The position numbers and the translations under genes were made by a program. From positions 1 to 64,000 of the IMG/VR virus record IMGVR_UViG_3300036766_002289: a DNA stretch of 64,000 bases. One strand, given 5' to 3'. Below, piece after piece: positions 1-64,000 of the stretch. How positions within the stretch are numbered: position 1 is the stretch's first letter; every line of letters starts with the position of its first letter. The notes below the pieces were generated by a model. It was given only the letters and a program-made list of their open reading frames with translations. It made no database searches and was not told where the DNA came from.

Positions 1-678
1 ATGAAAATAGGATTAATAGGCATTGGGACACTTGGGGAATCTGTATTACAAAGAATGATACGTGTTTTTGATGTAGTGTTTTACGACAAACATATTGTTC
101 GCTGGCCTTTTTGTAGACTCAGTAGACCTTATCGAGAATATAGGGTTTGTGAGTTAACTGAATTACTTAAAGTTGCAGATGGACCGATATTTCTTTGCTT
201 GCCGCCTTCTAATTATATTGTAGAAGAAGTGTGTAAAGATATTAATGATTTAGTTAGGGATATATATTACGACCAAAAAATTCCAAGGGGAACCGCTGGT
301 CGTATCGTTGTTATCAAATCTAAAGTAACACCTCCTATTACTAATGTTTTAAATGCACGATACGAATATTTGCAATGTGTCTATAATCCAGAGACACAGG
401 GGAAAATTGTTCTAGGCGGACCAGATAAGGCTGTGTCTTTTGTCAAGCGAATATACCAAAAAGCATGTCCAGATATGCCTACAATAAAAACTGATGCAGG
501 TACTGCGGAAATGGTAAAGTATGTAGCTGACAATTTTTTGGAGAGAAAAGAGCTATTTGCTTTCGAAATGTGGGAAACGTGTAATAGAGTTGGTGTAGAT
601 TATGATAAAGTAGTAGAATGTGTAATAGATGATACTAGATTAGGAACGACCCATTGGGGCATTAAAGGAGAAATATGA
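1..678 (+). CDS. UDP-glucose/GDP-mannose dehydrogenase family-like protein (short/degenerate)
   Basis: N-terminal Rossmann GxGxxG (GIGTLG); VVIKSxV.P, YNPE, AEMVKYVADNF, GVDYDKV..DTRLG motifs typical of the UDPG/MGDP dehydrogenase N and central domains. Confidence 0.7.
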   Translation: MKIGLIGIGTLGESVLQRMIRVFDVVFYDKHIVRWPFCRLSRPYREYRVCELTELLKVADGPIFLCLPPSNYIVEEVCKDINDLVRDIYYDQKIPRGTAGRIVVIKSKVTPPITNVLNARYEYLQCVYNPETQGKIVLGGPDKAVSFVKRIYQKACPDMPTIKTDAGTAEMVKYVADNFLERKELFAFEMWETCNRVGVDYDKVVECVIDDTRLGTTHWGIKGEI

Positions 679-1028
679 AAAAGAATTTAATAGTTGGCGA
701 CTATGTTGCCAAGAAGGTAAAGCAGGTTACGGGGGCCAAGGCTACTGGTACTTTTATTTTGGTTGAGAAGTTGACTGAGGCTGAGTGTGAAAACACGCCT
801 ATTATACTTCCAAATGGAGAGCAAACTAAGAATAGTAATCAGGCTTATGTAGTAGATATAGGGCCTGCTTTAGAGAAGGATAAGTGGGGACTTGCTGTAG
901 GAAGTAGGGTTTTATTACAGGGGACTTTCGTGCCAGTCCCAGCAAAGAGTCCTGGCGGTAGAGAATTGGCTATTGTAACGCCGCATGACGTAAAATGCGT
1001 TTTGATTGAAGAATCACTTGTTGATTAA
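675..1028 (+). CDS. groES: GroES/cpn10-like co-chaperonin
   Basis: ILVEK..IILP..AYVVDIGP..VGSRVL..IV..HDVKCVL pattern; 117 aa; next to dnaJ. Confidence 0.65.
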   Translation: MKKNLIVGDYVAKKVKQVTGAKATGTFILVEKLTEAECENTPIILPNGEQTKNSNQAYVVDIGPALEKDKWGLAVGSRVLLQGTFVPVPAKSPGGRELAIVTPHDVKCVLIEESLVD

Positions 1029-1037
1029 AGGAGTTGG

Positions 1038-2078
1038 ATGGATTTCTATAAGCTTTTAGAAATAGATAAAAAGGCTACTGAAGAAGAGATTAAAAAAGCT
1101 TATCGTAAGAAAGCGATGGATAATCATCCTGACCGCAATCCAGGTGATGCCAATGCCGAAAAAAGATTCAAAGAAATCCAAGAAGCTTATGAAGTTTTAG
1201 GTGATGTACATAAAAGAGCGCAATATGACAGCACTGGAAGTGCCACCAGAACTTCCAGTGCTGCTCCATTTAATAGTGGTTGGTCTTTTTTTGGGGAAGG
1301 TCATGCACCGCACACTGTTACGGAACGTGGCAGAAATATACAACTCAATGTTTCACTTGATTTAATCGAAGTCCTGAACGGCGCTAGTAAGAAAATTTCT
1401 GTTCCACAGAGAGAACGTTGCATTAATTGCGAAGGCCAAGGTTATACAGATTTTAAGTCATGCACGGCTTGTCATGGCAGTGGCAAGACCGCTATTAAGC
1501 AATCTCCATTCAATATTTATATGAGTTGTGGTGCGTGCAAAGCCACAGGGCGTTCAGGCACTGTAAGTTGCGGCACATGCAATGGCGAAGGGTTTATCAC
1601 TAAGAGTAATTTAGAAATAGCGGTAAACATCCCACCAGGAGCGGATTCTGGTCATCAAGTGAGAATCGGTGGTTATGGGGAGCCTTCCAAGCATCCTTTT
1701 GGAGCAAATGGGGACTTAGTTTTAGTTATTTTAATTAAAGATCATCCAATCTTCAAAAGAAATGGGGCTAACTTAACATTAGAATTCCCAATAGGTTTTA
1801 ATGAGTTATGCTTGGGAACAAGTGTTGAAGTGCCAACTTTAACAGGCTCAGCAATATTGACAGTGCCACCAAGGACTATAGATGGCACACAATTCCGATT
1901 AAAGGGAATGGGTTTACCTTATTACCAGGGTGGAAAAGGTGATTTGATATTGGCCGTTAAATTGGTAATCCCACCACAGGATAACATTGAGTCTAGCAAG
2001 AAATTGTTTGAGAATATCTCCAAGTTTGAGAATGCTTACTTGACAACTGAGAGAGAAAGATTTAAAATTAACAAATAG
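1038..2078 (+). CDS. dnaJ: DnaJ chaperone
   Basis: J domain with HPD, four CxxCxGxG repeats, C-terminal GDL motifs; SD aaggag. Confidence 0.95.
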   Translation: MDFYKLLEIDKKATEEEIKKAYRKKAMDNHPDRNPGDANAEKRFKEIQEAYEVLGDVHKRAQYDSTGSATRTSSAAPFNSGWSFFGEGHAPHTVTERGRNIQLNVSLDLIEVLNGASKKISVPQRERCINCEGQGYTDFKSCTACHGSGKTAIKQSPFNIYMSCGACKATGRSGTVSCGTCNGEGFITKSNLEIAVNIPPGADSGHQVRIGGYGEPSKHPFGANGDLVLVILIKDHPIFKRNGANLTLEFPIGFNELCLGTSVEVPTLTGSAILTVPPRTIDGTQFRLKGMGLPYYQGGKGDLILAVKLVIPPQDNIESSKKLFENISKFENAYLTTERERFKINK

Positions 2079-2088
2079 GAGAGATATC

Positions 2089-2565
2089 ATGAAAAATTAT
2101 CTAATACTTGGCGGGATTGCTTTTGTTGCTGTATTTATGGGGCAATTACTTTCGGCGTATATTACGTCAAGTAGACCTAACAACGTGTCAAAATTCAACG
2201 TGAAAGAAGAAATGATAGCCAGAGACTTGGATGGACGGGTTATTCAGCTGGCAGGTGGACAAGTTTGGCCATTAGATAGCTCGCAAAATATTAGAGTTAA
2301 AGTGGAAGGCAAGAAGCCTTTAGATGAGTATGTGGTGGTGATAGTAGAAGTTAGTGCATCAGCACAGGTGCAACAAGAAACCCCAGCAGGTCCAAAGGAG
2401 CAATTCTCAACGACACCTAATTCAAAAGATGTGCCTAAGACCCAGAAATTGCCAACCAAACTTCAGCTAAAAGGCATGATGAAACTTACTTATGAGTTAG
2501 TTGATAGTAATTGGTATCTAATTGGTGCAGAAGGACTTGGGATGAAAGCCTATCCCTTGGATTAG
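2089..2565 (+). CDS. hypothetical protein with N-terminal membrane anchor
   Basis: ORF with SD; hydrophobic N-terminus. Confidence 0.6.
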   Translation: MKNYLILGGIAFVAVFMGQLLSAYITSSRPNNVSKFNVKEEMIARDLDGRVIQLAGGQVWPLDSSQNIRVKVEGKKPLDEYVVVIVEVSASAQVQQETPAGPKEQFSTTPNSKDVPKTQKLPTKLQLKGMMKLTYELVDSNWYLIGAEGLGMKAYPLD

Positions 2566-3041
2566 AAGACTTTGATGGTTTGGACTTTAGATGGTGCTTT
2601 GGAAGGATCGTCATTGCGTCGTTGATATACAACGGTTATTGTTCTACCTTGTTCTGGCTCTGGTTGTATCCTTTTAAAGTCATCATATGGAATGTAAATG
2701 GTGTCTACATGGTGTTTGTCGTTCCTGTAGGTTATGATGATTGGGTTGCGTTTTTTGTCTATGTGGGTGATAATACCGCTTCGTTCGGTAGAAGGTAGTT
2801 TTAGGTCAAAGTTATTCTGACTGAAGTTGCTATCGAAATAGCCAGCTTGCCAAGATGGTGGTTCTCCTGGCTGACTACCTGTCCATTGGGCGGTTAATGC
2901 ACCGAAAATTCCTGGTGGATTTGGGATATTAGTGCCAACTGGACCAGTGTTCATGTGTGGCATTTGGCGTACTGAGTGATTAAAGCCAAATGGCGCAAAC
3001 CCTTTTTTCTCCATTAGATAGAAAAATTCTTTGAACTCCAT
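2562..3041 (-). CDS. hypothetical protein, MEFKEFF N-terminus (putative virion/internal protein)
   Basis: TAAATA just upstream on the minus strand; N-terminal motif shared with several ORFs. Confidence 0.6.
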   Translation of the reverse strand: MEFKEFFYLMEKKGFAPFGFNHSVRQMPHMNTGPVGTNIPNPPGIFGALTAQWTGSQPGEPPSWQAGYFDSNFSQNNFDLKLPSTERSGIITHIDKKRNPIIITYRNDKHHVDTIYIPYDDFKRIQPEPEQGRTITVVYQRRNDDPSKAPSKVQTIKVF

Positions 3042-3335
3042 TACATTATTTATAGGAACTGTGTGTAATTATGATAGAAATAACAGATATTCGAGTATTG
3101 TTACCTGCATTGGTTAGTTTCAAACAAGATGATAAAGAATTATCAATATTTGTCTATATAGATCAGTTAAAGAAAGACGTAGTTTTGCCAGATATGTCTG
3201 ATATATCTAACCTGGAAGAATTTAAGGCAGCGTTCACCACTTTTTATAATTCAAAAAACAAAGCAAATAAAATTCCGCCATTGCCAAGGAGTGCAATGGA
3301 AAAGGTTGATCCTGAACAATTTAAGGTGTAAAATC

Positions 3336-3866
3336 ATGAAAAAGGGAAATATTTCATCCAAAATGCCGCAGACTAATGCCAATGACTATCTTACTAAACA
3401 GAGCAATAAGATACTGACAAAGATAGTTGCGGATTCGTCTGAATTTATTCCTACATACTCAACAAAAGGGGCGGCGTGTTGCGATTTAAAGGCTAATATT
3501 CAAATACTTGAGCCTGATCTTACTGTGGTAAAGAGTATTACTGTGGGTACATTAGAAACAGTTAAGATTGACTGTGGATTCTCAATGCAACTACCAGAAG
3601 GTTTTGAAGCACAAATAAGACCTAGAAGTGGATTTGGTGCCAAGGGTTTGATTGTGCCTAATTCGCCTGGAACAATTGACGAAGATTATAGAGGTAGGAT
3701 GTGCGTTCTACTTACTAATTTAAAGAGTGAACCAGTGGTTATTAATCATCTGGATCGTATAGGGCAAATGGCTTTAAAACCAGTTTGGTACTTTGATTTT
3801 CAATGGGTGGATACTCTTGATAATACAGAACGTGGTATTGGTGGGTTTGGTTCAACAGGAATATAA
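3336..3866 (+). CDS. dut: dUTPase (trimeric)
   Basis: GAACCDL, QIRPRSG, NSPGTIDEDYRG, DRIGQ, RGIGGFGSTG motifs; start uncertain (3336 or 3363). Confidence 0.95.
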   Translation: MKKGNISSKMPQTNANDYLTKQSNKILTKIVADSSEFIPTYSTKGAACCDLKANIQILEPDLTVVKSITVGTLETVKIDCGFSMQLPEGFEAQIRPRSGFGAKGLIVPNSPGTIDEDYRGRMCVLLTNLKSEPVVINHLDRIGQMALKPVWYFDFQWVDTLDNTERGIGGFGSTGI

Positions 3867-3874
3867 AGGAACAT

Positions 3875-4798
3875 ATGAAGAATCATTGGTTAAATAAGAA
3901 AAAAGAGAAAGAAGAAGATTTTGATATAGAGTTGGCTTATAGTGAAATAACACCAGGCTTACGGCCTGTATGCATTTCTGGCATCGTAGACCCAACGCTA
4001 ATATCGGTTCAAACAGTTACTATTTCTCCACCTTTTGGGAATGCCCTTCTTAACGTATATGGGTATGTTGATGCGTATTGTAGTATTATACCCCCGTCTA
4101 GCATCGCAGACCCTACCTTGATAACGGTTCAAACAGTCTCATGTATGGATTTTGAGCCAGGTCAGACCGCACTATCAGAATTAGATGACTTTGCTAAACA
4201 TCATGTATCCCCTGCTGGATTTGGTGGTCGTGATTGCTCACCCAATTTAGAGATTGGTGATGGTAGTATGAAGTATACAAGGGAAATCCAGCTTGGCCCT
4301 TTCACTTTTAAGGACAGCGATCTTGGGATTGATATATTTTTGAATGATGTAAGAATGGGCTGGCTCAATTGTAGGGGTGAGGAAAGTTTATTTGCTTGGT
4401 TGAAGGAAAAGCACACTGCCAAGCAAGATGGCCCAGATCAAAACTATTGTTTGAAGAGTCTTTCCAATTACTCCATCAGCTGCACTTGCAGGGACACTCT
4501 GTTTTCAGAAGAATTGGTCTTATTTGGGAGAATACCAGACGGATATGATGGAGATTTAGGTGAGAGTTTTTATAAATTTGACCATGATAATGTTGTTCCT
4601 GGAAGTTTAGTGGTAACTTTTAATGGGAAAATAGTTCAAATACCAGCTTACGGTCACGAAGTTTGTGCAGAACTATTTGATATAGGCGTAAAAACCATTA
4701 GTGTTGATTACAATAAAGGAAATATTTCAATAGAATGGTCTAAAACACCTGGGGTAATTAACGTTAATCTGCAATATGAATATGAGGTTAAAGTATGA
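3875..4798 (+). CDS. hypothetical protein, MKNHWL family
   Basis: long ORF with SD; C-terminal VVPGS...VDYNKG...YEY module shared with 49579 and 50028. Confidence 0.6.
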   Translation: MKNHWLNKKKEKEEDFDIELAYSEITPGLRPVCISGIVDPTLISVQTVTISPPFGNALLNVYGYVDAYCSIIPPSSIADPTLITVQTVSCMDFEPGQTALSELDDFAKHHVSPAGFGGRDCSPNLEIGDGSMKYTREIQLGPFTFKDSDLGIDIFLNDVRMGWLNCRGEESLFAWLKEKHTAKQDGPDQNYCLKSLSNYSISCTCRDTLFSEELVLFGRIPDGYDGDLGESFYKFDHDNVVPGSLVVTFNGKIVQIPAYGHEVCAELFDIGVKTISVDYNKGNISIEWSKTPGVINVNLQYEYEVKV

Positions 4799-5025
4799 AA
4801 ATATATTGTATTACTACAGTTGGTCGTCAGGTAGATGGCGATATAGTATCAATTAGGTTTGAAAAGGCTTTTAAGTCCAAGATTAAATCCGATGCTTTCG
4901 CTAAGGATTTAACTAAGGTTTGGACAGAAAACGTGAGTACTCCTACTGGCCCTGTCCAGTTTGTTTTAGAAAGGGGTGTTCAAGAAGTTGAACTAGATGA
5001 AGAAGAGTAATTTTATAAGGAGAAT

Positions 5026-5766
5026 ATGAATATAACACCGCACAATCCCTTAGAAGGGCCAGCATCACAATTAACAATTCCGCTTCACGATGGCACAGAT
5101 GAACAAGTCTCTATAGTTGTTGTTCACAACAACAAACCAGAATATCTTAATCTTTGCCTGCAAAGTATTGCAGTAACCAGTTCTAACAATAACTACGAAT
5201 TAATTGTAGTCGATAACAATTCTGGTAAAGAATCTCAAGCTTTTCTAGATGAGATAGAAGAAGATGGCGTTAAAATAATTAGAAATGAGAAGAACCTACA
5301 TTGGAGTGCTGCTGCAAATAAAGGTGCCGAAGCAGCGTCCAAGAACTCAAAGTATATTATTTTCTTGCATCATGACGTTGTAATCATCAACCCAGCCTGG
5401 ATTGATCTTTTGATTAACGTCTCTGAATCCCAACAGTCTGGCATGGTTGGTCTAGAATTGGGCCAGTATTACATGCAGAATCAAAAAGTAGACTTTGTAC
5501 AAGAATGGTGTTTGTTGTTCAGTAAGGAATCCTGGAAGCAAATAGGTCCATTCCCAGAGACCTTGCCACAAATAGGTCATTCGTTTATAATGACCATGAA
5601 AGCTCAGTTGAAGGGTCTGAAGCCACAGGTGATGAAGAATCCAGTAGCGCATCATTACCATGTGTTTGCTTTGGATATTAATGAATTTGAAAGATTCACT
5701 GAGAGAGCTATGAATGAGATTCCAAGATTGATGCGTGAATTACAAACTATGCCAGTAACGAGGTAA
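5026..5766 (+). CDS. glycosyltransferase family 2
   Basis: VSIVVV, ELIVVDNNS, AANKGA, IIFLHHD GT-A motifs. Confidence 0.85.
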   Translation: MNITPHNPLEGPASQLTIPLHDGTDEQVSIVVVHNNKPEYLNLCLQSIAVTSSNNNYELIVVDNNSGKESQAFLDEIEEDGVKIIRNEKNLHWSAAANKGAEAASKNSKYIIFLHHDVVIINPAWIDLLINVSESQQSGMVGLELGQYYMQNQKVDFVQEWCLLFSKESWKQIGPFPETLPQIGHSFIMTMKAQLKGLKPQVMKNPVAHHYHVFALDINEFERFTERAMNEIPRLMRELQTMPVTR

Positions 5767-6485
5767 ATATGGATTTGAACTTAACTCTTTTTTCTTATAA
5801 AGATGACCGCTTAGATTTTGTGGTAAAATGGAAGCATCGTCCACAAATACATTTCAATGAAACCTATATTAATGGTGATTTACATGCTTGGCATTGTCAT
5901 TGGGAACCATTGAAGGTTTCGACGGCGGACCCAGATGCGGATTCTAAAGTTCATGATTTTCATGTTAAAGAATTGTCGGAATACAAACATCTTTCAGGTC
6001 ACGCAATTTTAGAAAATGATTTGGAGAAATGGACACTCCAAGGTTGCCGAATTACTAATTACGAAATTATAGATGAGATTCGCTTAATCGAGTTAACATA
6101 TGATGGGGTTAATTATATCAATAAAGGATGTAAACATGAATAATGATGTTATAGATTTGCTTAATAGGATTAAGTGCTGTGTAGATGATGACGAACTTCG
6201 TGTTGGATGTGGTTTTATTCCACACGGTAGTTCAAGACATTGGATTTTTCACGGCTCATATGATGTTTTAGAGAATGCTGCTGATGCTCGCATTTATGAA
6301 AAAGTCATGAATGATAGGTTGAATGAAGCTAAAGCATTAGGCTTAATCATTAACCAAACTGGTAAGGAAAAATGGTTGGTGAGTGAAAATTGGTTACTCA
6401 CTGAAGCTGGTGAGGCGTATCTTGGCCAGCGCACAAGGGGAAAGATAGTAGAGGATGAACCTAAAAGTAATTTTGGATTTGAATA

Positions 6486-7268
6486 ATGAACCGTAGAGAA
6501 TTTTTAAAGACTTCTGCTGCAATAGCGGTTACTGCTGCCATACCTATGGATATTATGGCAACAGAAACAAAAAGTCCTTTTATTGACTTCGCAGAAAAGA
6601 ATTTCAAAATAAATCATTGGGAAAAAGGTCTTATTCCTTATGAAAGTACTAAACATCATAAAGAATTAGCCAAAATCTATGATGATGAAAGATTTGTATT
6701 AGTAAAGAAGTATAGACAAGGTGGTTTTACTACTATGTCTGTACTTTATGCATTACATCAATGTCTAACTAAGATTGATTTTAGGTGTGCGTTTATCTCA
6801 AAATATGACAGTATGTCTAGGGCTGTTAAGGAGCGTATCATTAATCCCACCTTAGATTTAATGAGTTATTTAAAGCCAGATATTAAAAGAAGTAACAGTC
6901 ATTTGTTAGAATTTGAGCATGGTAGCAGGATTGATTTTCGCTGTGCAAGTAACCTTTGTGGTTGTGGTGTGAGAACTGACTTGTTCATATTTGATGAAGC
7001 TGCGTTTATAGGAAAAATGGACGAATTATACGCAGCAATTTATCCATGTGCTTCGATGGGTGGCAAGATATTTTTGGTCTCGACCCCGAATAGGCCAAGA
7101 GAATTTTTCTATAAAACCTATGAAGCGGCAATGAAGGGTAAGAACAAATATAAAGTATACGCCCCGAGTTGCTTTGAACATCCAAACTATACGCCAGAGA
7201 AAATTGCGTTGCTAAAAGGATATCTTGGTGAGAAGGGTTGGAAACAAGAGTGTTTGGCTGAATTTTAA
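6486..7268 (+). CDS. terminase large subunit ATPase-like domain with twin-arginine-like N-terminus
   Basis: KYRQGGFTT (Walker A-like), LFIFDEAAF (Walker B), VSTPN, WKQECLAEF; no nuclease domain; begins MNRREFLKTSAAIA. Confidence 0.8.
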   Translation: MNRREFLKTSAAIAVTAAIPMDIMATETKSPFIDFAEKNFKINHWEKGLIPYESTKHHKELAKIYDDERFVLVKKYRQGGFTTMSVLYALHQCLTKIDFRCAFISKYDSMSRAVKERIINPTLDLMSYLKPDIKRSNSHLLEFEHGSRIDFRCASNLCGCGVRTDLFIFDEAAFIGKMDELYAAIYPCASMGGKIFLVSTPNRPREFFYKTYEAAMKGKNKYKVYAPSCFEHPNYTPEKIALLKGYLGEKGWKQECLAEF

Positions 7269-7279
7269 GATGAACCTTA

Positions 7280-7990
7280 TTAACAATGAATGCTAAATGG
7301 ATTGATCTTAGAAACATAGTCTTCAACTTGTTTTTTGATGTCGCTCATTATTTCTTCTATTAATCTTCTATCACAGTCTTTCTTCCATTGCTCTGTCCAC
7401 AAACGTCCATCATGTTGTCCATCATATTGAATTTTTAGCTTAATGTCTAGAGTTTCTTGCGGCAAGAATGTATCTGGGTTTAAAGTTACTTGTGGATTTG
7501 CTACTGCTGATACGTTGTATTGAGGGCTGAACCATCTTGGTCTACCTGGAAAATATTCTGGGATTATATTATAACCATCTAAGCTATTATCAATCTGAAT
7601 TCTGAATTCAGCAAAAGTAAATACTTCATAATCGTTCCAGAGTCTGTCTAGGGTTACAACATACCAGTTATGTCCATCATCAGTACTGTAACGGTCACTG
7701 ATTTTACCAGTTAGTTTTCCTGATTCCACGTCTACCATCACACGACTACTTATTTCATGCATGAATGGCTTGAATTCCACATCTTTAGGTTGTTTGCCAA
7801 AATAGGTTAACTTAATAATTTTCCTGTCGTCCATAGCATTCTCTATTGCGATTATATCTAAAGCATCACTACATTTTATCATGTCTTTTATTATGGTTGC
7901 TTTTTTAAGTTCCGCTATAATTTCCTTATCTATTTCTTTTGTAATCTGAGTGGGAATGTCTTCAGCCTTTTGTAACCAATGATTTTTCAT
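7280..7990 (-). CDS. hypothetical protein, MKNHWL family
   Basis: 236-aa ORF; ACTATAT 6 nt upstream of the ATG. Confidence 0.6.
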   Translation of the reverse strand: MKNHWLQKAEDIPTQITKEIDKEIIAELKKATIIKDMIKCSDALDIIAIENAMDDRKIIKLTYFGKQPKDVEFKPFMHEISSRVMVDVESGKLTGKISDRYSTDDGHNWYVVTLDRLWNDYEVFTFAEFRIQIDNSLDGYNIIPEYFPGRPRWFSPQYNVSAVANPQVTLNPDTFLPQETLDIKLKIQYDGQHDGRLWTEQWKKDCDRRLIEEIMSDIKKQVEDYVSKINPFSIHC

Positions 7991-8079
7991 ATTTTAATAT
8001 AGTTAAGCACTTTAGATTTATTTTACACGAATTAGTATTTTTACTATAAAAAAATTTCATGTATTACTATATATAGTAT

Positions 8080-8691
8080 ATGGGTACTAAAACAATTTGG
8101 CTACAAAAAAGAAAGAAAGATGGTAAGTGCTTGCAATGCGGGAAGCTATCTGGCCCTAAATCTAAAGTTTATTGTAATAAATGTTTGATGAAATTCAATG
8201 ATAACTCTAAAAAACGTGTCAAAAAATTGTTAGAACAAGGTCTTTGTGCGCAATGTAGGAAGCCTTCAGATAAGCGTGTATGTCGAGATTGTAGTGATAA
8301 AAATAATACGAGAAGAATGGAAAAATTTAAAGTGAGGGAAAGTGCTGGCATCTGTATCAGATGTGGGAAAATGCCATCCGTATTAAATAATAGAAAATGC
8401 ACTGTTTGCTGTTTGAAACATAGTGCATGGACATATTTTCGTGATGGCAACAAATGGGTAAATTTACAAGAATTGTTTGATAGCCAAAAAGGCTTATGTC
8501 CTTATACGGGTAGGCAGTTGACAATAGGCTTAGATGCAGAAATTGACCATATCATCTCAAGGCATCAAGGTGGGAAAGATGAAATCTCTAATTTTCAGTG
8601 GGTGTATCGTGATATAAACAAAATGAAGGCTCATCAATCTCATGAACAATTTATTGATTTGATACGCGAGGTAGTCCAGTATTGTCTGTAG
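8080..8691 (+). CDS. HNH endonuclease with repeated CxxC zinc-binding motifs
   Basis: CPYTG..EIDHIISR..GG..N.QWV...NKMK HNH core; N-terminal CxxC repeats. Confidence 0.85.
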   Translation: MGTKTIWLQKRKKDGKCLQCGKLSGPKSKVYCNKCLMKFNDNSKKRVKKLLEQGLCAQCRKPSDKRVCRDCSDKNNTRRMEKFKVRESAGICIRCGKMPSVLNNRKCTVCCLKHSAWTYFRDGNKWVNLQELFDSQKGLCPYTGRQLTIGLDAEIDHIISRHQGGKDEISNFQWVYRDINKMKAHQSHEQFIDLIREVVQYCL

Positions 8692-9133
8692 ATTTACAAA
8701 ATTCTTTCATATAAGCTTCCCATGCAGGATGTGTGTGAACAACTATTTTGTGTTTAACAAAATGATTTGCATAACACATGCACCAAAGTTCTTCATCGTT
8801 TTGTTTTTGTCTATTTGGATTTTTTTTAACTATTTTTGCCCATTTTTCTTTCCACTTTGTTGAGCAGAATTTATTAAAAACCAAATGACCAATCTCGTGC
8901 AAAAAGGTAAATTCTCTTCCAAAACTATAGGGAGCGGCGACTGTTATAGTCCTATCATTAGGATTTATGATGCCAACATGTTCGTCGTCACCATCTAGGA
9001 CGTTATCGCACTGCCATTTGATTTTATAACCCTTAATCAGGCCACTATGTTTTTTTGGTAGCTTGTTAAGGGTTTTCTTTATATTTTCTTCTTGTTCGGC
9101 AGTTTGCTCAAAAAAATATTTAAAACCTTCCAT
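8651..9133 (-). CDS. zinc metallopeptidase-like protein (HExxH)
   Basis: FLHEIGH plus downstream EE; start at MEGFKYFFE after a TAAATA. Confidence 0.6.
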   Translation of the reverse strand: MEGFKYFFEQTAEQEENIKKTLNKLPKKHSGLIKGYKIKWQCDNVLDGDDEHVGIINPNDRTITVAAPYSFGREFTFLHEIGHLVFNKFCSTKWKEKWAKIVKKNPNRQKQNDEELWCMCYANHFVKHKIVVHTHPAWEAYMKEFCKSTDNTGLPRVSNQ

Positions 9134-9592
9134 TGTGTTATATTTAGTGAGCAAACCATAAATAATGTGTGGCAACTCCTTTTGGGGCATGGGGCGGGAT
9201 GCCTGGTAGCACTGGTACTGGTTTCTCGGATTATTTAGCGAACAAAGGCTATAGTAATGAAAAAGACATTCTGTGGCTTCTACCGCGACTAGATAAAGTC
9301 CAGCAAGTCGAAATGGATATCAAATTAAACAACAACGGAATGGATACTTTCCCAAGGCACAAAAGCCTGTTAAGTTCCGATATTGGCTGGAAGAAGGAGT
9401 TAATTAAGGTGTTCAGAAGTGGGACAAATGACCCAAATTTGATTAAATCATTGATTGCGGTGGTCAAAAGAGGTATAGAAAGCCACGAAAACAGGGCATC
9501 AAACCAACTCACTGGTAGTGATCGTTGGAATGAAACTTGGATTGAAGTTTATAATCAGTGGCTTAAAGAATTGTACAAACTAGGAGACATGT

Positions 9593-10261
9593 ATGCGCAG
9601 AGAGAAGGCTAAGTCTATTGCATTGCCCTCGAAGTCTAGAAAAGCGTTTCATATGGAGTTTAAGAATACCGCCCAGAAAATAGCATGGACGAATTTTGAA
9701 CAAAATGATGTTTTATTCCTATTAGGCCCCGCTGGTGTAGGTAAAACCTTCTTGGCTATGGCATTCGCAATTAGTGAGATTCTTAGTAAGAAAAAGAAGA
9801 AGATAATTCTTACAAGACCTATCGTAGATGCAGGTGAGCATTTAGGCTATTTGCCAGGAACTTTCCAAGAGAAAATCAATCCTTATTTAGCTCCACTGTA
9901 TGACTCAATGGATGCTTTAGTAGGTGTTGACACACAAGAAAGAGACAGAGTGAATGGAGCAATAGAGATTGCACCAATGGCCTACCTCAGAGGCAGAACA
10001 TTTGTTAATTCGGTGTGTATCTTAGACGAAGCCCAAAATTGTACTAAGGCTCAGATTATACTGTTCCTTACAAGATTAGGAGAAGATTCAAAAATCATTG
10101 TTACGGGTGATCCTACGCAGTCAGATTTACATGGGACTCCGTATATTAATGAGGCAGTTAAACTATTGGAATCAGTGCCTGGAATAGGCATGATGCAGTT
10201 TACTGAAGAACAGATTGTAAGACACCCGTTGGTAGGTAGGATTTTAGAAAAGTTAAAGTAA
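9593..10261 (+). CDS. phoH: PhoH family ATPase
   Basis: GPAGVGKT, LGYLPG, AYLRGRTF, ILDEAQN, GDPTQSD. Confidence 0.95.
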   Translation: MRREKAKSIALPSKSRKAFHMEFKNTAQKIAWTNFEQNDVLFLLGPAGVGKTFLAMAFAISEILSKKKKKIILTRPIVDAGEHLGYLPGTFQEKINPYLAPLYDSMDALVGVDTQERDRVNGAIEIAPMAYLRGRTFVNSVCILDEAQNCTKAQIILFLTRLGEDSKIIVTGDPTQSDLHGTPYINEAVKLLESVPGIGMMQFTEEQIVRHPLVGRILEKLK

Positions 10262-11493
10262 TGCTTAATGTACCAAAAATAGCTAATGTTATACCAGTTA
10301 ATGCCCCATTTATGCGGCTGAATATGCTCCCTGAATTCAGCACACCCATAGATGAGACAATGGATTTTCAGTTCAACATTGAAGCTTTTGCCACGTTTAG
10401 CTGTACTTTTCAATATCACGTAGGAGAAGGACCACTTTACTGGTACAGAATAGATTGGTATCCGTCTAATTGTCCTGCTCCTAGTTGTATAAGCATTTCA
10501 CCAACCATAGAATATATTGCTCCCAATTGTCCCTATGAAATAATAGACAATTGTATTGTTTTGGAGCCAGAGTGTCCATGTGAGCCATCTTGCACGCCAG
10601 GTGAGTGCGTAACAACGACTGTGGAAGTTTGGCATATGTTGGCAACTAGTGTTGAACATTTGTGTGAGAGAATTAATCAGGAGTGTTGTAGCAGACCGCC
10701 GCCTGGCTTTATGAGAAGTGTAAAACAGTATATGAGACCAGCCTTATGTTGCGACGTAGAAGTTAATGGCCCTGGTAATGATAACTACATGGATGTAGAT
10801 TTTATCAAGTGTGAATGCGGCAATTTAGTTGACCCTTGTATCGCTCAAATCATTTATCCTTGCTATATTAATAGGTGTGGTATTAATGGGCCAGCGTTTG
10901 AAGGGCCAGACCCCATTCCTGCTCAGACCATAAACTTCACAAGTGACCTTTTAGGACATAATCCAGTGCCTCTAGAAGATCATACAGAGTTAGGGATGGT
11001 TCAGCCAATTGAACTTGAGCCACCTAGTAAGCCAGGGAACAAGTTTGGTTCAACTATACCTGAAATTATTCACTGCACTCATAACTTAGACGAATGCAAT
11101 TTATTTAAAGACTTTCTAAAACGCACAAAAACTCAGTTTAATAACATTGATCTCTATTATAATAATGAGTATAAATCATGGCAGGGAACTAAGAATTTCA
11201 AGGAGTGGAAGTTCATACTAGAATGGGTTCCTAATCATGGAGGTTATAACTTTAACTTATTTGTTGATAATAAGAATTTAAAAAGTAAATTATTTCTTGT
11301 CGTAAAATTGGATAGTTTCGTAAAATTGGATAGTTTCCTAAATGACAGAAGTATTTTCGAAATAGACTTAGATTTAAATACTAAAAATGGAAATTTTAAA
11401 AATTCTGTTTTGCAGTCTAAGATTATGCATGATGATATAGGGATTTTTAAGAATTCCTGGGGCAATGAATTAAAAGTAAATATGAGAGGCTAA
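10261..11493 (+). CDS. Cys/Pro-rich hypothetical protein
   Basis: 410-aa ORF, Cys-dense N-terminal half; in-frame 18-bp duplication (VKLDSF x2) at 11301-11336. Confidence 0.65.
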   Translation: MLNVPKIANVIPVNAPFMRLNMLPEFSTPIDETMDFQFNIEAFATFSCTFQYHVGEGPLYWYRIDWYPSNCPAPSCISISPTIEYIAPNCPYEIIDNCIVLEPECPCEPSCTPGECVTTTVEVWHMLATSVEHLCERINQECCSRPPPGFMRSVKQYMRPALCCDVEVNGPGNDNYMDVDFIKCECGNLVDPCIAQIIYPCYINRCGINGPAFEGPDPIPAQTINFTSDLLGHNPVPLEDHTELGMVQPIELEPPSKPGNKFGSTIPEIIHCTHNLDECNLFKDFLKRTKTQFNNIDLYYNNEYKSWQGTKNFKEWKFILEWVPNHGGYNFNLFVDNKNLKSKLFLVVKLDSFVKLDSFLNDRSIFEIDLDLNTKNGNFKNSVLQSKIMHDDIGIFKNSWGNELKVNMRG

Positions 11494-11708
11494 TTATGGA
11501 AATCGCAATTTTAATTATTTTGGCGTTAGCATGTACTGGTAACATTATTTTACAAATCAGTAATTCTCTTCTACTGATTAAAGTTTTTGAGATTTTGAAA
11601 GGCATTCAAGAAGATGCCAACTTGAAGGACGAGGCAAAATTAAAAGCAACTGGTCTAGTAGAAGTGGCGACTGAACAATCAAATTATCCACTTCGTTTAA
11701 GATAAATA

Positions 11709-11737
11709 TTGACTCGTTAAACGAAATAATTTATACT
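11709..11737 (+). promoter_or_regulatory. sigma70-like promoter upstream of the sigma factor gene
   Basis: TTGACT-N17-TATACT. Confidence 0.6.
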
Positions 11738-11800
11738 AAAACTATCACTAATATTACTATATAATATTAACTATTTAACTGTATTTTACGGAGTAAAACT

Positions 11801-12283
11801 ATGTTGACTAAAGAAACTCAGAGACTCGTCGTTGAATTCATGCCTTTCGCAGACTCAATTGCAGCTAATAAATTCAAATCTACGCCACCCCAGATTCAGC
11901 TTGATGAACTTAAATCTGCTGCTTATCTTGGTTTATGTGATGCGGCAACTCGTTATGATGGAAAACAAGATTTTAAACCTTTGGCAGCGATACGCATACT
12001 TGGTCAAATCAAGGATTATCTAAGAAGTTTGGGACGCAGTGTAAAAGCGCGATCTATTCCAGAAGACTATGATGTTGAAGCTAAAGCAGTTGCGCCAATT
12101 TTTGAAGAAGTGCTTGACGATGTTTGCAAAAAAAACGTTTCTCCTATTGCCAAGAAGATTTTCGCCATGTATTATGGTCAAGGCTTAACGATGGCTGAAA
12201 TCGCAAGAGAAATCAATCTCACCCCAGCAAGAGTGTGTCAATTAATCAAAACTAACACAGAGACGCTGCGAAATGTCGCTTAA
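11801..12283 (+). CDS. sigma-70 family RNA polymerase sigma factor (FliA/WhiG-like, regions 2 and 4)
   Basis: DELKSAAYLGLCDAATRYD..F...A..RILGQIKDYLR; C-terminal LTMAEIAREINLTPARVCQL HTH. Confidence 0.9.
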   Translation: MLTKETQRLVVEFMPFADSIAANKFKSTPPQIQLDELKSAAYLGLCDAATRYDGKQDFKPLAAIRILGQIKDYLRSLGRSVKARSIPEDYDVEAKAVAPIFEEVLDDVCKKNVSPIAKKIFAMYYGQGLTMAEIAREINLTPARVCQLIKTNTETLRNVA

Positions 12284-12838
12284 TAATTTTTCAGTGATAC
12301 CAAAAGAAATTGTTTCTCCAGAAAGAATAGAATCTACTCTTGTGAATGTACTTGCCAAAAGTATAGCTGGCACAAGGAAAGTTCAATTGGTGTGTTTGGA
12401 TGGAAGTGTTAGGCAAAATTTTTCTAATAACGAAATTATAGGAGAATTTTGCACACAGATAAGAAGAGAAATGAGAGAGTATGAACCCATACTCAGAAAT
12501 TTTAGAATTGCAAAGACATGTATGTGGGAAGGAATTGGCAGGCCACATCACTCTTTTGCTTGGAATTTTTCTTACGAAACAACTGAAGGGATGAAACAAA
12601 TGACAGCTTTACACGCTGAGCAATTTTGTGTAGTAGCGGCAAGAAAGGCTGCTAATTCTATGACTATGGAAGATGAATTTCGAGAAATTAATGTTAAAAT
12701 GTCAAATCTGTTTACCGAAATGATTGTACTTCAAACATTGAATAAGAGAGCTTATTCAATTAATGATGAGGCGAACGTTGTTTTAGAGAATCTCTGTAAA
12801 GTTGCAGAGAAACTAGCTTCTTAGGAAAGGATCGTTCA

Positions 12839-13177
12839 ATGGCAGACAAGACCAATGCGGAGAAGTTGCAGGACTTGCTTAGCTTCGACCCAGCTAAGCG
12901 TCCTAATCTGACACAGGAGTTAATGTCAGAAGTTGTGAAGGAAATCACGGAGGAACGAACCAAGGAGGCCAAGACCAGGGCTAAAGAGCAACTGGTTAAG
13001 GCTATGCAACTACGAGAGCAAATGTCAAAGGCCAAGAAGGACTTTGATAACCAGCATCAGAAGATGGAAAAGGAACTTGGCAAGATCATGGGCCAAATTC
13101 AAGGCATTTTAACTGGTAGGTGTCCAGAAGAAAACAAGGAAGAGTGTCCTAATAAGGACGAACCAGCAACAGTGTAA
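12839..13177 (+). CDS. coiled-coil hypothetical protein
   Basis: charged helical ORF followed by a terminator. Confidence 0.6.
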   Translation: MADKTNAEKLQDLLSFDPAKRPNLTQELMSEVVKEITEERTKEAKTRAKEQLVKAMQLREQMSKAKKDFDNQHQKMEKELGKIMGQIQGILTGRCPEENKEECPNKDEPATV

Positions 13178-13182
13178 GAAAT

Positions 13183-13217
13183 AAAAAGCCTTAGTAGGGA
13201 AAACTACTAAGGCTTTT
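13183..13217 (+). terminator. intrinsic terminator
   Basis: GCCTTAGTAG/CTACTAAGGC stem, A-run before and T-run after. Confidence 0.8.
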
Positions 13218-13229
13218 CTATTATAGTGT

Positions 13230-13580
13230 ATGATTAAAGTTGATTTTCTGAAGGCCACTGGTTTTAGGGATGGTATAGATGACCATGATTATGGACGACC
13301 TGACCTGTCTCTTACTGCGAGCGTGAATGATTATGGCTATTTTTATCTAGAAGGGTATAAAAAAGGTTATGAAATAGCTGCAATAAAATCCTGGTATATG
13401 GTTAGCTATGAAAAAGTAACTAATAAAATTGACGGCTATTTTATTGATTTGGGTGAAAAAGGTAACGATTGGACTAGCGATAAGGGAAAAGCAACAAAGT
13501 TCCCTACGAGAGAAGCGGTTTCTAATAGATTAAATTCATTTTCGTGTGGTCGTAAGAATTATGGAATGACATGGGAGTAA
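13230..13580 (+). CDS. hypothetical protein, paralog of 26125..26484
   Basis: shared YLEGY.KGYE..KSWY, ATKFPTR.A and GMT.E. Confidence 0.65.
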   Translation: MIKVDFLKATGFRDGIDDHDYGRPDLSLTASVNDYGYFYLEGYKKGYEIAAIKSWYMVSYEKVTNKIDGYFIDLGEKGNDWTSDKGKATKFPTREAVSNRLNSFSCGRKNYGMTWE

Positions 13581-13999
13581 AAATATGAATTGTTGTTTAA
13601 ATCCTTATGAAATCCCAATAAATGGCGCGTGGTTAGTCGAAAATAACACCATGAACAGTATTTACGCGGGAAGACTTGTGACACTTGCGACTATTAGTAT
13701 GAGATTGAATAATATATGGCAATACAAAGAAAGAACTTCCTTGTGTGCTAATTGCAGAGAATATCTTGATAACGGTGAGAAGCTTTTGAAGCTTCAATTA
13801 AAGGCAATATTAAGGGATTAACCAATGTATGCGGTTCATGCGCAGCTATACAAGCCAGAAAACACTGATTATTGTCTAATTGCTTTGTTCACAACAGAGG
13901 AAAACGCACATAATTTTGTGTTAAAGCTTAAAGAAAAGTTCCCTGATGATTTTGAGGTTTCAGAATGGCATCAACCAATTATAGACCCAAAAGAGGTAA

Positions 14000-14773
14000 A
14001 TGAAGTTTTCCCATCTTGACAGTAAATTTAAAGTACGTTTAGTCCCGAATAAGCCATCTATTGGTCTAGTCATAGGCACTTATGGCTCTCCAGCCTATAT
14101 TCATCTCTTCTTGGAAGTAGCTAAAGCACATTTCCCTGTTCCTATCTTAATACATGACGATTGTAGTGACAAACAATGTGAATTGAAACGTTTGACGGGA
14201 CAATATGGCTGTGATTTTTCTTCCAACAATGAAAGATACGGTCATGGTTCAGGCGATATTGCGGTGTTTGCTGAAGGCTTAGCATGGGCAAAGAATAAAG
14301 GTTTGGATATTTTGGTTAAAATGTCCAGAAGGTTCATTCCTTTATTTGATTGGCGTCCTAGTTTGATTCAAACTGCATTAAAGAGTCAGCATATTACTTA
14401 CACCAATCACTGTGAGTATTTCAAGTTTGATTTCAGGAGTGAATGTGTGGGCATGTATGTGCCAGAATGGTCAAAATACATTGAAGACTTGAGAACCCTG
14501 GCTACAATACCTGTTGAAGTTGAAAAAGACATGATGGAATTCGTGAGTGAATTCCCAAAACCTACATGTGTTGTCAATGAAACCTATCTTCGTGCAAATT
14601 ATGAAAATAAATATTGCCAACAGTATGGTGTTTGGGATACAATAGGCAGCAATAGGATGAAGATAAACCCACAAATCATTTGGCACGATCATTGTCAACC
14701 AGCATCATATTTGAACAAAGCAAGGGTTTATGGACTCAAATACGATATAAAGGATTTTACTTATGATATCTGA
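14000..14773 (+). CDS. glycosyltransferase-like protein
   Basis: LVIGTY..ILIHDDCS GT-A-like N-terminus. Confidence 0.55.
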   Translation: MKFSHLDSKFKVRLVPNKPSIGLVIGTYGSPAYIHLFLEVAKAHFPVPILIHDDCSDKQCELKRLTGQYGCDFSSNNERYGHGSGDIAVFAEGLAWAKNKGLDILVKMSRRFIPLFDWRPSLIQTALKSQHITYTNHCEYFKFDFRSECVGMYVPEWSKYIEDLRTLATIPVEVEKDMMEFVSEFPKPTCVVNETYLRANYENKYCQQYGVWDTIGSNRMKINPQIIWHDHCQPASYLNKARVYGLKYDIKDFTYDI

Positions 14774-14998
14774 AGAAGTAATTGCAGGCTTGAAGAAGCA
14801 ATTCCCAGACATTCATCCTTTGATTTTTCATCGCTCATTGGAACGTGCCAAAACTCCTGGTGAGTTGTTTGATATTCTCTATTCTATGCCGACTGAGTAC
14901 CCAATTGTATGGAACGAAGAAGGTAAGAAATGGCTCACAACAAAGGACTTATTCCAGGCAAAGAATTGCAAATTTAATGATGAATAAAGGGTTTATTT

Positions 14999-15415
14999 AT
15001 GCGTGAAGTTACAACAAGATATATAGCTAAAGATGATCTTAAGAAGCTGGGCGAACTCGACCGAGAAAATGAAAATGATATTATTAATTTGTTGACTGGA
15101 CATGAAGTTGTCAATGGTATGGTTGCAGAAACTAACGATGTTGTTGGGTTTTGTATTTATAGTCTTGAAAATCCAGAAACTTTTAGTATTCTTCACTTAG
15201 TCGTAGATAAAGATTTTTGTAGGAAAGGAATAGGTACAAAGATAATAAATAGAATGAAGTCCAAATTAAATGAACAAAGAAAAATTTTGGATTATGAGGT
15301 TCCAGAGAGCTATCTGGATATGCAATTATTCTTAAAAGCAATGGGGTTTAAAGCCATACTAATAAGGAACAAACACGAAGATATATTCAAGTTTACATAT
15401 ACGGAGAACAAATGA
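14999..15415 (+). CDS. GNAT acetyltransferase (RimI-like)
   Basis: VVGFCIY, LVVDKDFCRKGIGT acetyl-CoA motif, FLKAMGF. Confidence 0.85.
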   Translation: MREVTTRYIAKDDLKKLGELDRENENDIINLLTGHEVVNGMVAETNDVVGFCIYSLENPETFSILHLVVDKDFCRKGIGTKIINRMKSKLNEQRKILDYEVPESYLDMQLFLKAMGFKAILIRNKHEDIFKFTYTENK

Positions 15416-15717
15416 TCTTAGAATTTACAGACAACCTATTTGACGTTTCTAGTGGTTTAGTGGTAGTTGATTTTTGGGGAGCTAGGTGCGGACCTTGTGT
15501 TGCAATGACTCCTATTTTTGAAAGTGTCTCCAAAAGCAATCCAGATGTAACCTTTGCTAAGGTGGATACTTCTGAAAATCAAAATGTGAGTAAGTTTTAC
15601 TCTATTAGTGCTATACCAACGCTATTGTTCTTTAAGCATGGGGAGTTAGTTAAGAGAGTAGTTGGCTTTCAATCTGAAATGCAACTAAGTAAGGTCATAG
15701 CAGAGTTAAGAAAATGA
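15412..15717 (+). CDS. trxA: thioredoxin
   Basis: VVVDFWGARCGPC, AKVD, ISAIPTLLFFK. Confidence 0.9.
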   Translation: MILEFTDNLFDVSSGLVVVDFWGARCGPCVAMTPIFESVSKSNPDVTFAKVDTSENQNVSKFYSISAIPTLLFFKHGELVKRVVGFQSEMQLSKVIAELRK

Positions 15718-16733
15718 AAAAAGTAATTATAACTGGAATCGGTGGTTTTGTTGGCGCACATGTTTTAGAATATTTCCTAGAAAAAACAGATTGGAATATC
15801 ATAGGGATAGATTCTTTCCGACATAAAGGTACTTACAGCCGCATTAATGAAATAGTTGGTTATAATGTTGGCCGAGTAAAAATATTTAACCATGATCTAG
15901 TGGCACCTATTGATATCCAACTAGAAAACCAAATTATAGGCAAGACATTAGAAAGTAACGGCAAACCCGTTGATTATATCATCAATATAGCTTCCGACAG
16001 TGCAGTAGAACGTTCAATTACAGACCCAGGCCCATGCTGGATGAATAACTGTAACTTGATGTTTAATATGCTGGAGTTTAGCAGAAGAGTTAAACCTAAG
16101 TTATTTTTGCACTTTAGTACGGATGAAGTTTATGGTGAAGCCGCACCAGACAAAGCACATCATGAATGGGACGTAATTCTACCTTCAAACCCTTATAGTG
16201 CAAGTAAAGCAGCACAGGAAGCATTAGCAATCTCGTATTGGCGAACTTATGATGTTCCATTATTGTTGCTTAACGTAATGAACATTATTGGTGAATGGCA
16301 AGATAAGGAAAAGTTCCTGCCTAAGTTGATTTATAAAGTGGCTACATGCCAGAAAATGCAGATTTATGGAGAGCCAGGCAAGATTGGTTCTCGTTTCTAC
16401 ATACATGCTAACAATATAGCTGATGCAATTATCTATTTATCTGATTTTGAGCCAGTCAAATATGGGACTCATCAACGACCAGATCGCTATAATGTTGTTG
16501 GAGATATGGAATTAGACAATTTGCAAATGGCACAGTATGTTGCCAAGATCATTGGCCAACCACTTAATTACGAATTAATCCCTTCTGAGATAGCAAGACG
16601 TGGCTATGACAAGAGATATGCTTTGGATGGCAGCAAACTGAAAAGATTAGGTTGGAAACATCCAAAATCTACGTTAGACTCGATTGAGCAAATTGTTAAA
16701 TGGACTATGGAACACCCCCATTGGTTGGTATAA
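15714..16733 (+). CDS. NAD-dependent epimerase/dehydratase (dTDP-glucose 4,6-dehydratase-like)
   Basis: TGIGGFVG, STDEVYG, PSNPYSASKAA (YxxxK), EKFLPK, DKRYALD. Confidence 0.9.
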   Translation: MKKVIITGIGGFVGAHVLEYFLEKTDWNIIGIDSFRHKGTYSRINEIVGYNVGRVKIFNHDLVAPIDIQLENQIIGKTLESNGKPVDYIINIASDSAVERSITDPGPCWMNNCNLMFNMLEFSRRVKPKLFLHFSTDEVYGEAAPDKAHHEWDVILPSNPYSASKAAQEALAISYWRTYDVPLLLLNVMNIIGEWQDKEKFLPKLIYKVATCQKMQIYGEPGKIGSRFYIHANNIADAIIYLSDFEPVKYGTHQRPDRYNVVGDMELDNLQMAQYVAKIIGQPLNYELIPSEIARRGYDKRYALDGSKLKRLGWKHPKSTLDSIEQIVKWTMEHPHWLV

Positions 16734-16735
16734 AA

Positions 16736-17302
16736 ATGAACAGAAGAACTTTTATCAAAACGGCAGCAATTAGTAGTGCGGCTTTAATGACTGGTAATTT
16801 AGCAATTGCTGCGACAGAGCCAATAAAATATGACTTTATTGAGCCAAAGTATTTGCTTCATATTTTGAAGAAACTGAGAGAATATCCTAGTAGATCGACG
16901 GATTATGATAGTCCAGTGTCGTCATCAATTTCTGAAATGTACAAAAATTATTGCTATATTACCCCAGAAATGATGAAGTTTGAAGAAAAGATTTATATTC
17001 CATTAATTGGAATTTCTAACATTCTCAGGCGTACAACACTTGGGGAGAATTCAACTGTAGATAAGACTTGGGTAGTTTTGAGTGAATCAGAAATTGATTT
17101 GTTTAATTTTACTGGTTCTAGTTTAAAACACCAAGAAACGGGGCATCCTTTAATGAAATATTGGGGTGCATGTTGTTGTGCGTGGCCACTTTATACATAT
17201 AAATATTGGCCCAAGGGATGGTTCTTATTAGGTCATGGGAAAGTTTTAAGGAAAAAAAGAAGTCAGTATGCTACGTTGCAAGTTAAGAGGAAAGAAAAAT
17301 GA
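16736..17302 (+). CDS. hypothetical protein with twin-arginine-like signal
   Basis: MNRRTFIKTAAISSAALMTGNLAIAA. Confidence 0.6.
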   Translation: MNRRTFIKTAAISSAALMTGNLAIAATEPIKYDFIEPKYLLHILKKLREYPSRSTDYDSPVSSSISEMYKNYCYITPEMMKFEEKIYIPLIGISNILRRTTLGENSTVDKTWVVLSESEIDLFNFTGSSLKHQETGHPLMKYWGACCCAWPLYTYKYWPKGWFLLGHGKVLRKKRSQYATLQVKRKEK

Positions 17303-18033
17303 GTATGAGAAATGTCGTTGATGGAGATACTTGGTTTTATGTTAAACCCATTGCAGACAATGGACAAATATTAGGAATTTCCAAGCATAGTGGTGCCCTA
17401 ATTAACATTATAGCGATAACCAGACGATCTGGCGGCGTAAAATATACTATAAATAGTGCTATTAATTTTACGTTAATTTATAAGCAGGCAGAGTTACTTG
17501 TTAAATATCTAAGAGAGTGTCATGAAAAATCAAAGACTATTAGTAAAAACGATTGGGGTGGTCTAGGCACGTATATAAAAAGAACAATAGAACTAGAATA
17601 TGGCACTGTCGTTGACGTAGTTTCTTATGGTGATGGAGAAGTTTGGCTGAGCGTATTGAATACCGACAAGAGGGGGATTCATTTCATGAATTCAGCAAAT
17701 GAACTCACTTTTACGTTAACCAAAGAGGGACTTAGAGATGTTCTGTCCGCTTTAGGAACTGAACTTGGCAAAATAACTGACCAAGCGAAACTACGGGCCT
17801 TAGAATATGAATTAAAAAAAGAAAAAGAGCGAGCAGCGATTAGTAAACCGCCGATCATTGACTCGAACGGTAAATGTTACATAGATAAGTTTATTTCTGT
17901 TGAAGATTTGACCAAAAGAATTAACAGTTATCTTATCAAGCACAGTGCAGACCCTGCCAATGTCGTGTTGGACTTGGAATATCAGGAAAATTGGGAAGAA
18001 GATGGCCCAAGAATAATATTAAGGCCAAAGTGA
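17299..18033 (+). CDS. hypothetical protein
   Basis: 244-aa ORF overlapping the upstream stop. Confidence 0.6.
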   Translation: MSMRNVVDGDTWFYVKPIADNGQILGISKHSGALINIIAITRRSGGVKYTINSAINFTLIYKQAELLVKYLRECHEKSKTISKNDWGGLGTYIKRTIELEYGTVVDVVSYGDGEVWLSVLNTDKRGIHFMNSANELTFTLTKEGLRDVLSALGTELGKITDQAKLRALEYELKKEKERAAISKPPIIDSNGKCYIDKFISVEDLTKRINSYLIKHSADPANVVLDLEYQENWEEDGPRIILRPK

Positions 18034-18144
18034 AAGTAGTTTACATTCTGTGTTTTTGGACTATAATGAAGATAGCTAGCTGATGTTAGGTTAGTGATGA
18101 TTTATGACGGTAAAAGAGACGACGGAGAGTAAAAAAGGAGAATT

Positions 18145-18864
18145 ATGAGTACGTTTTTTAGTGCGGATTTCCATTATAATCATGGAAACATTATCAAGTA
18201 TTGCAACAGGCCATTTCTAGCGGAAGAAGACCTAGCAGCACTTAATCGAGACGGTAAATGGCATGATGGTGATTGGAAAGGACCAACATCAAGTCAACAT
18301 CGCATTTCACGCGCAGGCGTAGAAATGATGAACGATGCAATTGTTAACAACATTAACAAGGTCGTTCATAAAAATGACACACTTTGGTTTTTAGGTGACT
18401 GGTGTTTTGGTGGTAAGAATAATTACTATCAGATTGCGAGAGAGTTTCGTGATCGACTTAGGTGCCAGAACATCAACATGATTTGGGGAAACCACGATCA
18501 TCGTAATATTCGGGATTTGTTCAATGAATGTTATGACTTATTTGAGACCTACGTAAATGGTCAAAGAATGGTTTTATGCCATTACGCTATGGCTGTTTGG
18601 GACAAATCCCATCGAGGGTCTTGGCAATTGTACGGTCACTCCCACAGCACAATGGAAGAATGGATGGCGAAAGCCATGCCTGGACGCCGTTCAATGGATG
18701 TAGGCATTGATAATGCTGCTAAATTGATTGGTGACTATCACCCATTCTCTTTTGAAGAGATTGCCCATATCATGAACAGTAAGCCTGGATTTTTTGCTGA
18801 CCATCATGGGAATGAAGGTGGCATTAGAACGGGTCCAACTGAAGAGGAATTATCAGATAAATAA
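18145..18864 (+). CDS. calcineurin-like metallophosphoesterase (phage type)
   Basis: ADFH, LGD, GNHD, LCHY, YGHSH, DVGID. Confidence 0.9.
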   Translation: MSTFFSADFHYNHGNIIKYCNRPFLAEEDLAALNRDGKWHDGDWKGPTSSQHRISRAGVEMMNDAIVNNINKVVHKNDTLWFLGDWCFGGKNNYYQIAREFRDRLRCQNINMIWGNHDHRNIRDLFNECYDLFETYVNGQRMVLCHYAMAVWDKSHRGSWQLYGHSHSTMEEWMAKAMPGRRSMDVGIDNAAKLIGDYHPFSFEEIAHIMNSKPGFFADHHGNEGGIRTGPTEEELSDK

Positions 18865-19616
18865 TGTGGACTAAACCCGTCAGTCAGTTAAATTGGCAAG
18901 ACATATCAACCATTTGTCCTATTTGTGATGAGCGAATGGGACGACCAAGTTATTATCATGCTGAATGTTCGCAAGGGCATTACGAAGTGTCTGCGGGTAA
19001 TTATCATGTTGATTTTTATGTTAATGGTGAGTGGGTCCATTCTGATGAGTTGAGTAATAAAGAAGATGCCATTTTAGAAAAATTAATACCTGAAGCAAGG
19101 AAAAAGTGGCAAGAGTCACGTACTCCAGTAAACAAATGCCCTTATCGTTCACCACAGATTATATCCGAAACAATAAAAGATATAATCTGCGATAAGGTCG
19201 TTTGTGAACTAGGAAGTGCTGAAGGCGATAATTTAGTCTTCATGTCCAAATATGCCAAGAAAGTTATTGGCATCGAACGTGACCTTAAAAGACATGAGAA
19301 GGCAGTAGCAAGGGGTCTTGATGTTAGAGTAGGTGATTATAAATTAGACCCATCGCCAGAAGCAGATGTATATTATTTCTGGCCAAATGATGGCGAAGCT
19401 GACAATGAGTTCCTTGTAAACAAGATACTCAGCAATAATTTCAAGGGAATAATCATTATTGCTGGGGATATGGGACACCCGCCTGAAATACCTAGTGTCA
19501 AAAGATGTGCCGAAAAAGGTAAATTATTGACGGTTCCGTTTAATGAGGGAAATGGCTGGAGAGAAAATGGAGTTTTTCTTCTCGCTATTATTGATGCAAA
19601 GGATATCCATAGGTGA
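18864..19616 (+). CDS. class I SAM-dependent methyltransferase-like protein
   Basis: VCELGSAEG and VIGIE motifs in the C-terminal part. Confidence 0.6.
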   Translation: MWTKPVSQLNWQDISTICPICDERMGRPSYYHAECSQGHYEVSAGNYHVDFYVNGEWVHSDELSNKEDAILEKLIPEARKKWQESRTPVNKCPYRSPQIISETIKDIICDKVVCELGSAEGDNLVFMSKYAKKVIGIERDLKRHEKAVARGLDVRVGDYKLDPSPEADVYYFWPNDGEADNEFLVNKILSNNFKGIIIIAGDMGHPPEIPSVKRCAEKGKLLTVPFNEGNGWRENGVFLLAIIDAKDIHR

Positions 19617-20265
19617 AATCTATCGCATACAAGGTCTCAATTTCTTTCCTAAGTTCTTTATTATAGAAATCTTCATAATTTGGCACGACGTAATTAAGTA
19701 AGTCTGCTTGTTTCTTGAATTTGGTTTCACCAACAAATACTCCCGACTTGTCTTTTTTTGTTAGATGATGCCAACTACTTTGCTCTGGTTCGAAGTTTGT
19801 TTTAAGTAAATCATTTATCTGCTGCATACCTTCTTTAAAGTTTTCTATTTTAACTATTTTGTCTAAAGGTTTATCCAAAGGTATTTCTTTTGTTTGTGCC
19901 CGCCAGTGGAGATTGCAGTATTTCAAATTTTGAGTTTCTAAAAAATGAATAAATTCTGCAAATGATGATTCATTTGGATAAGTGCTTTCTAAGTAATAGA
20001 AGTAACTGCTAACTGCGCGGTCATAAGGGTTTCTTACAACTTTAAACTTAAAGTATTCTGGATTTAAATAATCGTCAAGGAACACTAAGCCAAAATGATT
20101 GTAGAAAAAAGCTTCTCTATAATCATGTACCCATGAACTGTAGGCCAACGCTGTTTCTAATATGCCCATATGTTTGAAAAACATTCTAACGGCAAGAGTA
20201 CAGCCTGCTTTAGCTGACCAGTCCATTATTATTTTATTTTTTCTATCTATTAGTGCTTCCATCAT
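19588..20265 (-). CDS. sulfotransferase family 2 protein
   Basis: WSAKAGCT PAPS loop, VVRNPYDRAVSSY, HWRAQ, LYAIDF. Confidence 0.8.
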   Translation of the reverse strand: MMEALIDRKNKIIMDWSAKAGCTLAVRMFFKHMGILETALAYSSWVHDYREAFFYNHFGLVFLDDYLNPEYFKFKVVRNPYDRAVSSYFYYLESTYPNESSFAEFIHFLETQNLKYCNLHWRAQTKEIPLDKPLDKIVKIENFKEGMQQINDLLKTNFEPEQSSWHHLTKKDKSGVFVGETKFKKQADLLNYVVPNYEDFYNKELRKEIETLYAIDFTYGYPLHQ

Positions 20266-20910
20266 ATTATGTCCTTTAGTGCCATTACTTTGTAGTCATT
20301 TAGATAAAGATGCATCATACACTTCATGAAGGTGGCGTGGGTTGTGGTAGTCTCATGTGGATTTTCTGATAGTTCTTTAACAACGTCATGCACACAAAAG
20401 ATTCCATATTCATTGTTTTGTACTTTTTCTAAGTCTGCTATAAAATCTCCAAAAGTGTAAGTGTTGCTGAATATACCAGTGCATTTAATGTCTAATGGGT
20501 CATGAATTTTTGGTTTAAAGGGGTCTCCAGCACCCGACCTAGCATATTGAAAACCTGCTTGTTTTATTATTTCTTTTGCTTCATCATTGATGAAATAGGC
20601 TGGATATGCGAAGGAAGTTGGTTTTTTTAAGCCAACTGTATGGAATACTTGATTCAAATGTTCAATTTCTCGTTTATTGATTTCTTCGCTTGTTTCTGTC
20701 ATATGGACATGGCTAAAAAAGGTGATTACCCAATTCAAATCCGTTTCTTTCAAACTCTCTTAGATGTTCTCGTTTGAATATTTTGCAGGTGCCTAAGTAG
20801 TAACCAGATACGAAAAATGTGGCTTTGAAGTCTAGTTCTTCTAGCAATGGCTTGACAAGCAATAGGTGGGAATCGTAGCAGTCATCAAATGTTAGGACTA
20901 TGTTCTTCAT
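20262..20910 (-). pseudogene. polysaccharide deacetylase (NodB) split by a +1 frameshift
   Basis: LTFDD, ATFFV, ELGNH in ORF 20713-20910; FSH, FAYP, YARS, VH in the other frame; junction at A6 run 20715-20720. Confidence 0.75.
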
Positions 20911-21079
20911 GTATTATTGTAGTTTATGAAATTTCAAAATGTACAGGGTATGGAAAGTAGTAATAAAATATTTTCTGAATATTTGAAATTTTCTTGACAA
21001 AAATAAAAAGGATACTATTATATACCTAGTCGTTAAGCGGAGAATCTTCACGACAAGTAAGAAAAGTTTTAGAATGAGA

Positions 21080-21108
21080 TTGACAAACCTTGAATACGAT
21101 AGTAAGAT
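21080..21108 (+). promoter_or_regulatory. sigma70-like promoter for the first Y-like RNA
   Basis: TTGACA-N17-TAAGAT; a second, TTGACA-N16-TAAGAT, lies at 21336-21363. Confidence 0.65.
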
Positions 21109-21123
21109 AGGTGAGTCAGATAT

Positions 21124-21241
21124 GAGTGGGTAGCTAAAAGATTGCTTTGGCAACTTAGACAAGTAATTGTCTCCAACCCTGAAGCTTACAAGCACTAGTA
21201 TTTGAAACTAAAGAATGTTGGTTCAAGTCCAACCCCACTCG
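21124..21241 (+). ncRNA. tRNA-like RNA (UUG loop) with a permuted Y-RNA-like module in the D-loop
   Basis: acceptor GAGTGGG/CCCACTC; T arm GTTGG-TTCAAGT-CCAAC; insert CTTAGAC-aagtaatt-GTCTCCAA...CTTACAAGC. Confidence 0.75.
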
Positions 21242-21248
21242 CTTAGTA

Positions 21249-21316
21249 GCGTCCCCTAAAGGAAGAACTTACAAACAACAGGAATATGTTAAAAATAGTT
21301 CTTTAAACTTGGACGC
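21249..21316 (+). ncRNA. stand-alone Y-RNA-like RNA
   Basis: GCGTCC-CCTAA...CTTGGACGC end stem; AAGAACT/AGTTCTT helix; CTTACAAAC; T-run downstream. Confidence 0.75.
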
Positions 21317-21377
21317 AACTTTTTTTGAAAAGAACTTGACAAGGATAGGAAAAGTAGTAAGATAAGGAAGTAACGCT

Positions 21378-21501
21378 GGGGGATAAAGAAAGCTTTCGCA
21401 ACTTGGACAAGAAATTGTCCCCAACGGTTTGAGCTTACAAACTTTTAGGTAAAGAAAAGACTTTTAATCTTTTTAAATCGGTTCGACTCCGATATCCTCC
21501 A
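21378..21501 (+). ncRNA. tRNA-Lys(UUU)-like RNA with a permuted Y-like module between acceptor stem and D arm
   Basis: GGGGGAT/ATCCTCC-A; AC arm AAAGA-CTTTTAA-TCTTT; T arm ATCGG-TTCGACT-CCGAT; insert CTTGGAC..GTCCCCAA..CTTACAAAC. Confidence 0.75.
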
Positions 21502-21595
21502 CTAAGGCTTTCACTGAGCCTAGATTTTGTGTGACGGTCGCCTAGACCCAGAGCAAAACGATCAGTGATAAACGGGGTTTAAAAAGGCTGGATTA

Positions 21596-21702
21596 TGGTT
21601 GACGATAGCGGCAGATTTTACTATTTGCTGCTAAAACTTAGACAGGAAACTGTCTCCAAAAGTAGTAGCTTACAAACCGAATATAACTTTAAGATTTAAC
21701 CA
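21596..21702 (+). ncRNA. permuted Y-RNA-like RNA without a tRNA body
   Basis: TGGTTGA/TTAACCA closing stem; CTTAGAC-aggaaact-GTCTCCAA; GCTGCTA/TAGTAGC; CTTACAAAC. Confidence 0.65.
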
Positions 21703-21735
21703 AGAGACTAAATAAAATGAACAGTAGTTAAAAAT

Positions 21736-21806
21736 GGGGCTATAGTGAAGCGGGATCACGTTAGAATGGCATTCTGAAATCTGGGGTTCAAATCCCCATA
21801 GCTCCA
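21736..21806 (+). tRNA. tRNA-Ala(GGC)
   Basis: cloverleaf; G3:U70; anticodon GGC. Confidence 0.85.
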
Positions 21807-21872
21807 CTCGGGACTGTACGTTCTTTCCGCAGTTGGATATGTCGCTTGAACGGAACCAACCAGTCCTGAATT

Positions 21873-21944
21873 GTCTGGGTAGCCAAGCGGTAAGGCATCA
21901 GTCTGCAAAGCTGAATAGCGTAGGTTCAAATCCTACCCCAGACT
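21873..21944 (+). tRNA. tRNA-Cys(GCA)
   Basis: cloverleaf; TCAGT-CTGCAAA-GCTGA; U73. Confidence 0.9.
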
Positions 21945-22529
21945 TATTATTTCTGTTATGTGTTTTTTAATTTGTAGGAATGCTTCTTTAACGTAATGTT
22001 CTTTAGATACTAAGTCAGGGACAACAATTAGGTTTATATGGTTTTGATTTGCTAAGGCTAGTTTTTCTTTGTCTCTTTCTTGTATTCTGTTCAACTTGTT
22101 TTGGCCGTAAATTGGTTTGAAATGTACGATGCCGTTCCATTCTATTGCTAATTTTATAGATGGAATAGCAATGTCTACTTCATAACCAGGCAATAGAGTT
22201 TTATCATTAGGTATTATCTCCAATGATTGAAATTCTTCCTTTAAAAGGTCAAACAATATTTTTTCGCATCTTGAACGACGGGATTTACGTTTTTTAGTAT
22301 TATTGAAGGTTGTGGCGCAAGATTTACTACAAAAGGTGTTGGCTTTGATTTCGCTTGGGCGTCTGTAGAATTTTTCACCGCAAAGATGACAAGATACTTC
22401 TAGTTTTGTTTGGGTGTATGACGAAGAACATTTTCTTGAACAAAAAGGATTATTTCTTTTTTTGTAGTTTGATGTTCTTGAGAATTCTCTTTTGCAAAAG
22501 GTGCAGATAAGTTTGTGTGTTAATAGCAT
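21933..22529 (-). CDS. zinc-finger + PD-(D/E)xK (Vsr/DUF559-like) putative homing endonuclease
   Basis: CxxC / FCSxxC repeats, EVDI...LAIEWNG.VH; likely start at 22529 after ACTATAT. Confidence 0.75.
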   Translation of the reverse strand: MLLTHKLICTFCKREFSRTSNYKKRNNPFCSRKCSSSYTQTKLEVSCHLCGEKFYRRPSEIKANTFCSKSCATTFNNTKKRKSRRSRCEKILFDLLKEEFQSLEIIPNDKTLLPGYEVDIAIPSIKLAIEWNGIVHFKPIYGQNKLNRIQERDKEKLALANQNHINLIVVPDLVSKEHYVKEAFLQIKKHITEIISLG

Positions 22530-22582
22530 ATATATTATATAGTAGGATTGGAACGTTTCTGAACCTACTGCTGACTTTTGAC

Positions 22583-22610
22583 TTGACAATGCGGAAAGTT
22601 GTGGTATAGT
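22583..22610 (+). promoter_or_regulatory. sigma70-like promoter of the Ubl gene and second RNA cluster
   Basis: TTGACA-N16-TATAGT, then an AGGAGG SD. Confidence 0.65.
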
Positions 22611-22629
22611 AAAAAGGAGGGAAGGAAAA

Positions 22630-22863
22630 ATGGACAATCAAGTATTAGACGCGGTTCCTCAGATTCACATTCGCTACGACGGACGTAGCATTGATATTCC
22701 TTTGAGCGAAGTGGACATTGGTGTTTTGTCTACCGACGATCAGATTCGCAACGCAGTTGCGGAAAACATGGGCGTTCCAGTAGCTAAGCTCCGCGCTTTT
22801 GCTATTGATAAGAACGTAGAAACGAATCACATCACGCTTCGACCAGAAGCTGTGTTTGGTTGA
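22630..22863 (+). CDS. small ubiquitin-like (beta-grasp-like) protein ending in Gly
   Basis: 77 aa; beta-beta-alpha-beta-like pattern; C-terminus LRPEAVFG; strong SD; ThiF and JAB genes nearby. Confidence 0.6.
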   Translation: MDNQVLDAVPQIHIRYDGRSIDIPLSEVDIGVLSTDDQIRNAVAENMGVPVAKLRAFAIDKNVETNHITLRPEAVFG

Positions 22864-22879
22864 GATTTTTTAATCCCCA

Positions 22880-22944
22880 GGCATGGGGCTGACTTGGTGG
22901 GGAGTTCCGAAAGGAATTACCAAGTGATAGTTTGAAACCATGCC
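22880..22944 (+). ncRNA. unclassified structured RNA
   Basis: GGCATGG/CCATGCC, CTTGGT/ACCAAG, GTTCC-GAAA-GGAAT nested stems. Confidence 0.45.
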
Positions 22945-22948
22945 AATT

Positions 22949-23078
22949 GCAGGAGTAGCTGAAAAGTTAATAGTTTTTTGTACTTGGACGGTTTAAACCC
23001 GTCCCCGACTTAAAAAACTTACAAACAAGCGTCAGTAACCTAAACTGAAGAATGTAGGTGCGAATCCTACCTCCTGCT
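22949..23078 (+). ncRNA. tRNA-like RNA (CCU loop) with a permuted Y-like module in the D-loop
   Basis: GCAGGAG/CTCCTGC; TCAGT-AACCTAA-ACTGA; GTAGG-TGCGAAT-CCTAC; insert CTTGGAC..GTCCCCGA..CTTACAAAC. Confidence 0.75.
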
Positions 23079-23084
23079 CTTTAT

Positions 23085-23155
23085 TCCGTCTCCTAAATGG
23101 AAAACTTACAAACAATGCAATGAATAGTTTAAATAGTTTTCTGAACTTAGACGGA
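23085..23155 (+). ncRNA. stand-alone Y-RNA-like RNA
   Basis: TCCGTCT-CCTAA...CTTAGACGGA; GAAAACT/AGTTTTC; CTTACAAAC. Confidence 0.75.
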
Positions 23156-23178
23156 TTATTTTTATTTTAAGTGACTTG

Positions 23179-23305
23179 TTTTGTCTCCAATGATGGGAAC
23201 TTACAAACAATTTGCTCAATGGTAGAGCATCAACTTTAGACGTTGAAGAGTGTTGGTTCAATTCCAACATTGTTTTCCAAAACAGTTTTCATGACTTAGA
23301 CAAAA
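23179..23305 (+). ncRNA. YrlA-like Y RNA: Ro-binding stem enclosing a tRNA-like domain
   Basis: TTTTGTCTCCAA...CTTAGACAAAA outer stem; inner AAACAAT/ATTGTTT acceptor, GCTC/GAGC D arm, TCAAC-TTTAGAC-GTTGA, GTTGG-TTCAATT-CCAAC, then TCCA. Confidence 0.8.
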
Positions 23306-23310
23306 TGAGA

Positions 23311-23403
23311 TGGCTGCTAGCTTAACGGTATGAAGCGCTTGTGAATTCGGGCTTTAAATCCTGATGAAACTTGAGAAGTAGGGTTCAACTCCTTACGTGG
23401 CCA
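23311..23403 (+). ncRNA. tRNA-like RNA with expanded anticodon arm
   Basis: TGGCTGC/GTGGCCA, GCTT/AAGC D arm, TTCAACT T loop; about 38-nt anticodon region with internal TCGGG/CCTGA hairpin. Confidence 0.6.
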
Positions 23404-23404
23404 C

Positions 23405-23481
23405 TTTCTGTCCCCCAAAGGTAAAGCTTACAAACATTACCCAAATTCAGTGTTAAACAGCTTTATAAACTTGGACAGAAA
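23405..23481 (+). ncRNA. stand-alone Y-RNA-like RNA
   Basis: TTTCTGTCC-CCCAA...CTTGGACAGAAA; TAAAGCT/AGCTTTA; CTTACAAAC; T-run. Confidence 0.75.
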
Positions 23482-23778
23482 TTTTTTTACTTCAAGATAT
23501 AAGGACAGCGCGGTAAGAAGACAGGTGATTGTGGTCTTCCTTCTGACTAGCGGGAAAAAGCGCATTTACCGAGCAAAAGTTCTCTTTCATCGGAATGACT
23601 CGGCATTAGCCAACTTTATGATAGGGCAAGCTAGTTAATATCTTGGGGTGTAAAAATGTCTGAAGCAGAGATTTTAGTGCAAAAGATTAAAGCCGCCATA
23701 CAGGCCCATAAAGACAAAGAATCAAATAAAATCAATAATTTAGTAAAGCAAATTAATAAAGTCATCCATAAATAATGC

Positions 23779-24411
23779 ATGATTAAATTTGCAGAATTCG
23801 TAAACAGAAAGCAATTTTCTGTTACAGTTGATGAATCAAGTAGATTATTAACTAAGATTAATATCAAATCTGAAGATTATTTAAATTACTTATTTGAACA
23901 TGAAGAACTTTGGGATAAAGACCCTGTAAAGGTTCTGAATGAGATTAATCCGTTTTCAGCAGGTTGGTCTGCCTTAAAAGGGGGTTTAGGAGCTATGGGC
24001 GGCAATAGAAATGCTGCTTATTATCAAAAGCTTTTAGACCAAGCTAAAACTTTGCCACCAGAGAAATTGCAACAGGCTGGTTTAACTCCAGAAGATTTAA
24101 ATGCATTAGACCAAATGCGAGCGGATTCTGCAAAACAAGGTGCCGCTGGATTCTTTGGTGGTATGAAACAAGGTTGGGAAAACAGTCGTCAGCAGCAAGT
24201 TTTAAACAAATTAAGCCAAGCATTAGGTAAAGGTGCTTATTCTCAACAAACCCAACAACAGCAGCAACAGGGTCAAAACCAACAAAGTCAGGGTCAACAA
24301 CAGCAAAGTGGTCAGCAAATGTCACAGGTTAACCCACAGGCTTTAAGACAGGTGCAAGGACATTTACAGGCTTTGAACCAAGCTATTTCTGGAATGCTTC
24401 AAGGTGGGTAA
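23779..24411 (+). CDS. Gln/Gly-rich hypothetical protein (MIKFAEF N-terminus)
   Basis: TAAATA 4 nt upstream; poly-Q C-terminus; terminator at 24432-24456. Confidence 0.65.
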   Translation: MIKFAEFVNRKQFSVTVDESSRLLTKINIKSEDYLNYLFEHEELWDKDPVKVLNEINPFSAGWSALKGGLGAMGGNRNAAYYQKLLDQAKTLPPEKLQQAGLTPEDLNALDQMRADSAKQGAAGFFGGMKQGWENSRQQQVLNKLSQALGKGAYSQQTQQQQQQGQNQQSQGQQQQSGQQMSQVNPQALRQVQGHLQALNQAISGMLQGG

Positions 24412-24501
24412 AATTTTCATCACAATAAATTAAATCCGTTGAAAAACGGATTTTTTCGTTTACATACTCAGAAATTGTAGTATCATACAGAAGTTCAATA
24501 A

Positions 24502-26043
<1,542 letters not shown>

Positions 26044-26063
26044 AGAAAGCTTTGGAGGTCCAC

Positions 26064-26100
26064 AGACAATATCCACCTTTTACAGTGGATATTGTCTTTT
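26064..26100 (+). terminator. intrinsic terminator
   Basis: AGACAATATCCAC/GTGGATATTGTCT stem plus T-run. Confidence 0.8.
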
Positions 26101-26124
26101 ATTTTGTCTTGAACTTTCTATTAT

Positions 26125-26484
26125 ATGAATATGAAAGCCGATGAAAAATTTTTCTACATGGGGGTCCAACATGGTATAAGTGACCAATGTAATAAGTATT
26201 CCAATATGGTTACTAACATCATGGCTATCAAGAACCATCCATGTACCCGAGTATATCCAGCTAAGTATTTGGAAGGGTATACCAAAGGTTATGAAGATAC
26301 TAAGGGTAAATCTTGGTACATAGTTACCGTTGCCAATACTAAGATTAAGTCTTACTACGCTGATGGGCAATGGTTAGATACTAAAGATAATGCTACTAAG
26401 TTCCCTACTAGGGCCGCGTTAGAATTGGTAATGAAGAAAATTCCAAGCCAGCGTGGTGGTAAGTGTGGCATGACATTAGAATAG
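26125..26484 (+). CDS. hypothetical protein, paralog of 13230..13580
   Basis: shared motifs YLEGYTKGYE, KSWY, ATKFPTR. Confidence 0.65.
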   Translation: MNMKADEKFFYMGVQHGISDQCNKYSNMVTNIMAIKNHPCTRVYPAKYLEGYTKGYEDTKGKSWYIVTVANTKIKSYYADGQWLDTKDNATKFPTRAALELVMKKIPSQRGGKCGMTLE

Positions 26485-26510
26485 GAGATACACCAAATGT
26501 CACTATAAAT

Positions 26511-26999
26511 TTGGATGAAGCCAAACTAAAAATGGACAAAACAATTCAATTATTAGAAGAACAATTGAAGGGCATCAGAAGGTCATCTATTAGTGCTGGT
26601 TTCATTGAAACTGTTAAAGTCCCTTATTATGGGCAAATGACGCCTATACGTTTTATAGGTATTGTCGGTAAATGTCAAAATGGTATAACCATAACTCCAC
26701 ATGACTCAAGTTTGGTAAATGGTATTGCTAAGTTTCTTCAGGATGAAAACTTACTTAATGCTTATGCATTCTCAAAAACAACGGTTGTTATTAGTATTCC
26801 ACCTGCAAACACAGGTGAAATTGAGAGAGTTAAAAATCATATTAAGAAGTTGGGCGAAGACTCCAAGATTTCAATAAGGAATTTGAGGAAAAGTATAAGG
26901 AAATCCTTATCTAAGGAAGAATTGAAGGAAGCAGAAAAAGATTTACAAATCCTAACAGATGAGGCTTGTAACAAAATAGAGGAAATGACTCATGACTAA
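26511..26999 (+). CDS. frr: ribosome recycling factor
   Basis: L..IR..S.S...IETVKVPYYG, ITPHD, IPP, K.GE..KISIRN.R, EKDLQILTD; start uncertain. Confidence 0.85.
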   Translation: MDEAKLKMDKTIQLLEEQLKGIRRSSISAGFIETVKVPYYGQMTPIRFIGIVGKCQNGITITPHDSSLVNGIAKFLQDENLLNAYAFSKTTVVISIPPANTGEIERVKNHIKKLGEDSKISIRNLRKSIRKSLSKEELKEAEKDLQILTDEACNKIEEMTHD

Positions 27000-27742
27000 A
27001 CAAGAAATATTGGCTTTGGGAAAAATAGAAAACGATCAACAGTTGGACGAAGCTGTTGATTTGTTAGATGAATATATTATGGATAAGTTTGATACTTTAA
27101 ATGCGACTGAGCTTAAGGAATTAGAAATTCTTTCTGATCTTATTTATGAGTATGAAGAACATACTGATATTTTGAACCGTCCTTACGAGATTGGCGATGG
27201 TGGAATATGCTCGTAAATTATGATGAAGTGATGAGACAGATAAAGGTTAGGGCAGCTTTGAATAGATTGTCGTTTGAAGAAATTGAATGGGTTAGAGATG
27301 ATGGAACTAAAATTGAGTTTGATAAAAGACTCGCAGAGGAATGGAAGTTTTTTGGGCTTAGTAATGTCAATTTTCCAGAATTGGTTCTTTCAAGGGTTGT
27401 GGCTGGAGAACAGAAAGAACTCTTAGAAGAATTAGTATGGAAGATTGATAGTTGACAATTGTGCGGCATTTCTGCGATAATATAGGAAGAAAGCTTAGTT
27501 GTACTGACATACATAGGTAAACGGAGAAAAAAAATGAATCTTGTCAAAAACTCAATGTATAAAGTTAAACATACTCACACAGATCACCCAGGTAGAATTG
27601 GTAGATTTGAATTTCTAGGTGGTCCAAGAGCGGAATTTATTCTTTTGTCTGATTACACCGACCCATTGCGTTTATTTGCAGTTGGTCTATATGACATAGT
27701 TGACTTTGATCCTAAAGTTGATAATGTTGTGGAGTAATACAA

Positions 27743-28279
27743 ATGCCACGTCTAAAGTGGGTAACTGTCAATGAGTATGGAACTCCTTGGCTTAAGGCAT
27801 CCAATGTCGTAAATTTGGACATAATGGATTTATGCGAGGGTAGGTTTTGGGGCGGGCATCAAATTTACATTGCCATTAATTTCTCTATTCATAAAAGAAA
27901 TTTCGAAAAAGGACCAGATGATTGGTCACATCAATTATTAGCCCCAAATGGTGTCCACATCTATCTTCACAGTGTAGAAGAAGGCAAGGAACTTGCAGAA
28001 ATTATCTATGCTAGAATCTTAGTCTCATTAGTACCCAAGGAAACGCCTTTAATTAAGTCTTTATTAATGAATAAAGCCAAGCATAAAAAAGCCAAGTTGG
28101 AGGCATTACTTAATAAGTGGGATGTAAGTGGGGAGGTTTATTATTCAAATAAGTATCCAAAAGGGTGGATGCATGTTTGGAAGCCAGGTCACTCACCACA
28201 AAGATTAGGTTTTGATTATGCTCAAGCTGTAGATTTGATTGAAAGTGGAGTAATGCATTTAATGGCTTACAATAGGTGA
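27743..28279 (+). CDS. hypothetical protein
   Basis: 178-aa ORF with SD. Confidence 0.55.
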   Translation: MPRLKWVTVNEYGTPWLKASNVVNLDIMDLCEGRFWGGHQIYIAINFSIHKRNFEKGPDDWSHQLLAPNGVHIYLHSVEEGKELAEIIYARILVSLVPKETPLIKSLLMNKAKHKKAKLEALLNKWDVSGEVYYSNKYPKGWMHVWKPGHSPQRLGFDYAQAVDLIESGVMHLMAYNR

Positions 28280-28603
28280 CACAGTGACAGAAAATAAAGC
28301 GTTTTTGATGCGAAAGCAAATTAGACTTTTAGTGTTGAAATATTTATTAACCCTAAACTATAAGGGTAAAGGACTGGTCGTAATAGACGGTGAAAAATTA
28401 ATGGATGAGTGTAAGATTACACCACACCAAATGCGGAGAAGTTTGGGTGATTTGTGCAAAGGATTGTCATTGTATATACAGATTCATCCTGATTCATTTG
28501 TTGCGAAATGGAAGATTTCAGAACCTAGTTTGAAACAAGTTGCAGCGGCTTTAGACATTGCAATGACCGATGGTAATTGTACTAGTTGGAATCCAGAGGA
28601 AGT

Positions 28604-29533
28604 ATGAACCTATTCGATAAACTTGCGGCAGAAGAAACAGCTTTCTTCAATTCTCAATTATTTTCCCCTGTTCTCAAGGGAAAGCCAATTAGAGTACGTA
28701 TTGCTGGAATCATCGTAACCCTTAGTGTTACTAAGCCTAAGAATTTCGAAGGTTGGGGTGTTTTTGCACCTATATCCGCTAAAACCGCTCGTTTCGTTCG
28801 TGAACCAAATATGACCGAAAAGCAAAGTTATTTTAACTTATTCCCAGCATTAAGACTTATTTTGTGTCGTCATAGTAATGACCAATGGTTCGGTATCCCC
28901 GCCAATCAGTCTGATACTAGATTCAAAATTACTGGAACCGTACCAATCCAACTTTGTACTGAAGTACAAATGTTTGATATGGTTAAGGTTCGTTTTGATG
29001 GGACTAATATCTGGTTTGAACAAATTGATCCCCGACATAGCCTAAAGCATTCTGCATATATGCGTGAATCGGTTATTAAATTCCTAGAAGCTCCAAAGCT
29101 TGAACTTTCAGGTTTAACTATCGAAGAACGCGATGCATATTTAATTGCATTGAATGACGCTTTGGCTGCGGACGCAGAAGCAAAGCGTGACAAGCAAGAA
29201 GAACGTATCCAAAAGGCGTTGGCATTAACTGGTGCCACATATCAAAGCTATATTGAACGTGGTGACACATTTACCATTGAATTTATGGTCGGACGTGAAC
29301 GCCATCGTTCAGTAGTCAAAAAGGAAAATCTTGCCGTTGAATCTGCTGGTATTTGTCTTGCTGGTACAGATCGTAACTTTGATCTTCAAAGCTTGGTTGG
29401 GGTTATTAGAGAAGGTCAACGTAATCGTAGAATTGTTCGCGTTGGGGAAAATCGTCAATTTGGTAATCCTAATGACTATGGTTATGAACAAGAAGACTAT
29501 GATCGTCAACTTGGAGATGATGACTATGACTAA
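28604..29533 (+). CDS. conserved-looking hypothetical protein; candidate E2-like conjugating enzyme
   Basis: C-terminal domain with AGICL (compare the E2 active-site GxICL) followed by FDLQSLVGVIRE helix; near JAB, ThiF and Ubl genes. Confidence 0.45.
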   Translation: MNLFDKLAAEETAFFNSQLFSPVLKGKPIRVRIAGIIVTLSVTKPKNFEGWGVFAPISAKTARFVREPNMTEKQSYFNLFPALRLILCRHSNDQWFGIPANQSDTRFKITGTVPIQLCTEVQMFDMVKVRFDGTNIWFEQIDPRHSLKHSAYMRESVIKFLEAPKLELSGLTIEERDAYLIALNDALAADAEAKRDKQEERIQKALALTGATYQSYIERGDTFTIEFMVGRERHRSVVKKENLAVESAGICLAGTDRNFDLQSLVGVIREGQRNRRIVRVGENRQFGNPNDYGYEQEDYDRQLGDDDYD

Positions 29534-30299
29534 GAAACTAGTACTAGGTTGTTTTTGCATGGCTATTTTGGCTAGCTGTTTGTTTATTGTCTTTGCACCA
29601 ATTAATGCAAATAAACTACAGCAGACAGAGCATAAACATAAGCCAGGTCAATTTGGCGGTTTTATCATGGAATTAGGTAAAGATAACTACCACTTGGAAG
29701 TTTCTTTAGGCAAAGATGGCGTAATTACGATTTATACGCTTGGCAAAGATGAAACTAGAGTTATTTCTGTAGAGAAACAAGTTATAACCGCCTATTTGAA
29801 GGATGATAAATTTGATTTAATGCCTAGTCCCCAAGCTGGCGATGAAGACAAAACTTCCAGGTTTATTGGTAAATTGCCAGCCAAGTATTTGAGCGAAGGT
29901 GAGATTAGTATTATTTTTAATATCGTTATAGAAGGGCAACGGTTTAGGGCTAGGATTTTAATTACTCAATTACCTCAAACCGACTTGTCGAGTGCTGAAG
30001 AGAAGAAACTTTATTTAACGCCAGGTGGCCTTTACACTGAACAGGATATCATTGCAAATGGGAAGACTTCCGCTTCTAATAAGTTTAAGGATTTTGTTCC
30101 ATCCCATGATCTAAAGCCTAAGAAAGGCGACCGAATTTGTCCTATCACTCTTACTAAAGCCAATCCAAAATGTACTTGGATTATCAACGGTAAAGAATAT
30201 TGGTTCTGTTGTCCACCTTGCATCGAGGAATTTCTTATTTTGGCTAAGGAAAAACCTGAACAAGTCAAATTACCTGAAGAATATATTAAAGGAGAATAA
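29526..30299 (+). CDS. secreted protein with His-rich motif and C-terminal YHS-like CP..FCCxxC domain
   Basis: signal peptide, EHKHKPGQFGG, CPITLTKANPKC..YWFCCPPC. Confidence 0.65.
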   Translation: MTKKLVLGCFCMAILASCLFIVFAPINANKLQQTEHKHKPGQFGGFIMELGKDNYHLEVSLGKDGVITIYTLGKDETRVISVEKQVITAYLKDDKFDLMPSPQAGDEDKTSRFIGKLPAKYLSEGEISIIFNIVIEGQRFRARILITQLPQTDLSSAEEKKLYLTPGGLYTEQDIIANGKTSASNKFKDFVPSHDLKPKKGDRICPITLTKANPKCTWIINGKEYWFCCPPCIEEFLILAKEKPEQVKLPEEYIKGE

Positions 30300-30300
30300 C

Positions 30301-30753
30301 ATGAAAAGAGAGCATTGTTGGGTATTGTTGGGTAGTGTTAGGGAGAATTTATGGTTTGGGCGGCGAGCTAAAATGACTCGTGGTGCCCCTTGTAGTGTTG
30401 ATTTTAATGCAGATTATGTTATCAATCGTGAAGAGACTAAGGGCGATGTAATCGGCTGGTTACATACGCACCCAGGTATGATTGCCAGTCCAAGTAACCG
30501 TGACCATCGCACAATGAAGGCATGGGTTCTTGCATTAGGCCACCCCTTGGTTTGTGCGATTGCTGGCGTAGATGGATTGCGTGCTTATTGGTATATGGAT
30601 GATGAGTCTGAACCGATTGAATCTGCGGTATGCGTTAAGCTAGCTAATTTCATTGTTGGTGTTACTAATCCTGTTTGTTGTGATAATTTTGACCAGTTGA
30701 TAAATAAGTGTGTATCTTGGGACGAAGCAGAAGAAAAATTAGGACTTAAGTAA
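30301..30753 (+). CDS. JAB/MPN+ (Mov34) metalloprotease
   Basis: VIGWLHTHP....PSNRD JAMM motif HxH-x7-S-x2-D. Confidence 0.85.
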   Translation: MKREHCWVLLGSVRENLWFGRRAKMTRGAPCSVDFNADYVINREETKGDVIGWLHTHPGMIASPSNRDHRTMKAWVLALGHPLVCAIAGVDGLRAYWYMDDESEPIESAVCVKLANFIVGVTNPVCCDNFDQLINKCVSWDEAEEKLGLK

Positions 30754-30830
30754 TTGGTTAGTTCACTCCCGTTGGCAACGCTGCCTTTGAGCAGGTGATA
30801 GGAGTGGATTAGCCTTTTTAGGAGCATATC

Positions 30831-31331
30831 ATGAGTCGTTATTTTGTTTCGATTTCTGTTGAAGAATTAAAGTCAAAAGTCGATGCTTATTTGGACGATG
30901 ATTCTAATATAAGGCATTTAACGCCTATTATTAGTAAGGATTTAGATAAAGTTAAATTCGATACAGAGAATATGGAGTCGGAGTCTGATTATGGTTATGG
31001 TCACGCCGAGGATTTAGTTGGCTATCATGTCCTTGAAAATGGTATGCCTATTTTGGGAGTTACAGCAGGCGGCGATTGGGAATGGCCAATATTTTTCTGT
31101 ATTTATTTTGATGGCAAAAAGCTTCGTGGTTATATTCCAGAAAAAGGTAATACTTGGAATACTGACACAAAAAAAGCCTATGGAAATGATGATGGTGCTG
31201 ACTTAAAAAATGCCAAGAAACGTTGGCCAATCCAGTATCCAAAAGATACTACTGATACTGAAGTCGAGCCATATGGTGATCTTGATTTAATGATTGAGGA
31301 TATTACAAATCGTATTATCAAAAAAGTCTAA
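30831..31331 (+). CDS. hypothetical protein
   Basis: ORF with SD; GGDWEWPIFF..Y.DGKKLRGYIP motif. Confidence 0.6.
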   Translation: MSRYFVSISVEELKSKVDAYLDDDSNIRHLTPIISKDLDKVKFDTENMESESDYGYGHAEDLVGYHVLENGMPILGVTAGGDWEWPIFFCIYFDGKKLRGYIPEKGNTWNTDTKKAYGNDDGADLKNAKKRWPIQYPKDTTDTEVEPYGDLDLMIEDITNRIIKKV

Positions 31332-31351
31332 AATGAGTCATACATAATTGT

Positions 31352-32293
31352 ATGACAGTAGAATTTTTTCCAGGCCCTGATTCGGATTTTTGGACAGTGC
31401 CAGCGGGTGTTTTTTCTGTTTTTGTAGAAGCAGTTGGCGGCGGTGGTGGTGGTTCTAGTGGTCATGACGGTGATTCATTACAATTTGGCGGTGACGGTGG
31501 TGGTGGCGCTGGCTATGGTGCAGCTGTTTTAGCTGTTATACCTGGAGGTGTTTATAGTCGATATTCATCAGGGGGTGGAGATAGTAGTGATTTCGGCCCA
31601 GCCATAGTTCGTGGAGGCGGCGGCGGGGGAGGTCCATTCCCTTGGTCAGGTGGGACGGATAATATAGGCACCATTACAGTCAACGGTGGAGATGGTGCCC
31701 CATCTCCTATGATTGTTTTTGGCAATGGTGGCGTGGGCGGCGCATCCGCTGTTGGTGGCAGTGCTGGTACAGCTGGAATTGGTGCTGTTCCAGGTCCAGC
31801 TGGCAATGGTGGTGATGGGGGTTTTGCAGGTGGAGGTGGTGGGGGTGGAGGTGGTGCCCTTGTTGGTGCTGGCAGTGGAGGCGCAGGCGCGGTTGGCTAT
31901 ATTCGACTTACTTATACCATCATTTATTTAGGTTCCCCAAGTCCTTCAATAGACAATCCTGGCTCACCTATAGTGCCAGGCAATACAATAACTATTCCTG
32001 GTACTCCTGACACTGAGAGTTGTCTTGACACGATTACAAGTGTTACTTTTAATGGAATACCAGCATCTTTTTCTATAGTGGACGGTAATCTTATAATCAT
32101 TGTACCGCCTGGAGTTTCTGGGAATGGTATATTAGAAGTGACTTCAGACTGTGGAGTTATGGATTTCGCTTATATCGCTGAAAATGCAGTTGGTTGTTGT
32201 AAAACAGTAGTTTATTGCTGTAAAGTTTGTGCCCCAACAAGTTCCTGCCCCCTTGGAATATTACTTATGGAACTTCTTTTAAAAAGTGACTAA
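31352..32293 (+). CDS. glycine-rich protein with C-terminal IPT/TIG-like domain (putative virion fibre/decoration)
   Basis: WTVPAGV..VGGGGGG, Gly repeats, SVTFNGIPASF..IIVPPG; paralog of the next gene. Confidence 0.7.
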   Translation: MTVEFFPGPDSDFWTVPAGVFSVFVEAVGGGGGGSSGHDGDSLQFGGDGGGGAGYGAAVLAVIPGGVYSRYSSGGGDSSDFGPAIVRGGGGGGGPFPWSGGTDNIGTITVNGGDGAPSPMIVFGNGGVGGASAVGGSAGTAGIGAVPGPAGNGGDGGFAGGGGGGGGGALVGAGSGGAGAVGYIRLTYTIIYLGSPSPSIDNPGSPIVPGNTITIPGTPDTESCLDTITSVTFNGIPASFSIVDGNLIIIVPPGVSGNGILEVTSDCGVMDFAYIAENAVGCCKTVVYCCKVCAPTSSCPLGILLMELLLKSD

Positions 32294-32300
32294 ATAATGC

Positions 32301-33248
32301 ATGACTGTATTGTTATTTCCTGGTCCAACTTCGACTACTTGGACAGTGCCCCCTGGTGTTATTTCTGTTTTTGCTGAATGTTATGGTGAGGGTGGTCTCG
32401 CTTCTAATGGAGCAACAGGAGAAGGCCCAAATGTTGCGGGCGGCGACGGTGGCGGTGGTGGTGGCTATGGGGCTTCAACTTTAGTCGTGATTCCAGGTGA
32501 AGTTTATAATGTTACAGCAGGCAGTGGCGGTAGCGCAACTGATTCTAATTTTAGTGGCCCTGGTGGAACCGTTGATGGTAGCGGTGGTTTATTTCAAGCT
32601 CCACCTAATCATGGTACTGGCAGTGGTGATGTTACTGATGATGGGGGTGATGGCATAGCAGGTGCTTTTCCAGCTGGTTTTAGTGCTGGTGGAGATGGTG
32701 GCGCAGGTGGTGGTCCATCAGGTGGCAGTGGTGGTACTGGTGGTGCAGGTCATGATGATGCCGCTGGCGATGCGGGTAGTCCTGGTGGTGCTTATGGAGG
32801 GGGCGGCGGCGCAGGTGGGGGTGGCTTTCTAGGTGGAGGTGCAGGGGCAAATGGTGCAATCGGTGTTGTAATACTAACTTTTAGTTCGATTTATTTACTG
32901 AATCCAGACCCACCAATAGATACTGCACCTGGAATTACTCCTGGTGATATTATCACTATTCCAAGTGTCCCAGATACTGAAGATTGTCTTAATACAATTG
33001 TAAGTGTCACTTTTAATGGAGTGCCAGCATCTTTTTCTATAGTAGGCGGTAATCTTGTAATTACTGTCCCATCTGGCATTACTAGTGGCACATTGGAAGT
33101 TATTTCTTCAGAATGCGGGTCTATGACTTTTTCTTATATTGTTAATAGTGGTAATGTAGTGGCAATTTGTTGCAATGTATGTGCTGTAACTAGCAGATGC
33201 CCACCCTGGATGGTTAGATACGGTAGCTCTATAAGAACAAGAGGTTGA
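32301..33248 (+). CDS. glycine-rich protein with IPT/TIG-like domain, paralog
   Basis: same architecture as 31352..32293; TAAATA upstream. Confidence 0.7.
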   Translation: MTVLLFPGPTSTTWTVPPGVISVFAECYGEGGLASNGATGEGPNVAGGDGGGGGGYGASTLVVIPGEVYNVTAGSGGSATDSNFSGPGGTVDGSGGLFQAPPNHGTGSGDVTDDGGDGIAGAFPAGFSAGGDGGAGGGPSGGSGGTGGAGHDDAAGDAGSPGGAYGGGGGAGGGGFLGGGAGANGAIGVVILTFSSIYLLNPDPPIDTAPGITPGDIITIPSVPDTEDCLNTIVSVTFNGVPASFSIVGGNLVITVPSGITSGTLEVISSECGSMTFSYIVNSGNVVAICCNVCAVTSRCPPWMVRYGSSIRTRG

Positions 33249-33292
33249 CATTTAGACATTTCGTGCTATAGTGCCCTATAGGGGAGGATACA

Positions 33293-33940
33293 ATGGCAAA
33301 TAGCAAATTTCATCATGAAGAAATCTATCGTGGTAAGGATTTAGCCGCAAGACTAGGTGTTCCAATCACCGTCTGTGGTGCAGGTGCCATCGGTAGCAAT
33401 CTAGTAGATAATCTTACCCGTCAAGGATTTAGCAAAATTACCGTTATTGACATGGATCGTGTTGAAGTTCATAATCTTAATACTCAGATTTATGCTGAAG
33501 CCGATGTTGGTGCGCTCAAGGCAGACGCACTTAAAAACCGCGTGTTTAGAAACATTGGCGTGGAAATTGAAGCAGTCAACAAGGAAATGTCAGCTGCCAA
33601 TGTAAAGCAGCTTCTCAAGAAGGCTAGTATCCTTGTTGACTGCTTCGATAATAACAAAGCACGGCAATTAGTACAGAATCATGCAAGAGAGAAGGGTAAT
33701 CCTTGCCTACATATTGGTCTTTATGAAGATTATGCCGAGGTTATGTGGGATAAGAAATATCGTGTTCCCAAGGACCAAACACAAGGCGATGTATGTGATT
33801 ATCCGCTTGCTCGTAATATTGCCATGTTAGCGGTCATTGTAGCAACTGAAGAACTCTTAAGCTTTCAGTTGGAGGAGCCACCAAGGTTCCAAGATTGGTC
33901 AATTACTCTAAAAGATTTAGCAATTAAAAAATTCTCTTGA
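33293..33940 (+). CDS. ThiF/MoeB/E1-like adenylyltransferase
   Basis: VCGAGAIGS, IDMDRVEVHNLNTQ, DVGALKA, VDCFDN; DVCDYP candidate catalytic Cys; own TTGACA..TATAGT promoter at 33245-33272. Confidence 0.9.
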   Translation: MANSKFHHEEIYRGKDLAARLGVPITVCGAGAIGSNLVDNLTRQGFSKITVIDMDRVEVHNLNTQIYAEADVGALKADALKNRVFRNIGVEIEAVNKEMSAANVKQLLKKASILVDCFDNNKARQLVQNHAREKGNPCLHIGLYEDYAEVMWDKKYRVPKDQTQGDVCDYPLARNIAMLAVIVATEELLSFQLEEPPRFQDWSITLKDLAIKKFS

Positions 33941-34080
33941 TTGGCAAGAAATTTGTGATAAGATTATAAAAATGTTACTGTAATAACAGACCAAGATAGA
34001 GACGCATTTGGATTTACGTTAAACACCTTGGTAAGTTGAATTATTTTTATTAGTGTTGGACACTAGAAAGGTTTACTAAA

Positions 34081-34173
34081 ATGTCTAAGGAAAAGTCTCC
34101 TAAGAAGGAAACAAAGAAGCCATCAAAGAAGGCGGCTACTAAGAAGGCAGCAGTTAAGACTCCAGCCAAGTAA
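34081..34173 (+). CDS. 30-aa Lys/Ala-rich basic peptide (histone H1-like)
   Basis: MSKEKSPKKETKKPSKKAATKKAAVKTPAK; SD aaagg; terminator at 34182-34215. Confidence 0.55.
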   Translation: MSKEKSPKKETKKPSKKAATKKAAVKTPAK

Positions 34174-34229
34174 ATGGAACCAATCCCCGCCAAAATTTGG
34201 CGGGGATTATTTTTTAAAAGGAACTCAAT

Positions 34230-34913
34230 ATGAAAAAGTTTTTATTATCAATGATTGCAGTTTTAATCGCGCCCATTACATTGTTTGCAGGTGAAATTAC
34301 CGTCACAGGCACTAGTGTCGTATCCATGCCAGCTACGACAGGCTATATCACAGTAGCCGTAGTCACAGAGGCAAAAACTCCAGCAGATGCACTAGCCCTA
34401 AATAAGGATGCAACGACTAACATTTTTGCACTTTTGAAGAAATTGAATATTAAAAAAGAGGAAATGCAAACTCAAGGTTTTCAATTATCCCCTAAGTTCG
34501 TTTATATTCAAAACCAAGAAGCAACCCTTACGGGGTATACAGTTAAATATACTTTGCAGATAACTGTATGCGATATAGCTAATACAGGCAAGGTATTGGA
34601 TAGCATTGTTAAGGAAGGTGCCAATCGAGTTGAAGGGGTAAGATTTGGTGTTACAGATGATAAAATGCAAGAAGCTTTGACTAAAGCACGAACGGAAGCT
34701 GCTAAGAATGCCAGAGAAAAAGCTTTGTTATTCGCATCAGCTTTGAATCCTAATGCAAAATTGAAACTAAAGACACTTTCTGAGCATAGTGCAGATACAG
34801 GTAATAGAGTATATTCTAATATGGCAGACCGTAGCCCAGGTGGAAGCACCAATATTGAAGGTGGTGAAATTTCAGTAAAAGTTCAAGTTCAAACAGTTTG
34901 GGACTGTGATTAA
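34230..34913 (+). CDS. SIMPL (DUF541) domain periplasmic protein
   Basis: signal peptide; ITVTG, GYTV, GANRVEGVRF, A..NAREKA, GEISV..QV. Confidence 0.85.
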   Translation: MKKFLLSMIAVLIAPITLFAGEITVTGTSVVSMPATTGYITVAVVTEAKTPADALALNKDATTNIFALLKKLNIKKEEMQTQGFQLSPKFVYIQNQEATLTGYTVKYTLQITVCDIANTGKVLDSIVKEGANRVEGVRFGVTDDKMQEALTKARTEAAKNAREKALLFASALNPNAKLKLKTLSEHSADTGNRVYSNMADRSPGGSTNIEGGEISVKVQVQTVWDCD

Positions 34914-34975
34914 TTGAAAAAAAAGACACGGTTAATAACCGTGTCTTTTTATTTGTACTTATCTAAATAAGGTAA

Positions 34976-35842
34976 ATGAAATTTCATACTTGGGTTGAAG
35001 CAAAAGGCTGGTTTGAAAGATTGCCACAAAAGCCATTGGACTATAATAAGTCACAAATTGACCTATTCGTAGAAGCAATGGCAGATAAGAATAAGAATTC
35101 AGCCGCTCTTTATCGCACTTTAAGCCGACAATCCTACAAAGACACTAGATATGATAAGCCAATTGCCAATAATTTGCTTCTCTACAATGACGTGAGACTA
35201 AAAAATGCTCTTGGTGCGGTCCATAATAATGTAGGAGAATCAGAGTTTAAGTTTATCACAGATGGGTCAATAAGAATAATTCATACACCAGTTATTTATG
35301 ATGATTTAGACAAACACCTGCTTTTTAGCGTTATAATACACGAATTGTCCCATGCAGATCATTGGCTGAGAGACAAGAGATTCAAACCAACAAAGTTCAA
35401 TTCTTTCAATTCTGAAAAATATGTTAAACATTGGACAGAAGCCAGGGCATATTCTCAACAGTTAGTGACTTTACTGCACAGAATTCCAAATAGGCAGTCC
35501 ATTTTGGATGCTTTTGGTCGGTCCCCAACAATGGATACCTTTACACATGGCGGAAAAGAAATGGTCTACGCCAAACCTGCTGTGTTTTCTTGGTCGCCAC
35601 TTTTACTAGATACTGCAAAAGAATTCCTTGCCCATTACCAAGGCAGAAATGAAGGCGTTTTGTCCAATATCGCCGCCCCATTAGTCACTGGCGCATCCCT
35701 TTTGATGCCACAAAGCCAAATGCCACAAAAGCCAGTAAACGTTATGCAGCAACAAGTTATGTCTCAAGCCCATGAAGCAGCCGATTTGGTAAAGCAAATT
35801 GTTGATAAAATGCTTTTCAGAAATTTCTTGATTAGGATTTGA
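34976..35842 (+). CDS. HExxH metalloprotease-like protein (MKFHTWVE N-terminus)
   Basis: IIHELSHAD..EARAY; TAAATA upstream. Confidence 0.6.
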   Translation: MKFHTWVEAKGWFERLPQKPLDYNKSQIDLFVEAMADKNKNSAALYRTLSRQSYKDTRYDKPIANNLLLYNDVRLKNALGAVHNNVGESEFKFITDGSIRIIHTPVIYDDLDKHLLFSVIIHELSHADHWLRDKRFKPTKFNSFNSEKYVKHWTEARAYSQQLVTLLHRIPNRQSILDAFGRSPTMDTFTHGGKEMVYAKPAVFSWSPLLLDTAKEFLAHYQGRNEGVLSNIAAPLVTGASLLMPQSQMPQKPVNVMQQQVMSQAHEAADLVKQIVDKMLFRNFLIRI

Positions 35843-36098
35843 TGCTCTGATATACTAAGGACTCCTTTCCTTCGGTGGCTTATTTTAATCTCCGCGAAAT
35901 AAGTTGCCTCATGACCGCCTTGGGTTATTCCAGGGCGGTCAGCTTTTATAGCTTAGTTGTACCAGGAGAGTCAGAAAGATTTTGGTAATCAACTTGACAA
36001 AGAAGAAATCGGTGGTATATTAGGGTAACGCAGTTGAGAAAAAGAATTTTTGAAAATTATCTTGCAAAAAAAAGTTTCGGCTGCGTATATTAATATGA

Positions 36099-36398
36099 AT
36101 GGAAAGAAGAAAGCGTGATGCTCTATGGCATCGTAAGCAACACGAATCGGTAAAGATCGAGATATTTAAAACGTTAGGGTCGAAGTGTAATATCTGTGGG
36201 TTTGATGATATTCGTGCTTTATGTATCGACCACATAAATGGCGGTGGTCTTTTAGAGAGGGCTAAACCAAAAGGCCAATATTACGTTGTGATCTGTAAGA
36301 AGTTAAGAGATAGTTGTGAAGATTACCAATTACTTTGTGCAAATTGTAACTTAATTAAAAAGGTAGAGAGAAAAGAAGGACGTAAAAGGGTATACTGA
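36099..36398 (+). CDS. HNH-like endonuclease
   Basis: CNICG..LCIDHINGGG..YQLLCANCN. Confidence 0.75.
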   Translation: MERRKRDALWHRKQHESVKIEIFKTLGSKCNICGFDDIRALCIDHINGGGLLERAKPKGQYYVVICKKLRDSCEDYQLLCANCNLIKKVERKEGRKRVY

Positions 36399-36399
36399 T

Positions 36400-36471
36400 A
36401 CCAGGATGGAGAAGAAGAATCTCGCTTGGCTCATAACCAAGAGAACGGTGGTGCAAATCCATCTCCTGGAA
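36400..36471 (+). tRNA. tRNA-Met(CAT), unpaired 1:72 (initiator-like)
   Basis: CTTGG-CTCATAA-CCAAG; T loop TGCAAAT. Confidence 0.8.
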
Positions 36472-36514
36472 CTTTTAGAAGAATGCTCTCGTTGAGCATA
36501 GTTAGGATTTAAAA

Positions 36515-36823
36515 ATGAACACTAATATCGTGAAACGCTGGTTTGGAATTAATGCTGTTAATCAACAGCCATGTGCCGCTGCGTTTACGGGTAAAACCCC
36601 CGTAGAACAGGGACATGATAATACAAAGCATCCTTGAGCGATGACGGCTCAGGGATATAACCTGAGCCATACGGAAAGAACTAAAACCTTGGCTTGGGTT
36701 AAACACCTGAACCAAGGTTTTTTGTTTGCCGAAGGAAAAACCGACTGATAGACGTAACTCCCGTAATGTTCTATGACTTTACGGATCGGTGTTTTGAAAG
36801 TTGGACGCGGGGTCTTTGAAAAT
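36515..36823 (+). promoter_or_regulatory. putative leader/attenuator plus boxA-like element ahead of the tRNA array
   Basis: 40-codon ORF 36515-36637, hairpins, terminator 36683-36723, GGTCTTTGAAAAT at 36811-36823. Confidence 0.45.
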
Positions 36824-36876
36824 TTAATGAGAGTTCATGCCTGGCATTAAGTTGTTTAGGGTGAATTCTCTTGCAC

Positions 36877-36947
36877 GGGCGATTAGTTCACTGGTAGAAT
36901 ACCAGCCTGACGTGCTGAAGAAAAGGGTTCGATTCCCTTATTGCCCA
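36877..36947 (+). tRNA. tRNA-Val(GAC)
   Basis: cloverleaf; loop CTGACGT. Confidence 0.8.
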
Positions 36948-36953
36948 CTATAT

Positions 36954-37028
36954 CAGGGATTAGCGCAGTTTGGCTAGCGCGCCTGCCTTGGACGCAGGAG
37001 GCCAAAGGTTCAAATCCTTTATCCCTGA
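36954..37028 (+). tRNA. tRNA-Pro(TGG)
   Basis: CCTGC-CTTGGAC-GCAGG. Confidence 0.9.
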
Positions 37029-37034
37029 CTTTAT

Positions 37035-37105
37035 TGAGGGTTCGTCTAATGGTAGGACGAGAGGCTTTGAACCTCTCTGTGGGCGTTCGACTCGCTCACC
37101 CTCAG
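37035..37105 (+). tRNA. tRNA-Gln(TTG)
   Basis: AGAGG-CTTTGAA-CCTCT. Confidence 0.9.
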
Positions 37106-37260
37106 CTATGGAAGAAAAACAATATTTATCTAATAGAGATAAAGTGCTTTCCCCAAGATTGGGAAAAGGATGGTGTATTTGCGATAGGGTTTACATAGGA
37201 AACTATGAAAAATGTCCTATATGCAAACGAAGAAACGGTAGAAGAAGATTAAAGAGGTAA

Positions 37261-37334
37261 CGGGCAATGGGCTAACGGTAAGCCGCCTACGTCGGAAGTA
37301 GGACAACATTTCGGTTCGAATCCGAATTGCCCGA
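37261..37334 (+). tRNA. tRNA-Pro(CGG)
   Basis: CCTAC-GTCGGAA-GTAGG. Confidence 0.85.
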
Positions 37335-37456
37335 CTATAAAAGCCTGGATAAATCGAGGGCAAGGTGAACTGTCATGAGACATTACTCCTAAATGGTCCA
37401 GGTGATTCCAAAAGAATCCCCATACCCCGATAGCTTAGTTGTACCAAGAACGTTTT

Positions 37457-37530
37457 CTGGCTGTGGGCTAATGGTAAGCCTCCTGCGTTGGAAGCAGGAC
37501 ATCATCTCAGTTCGACTCTGAGTAGCCAGA
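37457..37530 (+). tRNA. tRNA-Pro(TGG)
   Basis: CCTGC-GTTGGAA-GCAGG. Confidence 0.85.
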
Positions 37531-37539
37531 CTGATTTAT

Positions 37540-37614
37540 TGCGGTGGTTTCAGTGCTGGTACTGATCTCTGCCTTTGAAGCAGATGTACGCTGGTTCAAT
37601 TCCAGCCGCCGCAG
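37540..37614 (+). tRNA. tRNA-Gln(TTG)
   Basis: TCTGC-CTTTGAA-GCAGA; atypical D arm. Confidence 0.75.
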
Positions 37615-37616
37615 CT

Positions 37617-37690
37617 AGTAAGTGTCGTAGTGTATCGGACAGCACACTCCCGTCCTGGGAGTAGAACCGTTCAATTCGGTAGCACTTACT
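37617..37690 (+). tRNA. atypical/pseudo tRNA (Gly TCC-like)
   Basis: AGTAAGTG/CACTTACT acceptor, ACTCC-CGTCCTG-GGAGT with no U33, TTCAATT T loop. Confidence 0.5.
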
Positions 37691-37697
37691 TCCTATC

Positions 37698-37766
37698 GGG
37701 GGCAGTCTATGGGTAGCCGTTGGCCTTTGCAAGGCTGACTATGGGGATCGTAACCCCATGCCTCCA
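37698..37766 (+). tRNA. tRNA-Ala(TGC), copy 1
   Basis: G3:U70; loop TTTGCAA; T loop ATCGTAA; identical to 62038-62106. Confidence 0.8.
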
Positions 37767-37772
37767 CTGTAT

Positions 37773-37843
37773 CGGCCATTGTTGAAATGGTATCATGCTT
37801 CTTTTACACGGAAGAATCGGGGGTCCGATTCCCTCATGGCCGA
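37773..37843 (+). tRNA. tRNA-Val(TAC)
   Basis: CTTCT-TTTACAC-GGAAG. Confidence 0.8.
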
Positions 37844-37850
37844 CTGTTAG

Positions 37851-37923
37851 CGACCTATGTTGTAGTGGCTCTGCAAGACTGTCTGATAAGCAGTAAGTCC
37901 AGGTTCGATTCCTGGTGGGTCGA
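37851..37923 (+). tRNA. tRNA-Ile(GAT)
   Basis: ACTGT-CTGATAA-GCAGT. Confidence 0.8.
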
Positions 37924-37934
37924 TTGTTATTTAT

Positions 37935-38006
37935 GCGGGTATGACCGATTGGTTAGGTGCTAATCTTCCAAATTAGTTGAAGTGAGTTCGATTCTCACTA
38001 CCCGTA
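37935..38006 (+). tRNA. tRNA-Gly(TCC)
   Basis: CTAAT-CTTCCAA-ATTAG. Confidence 0.85.
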
Positions 38007-38063
38007 CTGTAAATTTTCTTTTAATCTTATGGAAAGATTAAAAGAAAATGACTATATCATGGT

Positions 38064-38504
38064 ATGAAAACAAAAACATGTAATAATTGTCATTCAGAAA
38101 AACCATTATCAGAGTTTAATAGTAAAAAAAATAGTAAAGATGGACTTCAGCCGTGGTGTAGGGAATGTAATAAACAAAGATCACGACAGTATTATGCAGA
38201 TAACAGAGAATCCCATAAAAAAACTATTTTAAAAAGAAAGCATGAAAATTACAGGAAGATAAGAGATAGGATTTTAGAATTTAAAAAGAGTAATCCTTGT
38301 CTTGTTTGTGGGGAAAAAGAGCCGATTTGTTTAGATTTTCATCATGTGGAAAAGAAAAAAGTAAGAATTGCTGCGATTGCTTCAACGAATTGCAGTTTAG
38401 ATACGGTGGAAAAAGAAATTAAAAAGTGTGTAATTCTTTGCTCTAATTGTCATCGTAAATTACATGCTGGAATAATTGCCCTCGAAGCATTAATGGTGAT
38501 GTAG
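38064..38504 (+). CDS. HNH endonuclease (tRNA-associated family)
   Basis: CxxC, CLDFHH, EIKKCVILCSNCHRKLH; 3' end overlaps tRNA-Lys. Confidence 0.85.
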   Translation: MKTKTCNNCHSEKPLSEFNSKKNSKDGLQPWCRECNKQRSRQYYADNRESHKKTILKRKHENYRKIRDRILEFKKSNPCLVCGEKEPICLDFHHVEKKKVRIAAIASTNCSLDTVEKEIKKCVILCSNCHRKLHAGIIALEALMVM

Positions 38505-38549
38505 CGGTCTTTTAAACCGCACAACAGAGTTCGATTCTCTGCGGGGGTA
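38478..38549 (+). tRNA. tRNA-Lys(TTT)
   Basis: GCGGT-CTTTTAA-ACCGC. Confidence 0.8.
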
Positions 38550-38558
38550 CTGAATTTT

Positions 38559-38630
38559 GGGCGTGTCGTCTAACGGGAAGACGGTTGGTTTGCACCCAGC
38601 AAATGAGGGTTCAATTCCCTTCACGGTCCA
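38559..38630 (+). tRNA. tRNA-Ala(TGC)
   Basis: GTTGG-TTTGCAC-CCAGC. Confidence 0.75.
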
Positions 38631-38639
38631 CTGTTTTAT

Positions 38640-38713
38640 GGCTCCGAAACCTTTAGTTGGATGAGGTCCAGTCTTTTAAACTGGTTAAGAGGGTTCGATT
38701 CCCTACGGAGCTA
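38640..38713 (+). tRNA. tRNA-Lys(TTT)
   Basis: CCAGT-CTTTTAA-ACTGG. Confidence 0.75.
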
Positions 38714-38718
38714 CTTTT

Positions 38719-38790
38719 GCCGTTCTAACATAGTGGACTATGTGCTTGTGTGAAGAACAAGAAATTTGGGTTCAATTCCCAGGAACGGCA
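38719..38790 (+). tRNA. tRNA-Phe(GAA)
   Basis: CTTGT-GTGAAGA-ACAAG. Confidence 0.8.
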
Positions 38791-38993
38791 CTTCACTACT
38801 ATATTATAATTGGTTATACTTTTAAGGATTAAACATGATAAGTGCAAACGATTTGAATGAATTACGAAGGCTAGTAACGAATTCCTATGACGGTGATAAG
38901 GGCATTATTAGCAGAGTATTAAGAGGTATCACTGACTTAACAAACGAGAACGCTCGTTTAAAGGCAGAGATTCAAAAGCTTAAGGCTAAGTAA

Positions 38994-39066
38994 GCAGCTT
39001 TGGTGAAGTTGGTACTCACGTTTGTCTGAAGAACAAAAGAACTCGGTTCGATTCTGAGAGGCTGCA
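38994..39066 (+). tRNA. tRNA-Phe(GAA)
   Basis: TTTGT-CTGAAGA-ACAAA. Confidence 0.85.
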
Positions 39067-39182
39067 CTAAGGAGAGCCTTACTCCAATTGAGAAAGAAAT
39101 TTCTAGGGACGGTCAATCCCGATGATGAAAAAGTATTTCAACGAGGTGACTCAAGGCTGAGAGGGTGACACCTCTTATTTAT

Positions 39183-39254
39183 TCCCTTGTCTTTCAATGT
39201 GTAGGAAGACTGGCTGTTAACCAGTTAATCTAGGTTCGAGTCCTAGCGAGGGAG
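39183..39254 (+). tRNA. tRNA-Asn(GTT)
   Basis: ACTGG-CTGTTAA-CCAGT. Confidence 0.8.
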
Positions 39255-39261
39255 TTAGAAT

Positions 39262-39332
39262 TGTGGAGTCGTACAACGGTAGTACGCGAAGCTGTTAACT
39301 TCGTTATGGGGGTTCGATTCCCTCCTCCACAG
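39262..39332 (+). tRNA. tRNA-Asn(GTT)
   Basis: CGAAG-CTGTTAA-CTTCG. Confidence 0.85.
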
Positions 39333-39339
39333 CTTTTAT

Positions 39340-39411
39340 GGTGTACGTCGTCTAATGGTAGGACGCCAGACTGTGAATCTGATAATGGCGGTTCGATTCC
39401 GCTCGCACACC
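39340..39411 (+). tRNA. tRNA-His(GTG)
   Basis: G-1/C73; CCAGA-CTGTGAA-TCTGA. Confidence 0.85.
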
Positions 39412-39420
39412 CTTACATTA

Positions 39421-39493
39421 GCCTCGTTAGACTTCTGGGAAGTCACCACGCTTTCAACGTGGAACAAGATGGGATCGAAACCCATACGAGGTA
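39421..39493 (+). tRNA. tRNA-Glu(TTC)
   Basis: CCACG-CTTTCAA-CGTGG; T loop ATCGAAA. Confidence 0.8.
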
Positions 39494-39496
39494 CTT

Positions 39497-39964
39497 ATGA
39501 AAGTATGTTCTAGATGTGGTTTGGGAAAAAATATATTGTGTTTTTCCAAAAATGCTGGTAAAGTCGATGGACTTAACGTCTGGTGTAAAGAATGTTGTAA
39601 AGTTTACCGAGATGATTATTATATCCTACATAAAGATTATGAAATAGAGAGAAAAAATCTTCGCAAAGCAAGTAATAAAAAATGGTTCGAAGACTACCGA
39701 TCTAAACTTTGTTGTGAGATTTGTGAGGAAAGCCATCCTGCTACACTTGATTTTCATCACAAAAACGTAATAGAAAAAGATTTTAATGTGAGCATACTTG
39801 TCAGTGAAGGTTATGGAATTAAGAGGATTCTTGAAGAGATTGCTAAATGTAGGGTGTTATGTTCTAACTGTCATAGAAAACTTCATTGGGAAGAAAGGAG
39901 AGAGTATAATGACACATATGACTCCAGAGCAAGCGGCGGAATTTTGGAAACAAATGGACGCTGA
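39497..39964 (+). CDS. HNH endonuclease (tRNA-associated family)
   Basis: TLDFHH..EIAKCRVLCSNCHRKLH. Confidence 0.85.
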   Translation: MKVCSRCGLGKNILCFSKNAGKVDGLNVWCKECCKVYRDDYYILHKDYEIERKNLRKASNKKWFEDYRSKLCCEICEESHPATLDFHHKNVIEKDFNVSILVSEGYGIKRILEEIAKCRVLCSNCHRKLHWEERREYNDTYDSRASGGILETNGR

Positions 39965-40720
39965 AATTTGAAAAAGAGAACGTTTTTCTTAATTCTCGCG
40001 GCTGGATTCAATGTCTGGGAACATTTGTAGATCATAACGGGAAAGAATATGTGTCAGAAGCATGGGCACATCCTATTACGCTTAAAAAGTATAGTACAGG
40101 TGCTTTTGTTGTCGCAACAGAAGATTATCTTCGTGAAAAAGGTTGGAAAAGTATTCTCGAAGTTGAGCGTGCTGGGGAAAAGAAGTGGAACAAGATTTAT
40201 AAGATGGGAAGGTGTCAAAGCCCTGTAACAAAAAGGATTTATTGCTATCTTGAAGCAGAATGGTATGCAATTGAACGTAATTTCGATGAAAGTGATTATC
40301 CTTTTGGAATGTCCCAACATACTATTGAACTAAACAAACTTATCAAGGATTTTAAAAAGGATGAATATTTCATCTGGTTTCATCGGAGTTCAGAAGGACA
40401 GCATGTAGGAGTATACGGAGAAACTTATATTACTGAATTTTGGACTCAAGATGAAATCAAAACGTATAAAATAGACGAGGCAGCAAAAATTTCAAAGGTA
40501 ATGATTGAAGCATTAGTATCTCCTGATAGGGCCAGATGCGCTTTGAATTGGTCTCAAGATGATGTTGAAAAGGCAATAGAACGTGCTAGTATCGTATAGT
40601 CGGTGTCAACATGAATAGAAGTGAATTGTGATGCTTTGACTGATACATACAAATCTAAAAATTTGGGCAATGGAAGGGCTAAAAGAAGAGAGAGATATCG
40701 CACAGGTAAAAGTTATTAAT

Positions 40721-40793
40721 GCCGCTTAAGCAAAATGGTATGCGCCTGTTTTGTAAGCAGGAAAATAAGTGAGTTCGATTCTCACAGGCGGCT
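40721..40793 (+). tRNA. tRNA-Thr(TGT)
   Basis: CCTGT-TTTGTAA-GCAGG. Confidence 0.8.
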
Positions 40794-40818
40794 CTGTTCT
40801 TTAGCTTAGTTGTACCAA

Positions 40819-40856
40819 TGGGAACGTTATGACACAGTGGGAACGTTATGACACAG
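40819..40856 (+). repeat. 19-bp tandem duplication
   Basis: TGGGAACGTTATGACACAG x2, spanning the start of ORF 40848. Confidence 0.9.
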
Positions 40857-41133
40857 AACGAAATGTTAGACCGAATTGTGGAGATTTATGAAAATAATCC
40901 TTCTCCACTCCCTGAAGAACTACTCCCTGAATGGCGAAAGCTTAATGATGATTTGAGGGAACTAGATGAAGAAAAATGTTATGGTCTTGGGTTCTATCAT
41001 AAAGGGTATACGATAAATTTACATGGCAGTAAGATATTTTTAAATAAAATGTCGAAAGAACAGTATTGTGATATGTTGGATATGTTTCGTGGCAAGATAA
41101 CGGTTAAGGAGTTTAATAAGAAGTGGTAAGAAT

Positions 41134-41205
41134 GCCTCCGTGATCGTAATGGTAACGAATCAGACTCTTAATCTGAGAATCCGAGTTCAACTCTCGGCGG
41201 GGGTA
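41134..41205 (+). tRNA. tRNA-Lys(CTT)
   Basis: TCAGA-CTCTTAA-TCTGA. Confidence 0.85.
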
Positions 41206-41210
41206 CTAGT

Positions 41211-41753
41211 ATGCCCTTAACTATGAAAAAGTGTAATAAATGTGGTCTAGAAAAAACAGAATTTCATAAAAATACATCTTACTGTAAAGAGTGTAATATT
41301 GTTAGAGTTAAAGAGTGGGCAATACTTAATAAAGAAAAAATAACTAAAAACAGCGGTATCTATATAAAAGCTAAGCACTTTTTATTAAAGGCTATACTAG
41401 ATGATATTAAACATGAGAATGGGTGTAGTTTTTGTGGAGAGAATGATGCGTGCTGTTTAGATTTTCATCATATTGCTAATAAATCTGATAATGTTTCTAA
41501 ACTTCAACGAGATAAGAATGTTAAAAAGATTTGTGAAGAGTTGAATAAGTGTATCATAGTATGCGCAAACTGTCATCGAAAATTACACGATGGGAAAATA
41601 AATATTGGCGTTAGAAAGCTATTTGACATTAGTTTAGAAGAATTTATTACTAGAGTAAGTAACAGAGCAGCAGAATTTCTTCCCGATGAAAAACGGGTTA
41701 GAAAATGGTTAATTGCTCCTAAAGCTGTAGCGGCACAAGCACCTGTCTCTTAA
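41211..41753 (+). CDS. HNH endonuclease (tRNA-associated family)
   Basis: CLDFHH..ELNKCIIVCANCHRKLH; 3' end overlaps the next tRNA. Confidence 0.85.
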   Translation: MPLTMKKCNKCGLEKTEFHKNTSYCKECNIVRVKEWAILNKEKITKNSGIYIKAKHFLLKAILDDIKHENGCSFCGENDACCLDFHHIANKSDNVSKLQRDKNVKKICEELNKCIIVCANCHRKLHDGKINIGVRKLFDISLEEFITRVSNRAAEFLPDEKRVRKWLIAPKAVAAQAPVS

Positions 41754-41798
41754 ACAGGGGTCGTAATGACATTCCGAGTTCAAGTCTCGGTAGGGGCA
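41715..41798 (+). tRNA. tRNA with CTT (Lys) anticodon and long variable arm
   Basis: CCTGT-CTCTTAA-ACAGG; variable hairpin GTC-GTAAT-GAC; A73. Confidence 0.75.
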
Positions 41799-41800
41799 CT

Positions 41801-41872
41801 GTGGGTGAAGCCAAACGGTGCGGCATCTGTGTGTGAATCAGAATATAATGGGTTCAACTCCCATCATCCACC
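41801..41872 (+). tRNA. tRNA-His(GTG)
   Basis: loop GTGTGAA; C73. Confidence 0.7.
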
Positions 41873-41873
41873 C

Positions 41874-42284
41874 TTAATCGTCGATTTCTTCTATGGTATG
41901 TTGCTCTGTGCGATTAGCATCATTGGCGGCTTTAGCAGCAAGTTCATGATATCTTTTTTTAAGTTTTTCGATTTCTTCTTCAGTGAGGTTTTCGATATGG
42001 AGCAAACGGTTACTAGCTCCTTTATGGGATACAAGTAATTCGTCTAACTTTAAATGAAGTGCTATTTGCTCTTTATTTTGAGTTCTTTGAATAAGGAAGA
42101 CCATTAAGAAGGTAATGATGGTGGTAAGGGTATTGATGAATAGGCTGTGAGAATCGCTCCAGTTGAAAAATGGACCTGAGCATAACCAGATAAGCACAAT
42201 GAAAATGGCCATAATGAAGGCTGATGTACTGCCAGCCCAATTGGTTATCTTTTTGGCCATCAGTTCAAATTTGCTTATTCGCAC
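41874..42284 (-). CDS. low-affinity iron permease (Fet4-like) family membrane protein
   Basis: GSTSAF..W..SGP.F.WSD...INT.TTIITFLMVFLIQ.TQN....HLKLDEL. Confidence 0.85.
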   Translation of the reverse strand: MRISKFELMAKKITNWAGSTSAFIMAIFIVLIWLCSGPFFNWSDSHSLFINTLTTIITFLMVFLIQRTQNKEQIALHLKLDELLVSHKGASNRLLHIENLTEEEIEKLKKRYHELAAKAANDANRTEQHTIEEIDD

Positions 42285-42313
42285 GGTTTATATATGGTTA
42301 ATAATTTTTAAAC

Positions 42314-42386
42314 GGGGAAGAAGCTCAGTTGGGAGAGCAACCGCCTGTCGAGCGGAAGGGTGCGGGTTCGACTCCCGTGTTCCTCG
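42314..42386 (+). tRNA. tRNA-Asp(GTC)
   Basis: CCGC-CTGTCGA-GCGG; G73. Confidence 0.8.
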
Positions 42387-42396
42387 CCTTATTTTT

Positions 42397-42488
42397 TGCG
42401 GTGTCATCTAATGGCAAGATACGGGTCTCAAGGGTCAAACAGCCCATAAATGAAGCCTGAAATGTAGGTTCGACTCCTACCGCCGTAA
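42397..42488 (+). ncRNA. tRNA-like RNA with about 21-nt insertion in the anticodon loop
   Basis: TGCGGTG/CGCCGTA, ATCT/AGAT, CGGGT..GCCTG with internal GGGT/GCCC hairpin, GTAGG-TTCGACT-CCTAC. Confidence 0.65.
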
Positions 42489-42573
42489 TTATAGACCGTA
42501 AGTATTGGTGTAAAAGAGCAGATTAAGTCTTCTCACGAAGCGTATAAGTCTCTTTAGCACAGCGGTCGCGTTT

Positions 42574-42648
42574 AGGATTGTGGGCCAGCCTGGAGTGGCC
42601 GTCTCCCTGTCACGGAGAAGATCGAGGGTTCAAATCCCTTCAATCCTG
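42574..42648 (+). tRNA. tRNA-Asp(GTC)
   Basis: TCTCC-CTGTCAC-GGAGA. Confidence 0.9.
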
Positions 42649-42681
42649 CTGAAATAAGTTGAACCTTACTCTATATATGGT

Positions 42682-43293
42682 ATGCCATATAAAGATAAGG
42701 TTAAGCAGAAAGAATTTTCAAAACGTCATTATTTGTTGAATAAGGAAGTTTATCAACAATCCAGAAAACAAAATCGTAATAATCGCCATATTTGGTTCAA
42801 TGGAGTAAAATCACAACTAAAATGTTGTCAATGTGGAGAAAACGATTATCGCTGTTTAGATTTTCACCATAGGGAATTTGAGGAAAAAGTATTTGGAATT
42901 TCTGAAGGTGTAAAATCAGGTTATAGTGAAGAGAAAATTATAAAAGAAATTTCTAAATGTGATGTGTTATGTGCTAATTGTCATAGGAAAAAACATGCAA
43001 GCGTAAGATTGCCTGCTGACGGGTACCACAGGGAACGAGTTGGCAAAAACATAAAATGGCTAAGAGAATTTAAAAGAAAATTAAGTTGTGTTGATTGCGG
43101 CATAAAAGATGAATTTGTTCTAGATTTTCATCATCTTCGAGATAAAGATGATACTATTTGTAGATTAGCGGGAAATGGTTGTTCCGTCGAACGACTCTTA
43201 GAAGAAATTGCTAAATGCGAGGTTATATGTGCTAATTGCCATAGAAAGCGACATAATGGTAATGTATGGTCTGAAGATTCAGTGAAAAATTAG
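42682..43293 (+). CDS. tandem double-HNH endonuclease
   Basis: two LDFHH...EI.KC.V.CANCHRK.H domains. Confidence 0.85.
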   Translation: MPYKDKVKQKEFSKRHYLLNKEVYQQSRKQNRNNRHIWFNGVKSQLKCCQCGENDYRCLDFHHREFEEKVFGISEGVKSGYSEEKIIKEISKCDVLCANCHRKKHASVRLPADGYHRERVGKNIKWLREFKRKLSCVDCGIKDEFVLDFHHLRDKDDTICRLAGNGCSVERLLEEIAKCEVICANCHRKRHNGNVWSEDSVKN

Positions 43294-44504
43294 GAGCAGA
43301 TTTAAAAATACTTTAAGGGGGAACAATGAAACTGCCAGAACCAACCATAGCAGATTTGAGACGTGCTAAGGAATTTATTGGTGAAGAAAGTTTGCTGCTT
43401 GCTCAGTGGGCTGCGGAGGAACGCAGGCGAATTCTTTCAATTTTAAGGGGCGTTAATTTAACTGGTGGTCCTTCTGGTTGGGAAATAGCCGATTATTTGA
43501 AAGAAGAAACTGATAATGAGATATAGTAAGGAAAAAAAAGTTATTACTTATTACGATAAATTAATTAGGGGCGACCAATTCATTGGAAATCCCCAAGGTG
43601 GTTGGATATTTGTAAAAACTGATATTAAAGGTATTGCGGTTAGGCTTGCTGATGGCGGAACTGTTCAGTGGGAAGACAATGCAGAAGTGCATAAAGTGCA
43701 GTCTGCTTCCTAATTGAGATATAGGTATTAAAACTATATACCTATATGCCAATGTATCCTTGTCTTTGTGTCCCTTATAATCCAGGTACTCCTGTCCCAT
43801 GTTCGATGCCTGGAACAGGTGATGCTGGTGGAATTTTGGAATTACAGTTGCTTAATGTTCAAATGGGGATGATGGGAGTTTTTGACGGTGGTTGTGGACT
43901 GTTTTTCTACACACATGTACTAGCCTATAATGTAAGTTTTGGCCCGTCAGGGGCTTATCAGATGCAGGTTTTTGATAAGTTCCAGGGCGTGTGGAATTTA
44001 GTAATGTTTAGTGGAGTTTTATACCAAACTACAGATGCATTAAATGCCTACGGGCCTTTTTTACCACTTGACCAAATTACTTTGTTTTGGAATAATGTAA
44101 AGTTACCACCTACTAATCCAAATGGTGGATTTTTATTGAATCCAGTGTGATTTATGGCAAAGAAAAAAGAAGAATATAAGTTTGCAAAACTTGACACAAT
44201 TCACAATGTTTACGAAATGACTGAAATCCCAGAAGGCGCAACTCATGTTGAATCAGAAACGGATTACAGTAATTGCTATTACGAGAGCGATAGCCCAAGT
44301 ATCAAGTTAACTTTTTACAAGAAAGAAAAAGCATGAGAAAGATAGCTGCGATTCTTGAATTAAATGCTCAAGAACTCAAGTATTTGCTTCACGGTCTTAA
44401 ACAGTTAGATATGCATTACAATGCTGGTTCCAGAGATTTTAATCGTGAAGAAATGCATGAGAAACTTCAACAGAAACTTGAAAAGGCTTCTGTTGATTTG
44501 AAAT

Positions 44505-44577
44505 AGCTCTACTGTTGGTGGGTACAACGGGTGGCCTCCAAAACCACTGCTTGCGGGTTCGATTCCTGCTAGGGCTG
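44505..44577 (+). tRNA. tRNA-Trp(CCA)
   Basis: loop CTCCAAA; A1-U72, G73. Confidence 0.75.
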
Positions 44578-45158
44578 CTTATAGAAAGGTGATTAAATGA
44601 CAATTTCAATAGACATTGGTAAGTTTGAGGCCGAGATTGAATATATAAGTGCAATCGGTAAACGCAGCCGCAAGGTGGAATTAGAAGTTATGTGGCATAG
44701 TTGTTGGGTGTATCAAGTAACCTACTATAGGCCAAGAGATGCTGAAGATCATGTTGTAGTCGTAACTAAAGACTGGTATCCACCCAACATCAATATTAGT
44801 TTCACTCCAGAACAATTTGATAAGGTAGTAGAATTATATCCTTTGGCTCCCAAAAATGAGAGAGATCAATGTTATAAGCCATTTTATGAAGATTATGATT
44901 TGAGTAGGGGCATGTTTGATTTTGGGGATGATGTTCTATTTCAAGCGTTCAAAAGCCCACAACCGACCGATGATGAAAGAGTATATTTAGTGCGACATTG
45001 TTTTTCTTATGGCACACCTACACCTGATACAGCTGTTCTTGGCTTACATGTTGATGATCTAAAAAAATTGAAAGAATTGCTTGATAGTAAGAAAAATGAA
45101 ATTTTTTATTCTGGATGTAAAATATCTTGGCCATCTAAAATATTAGGTGATCTTTAAT

Positions 45159-45231
45159 TCCTCAGTAGCTCAATAGGTAGAGCGCAAAGCTGTTAACTTT
45201 GATGTTCCTCGTTCGAGTCGAGGCTGAGGAG
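45159..45231 (+). tRNA. tRNA-Asn(GTT)
   Basis: CAAAG-CTGTTAA-CTTTG; canonical cloverleaf. Confidence 0.9.
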
Positions 45232-45734
45232 CTTATGAATCTTACATGGTTTGGTAAAATGGGCATGGTGTTTATGATAGCATCTTGTATGCTAGGTGTT
45301 GTGTCGATGGCAACTAGGTCAGTAACCATGTTATGGTGTTCTGCCGCATTTAGCGTCATTGCTGGCGTATTAATGACATTTGAAGCAACTAAACACAAGA
45401 GATAAAATTATGAACTTAATATTTATGTTAACTTTGTGTTGCGGTGAAATCCCTACTGCCGAAGATACTAATCTTCAAACTAAAAAGGCGATTGTCGAGA
45501 TTCAGAGAAAAGCAGAAAAGGATTTTGAATCTTATATTGAGTTGAATATAAGGGACGCAGTAAGGAAAGGGAAATATACCACATCTTTGATTATTCAGGA
45601 AGATTTTAATGTTCTTCCTTATGTGAAGGCTGTATTAATGCCAAAGTTAGAAAAACTTGGGTATAAAGTTGAATTAAAGATTCCTCCGAAAGATTCGATT
45701 GGTAATCCAACTTTGTATATCAGGTGGGAGTAGT

Positions 45735-45953
45735 TTATTTTTCTGCGAATGGTGGACGGGCAGTACCAGGGAAATCTTGATTTAACGTTCCAAGTGGTTG
45801 TGGTTTCTTGATTTGATATTGGGCTGTTTGGCCCTTTTTGATAGGGATCATTAAATTAGGATTGATTGGGACTTGCATAGGATTTGGGCCGTTTGGAGTC
45901 ACCATTTGTTGTGGGCCAGGTTCTAAGCCTTCAAGCCATTGTCTGAAGTTCAT
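45735..45953 (-). CDS. small Pro/Gln-rich protein (MNFRQWLE N-terminus)
   Basis: coupled to upstream ORF; shared N-terminal motif. Confidence 0.55.
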   Translation of the reverse strand: MNFRQWLEGLEPGPQQMVTPNGPNPMQVPINPNLMIPIKKGQTAQYQIKKPQPLGTLNQDFPGTARPPFAEK

Positions 45954-46501
45954 TGAGGTAATCCTGTTCTTAACTTTTTAGCGCCTGCTGGTTTGTAAAT
46001 TCCAGTGCCAACGTATTGTGTTGTATCTGGTTGCATTGGTGGAGAGCTAAAATATTGGTTAGTATTGCCGACTGTTTGTGGTGTTAGTGTCATTGTTGGG
46101 GAATACCCTAATGACCTACCGAATTCAACTGTTTTTCTGCTAATTGGGTCTTTTTGTAATACACCCATTACGTAATTCCTGGCGAGTGTTCTTCCTGCTT
46201 GTCGTCTATCGCCTATTTTGGCTTTAGAAGCTATTTTTCGCATTGTTCCTTGAATAATTTCTTGTCTGTTAGTAGGGTTGCTTAGGTAGTCGGCGGCGTA
46301 GTGTAACCAGGAAAAAGGTGGTGGGCCTTGTTGAGAATCTGGTCCCCTTCTCATGGTTCGTGTAGGTTCGGTACTCATTTTAACGATGGCATTGTATGCA
46401 GCTTCTGCATCCTCGGCTGTTTCCGCTTTCGAGTTACCTCTTGTATAGACGCCTAAATTTATACCTTGTGCTTCACGAATTTCAATCCATTCTTTAAACA
46501 T
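45950..46501 (-). CDS. hypothetical protein (MFKEWIE N-terminus)
   Basis: TATAAATA just upstream on the minus strand. Confidence 0.6.
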   Translation of the reverse strand: MFKEWIEIREAQGINLGVYTRGNSKAETAEDAEAAYNAIVKMSTEPTRTMRRGPDSQQGPPPFSWLHYAADYLSNPTNRQEIIQGTMRKIASKAKIGDRRQAGRTLARNYVMGVLQKDPISRKTVEFGRSLGYSPTMTLTPQTVGNTNQYFSSPPMQPDTTQYVGTGIYKPAGAKKLRTGLPQ

Positions 46502-46543
46502 ATGGTATTTATATAAAATTTTTGATTTTTGTTGAATAATTTA

Positions 46544-46594
46544 GCCCTCATAGTACAATGGCAGTATAACTGAGTCCGATTCTCAGTGAGGGCT
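46544..46594 (+). ncRNA. mini-tRNA lacking the anticodon arm
   Basis: GCCCTCA/TGAGGGC acceptor, TAC-AATGGCA-GTA D arm, CTGAG-TCCGATT-CTCAG T arm, nothing between D and T arms. Confidence 0.65.
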
Positions 46595-47046
46595 TTGGAT
46601 AATGGAAGAATTATATTTCTGTATGCACTTGACGGAAAATGAGCATTACATAGCTGAATGGGATTTTCAAGAAAAATGTGAAGTATTGGGACTGACTATC
46701 GTTTATTACAGGAAGTTGAAGGAAGGTCATGTGCCGATGTATCGTGAGATTAAGGTGAAGGGTGAACGGCTCGCTATAAATCAATTTAAGAAATTCTTGA
46801 AAGAGAAATTTTATACAGAGCAAATTGAGAGAAACCCGCACAAAGTTTAGCCTTTTTTTGGAGAATAATTATGTTTACAGAGAAAGAAATCCAGACGATT
46901 AAACTTGCTTTAAAGGCATTTAAATTGCAGATGTGTTTTGATTCAAGAAGCACTACTAAGGATTTTAATCCAGTCCTTTTAGATGAGTTAACTTCTCAAA
47001 TGGAAAATTTTTATAAGACTTTATTGGGAAAAGTCGATAACCTTTT

Positions 47047-47117
47047 GCCACTATAGTATAATGGCATTACGTCTGTTTCGTAATCAGAAATTGAGGGTTC
47101 GATTCCTTCTAGTGGCT
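47047..47117 (+). tRNA. tRNA-Thr(CGT)
   Basis: loop TTCGTAA; cloverleaf. Confidence 0.85.
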
Positions 47118-47119
47118 CT

Positions 47120-47227
47120 GTGGAATTAGTGTAAATGGACAGCACGTAGGAGAAAGCAACAGTAAAGCCTTTTTAGGTGAAAATGATGCTCATCCCTGAA
47201 GTGACGGTTCGAATCCGTTATTACACC
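47120..47227 (+). ncRNA. tRNA-like RNA with greatly expanded anticodon arm
   Basis: GTGGAAT/ATTACAC, GTG/CAC D arm, GACGG-TTCGAAT-CCGTT; about 50-nt anticodon region. Confidence 0.6.
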
Positions 47228-47577
47228 TGACTATAGCTTAGTTGTACCAATGGTGGTGTTCCGATTTTTCAATAAAAAAGGAGGCTTCACATGCGGTTCT
47301 CATTGGCTATGGTATTTTTGCTTTTTGTGTCCCCGTGTTTCGCTGATAATTTTCTTTCTGTTCTAAAGAAAGATCAGAAAATCGTCTTGAGGGAAGGTCC
47401 ACAGGGCTATCAAATTGTCATTTACAAGAATTTCGGCGTTGAGCCTGCGTCATTTAAGGTTATTGAGGTTGGTACAGACTATATTGTGGTTGAAGATGCG
47501 GTTGGTTTGAACGAAATTCGTATTCCGATTTACTCAATTAAGTCGATTACAACGACTAAACTTCCAAAGGTTAAAGA

Positions 47578-47970
47578 ATGAAGTTTGACAGTGAAGGTAA
47601 ATTGGAGTATGGTCCAGGTCGTAGAGCGGTGGTCTGGGTGGATCAAGGGATTTCGGATTTTTACCGAAAGTTAGTTCCTAAGTATTATTATGCTCAGCCA
47701 CAGATGTATCCAGCCCACATTACGGTTGTGAGATTACGTTTAGAAGATGCAAAAAATCTAGATGTGTGGAATAAATACAATTTGGAAGCAATTCCATTTG
47801 TGTATGACAGTGAAGTGTATTTTGATGGAACTTACTTCTATTTGAATGTCCAAAGTGATAGGATAGGTGACATTCGTGAAGAGTTAGGGTTGCCTAGATT
47901 CCGTTTTGGGGATTTAGGGGCTGCGAAGCAATGTTATCATATTTCTATTGGGAATGTTAAAAATGGTTAA
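47578..47970 (+). CDS. 2H phosphoesterase family protein
   Basis: two HxT/S motifs (PAHITV, YHISIG) with IREELGL between them. Confidence 0.7.
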   Translation: MKFDSEGKLEYGPGRRAVVWVDQGISDFYRKLVPKYYYAQPQMYPAHITVVRLRLEDAKNLDVWNKYNLEAIPFVYDSEVYFDGTYFYLNVQSDRIGDIREELGLPRFRFGDLGAAKQCYHISIGNVKNG

Positions 47971-48568
47971 TTTGTGTTTGTTTTTGTTTGCGGCATTACT
48001 TGCCTATTTTAGGTTTCATATGTCATCACATCCAGTGAGCATAGATGGAAGTTATGAAGCAATAGCGCACTTGTTTGTTGGTGGGTTGCTTGGAGCATGG
48101 TTGGTGTCGCGTAAATATTTTTATTTAGTTTTGGTGGTAGCTTTATCTGGTTTTGAGTTATTTTCGTTTTTAAGTAGGTGAGGAGATTTGGATGGTCAGT
48201 AATGCTTTTCGCAAGATGATGGGTGATCGTCATCAGAATTCTGATGGTTTCACTTACGTCTATGGGGCCATTAAGGATGGTTCCACTGCCCGTCCCGCAA
48301 CTGCTTCCACCAAGAAGTCGATTCGTAGCGACAAGAGGAAGGTCAGAAATCAGGAACTTAGGCAGATTGAGAAGGATTCATATGAGAGACGGTAAGGCAA
48401 AAATTGAGCAAGCTGACGGCTCATCTGGTAATTGGCATCGTTCCCTTAAAAAGAGGAAGTTGAGAAGTGAGCGCCGTCGAGCCAAAAGGAATCCAGAATG
48501 TCAGACCGCGTATCGTAGATACAGTGGTTACGAATTGTAAGATTGGCCCGTTAAGATTTATATTATTT

Positions 48569-48640
48569 GTCCTCTGAGTGTGATAGATAGCACGACAGTC
48601 TACGAAGCTGTAGGAAATAGAGCGTAACTATTAGAGGATA
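48569..48640 (+). tRNA. tRNA-Arg(ACG)
   Basis: ACAGT-CTACGAA-GCTGT; T loop AGCGTAA. Confidence 0.75.
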
Positions 48641-48691
48641 TTTGAATAAAATAATATGAACCTCTACTATATTATAGTAGAGGTTCATATT

Positions 48692-49558
48692 ATGAAATAC
48701 AATTTAGAACATATACAGAAACATTATGATGAAGGTTTGTCGTGGATTGAAGTTGCATCTAATTTAAAAATTAGTGAAGGCAGTTTAAGATATATGAGGA
48801 AAAAAGGATTCTTGAAAAGCAGGGATGCTAAAACAAAAATGAAATTTGCGGCTAAAAAGATATCTAGTGCTATGAAAGTGGCTCATGATGAAGGTAGGCA
48901 CCCTGGCTGGTTATCAGTAAACTTGAATAAGGAAAATAGAACCTACCCAGAACAGTTTTTTATTAATGCTATTGGTAATTTTAGATATTTAGATAACTAT
49001 ACCATATTGGAGAAAGTTGCTTTTCATCAATATGTTTTTGATTTTGTGATAGTAGAAGAAAAAATTGATATAGAGATAGACGGTGAACACCACCTTCATG
49101 ATTTTAATACAGTTGAAAAAGATGTAAAAAGAGACAAGAAAGCAATTGCTAATGGATGGAAGGTTTTTAGGATATCATGGGATGAATTGCGTTTGAATAC
49201 TTCTAAGGTTATGGATGAATTAATTAACTTCATAAAATTAAATAAAAGTGATAATGAATCTGTGATTCAAGTTATTACGCTTGAACCTACAGATAATCCA
49301 AGAAGTTTCCGTGCGGCTAAATTTAAGATTAGTTGTCATCCACCTAAGCCAAAAAGACAAGTTGGGGAATATAGGCCAAAATTTAAATTAAGAAAAGTGG
49401 TGAGACCACCAAAAGAAGAGTTAGAAAAATTAGTTTGGCAAATTCCATCATTGCATCTGTCTAGTAAGTTCGGAGTTAGTGATAGAACAATTGGAAAGTG
49501 GTGTAAATGGTATGATATTACTAAGCCACCTAGAGGTTATTGGATGAAGAACGCTTGA
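48692..49558 (+). CDS. DUF559/Vsr-like endonuclease with HTH domains
   Basis: YVFDF..IEIDGEHH..RD....GWKVFRISW; C-terminal FGVSD.TIGKWC..PPRGYW. Confidence 0.8.
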   Translation: MKYNLEHIQKHYDEGLSWIEVASNLKISEGSLRYMRKKGFLKSRDAKTKMKFAAKKISSAMKVAHDEGRHPGWLSVNLNKENRTYPEQFFINAIGNFRYLDNYTILEKVAFHQYVFDFVIVEEKIDIEIDGEHHLHDFNTVEKDVKRDKKAIANGWKVFRISWDELRLNTSKVMDELINFIKLNKSDNESVIQVITLEPTDNPRSFRAAKFKISCHPPKPKRQVGEYRPKFKLRKVVRPPKEELEKLVWQIPSLHLSSKFGVSDRTIGKWCKWYDITKPPRGYWMKNA

Positions 49559-49578
49559 ATACATACAAGAAGAGGTTT

Positions 49579-50016
49579 ATGAAAAATTATTGGTTAGATA
49601 AGAAAAAGGGCGGATTTCCACAAGACGATGAATTTTCGAAAGTGGCGGGTTGTTGTGGTGATTTTGCTTGTAATTGCTCTGCTAATTTAGATATATTTTA
49701 TGGGTCTCAGTTTGTTCAAAATGAAGAGATTTATGGCCGAGCGATAGAACGAAACGAAAGTAAGGCTATTTGGAAAACTGAATTTACTCCTATATTAAGA
49801 GGCACAATGTTCGGTAAGGTCTATATGAATGGTGCCGAAATTTATGATTTTAGTTTTTGTTTTTCGGGCAGTGTTGTTTTGAAACAAGTTAATGATAGTG
49901 AGATGAAGATTTTGCGTATAAATTTAAAGGAAGCAACTGGAGAAATTGAAACTTGGTGGGATAAGTTGCCTATATTAGACACCATAATTAAGGTAAATTA
50001 CGAATTTATTAGATGA
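49579..50016 (+). CDS. hypothetical protein, MKNYWL family
   Basis: NLDIFY.S.F.QNE, TPILRGTM, terminal VNYEF. Confidence 0.6.
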   Translation: MKNYWLDKKKGGFPQDDEFSKVAGCCGDFACNCSANLDIFYGSQFVQNEEIYGRAIERNESKAIWKTEFTPILRGTMFGKVYMNGAEIYDFSFCFSGSVVLKQVNDSEMKILRINLKEATGEIETWWDKLPILDTIIKVNYEFIR

Positions 50017-50027
50017 ATTAGGAGACT

Positions 50028-50639
50028 ATGAAAAATTATTGGTTGGATAAAAGGTCTGATTTGCCAGGGTGGAAAGATGGTAAAATAGTTGACATGGATT
50101 TGTGGAAGGGCAAATGCTCTAAGTGTGGTGAGTATGAGTGGCCGTTTAACGATGAAAATATCATGATGCAAGGCGACCCTATGTGTGCATGTTACAGTGG
50201 TTATTGCAATTTAGATATTTTTTATCCTAGTAGGTTTATCCAGAATGAAACATTGGATGTTCGGAGTGATAATGGTTATATAACCACTTATCAGGTAATG
50301 CATACGCCTATTTTACCTGGAACAATGAGCGGTTATATTTGCTTAGAAGAACAATGTCCGCCACTTAATGGTTGGAGTTTCACAGTAAATTCGGAAGGTA
50401 AGTTTGAAGTGAAGCGATATGGTGAATGGGCGAAGAATTCTTTATCTGGCGATGACGACGTATTGACTTTGCAAAAATTAGCAGAAAGTGATGAACCACT
50501 AATTAGTTATTATGATGAAATTCATTATTGGGAAACAAAGTTAAATTGTGTGACAGGTATATTAGAACTTCATCATCATACTGTTGGACCTACACCAAAA
50601 ATAGTTGCATCCTACGAATATGATAAGTGTGAGGTTTAG
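50028..50639 (+). CDS. hypothetical protein, MKNYWL family paralog
   Basis: NLDIFYPSRFIQNE, TPILPGTM, terminal SYEY. Confidence 0.6.
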   Translation: MKNYWLDKRSDLPGWKDGKIVDMDLWKGKCSKCGEYEWPFNDENIMMQGDPMCACYSGYCNLDIFYPSRFIQNETLDVRSDNGYITTYQVMHTPILPGTMSGYICLEEQCPPLNGWSFTVNSEGKFEVKRYGEWAKNSLSGDDDVLTLQKLAESDEPLISYYDEIHYWETKLNCVTGILELHHHTVGPTPKIVASYEYDKCEV

Positions 50640-50801
50640 ATAAGGAGTATTAACATGAACTGCTCAGAATGCAAGAGATCATGTGATGAATTGCACGATT
50701 GCGATTGTGGAGAATACTCTGGCAAGTGCAATGAATGTTGGCAGAAAGTTCCTTCTAAGCATAGAGAAGAAGTCTGTGTTGTAGATTGGCTGGAAGATGA
50801 T

Positions 50802-50872
50802 GCGGCTGTGATGTAGTGGTAGCCTGCTTGCTTGCCGAGCAAGATGTTCGGGTCCGATTCCCGATAGCCGCT
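50802..50872 (+). tRNA. tRNA-Gly(GCC)
   Basis: CTTGC-TTGCCGA-GCAAG; U73. Confidence 0.85.
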
Positions 50873-51792
50873 CTTATGAATACAATAGAAGAAGCTTGTG
50901 ATAAGATAAGAGAGTACTTAACTCAATGGTATATTGAGCATAAGAGTGCCATCGTCAAAACTTGTACCCCTTATGCTCAATATTTAAACGGTAGTTATTT
51001 GTATGACGCCAAACAAAAGTTTATTGAATTGAATCCAAAATATAAGAAATTTGATTTTTATATTCATACTGGCTTTGATGTAGATGGCGATACTTGGCAA
51101 CCTGGGTGTTTAGATGGTTGTTGCCAAACTCGGGCAAAAGTGCGTGGAATATATGTAGTGCCTATAGATTGGAAGCAGGCCAGAAATCTAGCTCTTAAAA
51201 AATCAAGAACACTCGCAATGATATCGAGATTTAAGTTTATGTCAAAATGGGTAGGACAATGAAAGATGAATTAACTTTAGAAGAATTCAAGCATATGAAC
51301 GAAGAAGCCAAAGCGTTGAGAATACAATGGATGACTGAGTATCATCTAACTGAAGAGGAAATGGCGGAAAGTTTGATATATGATCCTCCAAGTGATGTGC
51401 AGAAGGAACAAGAAGAATTGGATGCAGTTAGGCACTGTGCTACCATCGACTTTTCTTGGCTTAAAGATTTGCATAAAGAGATATATAAGGAAAACGGACT
51501 CCCTGAAGACACAACTGGCAGGATAATTTGCATAGCTTGTAGAAAGCTTGTTTGGTTTGACGAAAAAGGTCTCGCTTATTGTAATTGTCATGCCGAAGGA
51601 ATAGAACTTTTATGACATACGTAAATCTAATAGTTAATGTTGGTTGTTTGAGCGAAGATGAGTGTGAGGTCATTGAAGCTGAGATTAGTGAGTTATTGGA
51701 AAGACATAAGATGAAATTGCATTCAACTCGTTCGGCACCTCAGCAAAGTTGGATAGATGAGGAATTGCAGTTTTATCCCGAAGATATGTAAT

Positions 51793-51864
51793 GGCCCGTT
51801 CGACTTCTAGAGAGGTCGCTTGATTCTCAATCAAGCTAGATGGGAGCGTAACCCATACGGGTCA
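51793..51864 (+). tRNA. tRNA-Glu(CTC)
   Basis: CTTGA-TTCTCAA-TCAAG; T loop AGCGTAA. Confidence 0.8.
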
Positions 51865-51866
51865 CT

Positions 51867-51980
51867 AACGAGTAGGATCGACATAGGCCGTCTGACAAAC
51901 ACTTGCACAGTCTAGTCGGACCTTTCCTTAACTGATCTAAAGAGTTTATTTTGGTGCAACGGGATAAACTTCTGCTCGTT
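51867..51980 (+). ncRNA. unclassified structured RNA between two tRNA-Glu genes
   Basis: AACGAGTAG/CTGCTCGTT closing stem; GTCTGAC/GTCGGAC; AGTTTATTTT/GGGATAAACT. Confidence 0.5.
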
Positions 51981-51983
51981 TAT

Positions 51984-52055
51984 GCCGCATTAGTTTAGAA
52001 GTTAGAACATAGGACTTTCAATCCTAAGAAGAGGGAGCATTACCCTCATGCGGTA
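51984..52055 (+). tRNA. tRNA-Glu(TTC)
   Basis: TAGGA-CTTTCAA-TCCTA; T loop AGCATTA. Confidence 0.8.
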
Positions 52056-53096
52056 CTAATGTATATTGAAGAATGGCATAAATGCTGGTGCAGTTGTGAA
52101 GCCGTGAATTGGGTATGTTCAGGTAATCTAGAAGATTACACTGTGCCCGATGTTCACGGCTTTAAGTGTTTTAAGTGTGGTGAAACTAATAAGTTTGACC
52201 TTGATTTGTTTGAAGAAGATGAGTTATACATTGTGGATGGCTTAGAAAGTCCTAACTAATATGGAACGAGTAGAATTTGTAATTATTGAAACTGACGGAT
52301 TTCATGAAACTTTGGCGTGTCCAAAATGCGGCAATATTTTTGAAATTGACGTTCACACAGAGTTGAACCTTGTATTTGATAAGGAATACATGGGTCTAGT
52401 GAGTAAATGTCCTGATTGTGGGGCTTTACAAAAGGGCGATGAGGAGTTAGTATGATTTTCAAGGGTAAAGTTTGGAAATATCAACTTTTCAAAGAGGTTA
52501 GTATATGACTGAGAATGAATTCATGCGTGGAAAACTCTTGGATTATTATTCCACACTTAATGTGGAAGGTGTCATAACAGAGTTGGAAATGGAAAGTGAA
52601 ATGGATAATATTTCACTCAATATGTCTGAGTTAGAAGTTAAGAGGAAGTACAAACGCTTAAAAGGGTTGGGCATTTCATGAAAAAGTTACTCATTGTACT
52701 AGTTTTGTTATTAAGTCCAGCTTTATTTGCCGCTGATAAAGTTGAAAAACGAACTATCGAAATCTACATGCAGAAAAAGAATTTTGATGATAACACAATT
52801 GGCTTTTATATGTGGGTGAACGATGCTGATTTTATCATTAGAAATAGTGCCCCGAATGTTGATGTTGGGTATAGTTTTTCTGGGGGCATTTACTTGGAGA
52901 GTGACCGTCTAAGAACTGCTATGTTTTTCATCCACAATTGGAATGAGAAAAGTAGTAATTATTGCACCGTAATCGAATTTGGCGGAATACGTCCTGATGA
53001 TATTCATATCTATCTCCCCGAGGGAGCAACGGCAAAAGTATACGCTAGTAGTTTAGATAGAATATATAAGAAGAAAGAATAAAGCATACATATTGC

Positions 53097-53510
53097 ATGT
53101 TCAATGAATGGCTCTGTCTAAAAGAAGCAGCAAATCGTGGACTTTACCAGCAGTTGTTAGCAATGCGTCCACTAATGGCTCAAGCTGCTCAGAAGATTTA
53201 TAATGAATGGAATCAGGAAGATGAATGCGACGTAGGTGGTATTTGTGACGAAATTGAACGAGCGGTTGCCACTGTAATCTCTATGCGAGTCAGGAATGCC
53301 AATACCACAGAAGGTGGCCAAGATGGTGACGATCATGCTTGGACAATTGTTTATAATCGCAGTGAATCATATGGGGTAGACATACCGCCGCATGTATATG
53401 AAACTGGTGGTGGTTATTGCTGGAAAAAGGTTCCAGGTGTAGTTATTCAGGCTAATGATGTTGTGGTATGGGATTTAGGAATTCATCCAAGCGAGTTTCA
53501 GGAACGGTAG
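53097..53510 (+). CDS. hypothetical protein (MFNEWL N-terminus; Cys/His/Asp)
   Basis: GGICDEI, DHAW, GVDIP motifs; TACATA upstream. Confidence 0.55.
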   Translation: MFNEWLCLKEAANRGLYQQLLAMRPLMAQAAQKIYNEWNQEDECDVGGICDEIERAVATVISMRVRNANTTEGGQDGDDHAWTIVYNRSESYGVDIPPHVYETGGGYCWKKVPGVVIQANDVVVWDLGIHPSEFQER

Positions 53511-53556
53511 CTTTACAACGTCTTGGTTTCGTGCTATACTAATCATGGAGGAACCA

Positions 53557-54651
53557 ATGAAACTACCTACGCTTTATTCACGTCGTTCTGATGGCAAAGT
53601 CCAAATCTGGGAAAAAGAAATTGTAGACAATAAATACCGTACACATTCAGGCATTAAAGACGGTGAAATCGTCACTGCTGAGTGGACAGTGTGTGTAGAA
53701 AAGAACTTAGGCAAGACAAATTACATTGACGCCAAACATCAGGCAGTCACGGAAGCCAAGGCCGAATGGCAGAAGAAAAAAGATAAAGGTTATAAGGAAG
53801 ATATCAAGGATATTGATAATTCCACTTTTTTTGAGCCGATGCTTGCCAAGGTTTGGCAGGATTATAAGGATGAGGCAATTTATCCTGCCTATGTCCAGCC
53901 TAAGTTAGACGGAATGCGTCTTATTGCAAATAAAGAAGGTCTGTGGACAAGGAACGGCAAAGAGTATAAGTCTATTCCGCACATCTATGAAGCTCTGAAG
54001 CCTTTATTTAAATTCAACCCTAAATACATTTTTGACGGGGAGGTTTACGCGGATAAATTCGCGCACGATTTCAACAAAATCTGTTCGCTGGCTAAAAAGA
54101 CTAAACCAACGGATGAAGACATTGCAGAGTCTGAGAAAAGTATTGAATATCATGTTTACGATTTCCCGTATTGGGATGATGTATTCAGTGCCCGTCATGC
54201 TGAGTTGCTTAAAGTCGCTAAGCATTTCAAGAACAAGAAATTAAAGATTGTTGAGACGCATGAAGTTGCGTCTAGTAAAGAAATTGATACTCACTATGAG
54301 AAGTTTGTTCAGGACGGTTATGAGGGTTTAATGGTTCGCATGGATGCAAAGTATGAGAATAAGCGAACTAAGGTTCTGCTTAAGTATAAGGAATTTAAGG
54401 ATGATGAGTATGAAATTTTGGATGTAGTGGAAGGTGTAGGCAATAAGAGTGGTGGTGCAGGGGCACTTGTTTGTAAGAACAAGGACAACAGCACGTTCCA
54501 TTCTAACATTAAGGGCAATCGTGAGTTCTGTAAGGCCATGTTAATCAATAAGAATGATTACATTGGCAAGATGGCGACTATTCAATTCTTTAATTTGACG
54601 GTGGATGGTGTGCCTCGATTCCCTTATTTCTTGAGGGTTCGTGATGAATAG
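53557..54651 (+). CDS. ATP-dependent DNA ligase
   Basis: FEPMLA, QPKLDGMR (motif I), FDGEVY, YHVYD, GYEGLMVR, LLKYK, GVPRFP. Confidence 0.95.
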   Translation: MKLPTLYSRRSDGKVQIWEKEIVDNKYRTHSGIKDGEIVTAEWTVCVEKNLGKTNYIDAKHQAVTEAKAEWQKKKDKGYKEDIKDIDNSTFFEPMLAKVWQDYKDEAIYPAYVQPKLDGMRLIANKEGLWTRNGKEYKSIPHIYEALKPLFKFNPKYIFDGEVYADKFAHDFNKICSLAKKTKPTDEDIAESEKSIEYHVYDFPYWDDVFSARHAELLKVAKHFKNKKLKIVETHEVASSKEIDTHYEKFVQDGYEGLMVRMDAKYENKRTKVLLKYKEFKDDEYEILDVVEGVGNKSGGAGALVCKNKDNSTFHSNIKGNREFCKAMLINKNDYIGKMATIQFFNLTVDGVPRFPYFLRVRDE

Positions 54652-55131
54652 TTTTGATGTAGAAGTTATAATTCATTCTAGGAAAAAGTCATGGACATGG
54701 ACATAGATAAATTTCAAACCAGAGCGGAATTTATTGATTCTGAAGATGGGGATTTTGAGGTAATGCACGCTAAGGAATGTTCAAAATGAACGAGTTTGAT
54801 TACGTGGAAAGTCTTGAATTTTCCGCTAGGATTAATGTATGCAGCGGTTTTAAATGTGTGGTGAATAGTTTTCGGGATGATGAGATTATTCAGAAGTTAA
54901 TTGCTGGGATGAGTGATTGGCGTAATCAGTTATCAGTTTTTGAGCGAGTGCAGTTAGTGTTGTTGAAAGATTCTGGAGGCGATGAATACGAACATCAGCA
55001 TGACACAGCTATGGCGGCATATCTCTATGTACTTGGCCAGTGTAACATGGCTTTAGCTACATTGTGTTGTAATTTGGTGTTGGATATTGACCGTATATTT
55101 TGGGCACGCAAAATGGCGTGGGAATTAAAGT

Positions 55132-55791
55132 ATGGACTGGCTTAAATTTGAAATCTTTGTCCGAGTCCTAATTTTTTATAGTATATTCAGCTTTTATGCC
55201 GAAGTTGATTTTGCTCAAGAAAACACAAGTAGCGGTTTTTGGTTATGGAGTGAGCGAATAGTCGCAATTCTATTTACTATTGAATATTTCTTAAGATGGA
55301 GTTGGTCAAAACATGGTTGGAAGTGGCCATTCACTTTTTATGCTGTTGTAGATTTACTTGCAATTCTTCCTTTCTATGTTGGCCTTTTTGTTCAGCCACA
55401 TCATCTTGGCGTTATTAGGTCTTTTCGTGTATTAAGGCTTTTAAAGCTTACACGTTACAGCATTGCCTTGGATAGGTTCTTGGAGAGTTTTAGAAGAATC
55501 AAGGACGAGTTGGCGATTATTGTAGTTTTCTTAATGATTGTTGTGTTTTTGGGGGCTACTTTATTATACGAATTTGAGCATCCTGCTCAACCTGATAAGA
55601 TAACTTGTTTATCTGATGCTACTTGGCTTTGTTTTATTACCATCTCGACTATTGGCTACGGGGACATATTCCCAATAACATGGCCAGGAAGAATTGTTGT
55701 AATGGTCGTTTGTGTATTAGGGTTAGGTGTTTTTGGGTCATTTGTAAGTTTGCTGGGGAGTTCCCTAACTAACAAAGACTTGACAAAGTGA
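55132..55791 (+). CDS. voltage-gated-type potassium channel
   Basis: S4 RSFRVLRLLKL; selectivity filter TIGYGD; DLLAILPFY. Confidence 0.9.
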   Translation: MDWLKFEIFVRVLIFYSIFSFYAEVDFAQENTSSGFWLWSERIVAILFTIEYFLRWSWSKHGWKWPFTFYAVVDLLAILPFYVGLFVQPHHLGVIRSFRVLRLLKLTRYSIALDRFLESFRRIKDELAIIVVFLMIVVFLGATLLYEFEHPAQPDKITCLSDATWLCFITISTIGYGDIFPITWPGRIVVMVVCVLGLGVFGSFVSLLGSSLTNKDLTK

Positions 55792-55826
55792 TTTTTTGTA
55801 CTATGTTAATAGTAAAGGAGAATAAC

Positions 55827-56072
55827 ATGCTCTAGGTAGAAAACTGTGATTGTGTATTTCATTTTAACAAAGCTAGTTTGGCTGACCCAACTCTTCCTGC
55901 TTGGGTTTTGAAGATAAAAGGTGAATCATATTACGTGACACATGTTACGTCTAATGCTCCTTGGTCTACCAAGGAAACTCCTGATAATTCACATACAAAG
56001 GGAAGTTTGAAATTTAAGCGGGTGAATGTTGTAATTAATGATGATAAATCTGCTGATATCAACCCTATATAA
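55827..56072 (+). pseudogene. small protein with in-frame TAG at codon 3
   Basis: AAGGAG SD then ATG CTC TAG GTA..., in frame with ..VFHFNK..WVLKIKGESYYV. Confidence 0.5.
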
Positions 56073-56436
56073 GTAAAAGGGGTGATATTATGCAATTAGT
56101 AAGATTTAAGAATGCGGAAGGCTGTGCAACATGCACTCAAACAGTAAATTTTGCAACTTTGCGAGCAATCGGCATGTTGAAAGCGAATGATGCCGATGAC
56201 AATAGTTACTTTGTTAGAATTTCATTTGCTAACGGTGACACATATCTAGCCAGAGATAATATGAGTCTTTCACAAGCAACTGATTACAGGAATTTGCTAG
56301 AAAGTTATTGGTTTGGTGTTGACACCAACAGTTCTTTTGGACTCGGGCTTGATAAGTGTGCGATTGATGCTTAATACTATGTGGTAAAAGATGAGAAGGC
56401 TGGAGATTCCAGCCTTTTTCCATTTAGGAGGCTAAA

Positions 56437-56727
56437 ATGCCTAATCAAGTGAAGTTTCGTGGCGGTCCTAATCTTACTTGGTATATTGTAACTGCTGTTT
56501 TGTTTGCCATTGATATCTATTATGGCATAGCATGGCTCGCTTCTAATCTAGCTACTGCTGCTATTGTCTATTCTTATCTAAGATATAAGCATATTCCTAT
56601 TATCAAAAGTCTACTTGATACTGACTGGTACAAGCTGACTATGGGGCAGGTAGTATTTCGAAAATTCCCAAAAGCAATAGCAAAATATCATTTTATTAAT
56701 CGCATGGTTAGAAGACGGCTACATTAA
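56437..56727 (+). pseudogene. truncated nicotinate phosphoribosyltransferase (PncB) N-terminus behind a TM segment
   Basis: [17 protein letters not shown]....FP....YHFINR, then abrupt end. Confidence 0.7.
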
Positions 56728-56782
56728 ACTTCGTGATATTACAAGAAACAAGGATATCGAGTTTAATTGCTACGGCAGCAAA

Positions 56783-57307
56783 TTGATGGGGTTTGATGGC
56801 AGGATTTATACCCAGAGCGGCATGAATATCATCGAAGTGATTTTTACAGAAATAAAAGATAAGATTATTGCCACCCCGCATATCGTTGCCAATGTTCTGG
56901 AACAGGCAACAAGATTTTACGATGGTGCAGTCGTCCAGAATTTGTTTGATGCTTATTATGTATCCATTTTTCCTGTAAGCAAGGCTTGTCAGCAGATTGC
57001 ACTGAGAGAATTGGATGGTCTTCGTGTTATCGACGCAAAATTCGAAGGTAAAATTCTGATGGTAGTTGCAGTCGATAAAAAGGGACACTACAATAGGTTT
57101 ACTTTTGCCTTCAAGGACGATTGGAAGTCTTATGATATTGCCAAAAAGGAAAACATCACTTACACTGGTTTGAATTTCACGGTGCTGGATAACGGCGTGT
57201 GTGTTCACATTGATGAAGATGAAAATATTGAAATTTTTCAAATAGGCAAGCTTGGTAGTGCAAAAGTTGTGACCGATGATGTAATTAATCACGATATGCT
57301 CTTGTAA
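56783..57307 (+). CDS. 5'-truncated beta-rich protein fragment
   Basis: frame open from about 56681 with no SD/ATG; abuts the pncB break. Confidence 0.45.
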   Translation: MMGFDGRIYTQSGMNIIEVIFTEIKDKIIATPHIVANVLEQATRFYDGAVVQNLFDAYYVSIFPVSKACQQIALRELDGLRVIDAKFEGKILMVVAVDKKGHYNRFTFAFKDDWKSYDIAKKENITYTGLNFTVLDNGVCVHIDEDENIEIFQIGKLGSAKVVTDDVINHDMLL

Positions 57308-57370
57308 CAAGGGCGCAACGGTTATGTTTACCAAAGAGGATTCAATTTACTCTGTAACCATGAGGAAACC

Positions 57371-58162
57371 ATGAGCGAAGAAAACGAACAAGTTGATGAA
57401 AAGTGGGAATTGATCCAGAATTTGGAGTTGTCCACAGTTAAAGAACGTCTTCTTAATAAGAAGAATTTCATATGGAAGTGGACACATGACTTGGATAAGG
57501 TAGAAGCTGAATACAGACAATTTCTGTACTTGGCTGCTACGCATCCTGACGATGTAATTGTGCCTTGGTCTGATGCCTTAGATGAATTCTGGCATATGCA
57601 TATTCTGGACACTCGCAAGTATGAACAGGATTGCATGGCGATATTTGGCAAGATGTTTCATCATGACCCACATACGCCAATTGGTAGTGAAAAACAAGTA
57701 AGTAATTTTACTAATACTAAGAAGATTTACAGGGCAACCTTTAGGGATAGGGTTACGTCTACTGCTTACGTAGGTTGTGGGGGCGTGTTCGAACCTGTAT
57801 TTTGTTCTAGTTGCGCTGGGGTTGTGATAGATATTCAACCAGACGTTACACATACTCAACCTGAAGATTCTAGCGTCGATAGTGTTGGTGGCGGGATTGT
57901 TGCAGGCGTAAGCGAAGCTGCAAATGGTGTTTCTATCGCGGTTTCAGATTCTGTAAGCAGTCCAGATAGCTCAGACAGTGGGTCCAGTCCAAGTAGTTGT
58001 GGTGGAAGTAGCAGTCCAGATAGCGGTAGCTCAGATAGTGGGTCCAGTTCTAGCTCAGATAGCGGTAGCTCAGATAGTGGTAGCTCTGGTAGTAGCTGTA
58101 GTGGCGGTGGCAGTTCTTGTGGTGGAGGAAGTAGTTGCGGCGGTGGTGGAGGCGGGGATTAA
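57371..58162 (+). CDS. glycine-rich-domain (GRDP/DUF1399-like) protein with Ser/Gly/Cys tail
   Basis: EYRQFLYL, DEFWHMHILDT.KY..DC..IFG..HHDP; SCGGG tail. Confidence 0.75.
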   Translation: MSEENEQVDEKWELIQNLELSTVKERLLNKKNFIWKWTHDLDKVEAEYRQFLYLAATHPDDVIVPWSDALDEFWHMHILDTRKYEQDCMAIFGKMFHHDPHTPIGSEKQVSNFTNTKKIYRATFRDRVTSTAYVGCGGVFEPVFCSSCAGVVIDIQPDVTHTQPEDSSVDSVGGGIVAGVSEAANGVSIAVSDSVSSPDSSDSGSSPSSCGGSSSPDSGSSDSGSSSSSDSGSSDSGSSGSSCSGGGSSCGGGSSCGGGGGGD

Positions 58163-58556
58163 ATTTTGCTATAATTTACTAGATTAGATTGCCTACCGTA
58201 GTAAAATGTCCCAACCGTGGCGGCTTCGGACCTTCGCTAGCAGGGGTGAAAGACAGCACTGAACCGAGAAAAGCTAACCACATTTTTATATATAGATTAT
58301 GACGAAAGATGAATGCAAAAAGCTGATTGCGGAAAAAATCACCCAAGTAGGTGGTGCTAGGGCTGATGAATTAGTGGCGTGGCATGGTTTTTACAAAACA
58401 GAGGGATTTTCTGAAGTATTCCATCCAGAGTTTTTACAGCAAATGGTTACGGAAGGAATGATTACAGAAATAAAGTATACTATACCAGAAGATAAGAATA
58501 GTTTCAGTTTTTTGGTGCCAAAGGGCACAAAGGTCAGTATAATAGGGTAGAGAATT

Positions 58557-58631
58557 CGGGCTATAGCGTAACTTGGCTATCGCGTCTGGTTTGGGGCCAG
58601 AAGACTTTCGGTTCAAATCCGAATAGCCCGA
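58557..58631 (+). tRNA. tRNA-Pro(GGG)
   Basis: TCTGG-TTGGGGC loop region; canonical cloverleaf. Confidence 0.85.
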
Positions 58632-59079
58632 TTTATGAATTTTACAGAAATTGAAGAAGTAGTAAATAACTGGCGAATATTCGATCTCGACCAACTATTT
58701 GAAGACAGAATTCCAATATCACTATGTCTTCAAGCACAGGTTAAGTATAATGAAAGCAATAATTTTGAGCCTCAATTTATGAGGTTGAGCATTCCTTTGG
58801 TAATTCGTGCATTTGCAGAATCTAAAGCTTTCAAAAGAAACCACTTTATTAACTACGACGAACATGACAAACCGCAACTTGCGATATTGAAGGTTAAGCA
58901 CAAAGCATTTATTCCTAATAACTTGGATGAGGAAGCTGAATATGCGGCTAAGCTTGCTGTACAGATTCTAAAAGAAATAGATGCTTTGTTTGAAGATGTA
59001 ATGAATGAAGATATAGTTTTTCATGGACTTGGCTGCTTGAAAGATGGAGCGATCACCATTTTATTTAGTCGAGGTTGAT

Positions 59080-59442
59080 ATGCTAATCCCTGGCACTACT
59101 TTCAGCGATTATGATCCCTTAGATGATTATAAAAAAAAGATTAGTCCACAACTTTATGAGTTTATGGCTAGAGTATCTTATATTACTAAAGCCGATCTAA
59201 ACAAAAATCACTCAGAAGATTTACTTTTTGCTAATACCGTTGAAGAACTTGGTGAATATGCTGCTGCCAAGACCGTAGAAAAGGGTATCAAGAAGAAGAT
59301 GCTCAAAGAAAGTTCCAAGATTGAATCAGTTGATTTGACCATTTGTGCCCTGTCACTTTTCTTTGCAAATGGTGGCACATTGCAGGATTTGTGTAGCATC
59401 GGTCAAGAAAAACTGAATAAATGGGAAGATAGAGTAAAATGA
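59080..59442 (+). CDS. MazG-like NTP pyrophosphohydrolase
   Basis: VEELGEYA..ESVD..KLNKW. Confidence 0.65.
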   Translation: MLIPGTTFSDYDPLDDYKKKISPQLYEFMARVSYITKADLNKNHSEDLLFANTVEELGEYAAAKTVEKGIKKKMLKESSKIESVDLTICALSLFFANGGTLQDLCSIGQEKLNKWEDRVK

Positions 59443-59628
59443 GTTGGAACTATAGAATAATGAAGCATGTGGACGATGGCGAAACATGGTATGGAATACA
59501 CGAAGTCATCTATGACGAAGGAAAACTTAGTTATACAGAGACTGCATTTGCAATTGGGGATAGCCCCGAAGAATTGAAGTCTGTGTGCGAGATGATGTGT
59601 GAAGCTTTCAAAAAACCTATTTTGGAGT

Positions 59629-60519
59629 ATGAAAATGAGCGAGAATCTACTTAAAGCTTGTGGTCTGATCCTTGGTGTTGGTTTAGTTTGTGGCGTACTT
59701 TCGTTCTTTGTCTGGTTTCTCAATAGCTCCAATCCAGACGTGCCTGCTGGATATGTTGGCTATCAGACTCAAGGAGCAGTTTTTGGTCAAGGCAAGTTTT
59801 ATGGAACATTAAAAGGCCCAGCTTCCCCAGGTCGAACATGGATGGTTAAGAGTTTCCCTGTTAGTATTACTCCTTACACTTACGCAGAAGAATTCTCTGG
59901 AGAGAGTGAAGTTCTTTCCAAGGACAATCTGAAGATTAATTACAGAATTCATATAGTATGGCGTATCAAGGAAGATAGTGTTAAGGATGCTGTGGAAAAA
60001 TTCTCTACTATTGATACAACTGGTAAGATACAAGACCCAGAAAAAGTCGTAAAAGACATTTATGGCAATTACCTTAAAGAACCACTTAGAACTTTTAGTC
60101 GAGATGAAGTGCAAAAGTTGAATTGGGTCGAAATCAAAGAAAAACAGGTCATTATAGGGGATAACATCAAGAATAATATGCTTAAGTTAACAAAGGACAC
60201 ACCATTCGATATCATTAGTGTGGTTGTCGGCAATATCCAATATCCTAAAGTAGTATCTGATGCAGTAGCAGATAATCTTGCTACAACACAGCATTTAGAG
60301 AAGGAAAGAAAAGATGCCGAACGAAGGGTTGTGCAGGCGGAAGGTATTGCTAAGTCTATGGAAATTATCAACCAAAGACTGACTTCACAATACTTGCAGC
60401 ACGAGGCTATTGAAGCACAGAAGTCTATGGTTAATAGTCCTAATCATACGGTTATCTACATTCCTGTAGGTAATATGGGTATTCCTTTGGTGGGGACTAT
60501 TGATGCGGGTAAAAAATGA
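59629..60519 (+). CDS. SPFH/Band 7 membrane protein
   Basis: N-terminal TM, VPAGYVG, LSKDNL, A.GIAK..IN..LT..YLQ. Confidence 0.85.
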   Translation: MKMSENLLKACGLILGVGLVCGVLSFFVWFLNSSNPDVPAGYVGYQTQGAVFGQGKFYGTLKGPASPGRTWMVKSFPVSITPYTYAEEFSGESEVLSKDNLKINYRIHIVWRIKEDSVKDAVEKFSTIDTTGKIQDPEKVVKDIYGNYLKEPLRTFSRDEVQKLNWVEIKEKQVIIGDNIKNNMLKLTKDTPFDIISVVVGNIQYPKVVSDAVADNLATTQHLEKERKDAERRVVQAEGIAKSMEIINQRLTSQYLQHEAIEAQKSMVNSPNHTVIYIPVGNMGIPLVGTIDAGKK

Positions 60520-60676
60520 GTGAAGTAGAGATTTTACAAAAGGAAAATGAGCAACTAAGAGCTACTATTAAGGAATTAAGAGAGCAATTAGAAGCTTATA
60601 AAAGACAAACAAGGCGGCAATATTATGCCGACCAAGACTACGTGTCTTACCATGATGAAGATAGGCGTGACTAATT

Positions 60677-61219
60677 ATGGCTGAAACAAGTAAGGCAGAA
60701 CAACGTAGGGGCAGAGAAGGTTGGTTTGCACAGTATGCTCCGTTCGACAAGTCTGGGATTGATCTAGGTTGCGGTGATGATTGCTTAAATCAATCTTTTC
60801 GTAGGTTTGACTGTGTTTTTGGCGATGGCGATGCTCAGTTTATGCATGGAACTTATGACGACCAATTTCATACTGTATATGCCAGCCACCTTCTAGAACA
60901 CCTTAATAACCCAATAGAAGCCATATATAACTGGTATAGAATTTGCCGAAGTCCTGGCCACGTAATCATTTGTGTCCCACACAGGGATTTGTATGAGAAA
61001 AAGCTAGAATTGCCTAGCAGGTGGAATGCAGAGCATAAGACCTTTTGGTTGCCAGAAAATGGGGAATCGCCTGTAACAATGGGGTTAAAGGAAGTGATCT
61101 TGCAGGCTATTCCACATGCTGATATAGTGTCATTAAGGATTTTGAATGAAGGTTGGGCGTCTAATGGTGATGCTCATTCTAGTGGCGAATATAGTATAGA
61201 GGCTATAATAAGAAAGTGA
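60677..61219 (+). CDS. class I SAM-dependent methyltransferase
   Basis: GIDLGCG, ASHLLEHL, W.RI...G...I.VP. Confidence 0.85.
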   Translation: MAETSKAEQRRGREGWFAQYAPFDKSGIDLGCGDDCLNQSFRRFDCVFGDGDAQFMHGTYDDQFHTVYASHLLEHLNNPIEAIYNWYRICRSPGHVIICVPHRDLYEKKLELPSRWNAEHKTFWLPENGESPVTMGLKEVILQAIPHADIVSLRILNEGWASNGDAHSSGEYSIEAIIRK

Positions 61220-61240
61220 CTAACTATAATAGATAATATT

Positions 61241-61313
61241 GGCCCGTGAGTGTGACGGATTAACACGAAAGTCTTCGAAACTTTTATAATAGGTTCAATT
61301 CCTATACGGGCTA
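61241..61313 (+). tRNA. tRNA-Arg(TCG)
   Basis: AAAGT-CTTCGAA-ACTTT. Confidence 0.8.
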
Positions 61314-62037
61314 CTATGACGTTAGTGATAAGTTACTCTATTAATTACGAGAACGGTGAAGGTGATTTACTAGAAGCGATAGCAGATATAAATTTTCCCA
61401 ATGCCGTAGAGTCACCAGACTTTCCAGAAAGTGCGTGTGATGAGACAGCAAGAAGATATTTAGTCAATCGTATTTTAACTGAAGGTGGCAGGGTCATTAA
61501 GATAAATAAAGCTGGATATAGATGGAAAGAATATGAGGATGGAGACTAATGGATATTCCAGACGAGTGGATGTGGTGTCACGACGTATTATATGGTTTTG
61601 GCTACCGTAAAGGTGATTCGGATAAGGTTATAAGGTTAGAAGATGCTGCTCAATTTCTTGGATGGACTGTTGAACATAGAAGTTTTCGTGATGCTCTAAG
61701 CATAGAACGGCAGCTTGAGCTTGACGAAATCTATGACAAATTGCAACCTTTTCTCGCAGAAAGATTAGAGAAACGACGTAAATATGTTGAAGAACATCCA
61801 TCCAAATATGATAGGATAACTGTGGCTCAAGTAAGCAGAGAGTATCCTAAATTATGAAGAAGTTTAAATCTATTAACAAATGGATTTTTGAGAATTGTGC
61901 GTGTGACTGCTGGATTTGCCAGAAGACTAATAATCTATTGCTTAAAATAGCAGTTTATGCGGTTTGGTTTACTTTAGTACTTTGTATATTGTGTAGTTTG
62001 TTTGTTTTGATTGTGAAAGTTGGGGAATTAATATAAC

Positions 62038-62106
62038 GGGGGCAGTCTATGGGTAGCCGTTGGCCTTTGCAAGGCTGACTATGGGGATCGTAACCCCATG
62101 CCTCCA
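62038..62106 (+). tRNA. tRNA-Ala(TGC), copy 2
   Basis: identical to 37698-37766. Confidence 0.8.
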
Positions 62107-62737
62107 CTATATGCAGAAATATAAAGAAGACAGTCCTTTTGTAAAAGGGTGTAAGCCAGACGGATTTGCCACAAGCTGGGAGCCTAAGAAGTTCAAATAC
62201 AAATGGCTAGAATTATGGCAAAAAAGTACTGATGGCTTTGTGGGGCTGGCAAAAATCAGTAAGAAAATGCCTTTGTATTGGAGAAGTCCAAAAAATTTGA
62301 TTTATGGAGTCATAGTATTGCAGGCTGGTTTTCATAACGACCAAGAGTGGGTCAGAGTATTAAGGAAAACTGCTGATAGCGTCATAATTCCAAATCCTGA
62401 ATATAATAAGAATGGCAACCCAACAAGAATAATCATCGACCTTAATCCAAAAAACTAATAAAAAGGTTTAAAATGTTTTCACACAATCCAAAATGGTTTA
62501 GTGACAAGATGCGTGAGACTAAGGATTTACCCCATATTGAGGTGACAAAGAAAGAATTCATCAAATTGTTTGTTAAGAATGGTGGCGAAAAGAAGGACGC
62601 AAGCTTCCAAGCTAATATATGCGAAGGATTAGGCAGTAGTGTTCAAATAGGCAATCAGATGGTAAGTATTAAGGGGGCTTAACTCATCGGCTAAATTTTT
62701 TAATTAAGCTTTTGAGTCATCCATACTATATTATTGT

Positions 62738-63220
62738 ATGGATATAATTCAACTGGAAAACCTTGTAAATCAAGGATTAAGTCAATATAAAATTGCAGAT
62801 ATTTTTGGTTGCTCGCAAAGTAAGATAAAATATTGGTGCATTAAACTTGGTATAAAGGCAAAACAAAAAATTAGGAAATGTGCTTTGTGCGGGGAAACGG
62901 ATGCCATTAAAATTTATAGGCATAAAGATGGTAGGTTTAGGTATCGTTGCAAGAAGTGTGATAATAAAAAAACTATTGAGCGGTTTAGGGATTACAAAAA
63001 GAAGGCCGTAGAATATAAAGGTAGTAAGTGTTTGATTTGCGGTTATTCTAAGTGTTTAGCGTCTTTAGAATTTCATCATAGGAGTCCAGATGAAAAAGAC
63101 CCGCGTTGGACTAAAATGCGAAATTGGCCCCTTTATAAAATAAAAACTGAATTGGATAAATGTGATTTAGTCTGTAGTAATTGTCATAGGGAGATTCATT
63201 ATGGAAGAGGTGAAATATGA
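62738..63220 (+). CDS. HTH + HNH endonuclease (same family as the tRNA-associated HNHs)
   Basis: LEFHH..EKD..ELDKCDLVCSNCHREIH. Confidence 0.85.
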   Translation: MDIIQLENLVNQGLSQYKIADIFGCSQSKIKYWCIKLGIKAKQKIRKCALCGETDAIKIYRHKDGRFRYRCKKCDNKKTIERFRDYKKKAVEYKGSKCLICGYSKCLASLEFHHRSPDEKDPRWTKMRNWPLYKIKTELDKCDLVCSNCHREIHYGRGEI

Positions 63221-63494
63221 ATTTTTTTGAAGTTTGTTTTAACAGCATGTCTGGCTTAAGAATCTTGATTGTAAAGAGCGTTATGCCTTGTCTCAGTTAA
63301 TGATTTGTAGGACAATTACTGGAGAACAAGTTCGTGAAAAACATCCCGAAGTAGATTTTACTAGAATACACAATGTAACTCCTTTTTTAAGTCTTATCCC
63401 ACCACCAGTGGATTTATGGTCGTTTAATGAAGATTGGTATGATGTTTTGGTCAAGGTTATGCTTTTAGAAGGTATTCGTTAATTGGAGATAATC

Positions 63495-64000
63495 ATGAAT
63501 AAAGAACGTAGGGGCTTTATGGCTTGGCTAGCTGGGTTTTTTGGTCTTGGCGCGGTTACGCAATTAGGTGCGCAACCAGTAAGTATGACCAACAATCATC
63601 CAGTATATGGGAAACAAGGTGAATGGATTCTTTACAAACAAGATGTGCCAAATAAAAAAGGCATTATTGTCTTTACAATGAATGTTGGTAATCTTCCCCC
63701 CTTAAAAGCAGAAGCCTACATTGAAAGGATCAAAGATCAGTTCCGTAAAAGTGGCAACCCACAAGATTGGCAAGACTGGCAGCATATTTTTATGCCAGTC
63801 CGCCATCAAGAAACTAAGGTTGAGATTTTTTCATTTGAAAAGTGTGATTACATAGAGCCTATGAAAGTTCTGGGGGCTGTCGTTCCTTTTGTAGCCCCAA
63901 GTAAAGAATCTGTAAAGGATTATGTCCTTTTGATGTTAGGTGCGCCAGTTGTTAAGGTTGAATTAGATGATACTCAACTTGAATTTGCATATAACAGTAC
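63495..64000 (+). CDS. chimeric protein (partial): Tat-like N-terminus + portal-like segment + neck gp13-like segment
   Basis: not in the ORF track (runs off the window); MNKERRGF.., VFTMNVGNLPPLKAEAYIE, VKDYVLLMLGAPVVKVELDDTQ. Confidence 0.6.
   Translation, partial: MNKERRGFMAWLAGFFGLGAVTQLGAQPVSMTNNHPVYGKQGEWILYKQDVPNKKGIIVFTMNVGNLPPLKAEAYIERIKDQFRKSGNPQDWQDWQHIFMPVRHQETKVEIFSFEKCDYIEPMKVLGAVVPFVAPSKESVKDYVLLMLGAPVVKVELDDTQLEFAYNS

What the first reader, a model, noticed from the sequence alone, without database searches (positions are those of the whole stretch)
46544..46594. 51-nt mini-tRNA with no anticodon arm
Perfect 7-bp acceptor stem, D arm with GG and 5-bp T arm joined directly by TAA. 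The elbow is kept while the decoding arm is deleted cleanly. It could be an RNase P processing signal for the downstream mRNA or a tRNA-mimic decoy.
Basis: partly seen in the sequence, partly recalled or inferred. Interest (0 to 1): 0.6.

Follow-up and report, generated by a model that had tools for sequence, protein, structure and literature searches.

The report
Broken tRNA-Thr gene, anticodon arm deleted
The 51-base "mini-tRNA" is real, but it is the remnant of an ordinary threonine tRNA gene that lost its anticodon arm through a 20-base deletion seen only in this huge phage, so it is most likely a dead tRNA gene rather than a new kind of RNA.

Summary
Window 46544-46594 (+) folds into a perfect 7-bp acceptor stem, a 4-bp D arm with GG in its loop, a 2-nt linker and a 5-bp T arm. 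There is no anticodon arm. A descriptor of this shape finds it once in the 390-kb phage genome and never in 30 shuffled genomes.

The functional reading is not supported. The closest relative, a Logan contig (L008), has the same two flanking genes at 88% and 93% protein identity. At the same spot it carries a complete 71-nt tRNA-Thr(GGU) that scores 65.4 bits in Rfam. The window copy is that gene minus 20 nt.

The deleted block is bounded by a short direct repeat: CTG of the anticodon stem and CT(G/A) of the T stem. That pattern fits replication slippage across the hairpin.

The two substitutions that are clearly specific to the mini lineage, U55C and C25U, hit positions invariant in eight full-length Thr tRNAs. 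The deletion junction occurs nowhere else in IMG/VR or the GTDB genomes, and the 5' half (searched instead in JGI metagenomes) matched only full-length tRNA-Thr(GGU) genes of another phage.

An independent assembly of the probable source run reproduces the sequence, so it is not an assembler error. Verdict: a tRNA-Thr(GGU) pseudogene, of low interest.

The parts
46544..46594 (+). Remnant of a tRNA-Thr(GGU) gene: acceptor stem, D arm, 2-nt linker, T arm and discriminator U, with no anticodon arm or variable loop
   Evidence: Sequence. Fold. Orthologous by two-sided synteny to the full tRNA-Thr(GGU) at L008 2160..2090 on the minus strand. 43 of 51 aligned positions are identical.
46568..46572 (+). 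Deletion junction. AA is followed by CTG. The CTG can be read as anticodon-stem bases 28-30 or as T-stem bases 49-51 of the parent, and 20 nt are missing between the two copies.
   Evidence: Pairwise alignment with L008. Alignment of nine Thr tRNAs. Three paralogs or orthologs carry the T stem CTGAG/CTCAG, so CTG is probably the ancestral 49-51.
46576..46576 (+). C at tRNA position 55, which is U in all eight full-length Thr tRNAs compared. A mini-lineage-specific change at a universally conserved T-loop base.
46567..46567 (+). T at tRNA position 25, which is C in all eight full-length Thr tRNAs. It turns G10-C25 into G-U.
46588..46592 (+). GAGGG inside the 3' acceptor strand, 9 nt before the ATG of the 82-aa gene. 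A possible Shine-Dalgarno site (inference only). In L008 about 10-12 more bases of trailer separate the tRNA from that ATG.
   Evidence: Sequence. Alignment.
45950..46501 (-). 183-aa ORF of unknown function, divergent from the remnant. It travels with the tRNA-Thr(GGU) gene in the only relative that has it.
   Evidence: No Pfam or PHROG match. One homolog at 88% identity, located next to the full tRNA.
46602..46850 (+). Conserved 82-aa gene directly downstream of the remnant
   Evidence: 80% identity to the L002 homolog and 93% to the L008 homolog. 17 relatives found.
47047..47118 (+). Intact tRNA-Thr(CGU), the next tRNA downstream. Conserved in L008 and L002.

Best explanation
The element is a dead copy of a tRNA-Thr(GGU) gene.

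Origin. The common ancestor of this phage and of the L008 phage carried a complete tRNA-Thr(GGU) between the 183-aa gene (minus strand) and the 82-aa gene (plus strand). In the lineage of the window, 20 nt were lost. These were one copy of a CTG direct repeat (anticodon-stem bases 28-30 and T-stem bases 49-51) plus the 17 nt between the copies. Slipped-strand or microhomology deletion across the anticodon hairpin is the likely mechanism (inferred). That event removes the anticodon stem-loop and the variable loop and leaves the other three arms untouched, which is why the excision looks clean.

Consequences. The RNA cannot decode. It also lacks the anticodon bases that ThrRS uses for recognition (established for E. 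coli ThrRS, from my own knowledge). After the deletion it picked up U55C and C25U.

If it is transcribed with the 82-aa gene, it probably still folds. It may still be cut by RNase P, which needs only the acceptor/T-arm stack (established knowledge; not tested here). That would be a leftover property, not a selected function.

Shown: homology, orthology, the deletion and its privacy. Inferred: the slippage mechanism and the lack of function.
For: 1. Two-sided synteny. L008 carries the 182-aa homolog (88% identity) and the 82-aa homolog (93% identity). Between them sits a tRNA-Thr(GGU) called by ARAGORN and scored at 65.4 bits by Rfam.
2. The mini aligns to that tRNA over all 51 bases, 43 of them identical, with a single 20-nt gap.
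3. Another phage's tRNA-Thr(GGU) (L010 4001-4071) matches the mini's 5' acceptor strand and D arm at 23 of 24 bases and has the identical 3' acceptor strand. So the mini's stems are inherited from a normal tRNA and were not remodelled.
4. The deleted block is bounded by CTG / CT(G or A).
5. The two substitutions that outgroups assign to the mini lineage both fall in columns invariant in all 8 full-length Thr tRNAs. One of them is the universal U55.
6. The genome has no other tRNA-Thr(GGU). This is therefore the gene's only copy, and it is broken.
7. Privacy. The junction pattern is not found in IMG/VR or GTDB genomes. The 5'-half pattern is not found in IMG/VR, and in JGI metagenomes it finds only full-length tRNAs.
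8. An independent Logan assembly of the probable source run is identical over 45900-47200.
9. The tRNA array holds other aberrant or weak tRNA genes, as expected where tRNA genes are gained and lost.
Against: - All three remaining stems are still perfectly paired, so little decay is visible. With only two lineage-specific substitutions, relaxed constraint cannot be shown statistically: by chance both would hit invariant columns with p of about 0.18 (21 of 50 columns are invariant).
- Only one close ortholog exists, so the age of the deletion is unknown.
- No RNA data exist for this phage, so expression and processing are untested.
- A second small deletion in the 3' trailer has brought GAGGG of the acceptor strand to 9 nt from the ATG of the 82-aa gene. 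This could mean the remnant has been co-opted as a 5' leader.
Confidence: 0.82

Rival explanations
1. The remnant is kept as a processing signal. It is transcribed as the 5' leader of the 82-aa gene. RNase P and a 3' endonuclease cut at the tRNA-like fold and so define the mRNA 5' end, as plant mitochondrial t-elements and the MALAT1 mascRNA do.
For: - The fold is stable alone and in context.
- The acceptor/T-arm stack, G53-C61, G18 G19 and C56 are retained.
- It lies 7 nt upstream of a conserved gene.
- In these phages ORFs commonly start within a few bases of tRNA 3' ends (for example L002 5171/5177), so tRNA-mRNA co-transcripts are probably normal here.
Against: - The full tRNA in L008 would do the same job, so nothing selects for the deletion.
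- Relatives L002, L011 and L012 express the same gene without any tRNA-like element upstream. There it is coupled to an upstream ORF.
- Cutting after the discriminator would strip the only Shine-Dalgarno-like motif (GAGGG) from the mRNA.
- The form is not conserved beyond one genome.
Confidence: 0.1
2. The remnant is a decoy or nuclease-proof tRNA mimic. An anticodon-less tRNA-Thr would soak up or escape a host tRNA-targeting defence nuclease.
For: - Phage tRNAs are known counter-measures to tRNA-cleaving defences.
- P2-OLD kills by cutting off the anticodon arm of tRNA-Thr(UGU) at paired CNG motifs in the anticodon stem, and phage tRNA-Thr genes rescue the cell (PMC12445682).
- The L008 parent has CTG/CAG in its anticodon stem.
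- The mini is of Thr origin and lacks exactly that arm.
Against: - This is an analogy only.
- A mimic without the anticodon stem lacks the motif such a nuclease recognises, and it cannot replace the lost decoding capacity.
- The form is private to one genome.
- U55C weakens the elbow a decoy would need.
- Ligating OLD-type cleavage products would leave bases 41-48 in place. These are absent here, so it is not a retro-copied amputated tRNA either.
Confidence: 0.04
3. Assembly or sequencing artefact: the real genome holds the full tRNA, and the 20-nt gap arose in assembly.
For: - All supporting data probably come from one sample.
- Contigs drop rare variants.
Against: - Two assemblies agree base for base: the IMG record and Logan's contig of run X1, at depth about 12.
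- A 20-nt loss inside unique sequence is not a typical assembler error.
- The remnant also differs from its ortholog by 8 substitutions, so it is not a mis-join of that allele.
Confidence: 0.03

Closest known systems
tRNA pseudogenes and degenerate tRNA genes in the tRNA arrays of large phages
   Same: It derives from a bona fide tRNA gene and sits among about 48 tRNA genes. It has lost a part essential for decoding. Other aberrant tRNA genes lie nearby.
   Different: The loss is one tidy internal deletion that removes a whole arm, rather than truncation or scattered mutations. The remaining arms still pair perfectly.
tRNA-Thr(GGU) of the L008 phage (Logan contig) and of L010 (JGI contig Ga0315284_10005622)
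   Same: - Orthologous position, flanked by the same two genes in L008.
- 43 of 51 bases identical to L008.
- Acceptor stem identical to L010, and 5' acceptor strand plus D arm 23 of 24 identical.
- G1-C72, C2-G71, C3-G70 and discriminator U as in all Thr tRNAs of these phages.
   Different: It lacks 20 nt covering the anticodon stem-loop and variable loop. It has C55 and U25.
tRNA-like processing elements (plant mitochondrial t-elements, MALAT1 mascRNA) and minihelix substrates of RNase P, RNase Z and the CCA-adding enzyme (from my own knowledge)
   Same: An acceptor/T-arm 'top half' placed next to an mRNA. In principle the tRNA end-processing enzymes could recognise it.
   Different: Those elements are conserved and shown to be cleaved. 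This one is private to one genome, its ortholog is an ordinary tRNA, and no RNA data exist.
Anticodon-arm 'amputation' of tRNA-Thr by P2-OLD (PMC12445682)
   Same: The product is a tRNA-Thr without its anticodon arm. The parent anticodon stem has a CTG/CAG pair of CNG motifs.
   Different: That is RNA cleavage of a host tRNA-Thr(UGU) into pieces. Here a DNA deletion in a phage tRNA-Thr(GGU) gene is involved, and its end points do not match the OLD cut sites.

Membership tests
Canonical tRNA (Rfam RF00005) | Four-arm cloverleaf including an anticodon stem-loop | tested here: not met
   There is no anticodon arm: 2 nt join the D stem to the T stem. ARAGORN makes no call.
Canonical tRNA (Rfam RF00005) | Score at or above the family gathering threshold (29 bits) | tested here: not met
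   No RF00005 match at gathering level, nor at E <= 10 in a 351-nt search. The L008 ortholog scores 65.4 bits.
Canonical tRNA (Rfam RF00005) | 7-bp acceptor stem, U8, A14, G18 G19, G53-C61, and a T loop with U54 U55 C56 R57 A58 | tested here: inconclusive
   All are present except U55, which is C at 46576.
tRNA-Thr(GGU) gene lineage (orthology) | Same genomic position, flanked by orthologous genes on both sides | tested here: met
   The 183/182-aa gene is 88% identical and the 82-aa gene 93% identical. The tRNA lies between them in L008.
tRNA-Thr(GGU) gene lineage (orthology) | Sequence homology over the retained arms | tested here: met
   43 of 51 bases identical to L008. The 5' acceptor strand plus D arm match L010 at 23 of 24 bases, and the 3' acceptor strand is identical.
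tRNA-Thr(GGU) gene lineage (orthology) | GGU anticodon, i.e. a working Thr decoder | tested here: not met
   The anticodon is deleted.
tRNA pseudogene | Derived from a functional tRNA gene and missing an essential part | tested here: met
tRNA pseudogene | Signs of relaxed constraint after inactivation | tested here: inconclusive
   Both lineage-specific substitutions hit invariant columns (U55C, C25U), but n = 2 and p is about 0.18.
tRNA-like mRNA processing element (t-element or mascRNA type) | Conserved as a tRNA-like, non-decoding structure across relatives | tested here: not met
   The ortholog is a full tRNA. Other relatives lack any such element at the spot. No other copy of the junction exists, and the 5'-half search found no other mini copy.
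tRNA-like mRNA processing element (t-element or mascRNA type) | Cleavage by RNase P or RNase Z in vivo | not testable with these tools
   No RNA runs hold this phage.

The most novel reading that the evidence does not exclude
The deletion product is expressed, and selection keeps it as an anticodon-less tRNA-Thr 'top half plus D arm'. It would then act either as an RNase P-dependent 5'-end maker or leader for the 82-aa gene, or as a decoy for host enzymes or defence nucleases that grip the tRNA elbow or attack tRNA-Thr. That would make it a naturally occurring, genome-encoded tRNA without a decoding arm.
Probability: 0.05. Interest if true: 0.6.

Novelty: new member of a known kind. Interest (0 to 1): 0.15.

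Why it matters
It matters little beyond annotation. It shows that this 390-kb phage has lost its only tRNA-Thr(GGU), although ACU and ACC make up about 57% of its Thr codons in long ORFs.

It is also a tidy example of how a hairpin bounded by a 2-3 nt repeat can be excised from a tRNA gene, leaving a tRNA-like fold that gene finders miss.

As a caution for genome scans: a 'clean' loss of an arm is not evidence of design. One close relative was enough to settle the question. The remnant would become interesting only if it proved to be expressed and retained.

Tried and rejected
Searches that found nothing:
- Megablast of 45000-48000 against GenBank phages: no match.
- Exact and degenerate DNA patterns of the element in IMG/VR: none. 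In GTDB genomes: none.
- In JGI metagenomes, the 5'-half pattern found only full-length tRNA-Thr(GGU) genes of an unrelated tRNA-rich phage.
- The search for related loci with the 183-aa or the 82-aa protein alone found nothing. An alignment of two homologs and the 130-aa neighbour gave L002-L007. None of these has a mini-tRNA.
- Pfam and PHROGs on eight neighbouring ORFs gave nothing useful.
- No RNA run holds the phage.
- Run X2 holds a relative at about 90-95% identity that has the 183-aa gene, but no contig covers 46472-46603.

Ideas considered and dropped:
- The sigma-70 promoter scan found 5 sites against 5.0 expected. The one hit (TTGAAT ... TACAAT) lies inside the D arm and is just the usual tRNA D-arm sequence.
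- Compensatory changes as evidence of selection. Against L002 tRNA-Thr(UGU), the acceptor pairs 4-6 differ on both sides. I dropped this once L010's tRNA-Thr(GGU) showed the identical acceptor stem. The 51:63 difference from L008 is best placed on the L008 lineage, because G001 and two Thr(UGU) genes share the mini's CTGAG/CTCAG.
- A retro-copied OLD-amputated tRNA: rejected because the end points do not fit.

Not done:
- A general database search for anticodon-less tRNA-like genes. The conserved tRNA bases give fewer than the 14 specified letters the pattern tool needs.

No alternative genetic code was used.

Full report
SETTING. The window is the first 64 kb of a 390,039-bp IMG/VR virus record. 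Its G+C content is 39%, and ARAGORN tRNA genes in it. It is therefore a huge phage with a large, mostly plus-strand tRNA array. The probable source is a sediment metagenome.

THE OBSERVATION.
- It has a 7-bp Watson-Crick acceptor stem, followed by U8 and A9.
- The D stem has 4 bp, one of them G-U, around the loop AATGGCA, which holds G18 G19.
- Two A's form the linker.
- The T stem has 5 bp, including G53-C61, around the loop TCCGATT.
- The 3' acceptor strand follows, and then discriminator U.

RNAfold gives this three-way junction as both the minimum-energy and the centroid structure: -18.6 kcal/mol, z = -3.2, and 0 of 200 shuffles fold as well. The fold survives in 121 nt of context.

A descriptor for a tRNA without an anticodon arm finds this one site in the whole genome. 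It finds none in 30 Markov shuffles. I wrote the descriptor after seeing the element.

ARAGORN does not call it. Rfam finds no tRNA match at gathering thresholds or at E <= 10.

One detail departs from a canonical elbow: position 55 is C, not U.

WHAT IT COMES FROM. The element aligns with the threonine tRNAs of this phage and its relatives. They share G1-C72, C2-G71, C3-G70, discriminator U, the D loop and the T arm.

The decisive evidence came from the flanking genes. The 183-aa minus-strand ORF at 45950-46501 has no Pfam or PHROG family. It has a single homolog among 5.8 billion proteins, at 88% identity. That homolog lies on a 2,873-nt Logan contig, L008.

L008 also carries the 82-aa gene that follows the mini-tRNA in the window, at 93% identity. 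It carries tRNA-Thr(CGU) and the next genes as well, and the DNA is 84-87% identical overall.

Between the two flanking genes, at the position of the mini-tRNA, L008 has a complete 71-nt tRNA-Thr with anticodon GGU. Rfam scores it at 65.4 bits.

The window element aligns to that tRNA over all 51 of its bases, 43 of them identical, with one 20-nt gap. The gap covers the anticodon stem-loop and the variable loop.

A complete, high-scoring anticodon arm cannot plausibly have been inserted into a mini form, so the direction of change is full tRNA to mini.

A tRNA-Thr(GGU) of a quite different tRNA-rich phage (L010) supports this. Its acceptor stem is identical to the mini's, and its 5' acceptor strand plus D arm match at 23 of 24 bases.

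HOW THE DELETION AROSE (inference). In the parent the sequence runs AA-CTG-(17 nt)-CTA/G-AG. The first CTG is bases 28-30 of the anticodon stem. The second triplet is bases 49-51 of the T stem.
- The mini itself, the tRNA-Thr(GGU) of genome G001 and two Thr(UGU) genes all have CTGAG/CTCAG as the T stem. The ancestor therefore most likely had CTG at both places.
- Loss of one repeat plus the intervening 17 nt gives exactly the 20-nt deletion and the junction AACTGAG now seen at 46568-46574.
- A hairpin bounded by a short direct repeat is a classic substrate for replication slippage.
- The neatness of the excision therefore follows from where the repeat happens to lie. It is not a sign of selection for an elbow-only RNA.

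A second difference lies in the 3' trailer. About 10-12 nt present in L008 are absent in the window, again next to a repeated GGCT. The direction of that change is unknown.

IS THERE EVIDENCE OF SELECTION ON THE REMNANT? No.

Eight positions differ between the mini and its L008 ortholog. With L010 and G001 as outgroups they sort as follows:
- A15G and the compensatory 51:63 pair fall on the L008 lineage, the working tRNA.
- The 5:68 pair and position 20 cannot be assigned to either lineage.
- Only C25U and U55C fall clearly on the mini lineage.

Both of these hit columns that are invariant in all eight full-length Thr tRNAs compared. U55 is also universal in tRNAs. This is what relaxed constraint predicts, but two events prove nothing: chance alone gives p of about 0.18, since 21 of 50 columns are invariant.

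For comparison, the neighbouring intact tRNA-Thr(CGU) is 66/71 identical between the two phages (read from the alignment), against 43/51 for the remnant pair.

HOW WIDESPREAD IS IT? It is private, as far as the collections show.
- The next relative, G001 (L002, 373 kb), shows 80% identity in the 82-aa protein. It has neither the 183-aa gene nor any tRNA-like element at this spot. An 80-aa zinc-finger-like ORF is translationally coupled to the 82-aa gene there instead.
- L011 and L012 look the same.
- G001 keeps a tRNA-Thr(GGU) in its main array between tRNA-Ile and tRNA-Gly. In the window genome those two genes are 11 nt apart.
- The window genome has no intact tRNA-Thr(GGU) anywhere.
- Patterns spanning the junction find nothing in IMG/VR or GTDB genomes.
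- The pattern covering the 5' half finds nothing in IMG/VR. In JGI metagenomes it finds only the full-length L009 and L010 genes.

IS IT AN ARTEFACT? Probably not. A Logan contig of run X1 (9,898 nt, depth about 12) covers 45900-47200 with no difference. X1 is probably the same sample, so this shows independence from the assembler, not from the data. Contigs cannot show a minor full-length allele.

WHAT IT DOES. The best reading is a tRNA-Thr(GGU) pseudogene.
- It cannot decode.
- It lacks the anticodon bases that E. coli-type ThrRS needs (my own knowledge).
- It may still be transcribed, because it lies in the 100-nt divergent gap between two genes and 7 nt upstream of the conserved 82-aa ORF.
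- It may still be a substrate for RNase P, which recognises the acceptor/T-arm stack (established knowledge, untested here).
- GAGGG in the 3' acceptor strand lies 9 nt before the ATG. It may now act as, or mask, the ribosome-binding site (inference).

The rivals are a selected processing signal and a decoy against tRNA-targeting defences. One such defence is P2-OLD, which cuts the anticodon arm off tRNA-Thr (PMC12445682). Neither rival is excluded, but neither has positive support. Together I give them about 0.15.

COMPARISON WITH KNOWN THINGS. The element works like nothing in particular. It is related to tRNA-Thr(GGU) by descent and fails the membership test for a functional tRNA. It resembles minihelices, t-elements and mascRNA only in shape. 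It belongs with the degenerate tRNA genes that occur in phage tRNA arrays. Several other odd tRNA genes lie in this same window.

VERDICT. Derivation from a tRNA by loss of the anticodon arm is confirmed. The element is ordinary, at interest 0.15.

Noticed in passing
window 21124-21241 (+): Rfam scores this as a tRNA (44.4 bits) only when a 50-nt insertion in the D loop is skipped. The anticodon loop reads AUUUGAA (UUG, Gln-like). ARAGORN does not call it. It could be an interrupted or decaying tRNA gene, or one with an unusual D-loop insert.
   Followed up: partly
window 23312-23404 (+): ARAGORN calls a 93-nt 'tRNA-???' with a 2-nt anticodon, right after tRNA-Leu(UAG). It is another aberrant tRNA-like gene.
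   Followed up: no
window 41801-41872 and 42397-42488 (+): Rfam calls these as tRNAs (47.5 and 43.4 bits) but ARAGORN does not. The second is 92 nt with a long insert in the anticodon/variable region. Three more tRNAs score only 29-35 bits: 37541-37613, 38641-38712 and 44505-44577.
   Followed up: no
G000:C1:170512-170586 (outside the window): ARAGORN calls a tRNA with anticodon CUA (labelled Pyl), i.e. an amber-suppressor-type tRNA. I did not test whether the phage recodes TAG, and I used no alternative code.
   Followed up: no
window 45950-46501 (-) and the whole record: The 183-aa protein is on record on a 590,099-nt contig, whereas the IMG/VR record is 390,039 nt and classed as 'provirus'. 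The virus record may have been trimmed from a longer contig.
   Followed up: no
window 45954-46598 versus L002 5764-6019: This is a replacement polymorphism. The window and L008 carry the 183-aa ORFan plus tRNA-Thr(GGU). G001, L011 and L012 carry an 80-91-aa Cys-rich ORF coupled to the 82-aa gene at the same place.
   Followed up: partly
window 46853-46989, ORF 46871-47056 (+): About 140 nt are present in the window but absent in L008, where the stop codon of the 82-aa gene abuts tRNA-Thr(CGU). The stretch creates a 61-aa ORF that overlaps the tRNA start by 10 nt.
   Followed up: no
window 47578-47970 (+): A 130-aa protein matches phrog_12204 (E = 1e-15) and has a faint 2H-phosphoesterase (2H-SAK) Pfam hit (E = 0.065). 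It is conserved at 82% in G001 and sits inside the tRNA array. It may be an RNA-end-healing enzyme.
   Followed up: no
L010 4202-4586 (+), JGI contig Ga0315284_10005622: An unrelated phage-like contig carries 33 tRNA genes and a tmRNA (tag peptide ANDNAHADVALKAA). Its tRNA-Thr(GGU) has the same acceptor stem as the window remnant and differs at one base of the 5' acceptor strand plus D arm.
   Followed up: no
whole genome G000: ACU and ACC, the codons read by the lost tRNA-Thr(GGU), make up about 57% of the Thr codons in 200 ORFs of at least 200 aa. The phage keeps two Thr(UGU) genes and one Thr(CGU) gene.
   Followed up: partly

What the first reader, a model, noticed from the sequence alone, without database searches (positions are those of the whole stretch)
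63495..64000. Tat-like signal fused to portal-clip-like and neck-like fragments
An ORF missed by the track reads MNKERRGFMAWLAGFFGLGAV, then VFTMNVGNLPPLKAEAYIERIKDQFRK (recalls the T4 gp20 portal motif FYIDVGNLP..KAEQY), then VKDYVLLMLGAPVVKVELDDTQ (recalls the T4 gp13 neck N-terminus). Fragments of two head-assembly proteins in one small accessory gene are unusual. Established: portal and terminase are sensed by Avs STAND ATPases. Inference: immune decoy or dominant-negative inhibitor of competing phages.
Basis: partly seen in the sequence, partly recalled or inferred. Interest (0 to 1): 0.68.

Follow-up and report, generated by a model that had tools for sequence, protein, structure and literature searches.

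The report
Signal-tagged portal-clip plus neck chimera
A 590-kb sediment phage makes a small extra protein that joins a secretion-type (twin-arginine) leader to a copy of its portal's docking tip and the core of its neck adaptor. It is one of a set of leader-tagged pieces of the DNA-packaging machinery, and their purpose (possibly an immune decoy) is unknown.

Summary
The ORF (window 63495 to past the window end; 255 aa, P0001) is a conserved, non-collinear mosaic of the phage's own genes. It has an RR-hydrophobic-AxA leader and a 19-aa scrap of the gp13 swing domain. Next comes a copy of the portal clip (hhalign 98.5%, E 3.9e-15 vs the phage's own portal). Last is the gp13 four-helix bundle (Z 13.6 vs T4 gp13), which lacks the swing domain, fibritin domain and portal-binding C-terminal arm.

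It is not the neck protein. An intact portal lies at 372-375 kb. A canonical 300-aa gp13 lies next to a gp15-like gene on the same 590-kb contig, in 200 kb that the 'provirus' call trimmed off.

The leader+clip module defines an undescribed family of at least 25 clusters: alone, doubled, or fused to the gp13 bundle. The same phage also has a Tat-signal+terminase-ATPase paralog (a family of 10 clusters) and an RR+portal-crown paralog.

Terminase, portal and portal adaptor are exactly the proteins sensed by Avs/STAND receptors. The fusion paralog evolves much faster than its parent genes (39% vs 74-80% identity).

Best guess, as inference: a trigger/partner-mimicking decoy routed to the Tat translocon or membrane. 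The function is untested.

The parts
63485..63488 (+). Shine-Dalgarno-like GGAG, 6 nt upstream of the ATG
   Evidence: Read directly from the sequence.
63495..64000 (+). The ORF (P0001), open at the window's 3' end. The full gene is G000 63495-64262, 255 aa plus stop.
   Evidence: The same gene is called by JGI on contig Ga0373622_0000005.
63495..63572 (+). aa 1-26: twin-arginine-type leader. MNKERR is the n-region, GFMAWLAGFFGLGAV the Gly/Ala-rich h-region, and TQLGA|QP a small-x-small site.
   Evidence: RR at positions 3-6 in 26 of 27 family members (sequences). No Pfam or TIGR Tat HMM hit for this protein.
63585..63641 (+). aa 31-49: a relocated scrap of the gp13 swing domain (MTNNHPVYGKQGEWILYKQ). 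Present only in the P0001-P0003 subgroup.
   Evidence: BLASTP against the phage's own canonical gp13 P0375 residues 162-180: 12/19 identities, E 3e-6, out of order relative to the rest. Alignment A1.
63660..63833 (+). aa 56-113: copy of the portal clip domain (strand, helix alpha6 equivalent, two strands). It keeps the clip-tip motif VG-N-L-P-P-L-K-AEA and the invariant R103.
   Evidence: hhalign A2/A6 against own portal residues 501-574. BLASTP. Mapping to the T4 gp20 clip, residues 279-358, through. The AF2 model gives E-H-E-E with pLDDT 80-95.
63891..64000 (+). aa 133-168, continuing to aa 255 beyond the window: the gp13 four-helix bundle. It includes the KDYVLLMLGAPVVKVELDD alpha1 motif and, past the window end, a 14-residue loop in the gp14-adaptor-loop position. 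It ends where T4 gp13's portal-binding C-terminal arm would begin.
   Evidence: VIA-align against 9lu6_A/9lu7_A/9lu4_A: Z 12.9-13.6, model 133-255 on gp13 residues 5-300. BLASTP against own gp13. Domain boundaries from PMC12929587.
6486..7268 (+). Companion gene RR1 (P0249, 260 aa): a Tat signal (MNRREFLKTSAAIAV...IMA|TE) followed by a paralog of the large-terminase ATPase domain with its Walker A-like, Walker B and coupling motifs conserved.
   Evidence: TIGR01409 18.3 bits, above its 16.7 cutoff. Pfam TAT_signal 21.7 bits and Terminase_6N 24.3 bits, above its 22 cutoff. phrog_2 E 1e-21. 33% identity, E 2e-34, to own TerL residues 85-314. Family alignment A5.
16736..17302 (+). Companion gene RR2 (188 aa): a Tat-like leader (MNRRTFIKTAAISSAALMTGNLAIA|A) followed by a domain of unknown origin.
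   Evidence: Pfam TAT_signal 18.2 bits. TIGR01409 15.8 bits, just under its cutoff. No PHROG, Pfam or Atlas assignment.

Best explanation
SHOWN. P0001 is an accessory paralog, not a virion neck protein. It is built from pieces of the phage's own genes. A twin-arginine-type leader comes first, then a copy of the portal clip. In T4 the clip is the surface on which both the packaging ATPase and the neck adaptor dock. The last part is the four-helix-bundle core of the gp13 adaptor. That core has lost every element gp13 uses to hold the real portal and capsid: the swing domain, the fibritin domain and the C-terminal arm. P0001 is one of a set of leader-tagged fragments of portal-vertex proteins in this phage. 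The others are a terminase ATPase domain and a portal crown. The leader+clip module is a conserved, fast-diverging family in huge T4-like phages.

INFERRED. The protein works as a detached mimic of the portal-adaptor junction. The leader takes the folded protein to the host Tat receptor or inner membrane. There the clip copy and the adaptor bundle offer the same conserved surfaces as unassembled portal and adaptor, while RR1 offers the terminase ATPase surface. They would occupy proteins that recognise those surfaces. The most likely targets are host STAND/Avs-type sensors, which are known to detect terminase, portal and portal adaptor. The sensors would be held in a membrane-tethered, non-productive state while the real proteins assemble.
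For: Anatomy: clip homology; gp13 bundle present; swing domain, fibritin domain and C-arm absent; RR conserved in 26/27.

Accessory status: portal elsewhere. Canonical gp13 P0375 lies next to a T4-gp15-like gene on the same contig. The relative LR756511.1 likewise has both a canonical gp13 and the fusion paralog.

Selection rather than recent copying: third-codon-position identity to the portal is only 9/32, while 19/32 residues match. The invariant family residues (G65, K71, E73, R103) fall on the clip tip and the inner strand. In T4 that region holds the gp17-, gp13- and DNA-contact residues N291, M292, R295, K296 and R338/R339.

A set, not a one-off: RR1 passes the curated Tat model and keeps its ATPase motifs across 10 clusters. 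RR4 is 58% identical to the portal crown. A stand-alone 86-aa leader+clip-stub occurs in LR756511.1. Family variants include clip alone, two clips, and clip+gp13.

Arms-race signature: the fusion paralog is 39% identical between two phages whose portal and gp13 are 74% and 80% identical, and the set's membership differs between them. The gene sits among small co-directional accessory genes, not in the structural module.

Relevance of the targets: Avs1-3 sense the terminase, and Avs2 binds its ATPase domain. Avs4 and Avs11 sense the portal. Avs12 senses the portal adaptor. Recognition is of unassembled forms (PMC13581612; bioRxiv 10.64898/2026.08.25.746987).
Against: No experiment or computation here shows binding to any sensor, terminase or neck protein. 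The one complex prediction gave no verdict.

By the positive-inside rule, and given the AxA-like sites, a Tat-type leader predicts export of the domain to the periplasm. Cytoplasmic sensors and assembly partners are absent there.

Truncated targets were used to measure Avs activation, so a fragment could trigger a sensor rather than block it.

The leader of P0001's own family fails both Tat HMMs. Structure searches with the isolated clip-like domain did not retrieve portals. Expression timing is unknown (no RNA runs).
Confidence: 0.33

Rival explanations
1. Packaging or neck interference. The fragments titrate the phage-type partners of the clip and adaptor (terminase, gp14-like stopper, gp13 arms). 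This would either exclude co-infecting related phages in a dominant-negative way or hold back the phage's own packaging and neck attachment until the right time.
For: The clip copy keeps the region that in T4 contacts gp17 and gp13. A loop in the gp14-adaptor-loop position is kept and resembles the canonical paralog's. RR1 keeps a complete ATPase domain up to the conserved QECLAEF end, a span that should include the portal-binding subdomain. That last point is inference from T4 numbering. Fast divergence fits inter-phage conflict.
Against: The phage would poison its own assembly unless specificity or timing protects it. P0001 lacks the arm and swing domain needed to sit on a real portal. The leader is unexplained by this model. 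The complex prediction of P0001 with RR1 gave no verdict.
Confidence: 0.2
2. Envelope function after genuine Tat export. The folded fragments act in the periplasm, for example by binding DNA or ejected proteins of superinfecting phages. That would be superinfection exclusion, or a lysis-inhibition-type sensor like T4 RI (the T4 comparison is from my own knowledge).
For: RR, an uncharged h-region and small-x-small sites are conserved, several with a basic residue in the c-region. RR1 passes TIGR01409. All four parent elements line the DNA conduit.
Against: The natural partners of clip, adaptor and terminase are cytoplasmic. The near-invariant ATPase motifs of RR1 are hard to explain where there is no ATP. 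Three RR1-family members lack the leader.
Confidence: 0.12
3. Membrane tether or initiator for head assembly. This would be analogous to the T4 gp40/membrane-bound portal initiation step (from my own knowledge). A leader-anchored ring of clip+adaptor core would nucleate or hold the portal vertex at the inner membrane.
For: An N-terminal hydrophobic anchor joined to portal-vertex modules. The family is conserved in huge T4-like phages.
Against: The predicted N-in/C-out topology puts the domain on the wrong side of the membrane. The portal-binding arm and swing domain are missing. It evolves far faster than assembly genes and the set's content varies between close relatives.
Confidence: 0.08
4. 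It is the phage's genuine neck adaptor (a gp13 orthologue with an odd N-terminal extension).
For: It is the only phrog_211 match inside the 390-kb record. The gp13 bundle fold is clear.
Against: A canonical 300-aa gp13 with a strong PF26809 hit lies next to a gp15-like gene on the same contig. The relative has both genes. The swing domain, fibritin domain and portal-binding arm are absent. It carries a signal-type leader.
Confidence: 0.03
5. Non-functional mosaic debris from illegitimate recombination, or a chance resemblance.
For: The segment order is non-collinear. The genome holds other fragment paralogs, for example of the major capsid protein.
Against: The ORF is intact with an RBS. The family has at least 25 clusters at 50% identity with conserved motifs. 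Third positions are saturated while residues are conserved. The profile statistics are significant.
Confidence: 0.03

Closest known systems
T4 gp13 neck protein / portal adaptor (Pfam PF26809 Phage_T4_gp13; PHROG 211 'head-tail adaptor Ad2'; PDB 9lu4, 9lu6, 9lu7, 9mkb)
   Same: The four-helix bundle (T4 residues 3-51 and 239-300) superposes with Z 13.6, rmsd 2.3 A and 26% identity. The alpha1 motif LGAPV.K.ELD is 66% identical to the phage's own gp13. A 14-residue loop sits where the gp14-binding adaptor loop lies.
   Different: It has no swing domain, no fibritin-binding domain and no portal-binding C-terminal arm. It carries a leader and a portal-clip copy at the N-terminus. It is a second, fast-evolving copy outside the structural module.
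T4-type portal protein gp20, clip domain (Pfam PF07230; PDB 3ja7, 6uzc)
   Same: aa 56-113 are homologous to the clip (T4 residues 279-358): one strand, helix alpha6 and two strands. The clip-tip motif and a conserved Arg in the inner strand are kept.
   Different: Only about 58 of the portal's more than 500 residues are present. The loop between alpha6 and the next strand is 16 residues shorter. There is no wing, stem or crown, so it cannot be a portal subunit. Fold searches did not retrieve portals.
Twin-arginine (Tat) signal peptides (TIGR01409, PF10518)
   Same: RR in a short n-region, a moderately hydrophobic Gly/Ala-rich h-region, and small-x-small c-region sites, often with a Lys. The companion RR1 passes the curated TIGR01409 cutoff.
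   Different: P0001's family reads RR-x-F-[MIF]-[AGS] rather than RR-x-F-L-K and fails both HMMs. The cargoes are cytoplasmic assembly proteins, which are not known Tat substrates. The phage encodes no TatA or TatC.
Phage triggers of Avs/STAND receptors (terminase: Avs1-3; portal: Avs4, Avs11; portal adaptor: Avs12)
   Same: The leader-tagged fragments derive from exactly these three proteins. For the terminase it is the ATPase domain, which Avs2 binds.
   Different: No fragment-type inhibitor of Avs is described in the papers I could search. Whether these fragments bind, block or trigger any sensor is untested.

Membership tests
T4 gp13 neck/portal adaptor (PF26809, phrog_211) | Four-helix bundle, domain I (T4 residues 3-51 and 239-300) | tested here: met
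   VIA-align Z 13.6, rmsd 2.3 A, 103 aligned residues, model 133-255 on gp13 5-300. The next unrelated row is at Z 7.5. phrog_211 E 6e-7.
T4 gp13 neck/portal adaptor (PF26809, phrog_211) | Swing domain (52-192) and fibritin-binding domain (190-239) | tested here: not met
   The region between alpha2 and alpha5 is about 15 residues in P0001, against about 190 in T4 and about 145 in the own gp13. Only a 19-aa scrap survives, moved to aa 31-49.
T4 gp13 neck/portal adaptor (PF26809, phrog_211) | Portal-binding C-terminal arm (301-308) | tested here: not met
   P0001's last residue aligns to gp13 residue 300. The own canonical gp13 continues about 12-15 residues further (WGDGPTLGITMD). All close family members end at the same point.
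T4 gp13 neck/portal adaptor (PF26809, phrog_211) | gp14-binding adaptor loop (266-279) | tested here: inconclusive
   A 14-residue loop between the last two helices (YISLPGSGGNIVMD) resembles the own gp13's (WTNIPGPNGGVQLD), but it varies across the family. Binding was not tested.
T4 gp13 neck/portal adaptor (PF26809, phrog_211) | Sole adaptor gene, located in the neck/structural module | tested here: not met
   The canonical gp13 P0375 lies beside a T4-gp15-like gene at about 35 kb of the same contig. P0001 lies among small accessory genes.
T4-type portal (PF07230) | Full wing-stem-clip-crown protein passing the family threshold | tested here: not met
   14.4 bits against a cutoff of 22.9, and only profile positions 208-235 match. 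The real portal scores 258 bits.
T4-type portal (PF07230) | Homology of aa 56-113 to the clip domain | tested here: met
   hhalign 98.5% probability, E 3.9e-15, 58 columns. hmmsearch E 2.4e-10. BLASTP E 8e-9.
T4-type portal (PF07230) | Structural superposition of the domain on a solved portal clip | tested here: inconclusive
   The isolated-domain model (pLDDT 79.6) has the strand-helix-strand-strand order described for the clip. Foldseek and VIA-wide returned only generic thioredoxin-like hits, Z at most 4.3.
Tat (twin-arginine) signal peptide | Consecutive arginines in the n-region, an uncharged h-region and an AxA-type c-region | tested here: met
   RR at residues 5-6, 33 uncharged residues after it, and LGA|QP. 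RR at positions 3-6 in 26 of 27 family members.
Tat (twin-arginine) signal peptide | Curated HMM score (TIGR01409 cutoff 16.7; PF10518 cutoff 22.7) | tested here: not met
   No hit for P0001, P0007, P0110 or P0114, nor for any of the 27 members with Pfam. Met for the companion RR1 (18.3 bits). RR2 (15.8) and the 86-aa relative (14.5) fall just below.
Tat (twin-arginine) signal peptide | Tat-dependent export and leader cleavage | not testable with these tools
   Needs fractionation in tat+ and tat- hosts and N-terminal mapping.
Anti-defence decoy of Avs/STAND sensors (hypothetical class) | Binds a sensor's recognition domain and prevents its activation | not tested
   Circumstantial only: the fragments coincide with known triggers and the gene diverges fast.

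The most novel reading that the evidence does not exclude
Huge T4-like phages carry a previously undescribed class of proteins. These are twin-arginine-leader-tagged, domain-sized copies of the very proteins that bacterial STAND/Avs receptors recognise: the terminase ATPase domain, the portal clip and crown, and the portal-adaptor bundle. They would act as trigger mimics that capture the sensors at the Tat translocon or membrane, or remove them by hitch-hiking export. That would be a new anti-defence principle, and a new use of the Tat pathway by a virus.
Probability: 0.25. Interest if true: 0.9.

Novelty: new variant of a known kind. Interest (0 to 1): 0.72.

Why it matters
Every part is a known domain, but I found the architecture in no family library or paper. 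It joins a secretion-type leader, the portal's docking tip and an adaptor core stripped of its portal-binding parts. The same phage has leader-tagged terminase-ATPase and portal-crown fragments as well.

Cytoplasmic assembly proteins carrying Tat-type leaders are unexpected. The parent proteins are the ones now known to be the main triggers of bacterial STAND immunity. The family therefore gives a concrete, testable candidate for a trigger-mimic counter-defence. If that is wrong, it points to a new kind of inter-phage interference or a membrane-linked assembly step in 0.6-Mb phages.

It also matters for annotation. These proteins are tagged 'gp13' or 'portal' by weak hits and could be mistaken for structural genes. 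In addition, the IMG/VR 'provirus' trimming removed 200 kb of genuine phage genome, including the real neck genes.

Tried and rejected
- Complex prediction of P0001 (aa 52-255) with RR1 (aa 28-260): 'no answer', score 0.00. This counts neither for nor against binding.
- Foldseek (pdb) and VIA-wide with the isolated clip-like domain: only generic thioredoxin-like beta-alpha-beta-beta hits (E at least 0.03; Z at most 4.3) and no portal.
- phmmer of P0001, and a profile of its N-domain, against PDB sequences: only spurious BamE and HNH rows. phmmer of the canonical gp13 against PDB: nothing.
- Pfam TAT_signal over 27 family members, and TIGR01409 on P0001, P0007, P0110 and P0114: no hits.
- TatC and TatA/B/E families in the phage record: none, so there is no phage-encoded Tat machinery in the 390 kb held.
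- T4 late-promoter motif TATAAATA: 16 and 21 copies on the two strands, against about 30 expected per strand, and none upstream of the portal, TerL, MCP or RR genes. This gives no timing inference.
- Recent gene conversion from the portal: rejected. Nucleotide identity is 58% and third-position identity is 9/32.
- RR2's mature domain: no PHROG, Pfam or NCBIfam hit, and the Atlas score of 0.84 is below the reliable range.
- LR756511.1 searched for RR1-, RR2- and RR4-type paralogs: only its full-length terminase and portal matched.
The canonical gp13 was found instead through cluster membership.
- Literature searches for Tat or twin-arginine with terminase, portal or huge phages found nothing on this architecture. 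The Science 2022 Avs paper is not held.
Full report
**1. The observation.**
The window is bases 1-64000 of a 390,039-bp IMG/VR record. An ORF begins at ATG 63495, six bases after a GGAG, and runs off the window end. In the genome it ends at 64262, giving 255 aa (P0001). JGI's gene caller calls the same 255-aa gene.

**2. The real genome and the real structural genes.**
P0001 lies at about 263.5 kb of JGI contig Ga0373622_0000005, which is 590,099 bp long. The record held is therefore contig positions ~200,021-590,059. The 'provirus' call cut off the first 200 kb.

Inside the record:
- A T4-type portal lies at 372396-374927 (PF07230 E 1.4e-77).
- A 614-aa large terminase lies at about 368.2-370.1 kb, and a gp23-like 478-aa capsid protein at 380.9-382.3 kb. 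Both assignments are by reading and by paralog matches.
- P0001 is the only phrog_211 (gp13-type adaptor) match in the record.

That alone would suggest P0001 is the neck protein, but other evidence contradicts it:
- The 595-kb relative LR756511.1 has both a canonical 300-aa gp13 and a P0001 homologue.
- Cluster membership shows a canonical 300-aa gp13 (P0375) on the same 590,099-bp contig.
- P0375 lies at about 35 kb, in the trimmed part, beside a T4-gp15-like gene.

P0001 is therefore an extra paralog. The finding's refutation condition ('it is the genuine neck protein') fails.

**3. Anatomy of P0001.**

(a) *aa 1-26, the leader.* The sequence is MNKERR-GFMAWLAGFFGLGAV-TQLGA|QP.

(b) *aa 31-49, a swing-domain scrap.* It matches own-gp13 residues 162-180 (12/19 identities, E 3e-6), out of order relative to the rest. 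Only the closest relatives have it.

(c) *aa 56-113, the clip copy.*
- BLASTP against the own portal gives 19/32 identities, E 8e-9.
- Family profiles align 56-58 columns to portal residues 501-574, with 97.7% then 98.5% probability and E 2e-12 then 4e-15.
- The alignment covers the strand and helix (VF..NVG.LPP.KAEAFIER.K) and, after a 16-residue shorter loop, the strand W..IP.R...T.IE.
[quoted passage not shown] Its tip residues N291, M292, R295 and K296 contact gp17 (PMC4493910).
- The family's invariant or near-invariant residues (V64, G65, L67, K71, A72, E73, P101, R103) fall on that tip and on the inner strand.
- AF2 gives strand-helix-strand-strand with pLDDT 80-95.
- Fold searches with the isolated domain did not retrieve portals, so structural confirmation is lacking.

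(d) *aa 133-255, the gp13 bundle.*
- It superposes on T4 gp13 chains of 9lu6, 9lu7 and 9lu4 with Z 12.9-13.6, spanning gp13 residues 5-300.
- The published gp13 parts are: bundle 3-51 and 239-300, swing 52-192, fibritin domain 190-239, gp14 adaptor loop 266-279, and portal-binding C-terminal arm 301-308 (PMC12929587).
- P0001 keeps the bundle and a 14-residue loop in the adaptor-loop position. It lacks the swing domain, the fibritin domain and the arm.
- Against its own canonical paralog it matches 53-81 (66% identity) and 227-285 (36%), and it stops about 12-15 residues early.
- In T4 the arm and the swing domain are what fasten gp13 to the portal and capsid. P0001 has lost those fasteners and instead carries a clip of its own.

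**4. It is a family.**
- The word search found eight full-length relatives of 236-263 aa. About 90 ordinary ~300-aa gp13 proteins shared only the alpha1 motif.
- The exhaustive profile search with the N-terminal module gave 310 proteins at E no greater than 1e-3. Many of these are probably truncated portal genes. About 20 clusters (at 50% identity) match from the first residue.
- Their sequences all begin M-x-(N/D)-RR-x-F, followed by a hydrophobic stretch and a small-x-small site, and then the clip copy.
- After that they diverge: nothing further (P0106, P0144, P0246), a second clip (P0107, P0111), a Cys-rich tail (P0108), or the gp13 bundle (most).
- LR756511.1 also has a stand-alone 86-aa protein with SRRNFLK plus a hydrophobic stretch, the clip strand and the helix.
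- The conserved unit is therefore leader+clip, and the gp13 bundle is a frequent addition.

**5. Is the leader a Tat signal?**
For:
- RR sits at positions 3-6 in 26 of 27 members, despite 30-50% overall identity.
- The following stretch is uncharged and Gly/Ala-rich.
- ANA|E-, AKA|E-, VKA|E- and ATA-type sites follow, several with a c-region Lys.

Against:
- Neither PF10518 nor TIGR01409 scores any member of this family.

I call it Tat-like by motif. Actual export is untested.

**6. The wider pattern in this phage.**
A motif scan of all six-frame ORFs found four RR-type N-termini, all within the first 70 kb of the record.
- *RR1* (window 6486-7265) passes TIGR01409 (18.3 bits against a 16.7 cutoff). 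It is a paralog of the terminase ATPase domain: 33% identity and E 2e-34 to the own TerL, phrog_2 E 1e-21, and Terminase_6N above its cutoff.
- The RR1 family has 10 clusters. Seven carry MNRREFLKTS...MA|E. KKYRQGGF[ST]T, DE.AF and VST are nearly invariant.
- *RR4* (G000 69954-70286) is 58% identical to the portal crown (E 1e-24).
- *RR2* (window 16736-17299) has a near-threshold Tat signal and an unassigned domain.
- LR756511.1 lacks RR1-, RR2- and RR4-type paralogs, so the set varies between relatives.
- The phage encodes no TatA or TatC in the 390 kb held.

**7. Evolution.**
- The clip copy is an old duplicate kept by selection. Nucleotide identity to the portal is 58% and third positions match at 9/32, yet 19/32 residues are identical.
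- Between this phage and LR756511.1 the portal is 74% identical and the canonical gp13 80%, but P0001 and P0008 are only 39% identical.
- Fast divergence, variable gene content and a position among small co-directional accessory genes are what one expects of conflict genes rather than assembly genes.

**8. Function (inference).**
The parent elements all meet at the portal vertex. In T4 the clip binds the terminase ATPase and the adaptor, and the adaptor bundle binds gp14. The same three proteins are dedicated triggers of Avs/STAND receptors, which recognise unassembled forms: terminase for Avs1-3 (Avs2 binds the ATPase domain), portal for Avs4 and Avs11, and portal adaptor for Avs12 (PMC13581612; bioRxiv 10.64898/2026.08.25.746987).

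I therefore rank a trigger/partner-mimic ('decoy') routed to the Tat receptor or membrane as most likely, at about one in three.

The main objections are:
- Export would place the domains in the periplasm.
- Fragments may trigger sensors rather than block them.
- Nothing here shows binding.

The rivals are interference with the packaging or neck assembly of competitors or of the phage itself, a true periplasmic role, and a membrane tether for assembly. I consider the readings 'genuine neck protein' and 'debris' essentially excluded.

**9. Context.**
The phage is from sediment and freshwater metagenomes. No RNA data were on hand.

Noticed in passing
window 6486-7268 (+): RR1: a 260-aa protein with a Tat signal that passes TIGR01409, followed by a paralog of the large-terminase ATPase domain with its catalytic motifs intact. 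It is a conserved family of 10 clusters, one of them on a 543-kb contig.
   Followed up: yes
window 16736-17302 (+): RR2: a 188-aa protein with a near-threshold Tat signal (MNRRTFIKTAAISSAAL...AIA|A) and a Cys-rich domain that no family library or Atlas search explains. It may be another fragment whose parent gene lies in the trimmed 200 kb.
   Followed up: partly
L013:5954-6286 (= G000 69954-70286, +), just beyond the window: RR4: a 111-aa protein with an RR-hydrophobic leader (MDRRTWFASLFGGVAAILG) followed by a copy of the portal crown. It is 58% identical to portal residues 682-753.
   Followed up: partly
L002:490-3018 (G000 ~372396-374927); also L007:1096-3669 (-) in LR756511.1: The portal gene carries an intein-like insert of about 230 aa (FADEA|CVIGNTLIS ... 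SSLVMHN|CQKDENG) in both phages, and a long Pro/Gly-rich C-terminal tail.
   Followed up: no
whole record G000, compared with JGI contig Ga0373622_0000005 (L016, L018): The IMG/VR 'provirus' record is a 590,099-bp huge-phage contig with its first ~200 kb trimmed off. The trimmed part holds genuine phage neck genes (canonical gp13 and a gp15-like gene), so the provirus boundary looks like a mis-call.
   Followed up: partly
window 49534-50013 and 50022-50636 (+); G000 155152-155700 (-): Three small ORFs are fragment paralogs of the 478-aa gp23-like capsid protein. They match its residues ~107-237 or 305-415 at E 1e-9 to 1e-10 and have no RR leader. Two of them are adjacent and begin MKNYWLDK.
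   Followed up: no
L008:1495-1755 (-) in LR756511.1: A stand-alone 86-aa protein with SRRNFLK, a hydrophobic stretch and AKA|LE, followed by only the first strand and helix of the clip. It lies next to a 178-aa ORF.
   Followed up: partly
window 62738-63220 (+), immediately upstream of the finding; also 38052-38501, 39431-39961, 41172-41750, 42658-43290 and G000 258110, 295111, 302028: A multi-copy family (at least 8 paralogs) of 150-210-aa Cys/His-rich proteins (CxxC...HH), probably HNH-type endonucleases, is scattered through the genome. One sits directly before the chimeric gene, which could be relevant to how such mosaics arise.
   Followed up: no
G000 83525-109344 (+): Two giant paralogous ORFs (2502 and 1431 aa, 45% identical over ~1100 aa) are followed by an array of five or six ~350-aa paralogs at 47-54% identity.
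   Followed up: no
window ~55132-55791 (+) (L016:1638-2297): A phage-encoded ion-channel-type protein (Ion_trans / Ion_trans_2). Nearby are a DNA ligase (window ~53545-54651) and an SPFH/Band_7 protein (59599-60519).
   Followed up: no
L009:3176-5788 (contig carrying family member P0024): An 870-aa gene with major-vault-protein shoulder and Vault_3 Pfam hits lies 4 kb upstream of the P0024 homologue on a 78-kb contig.
   Followed up: no
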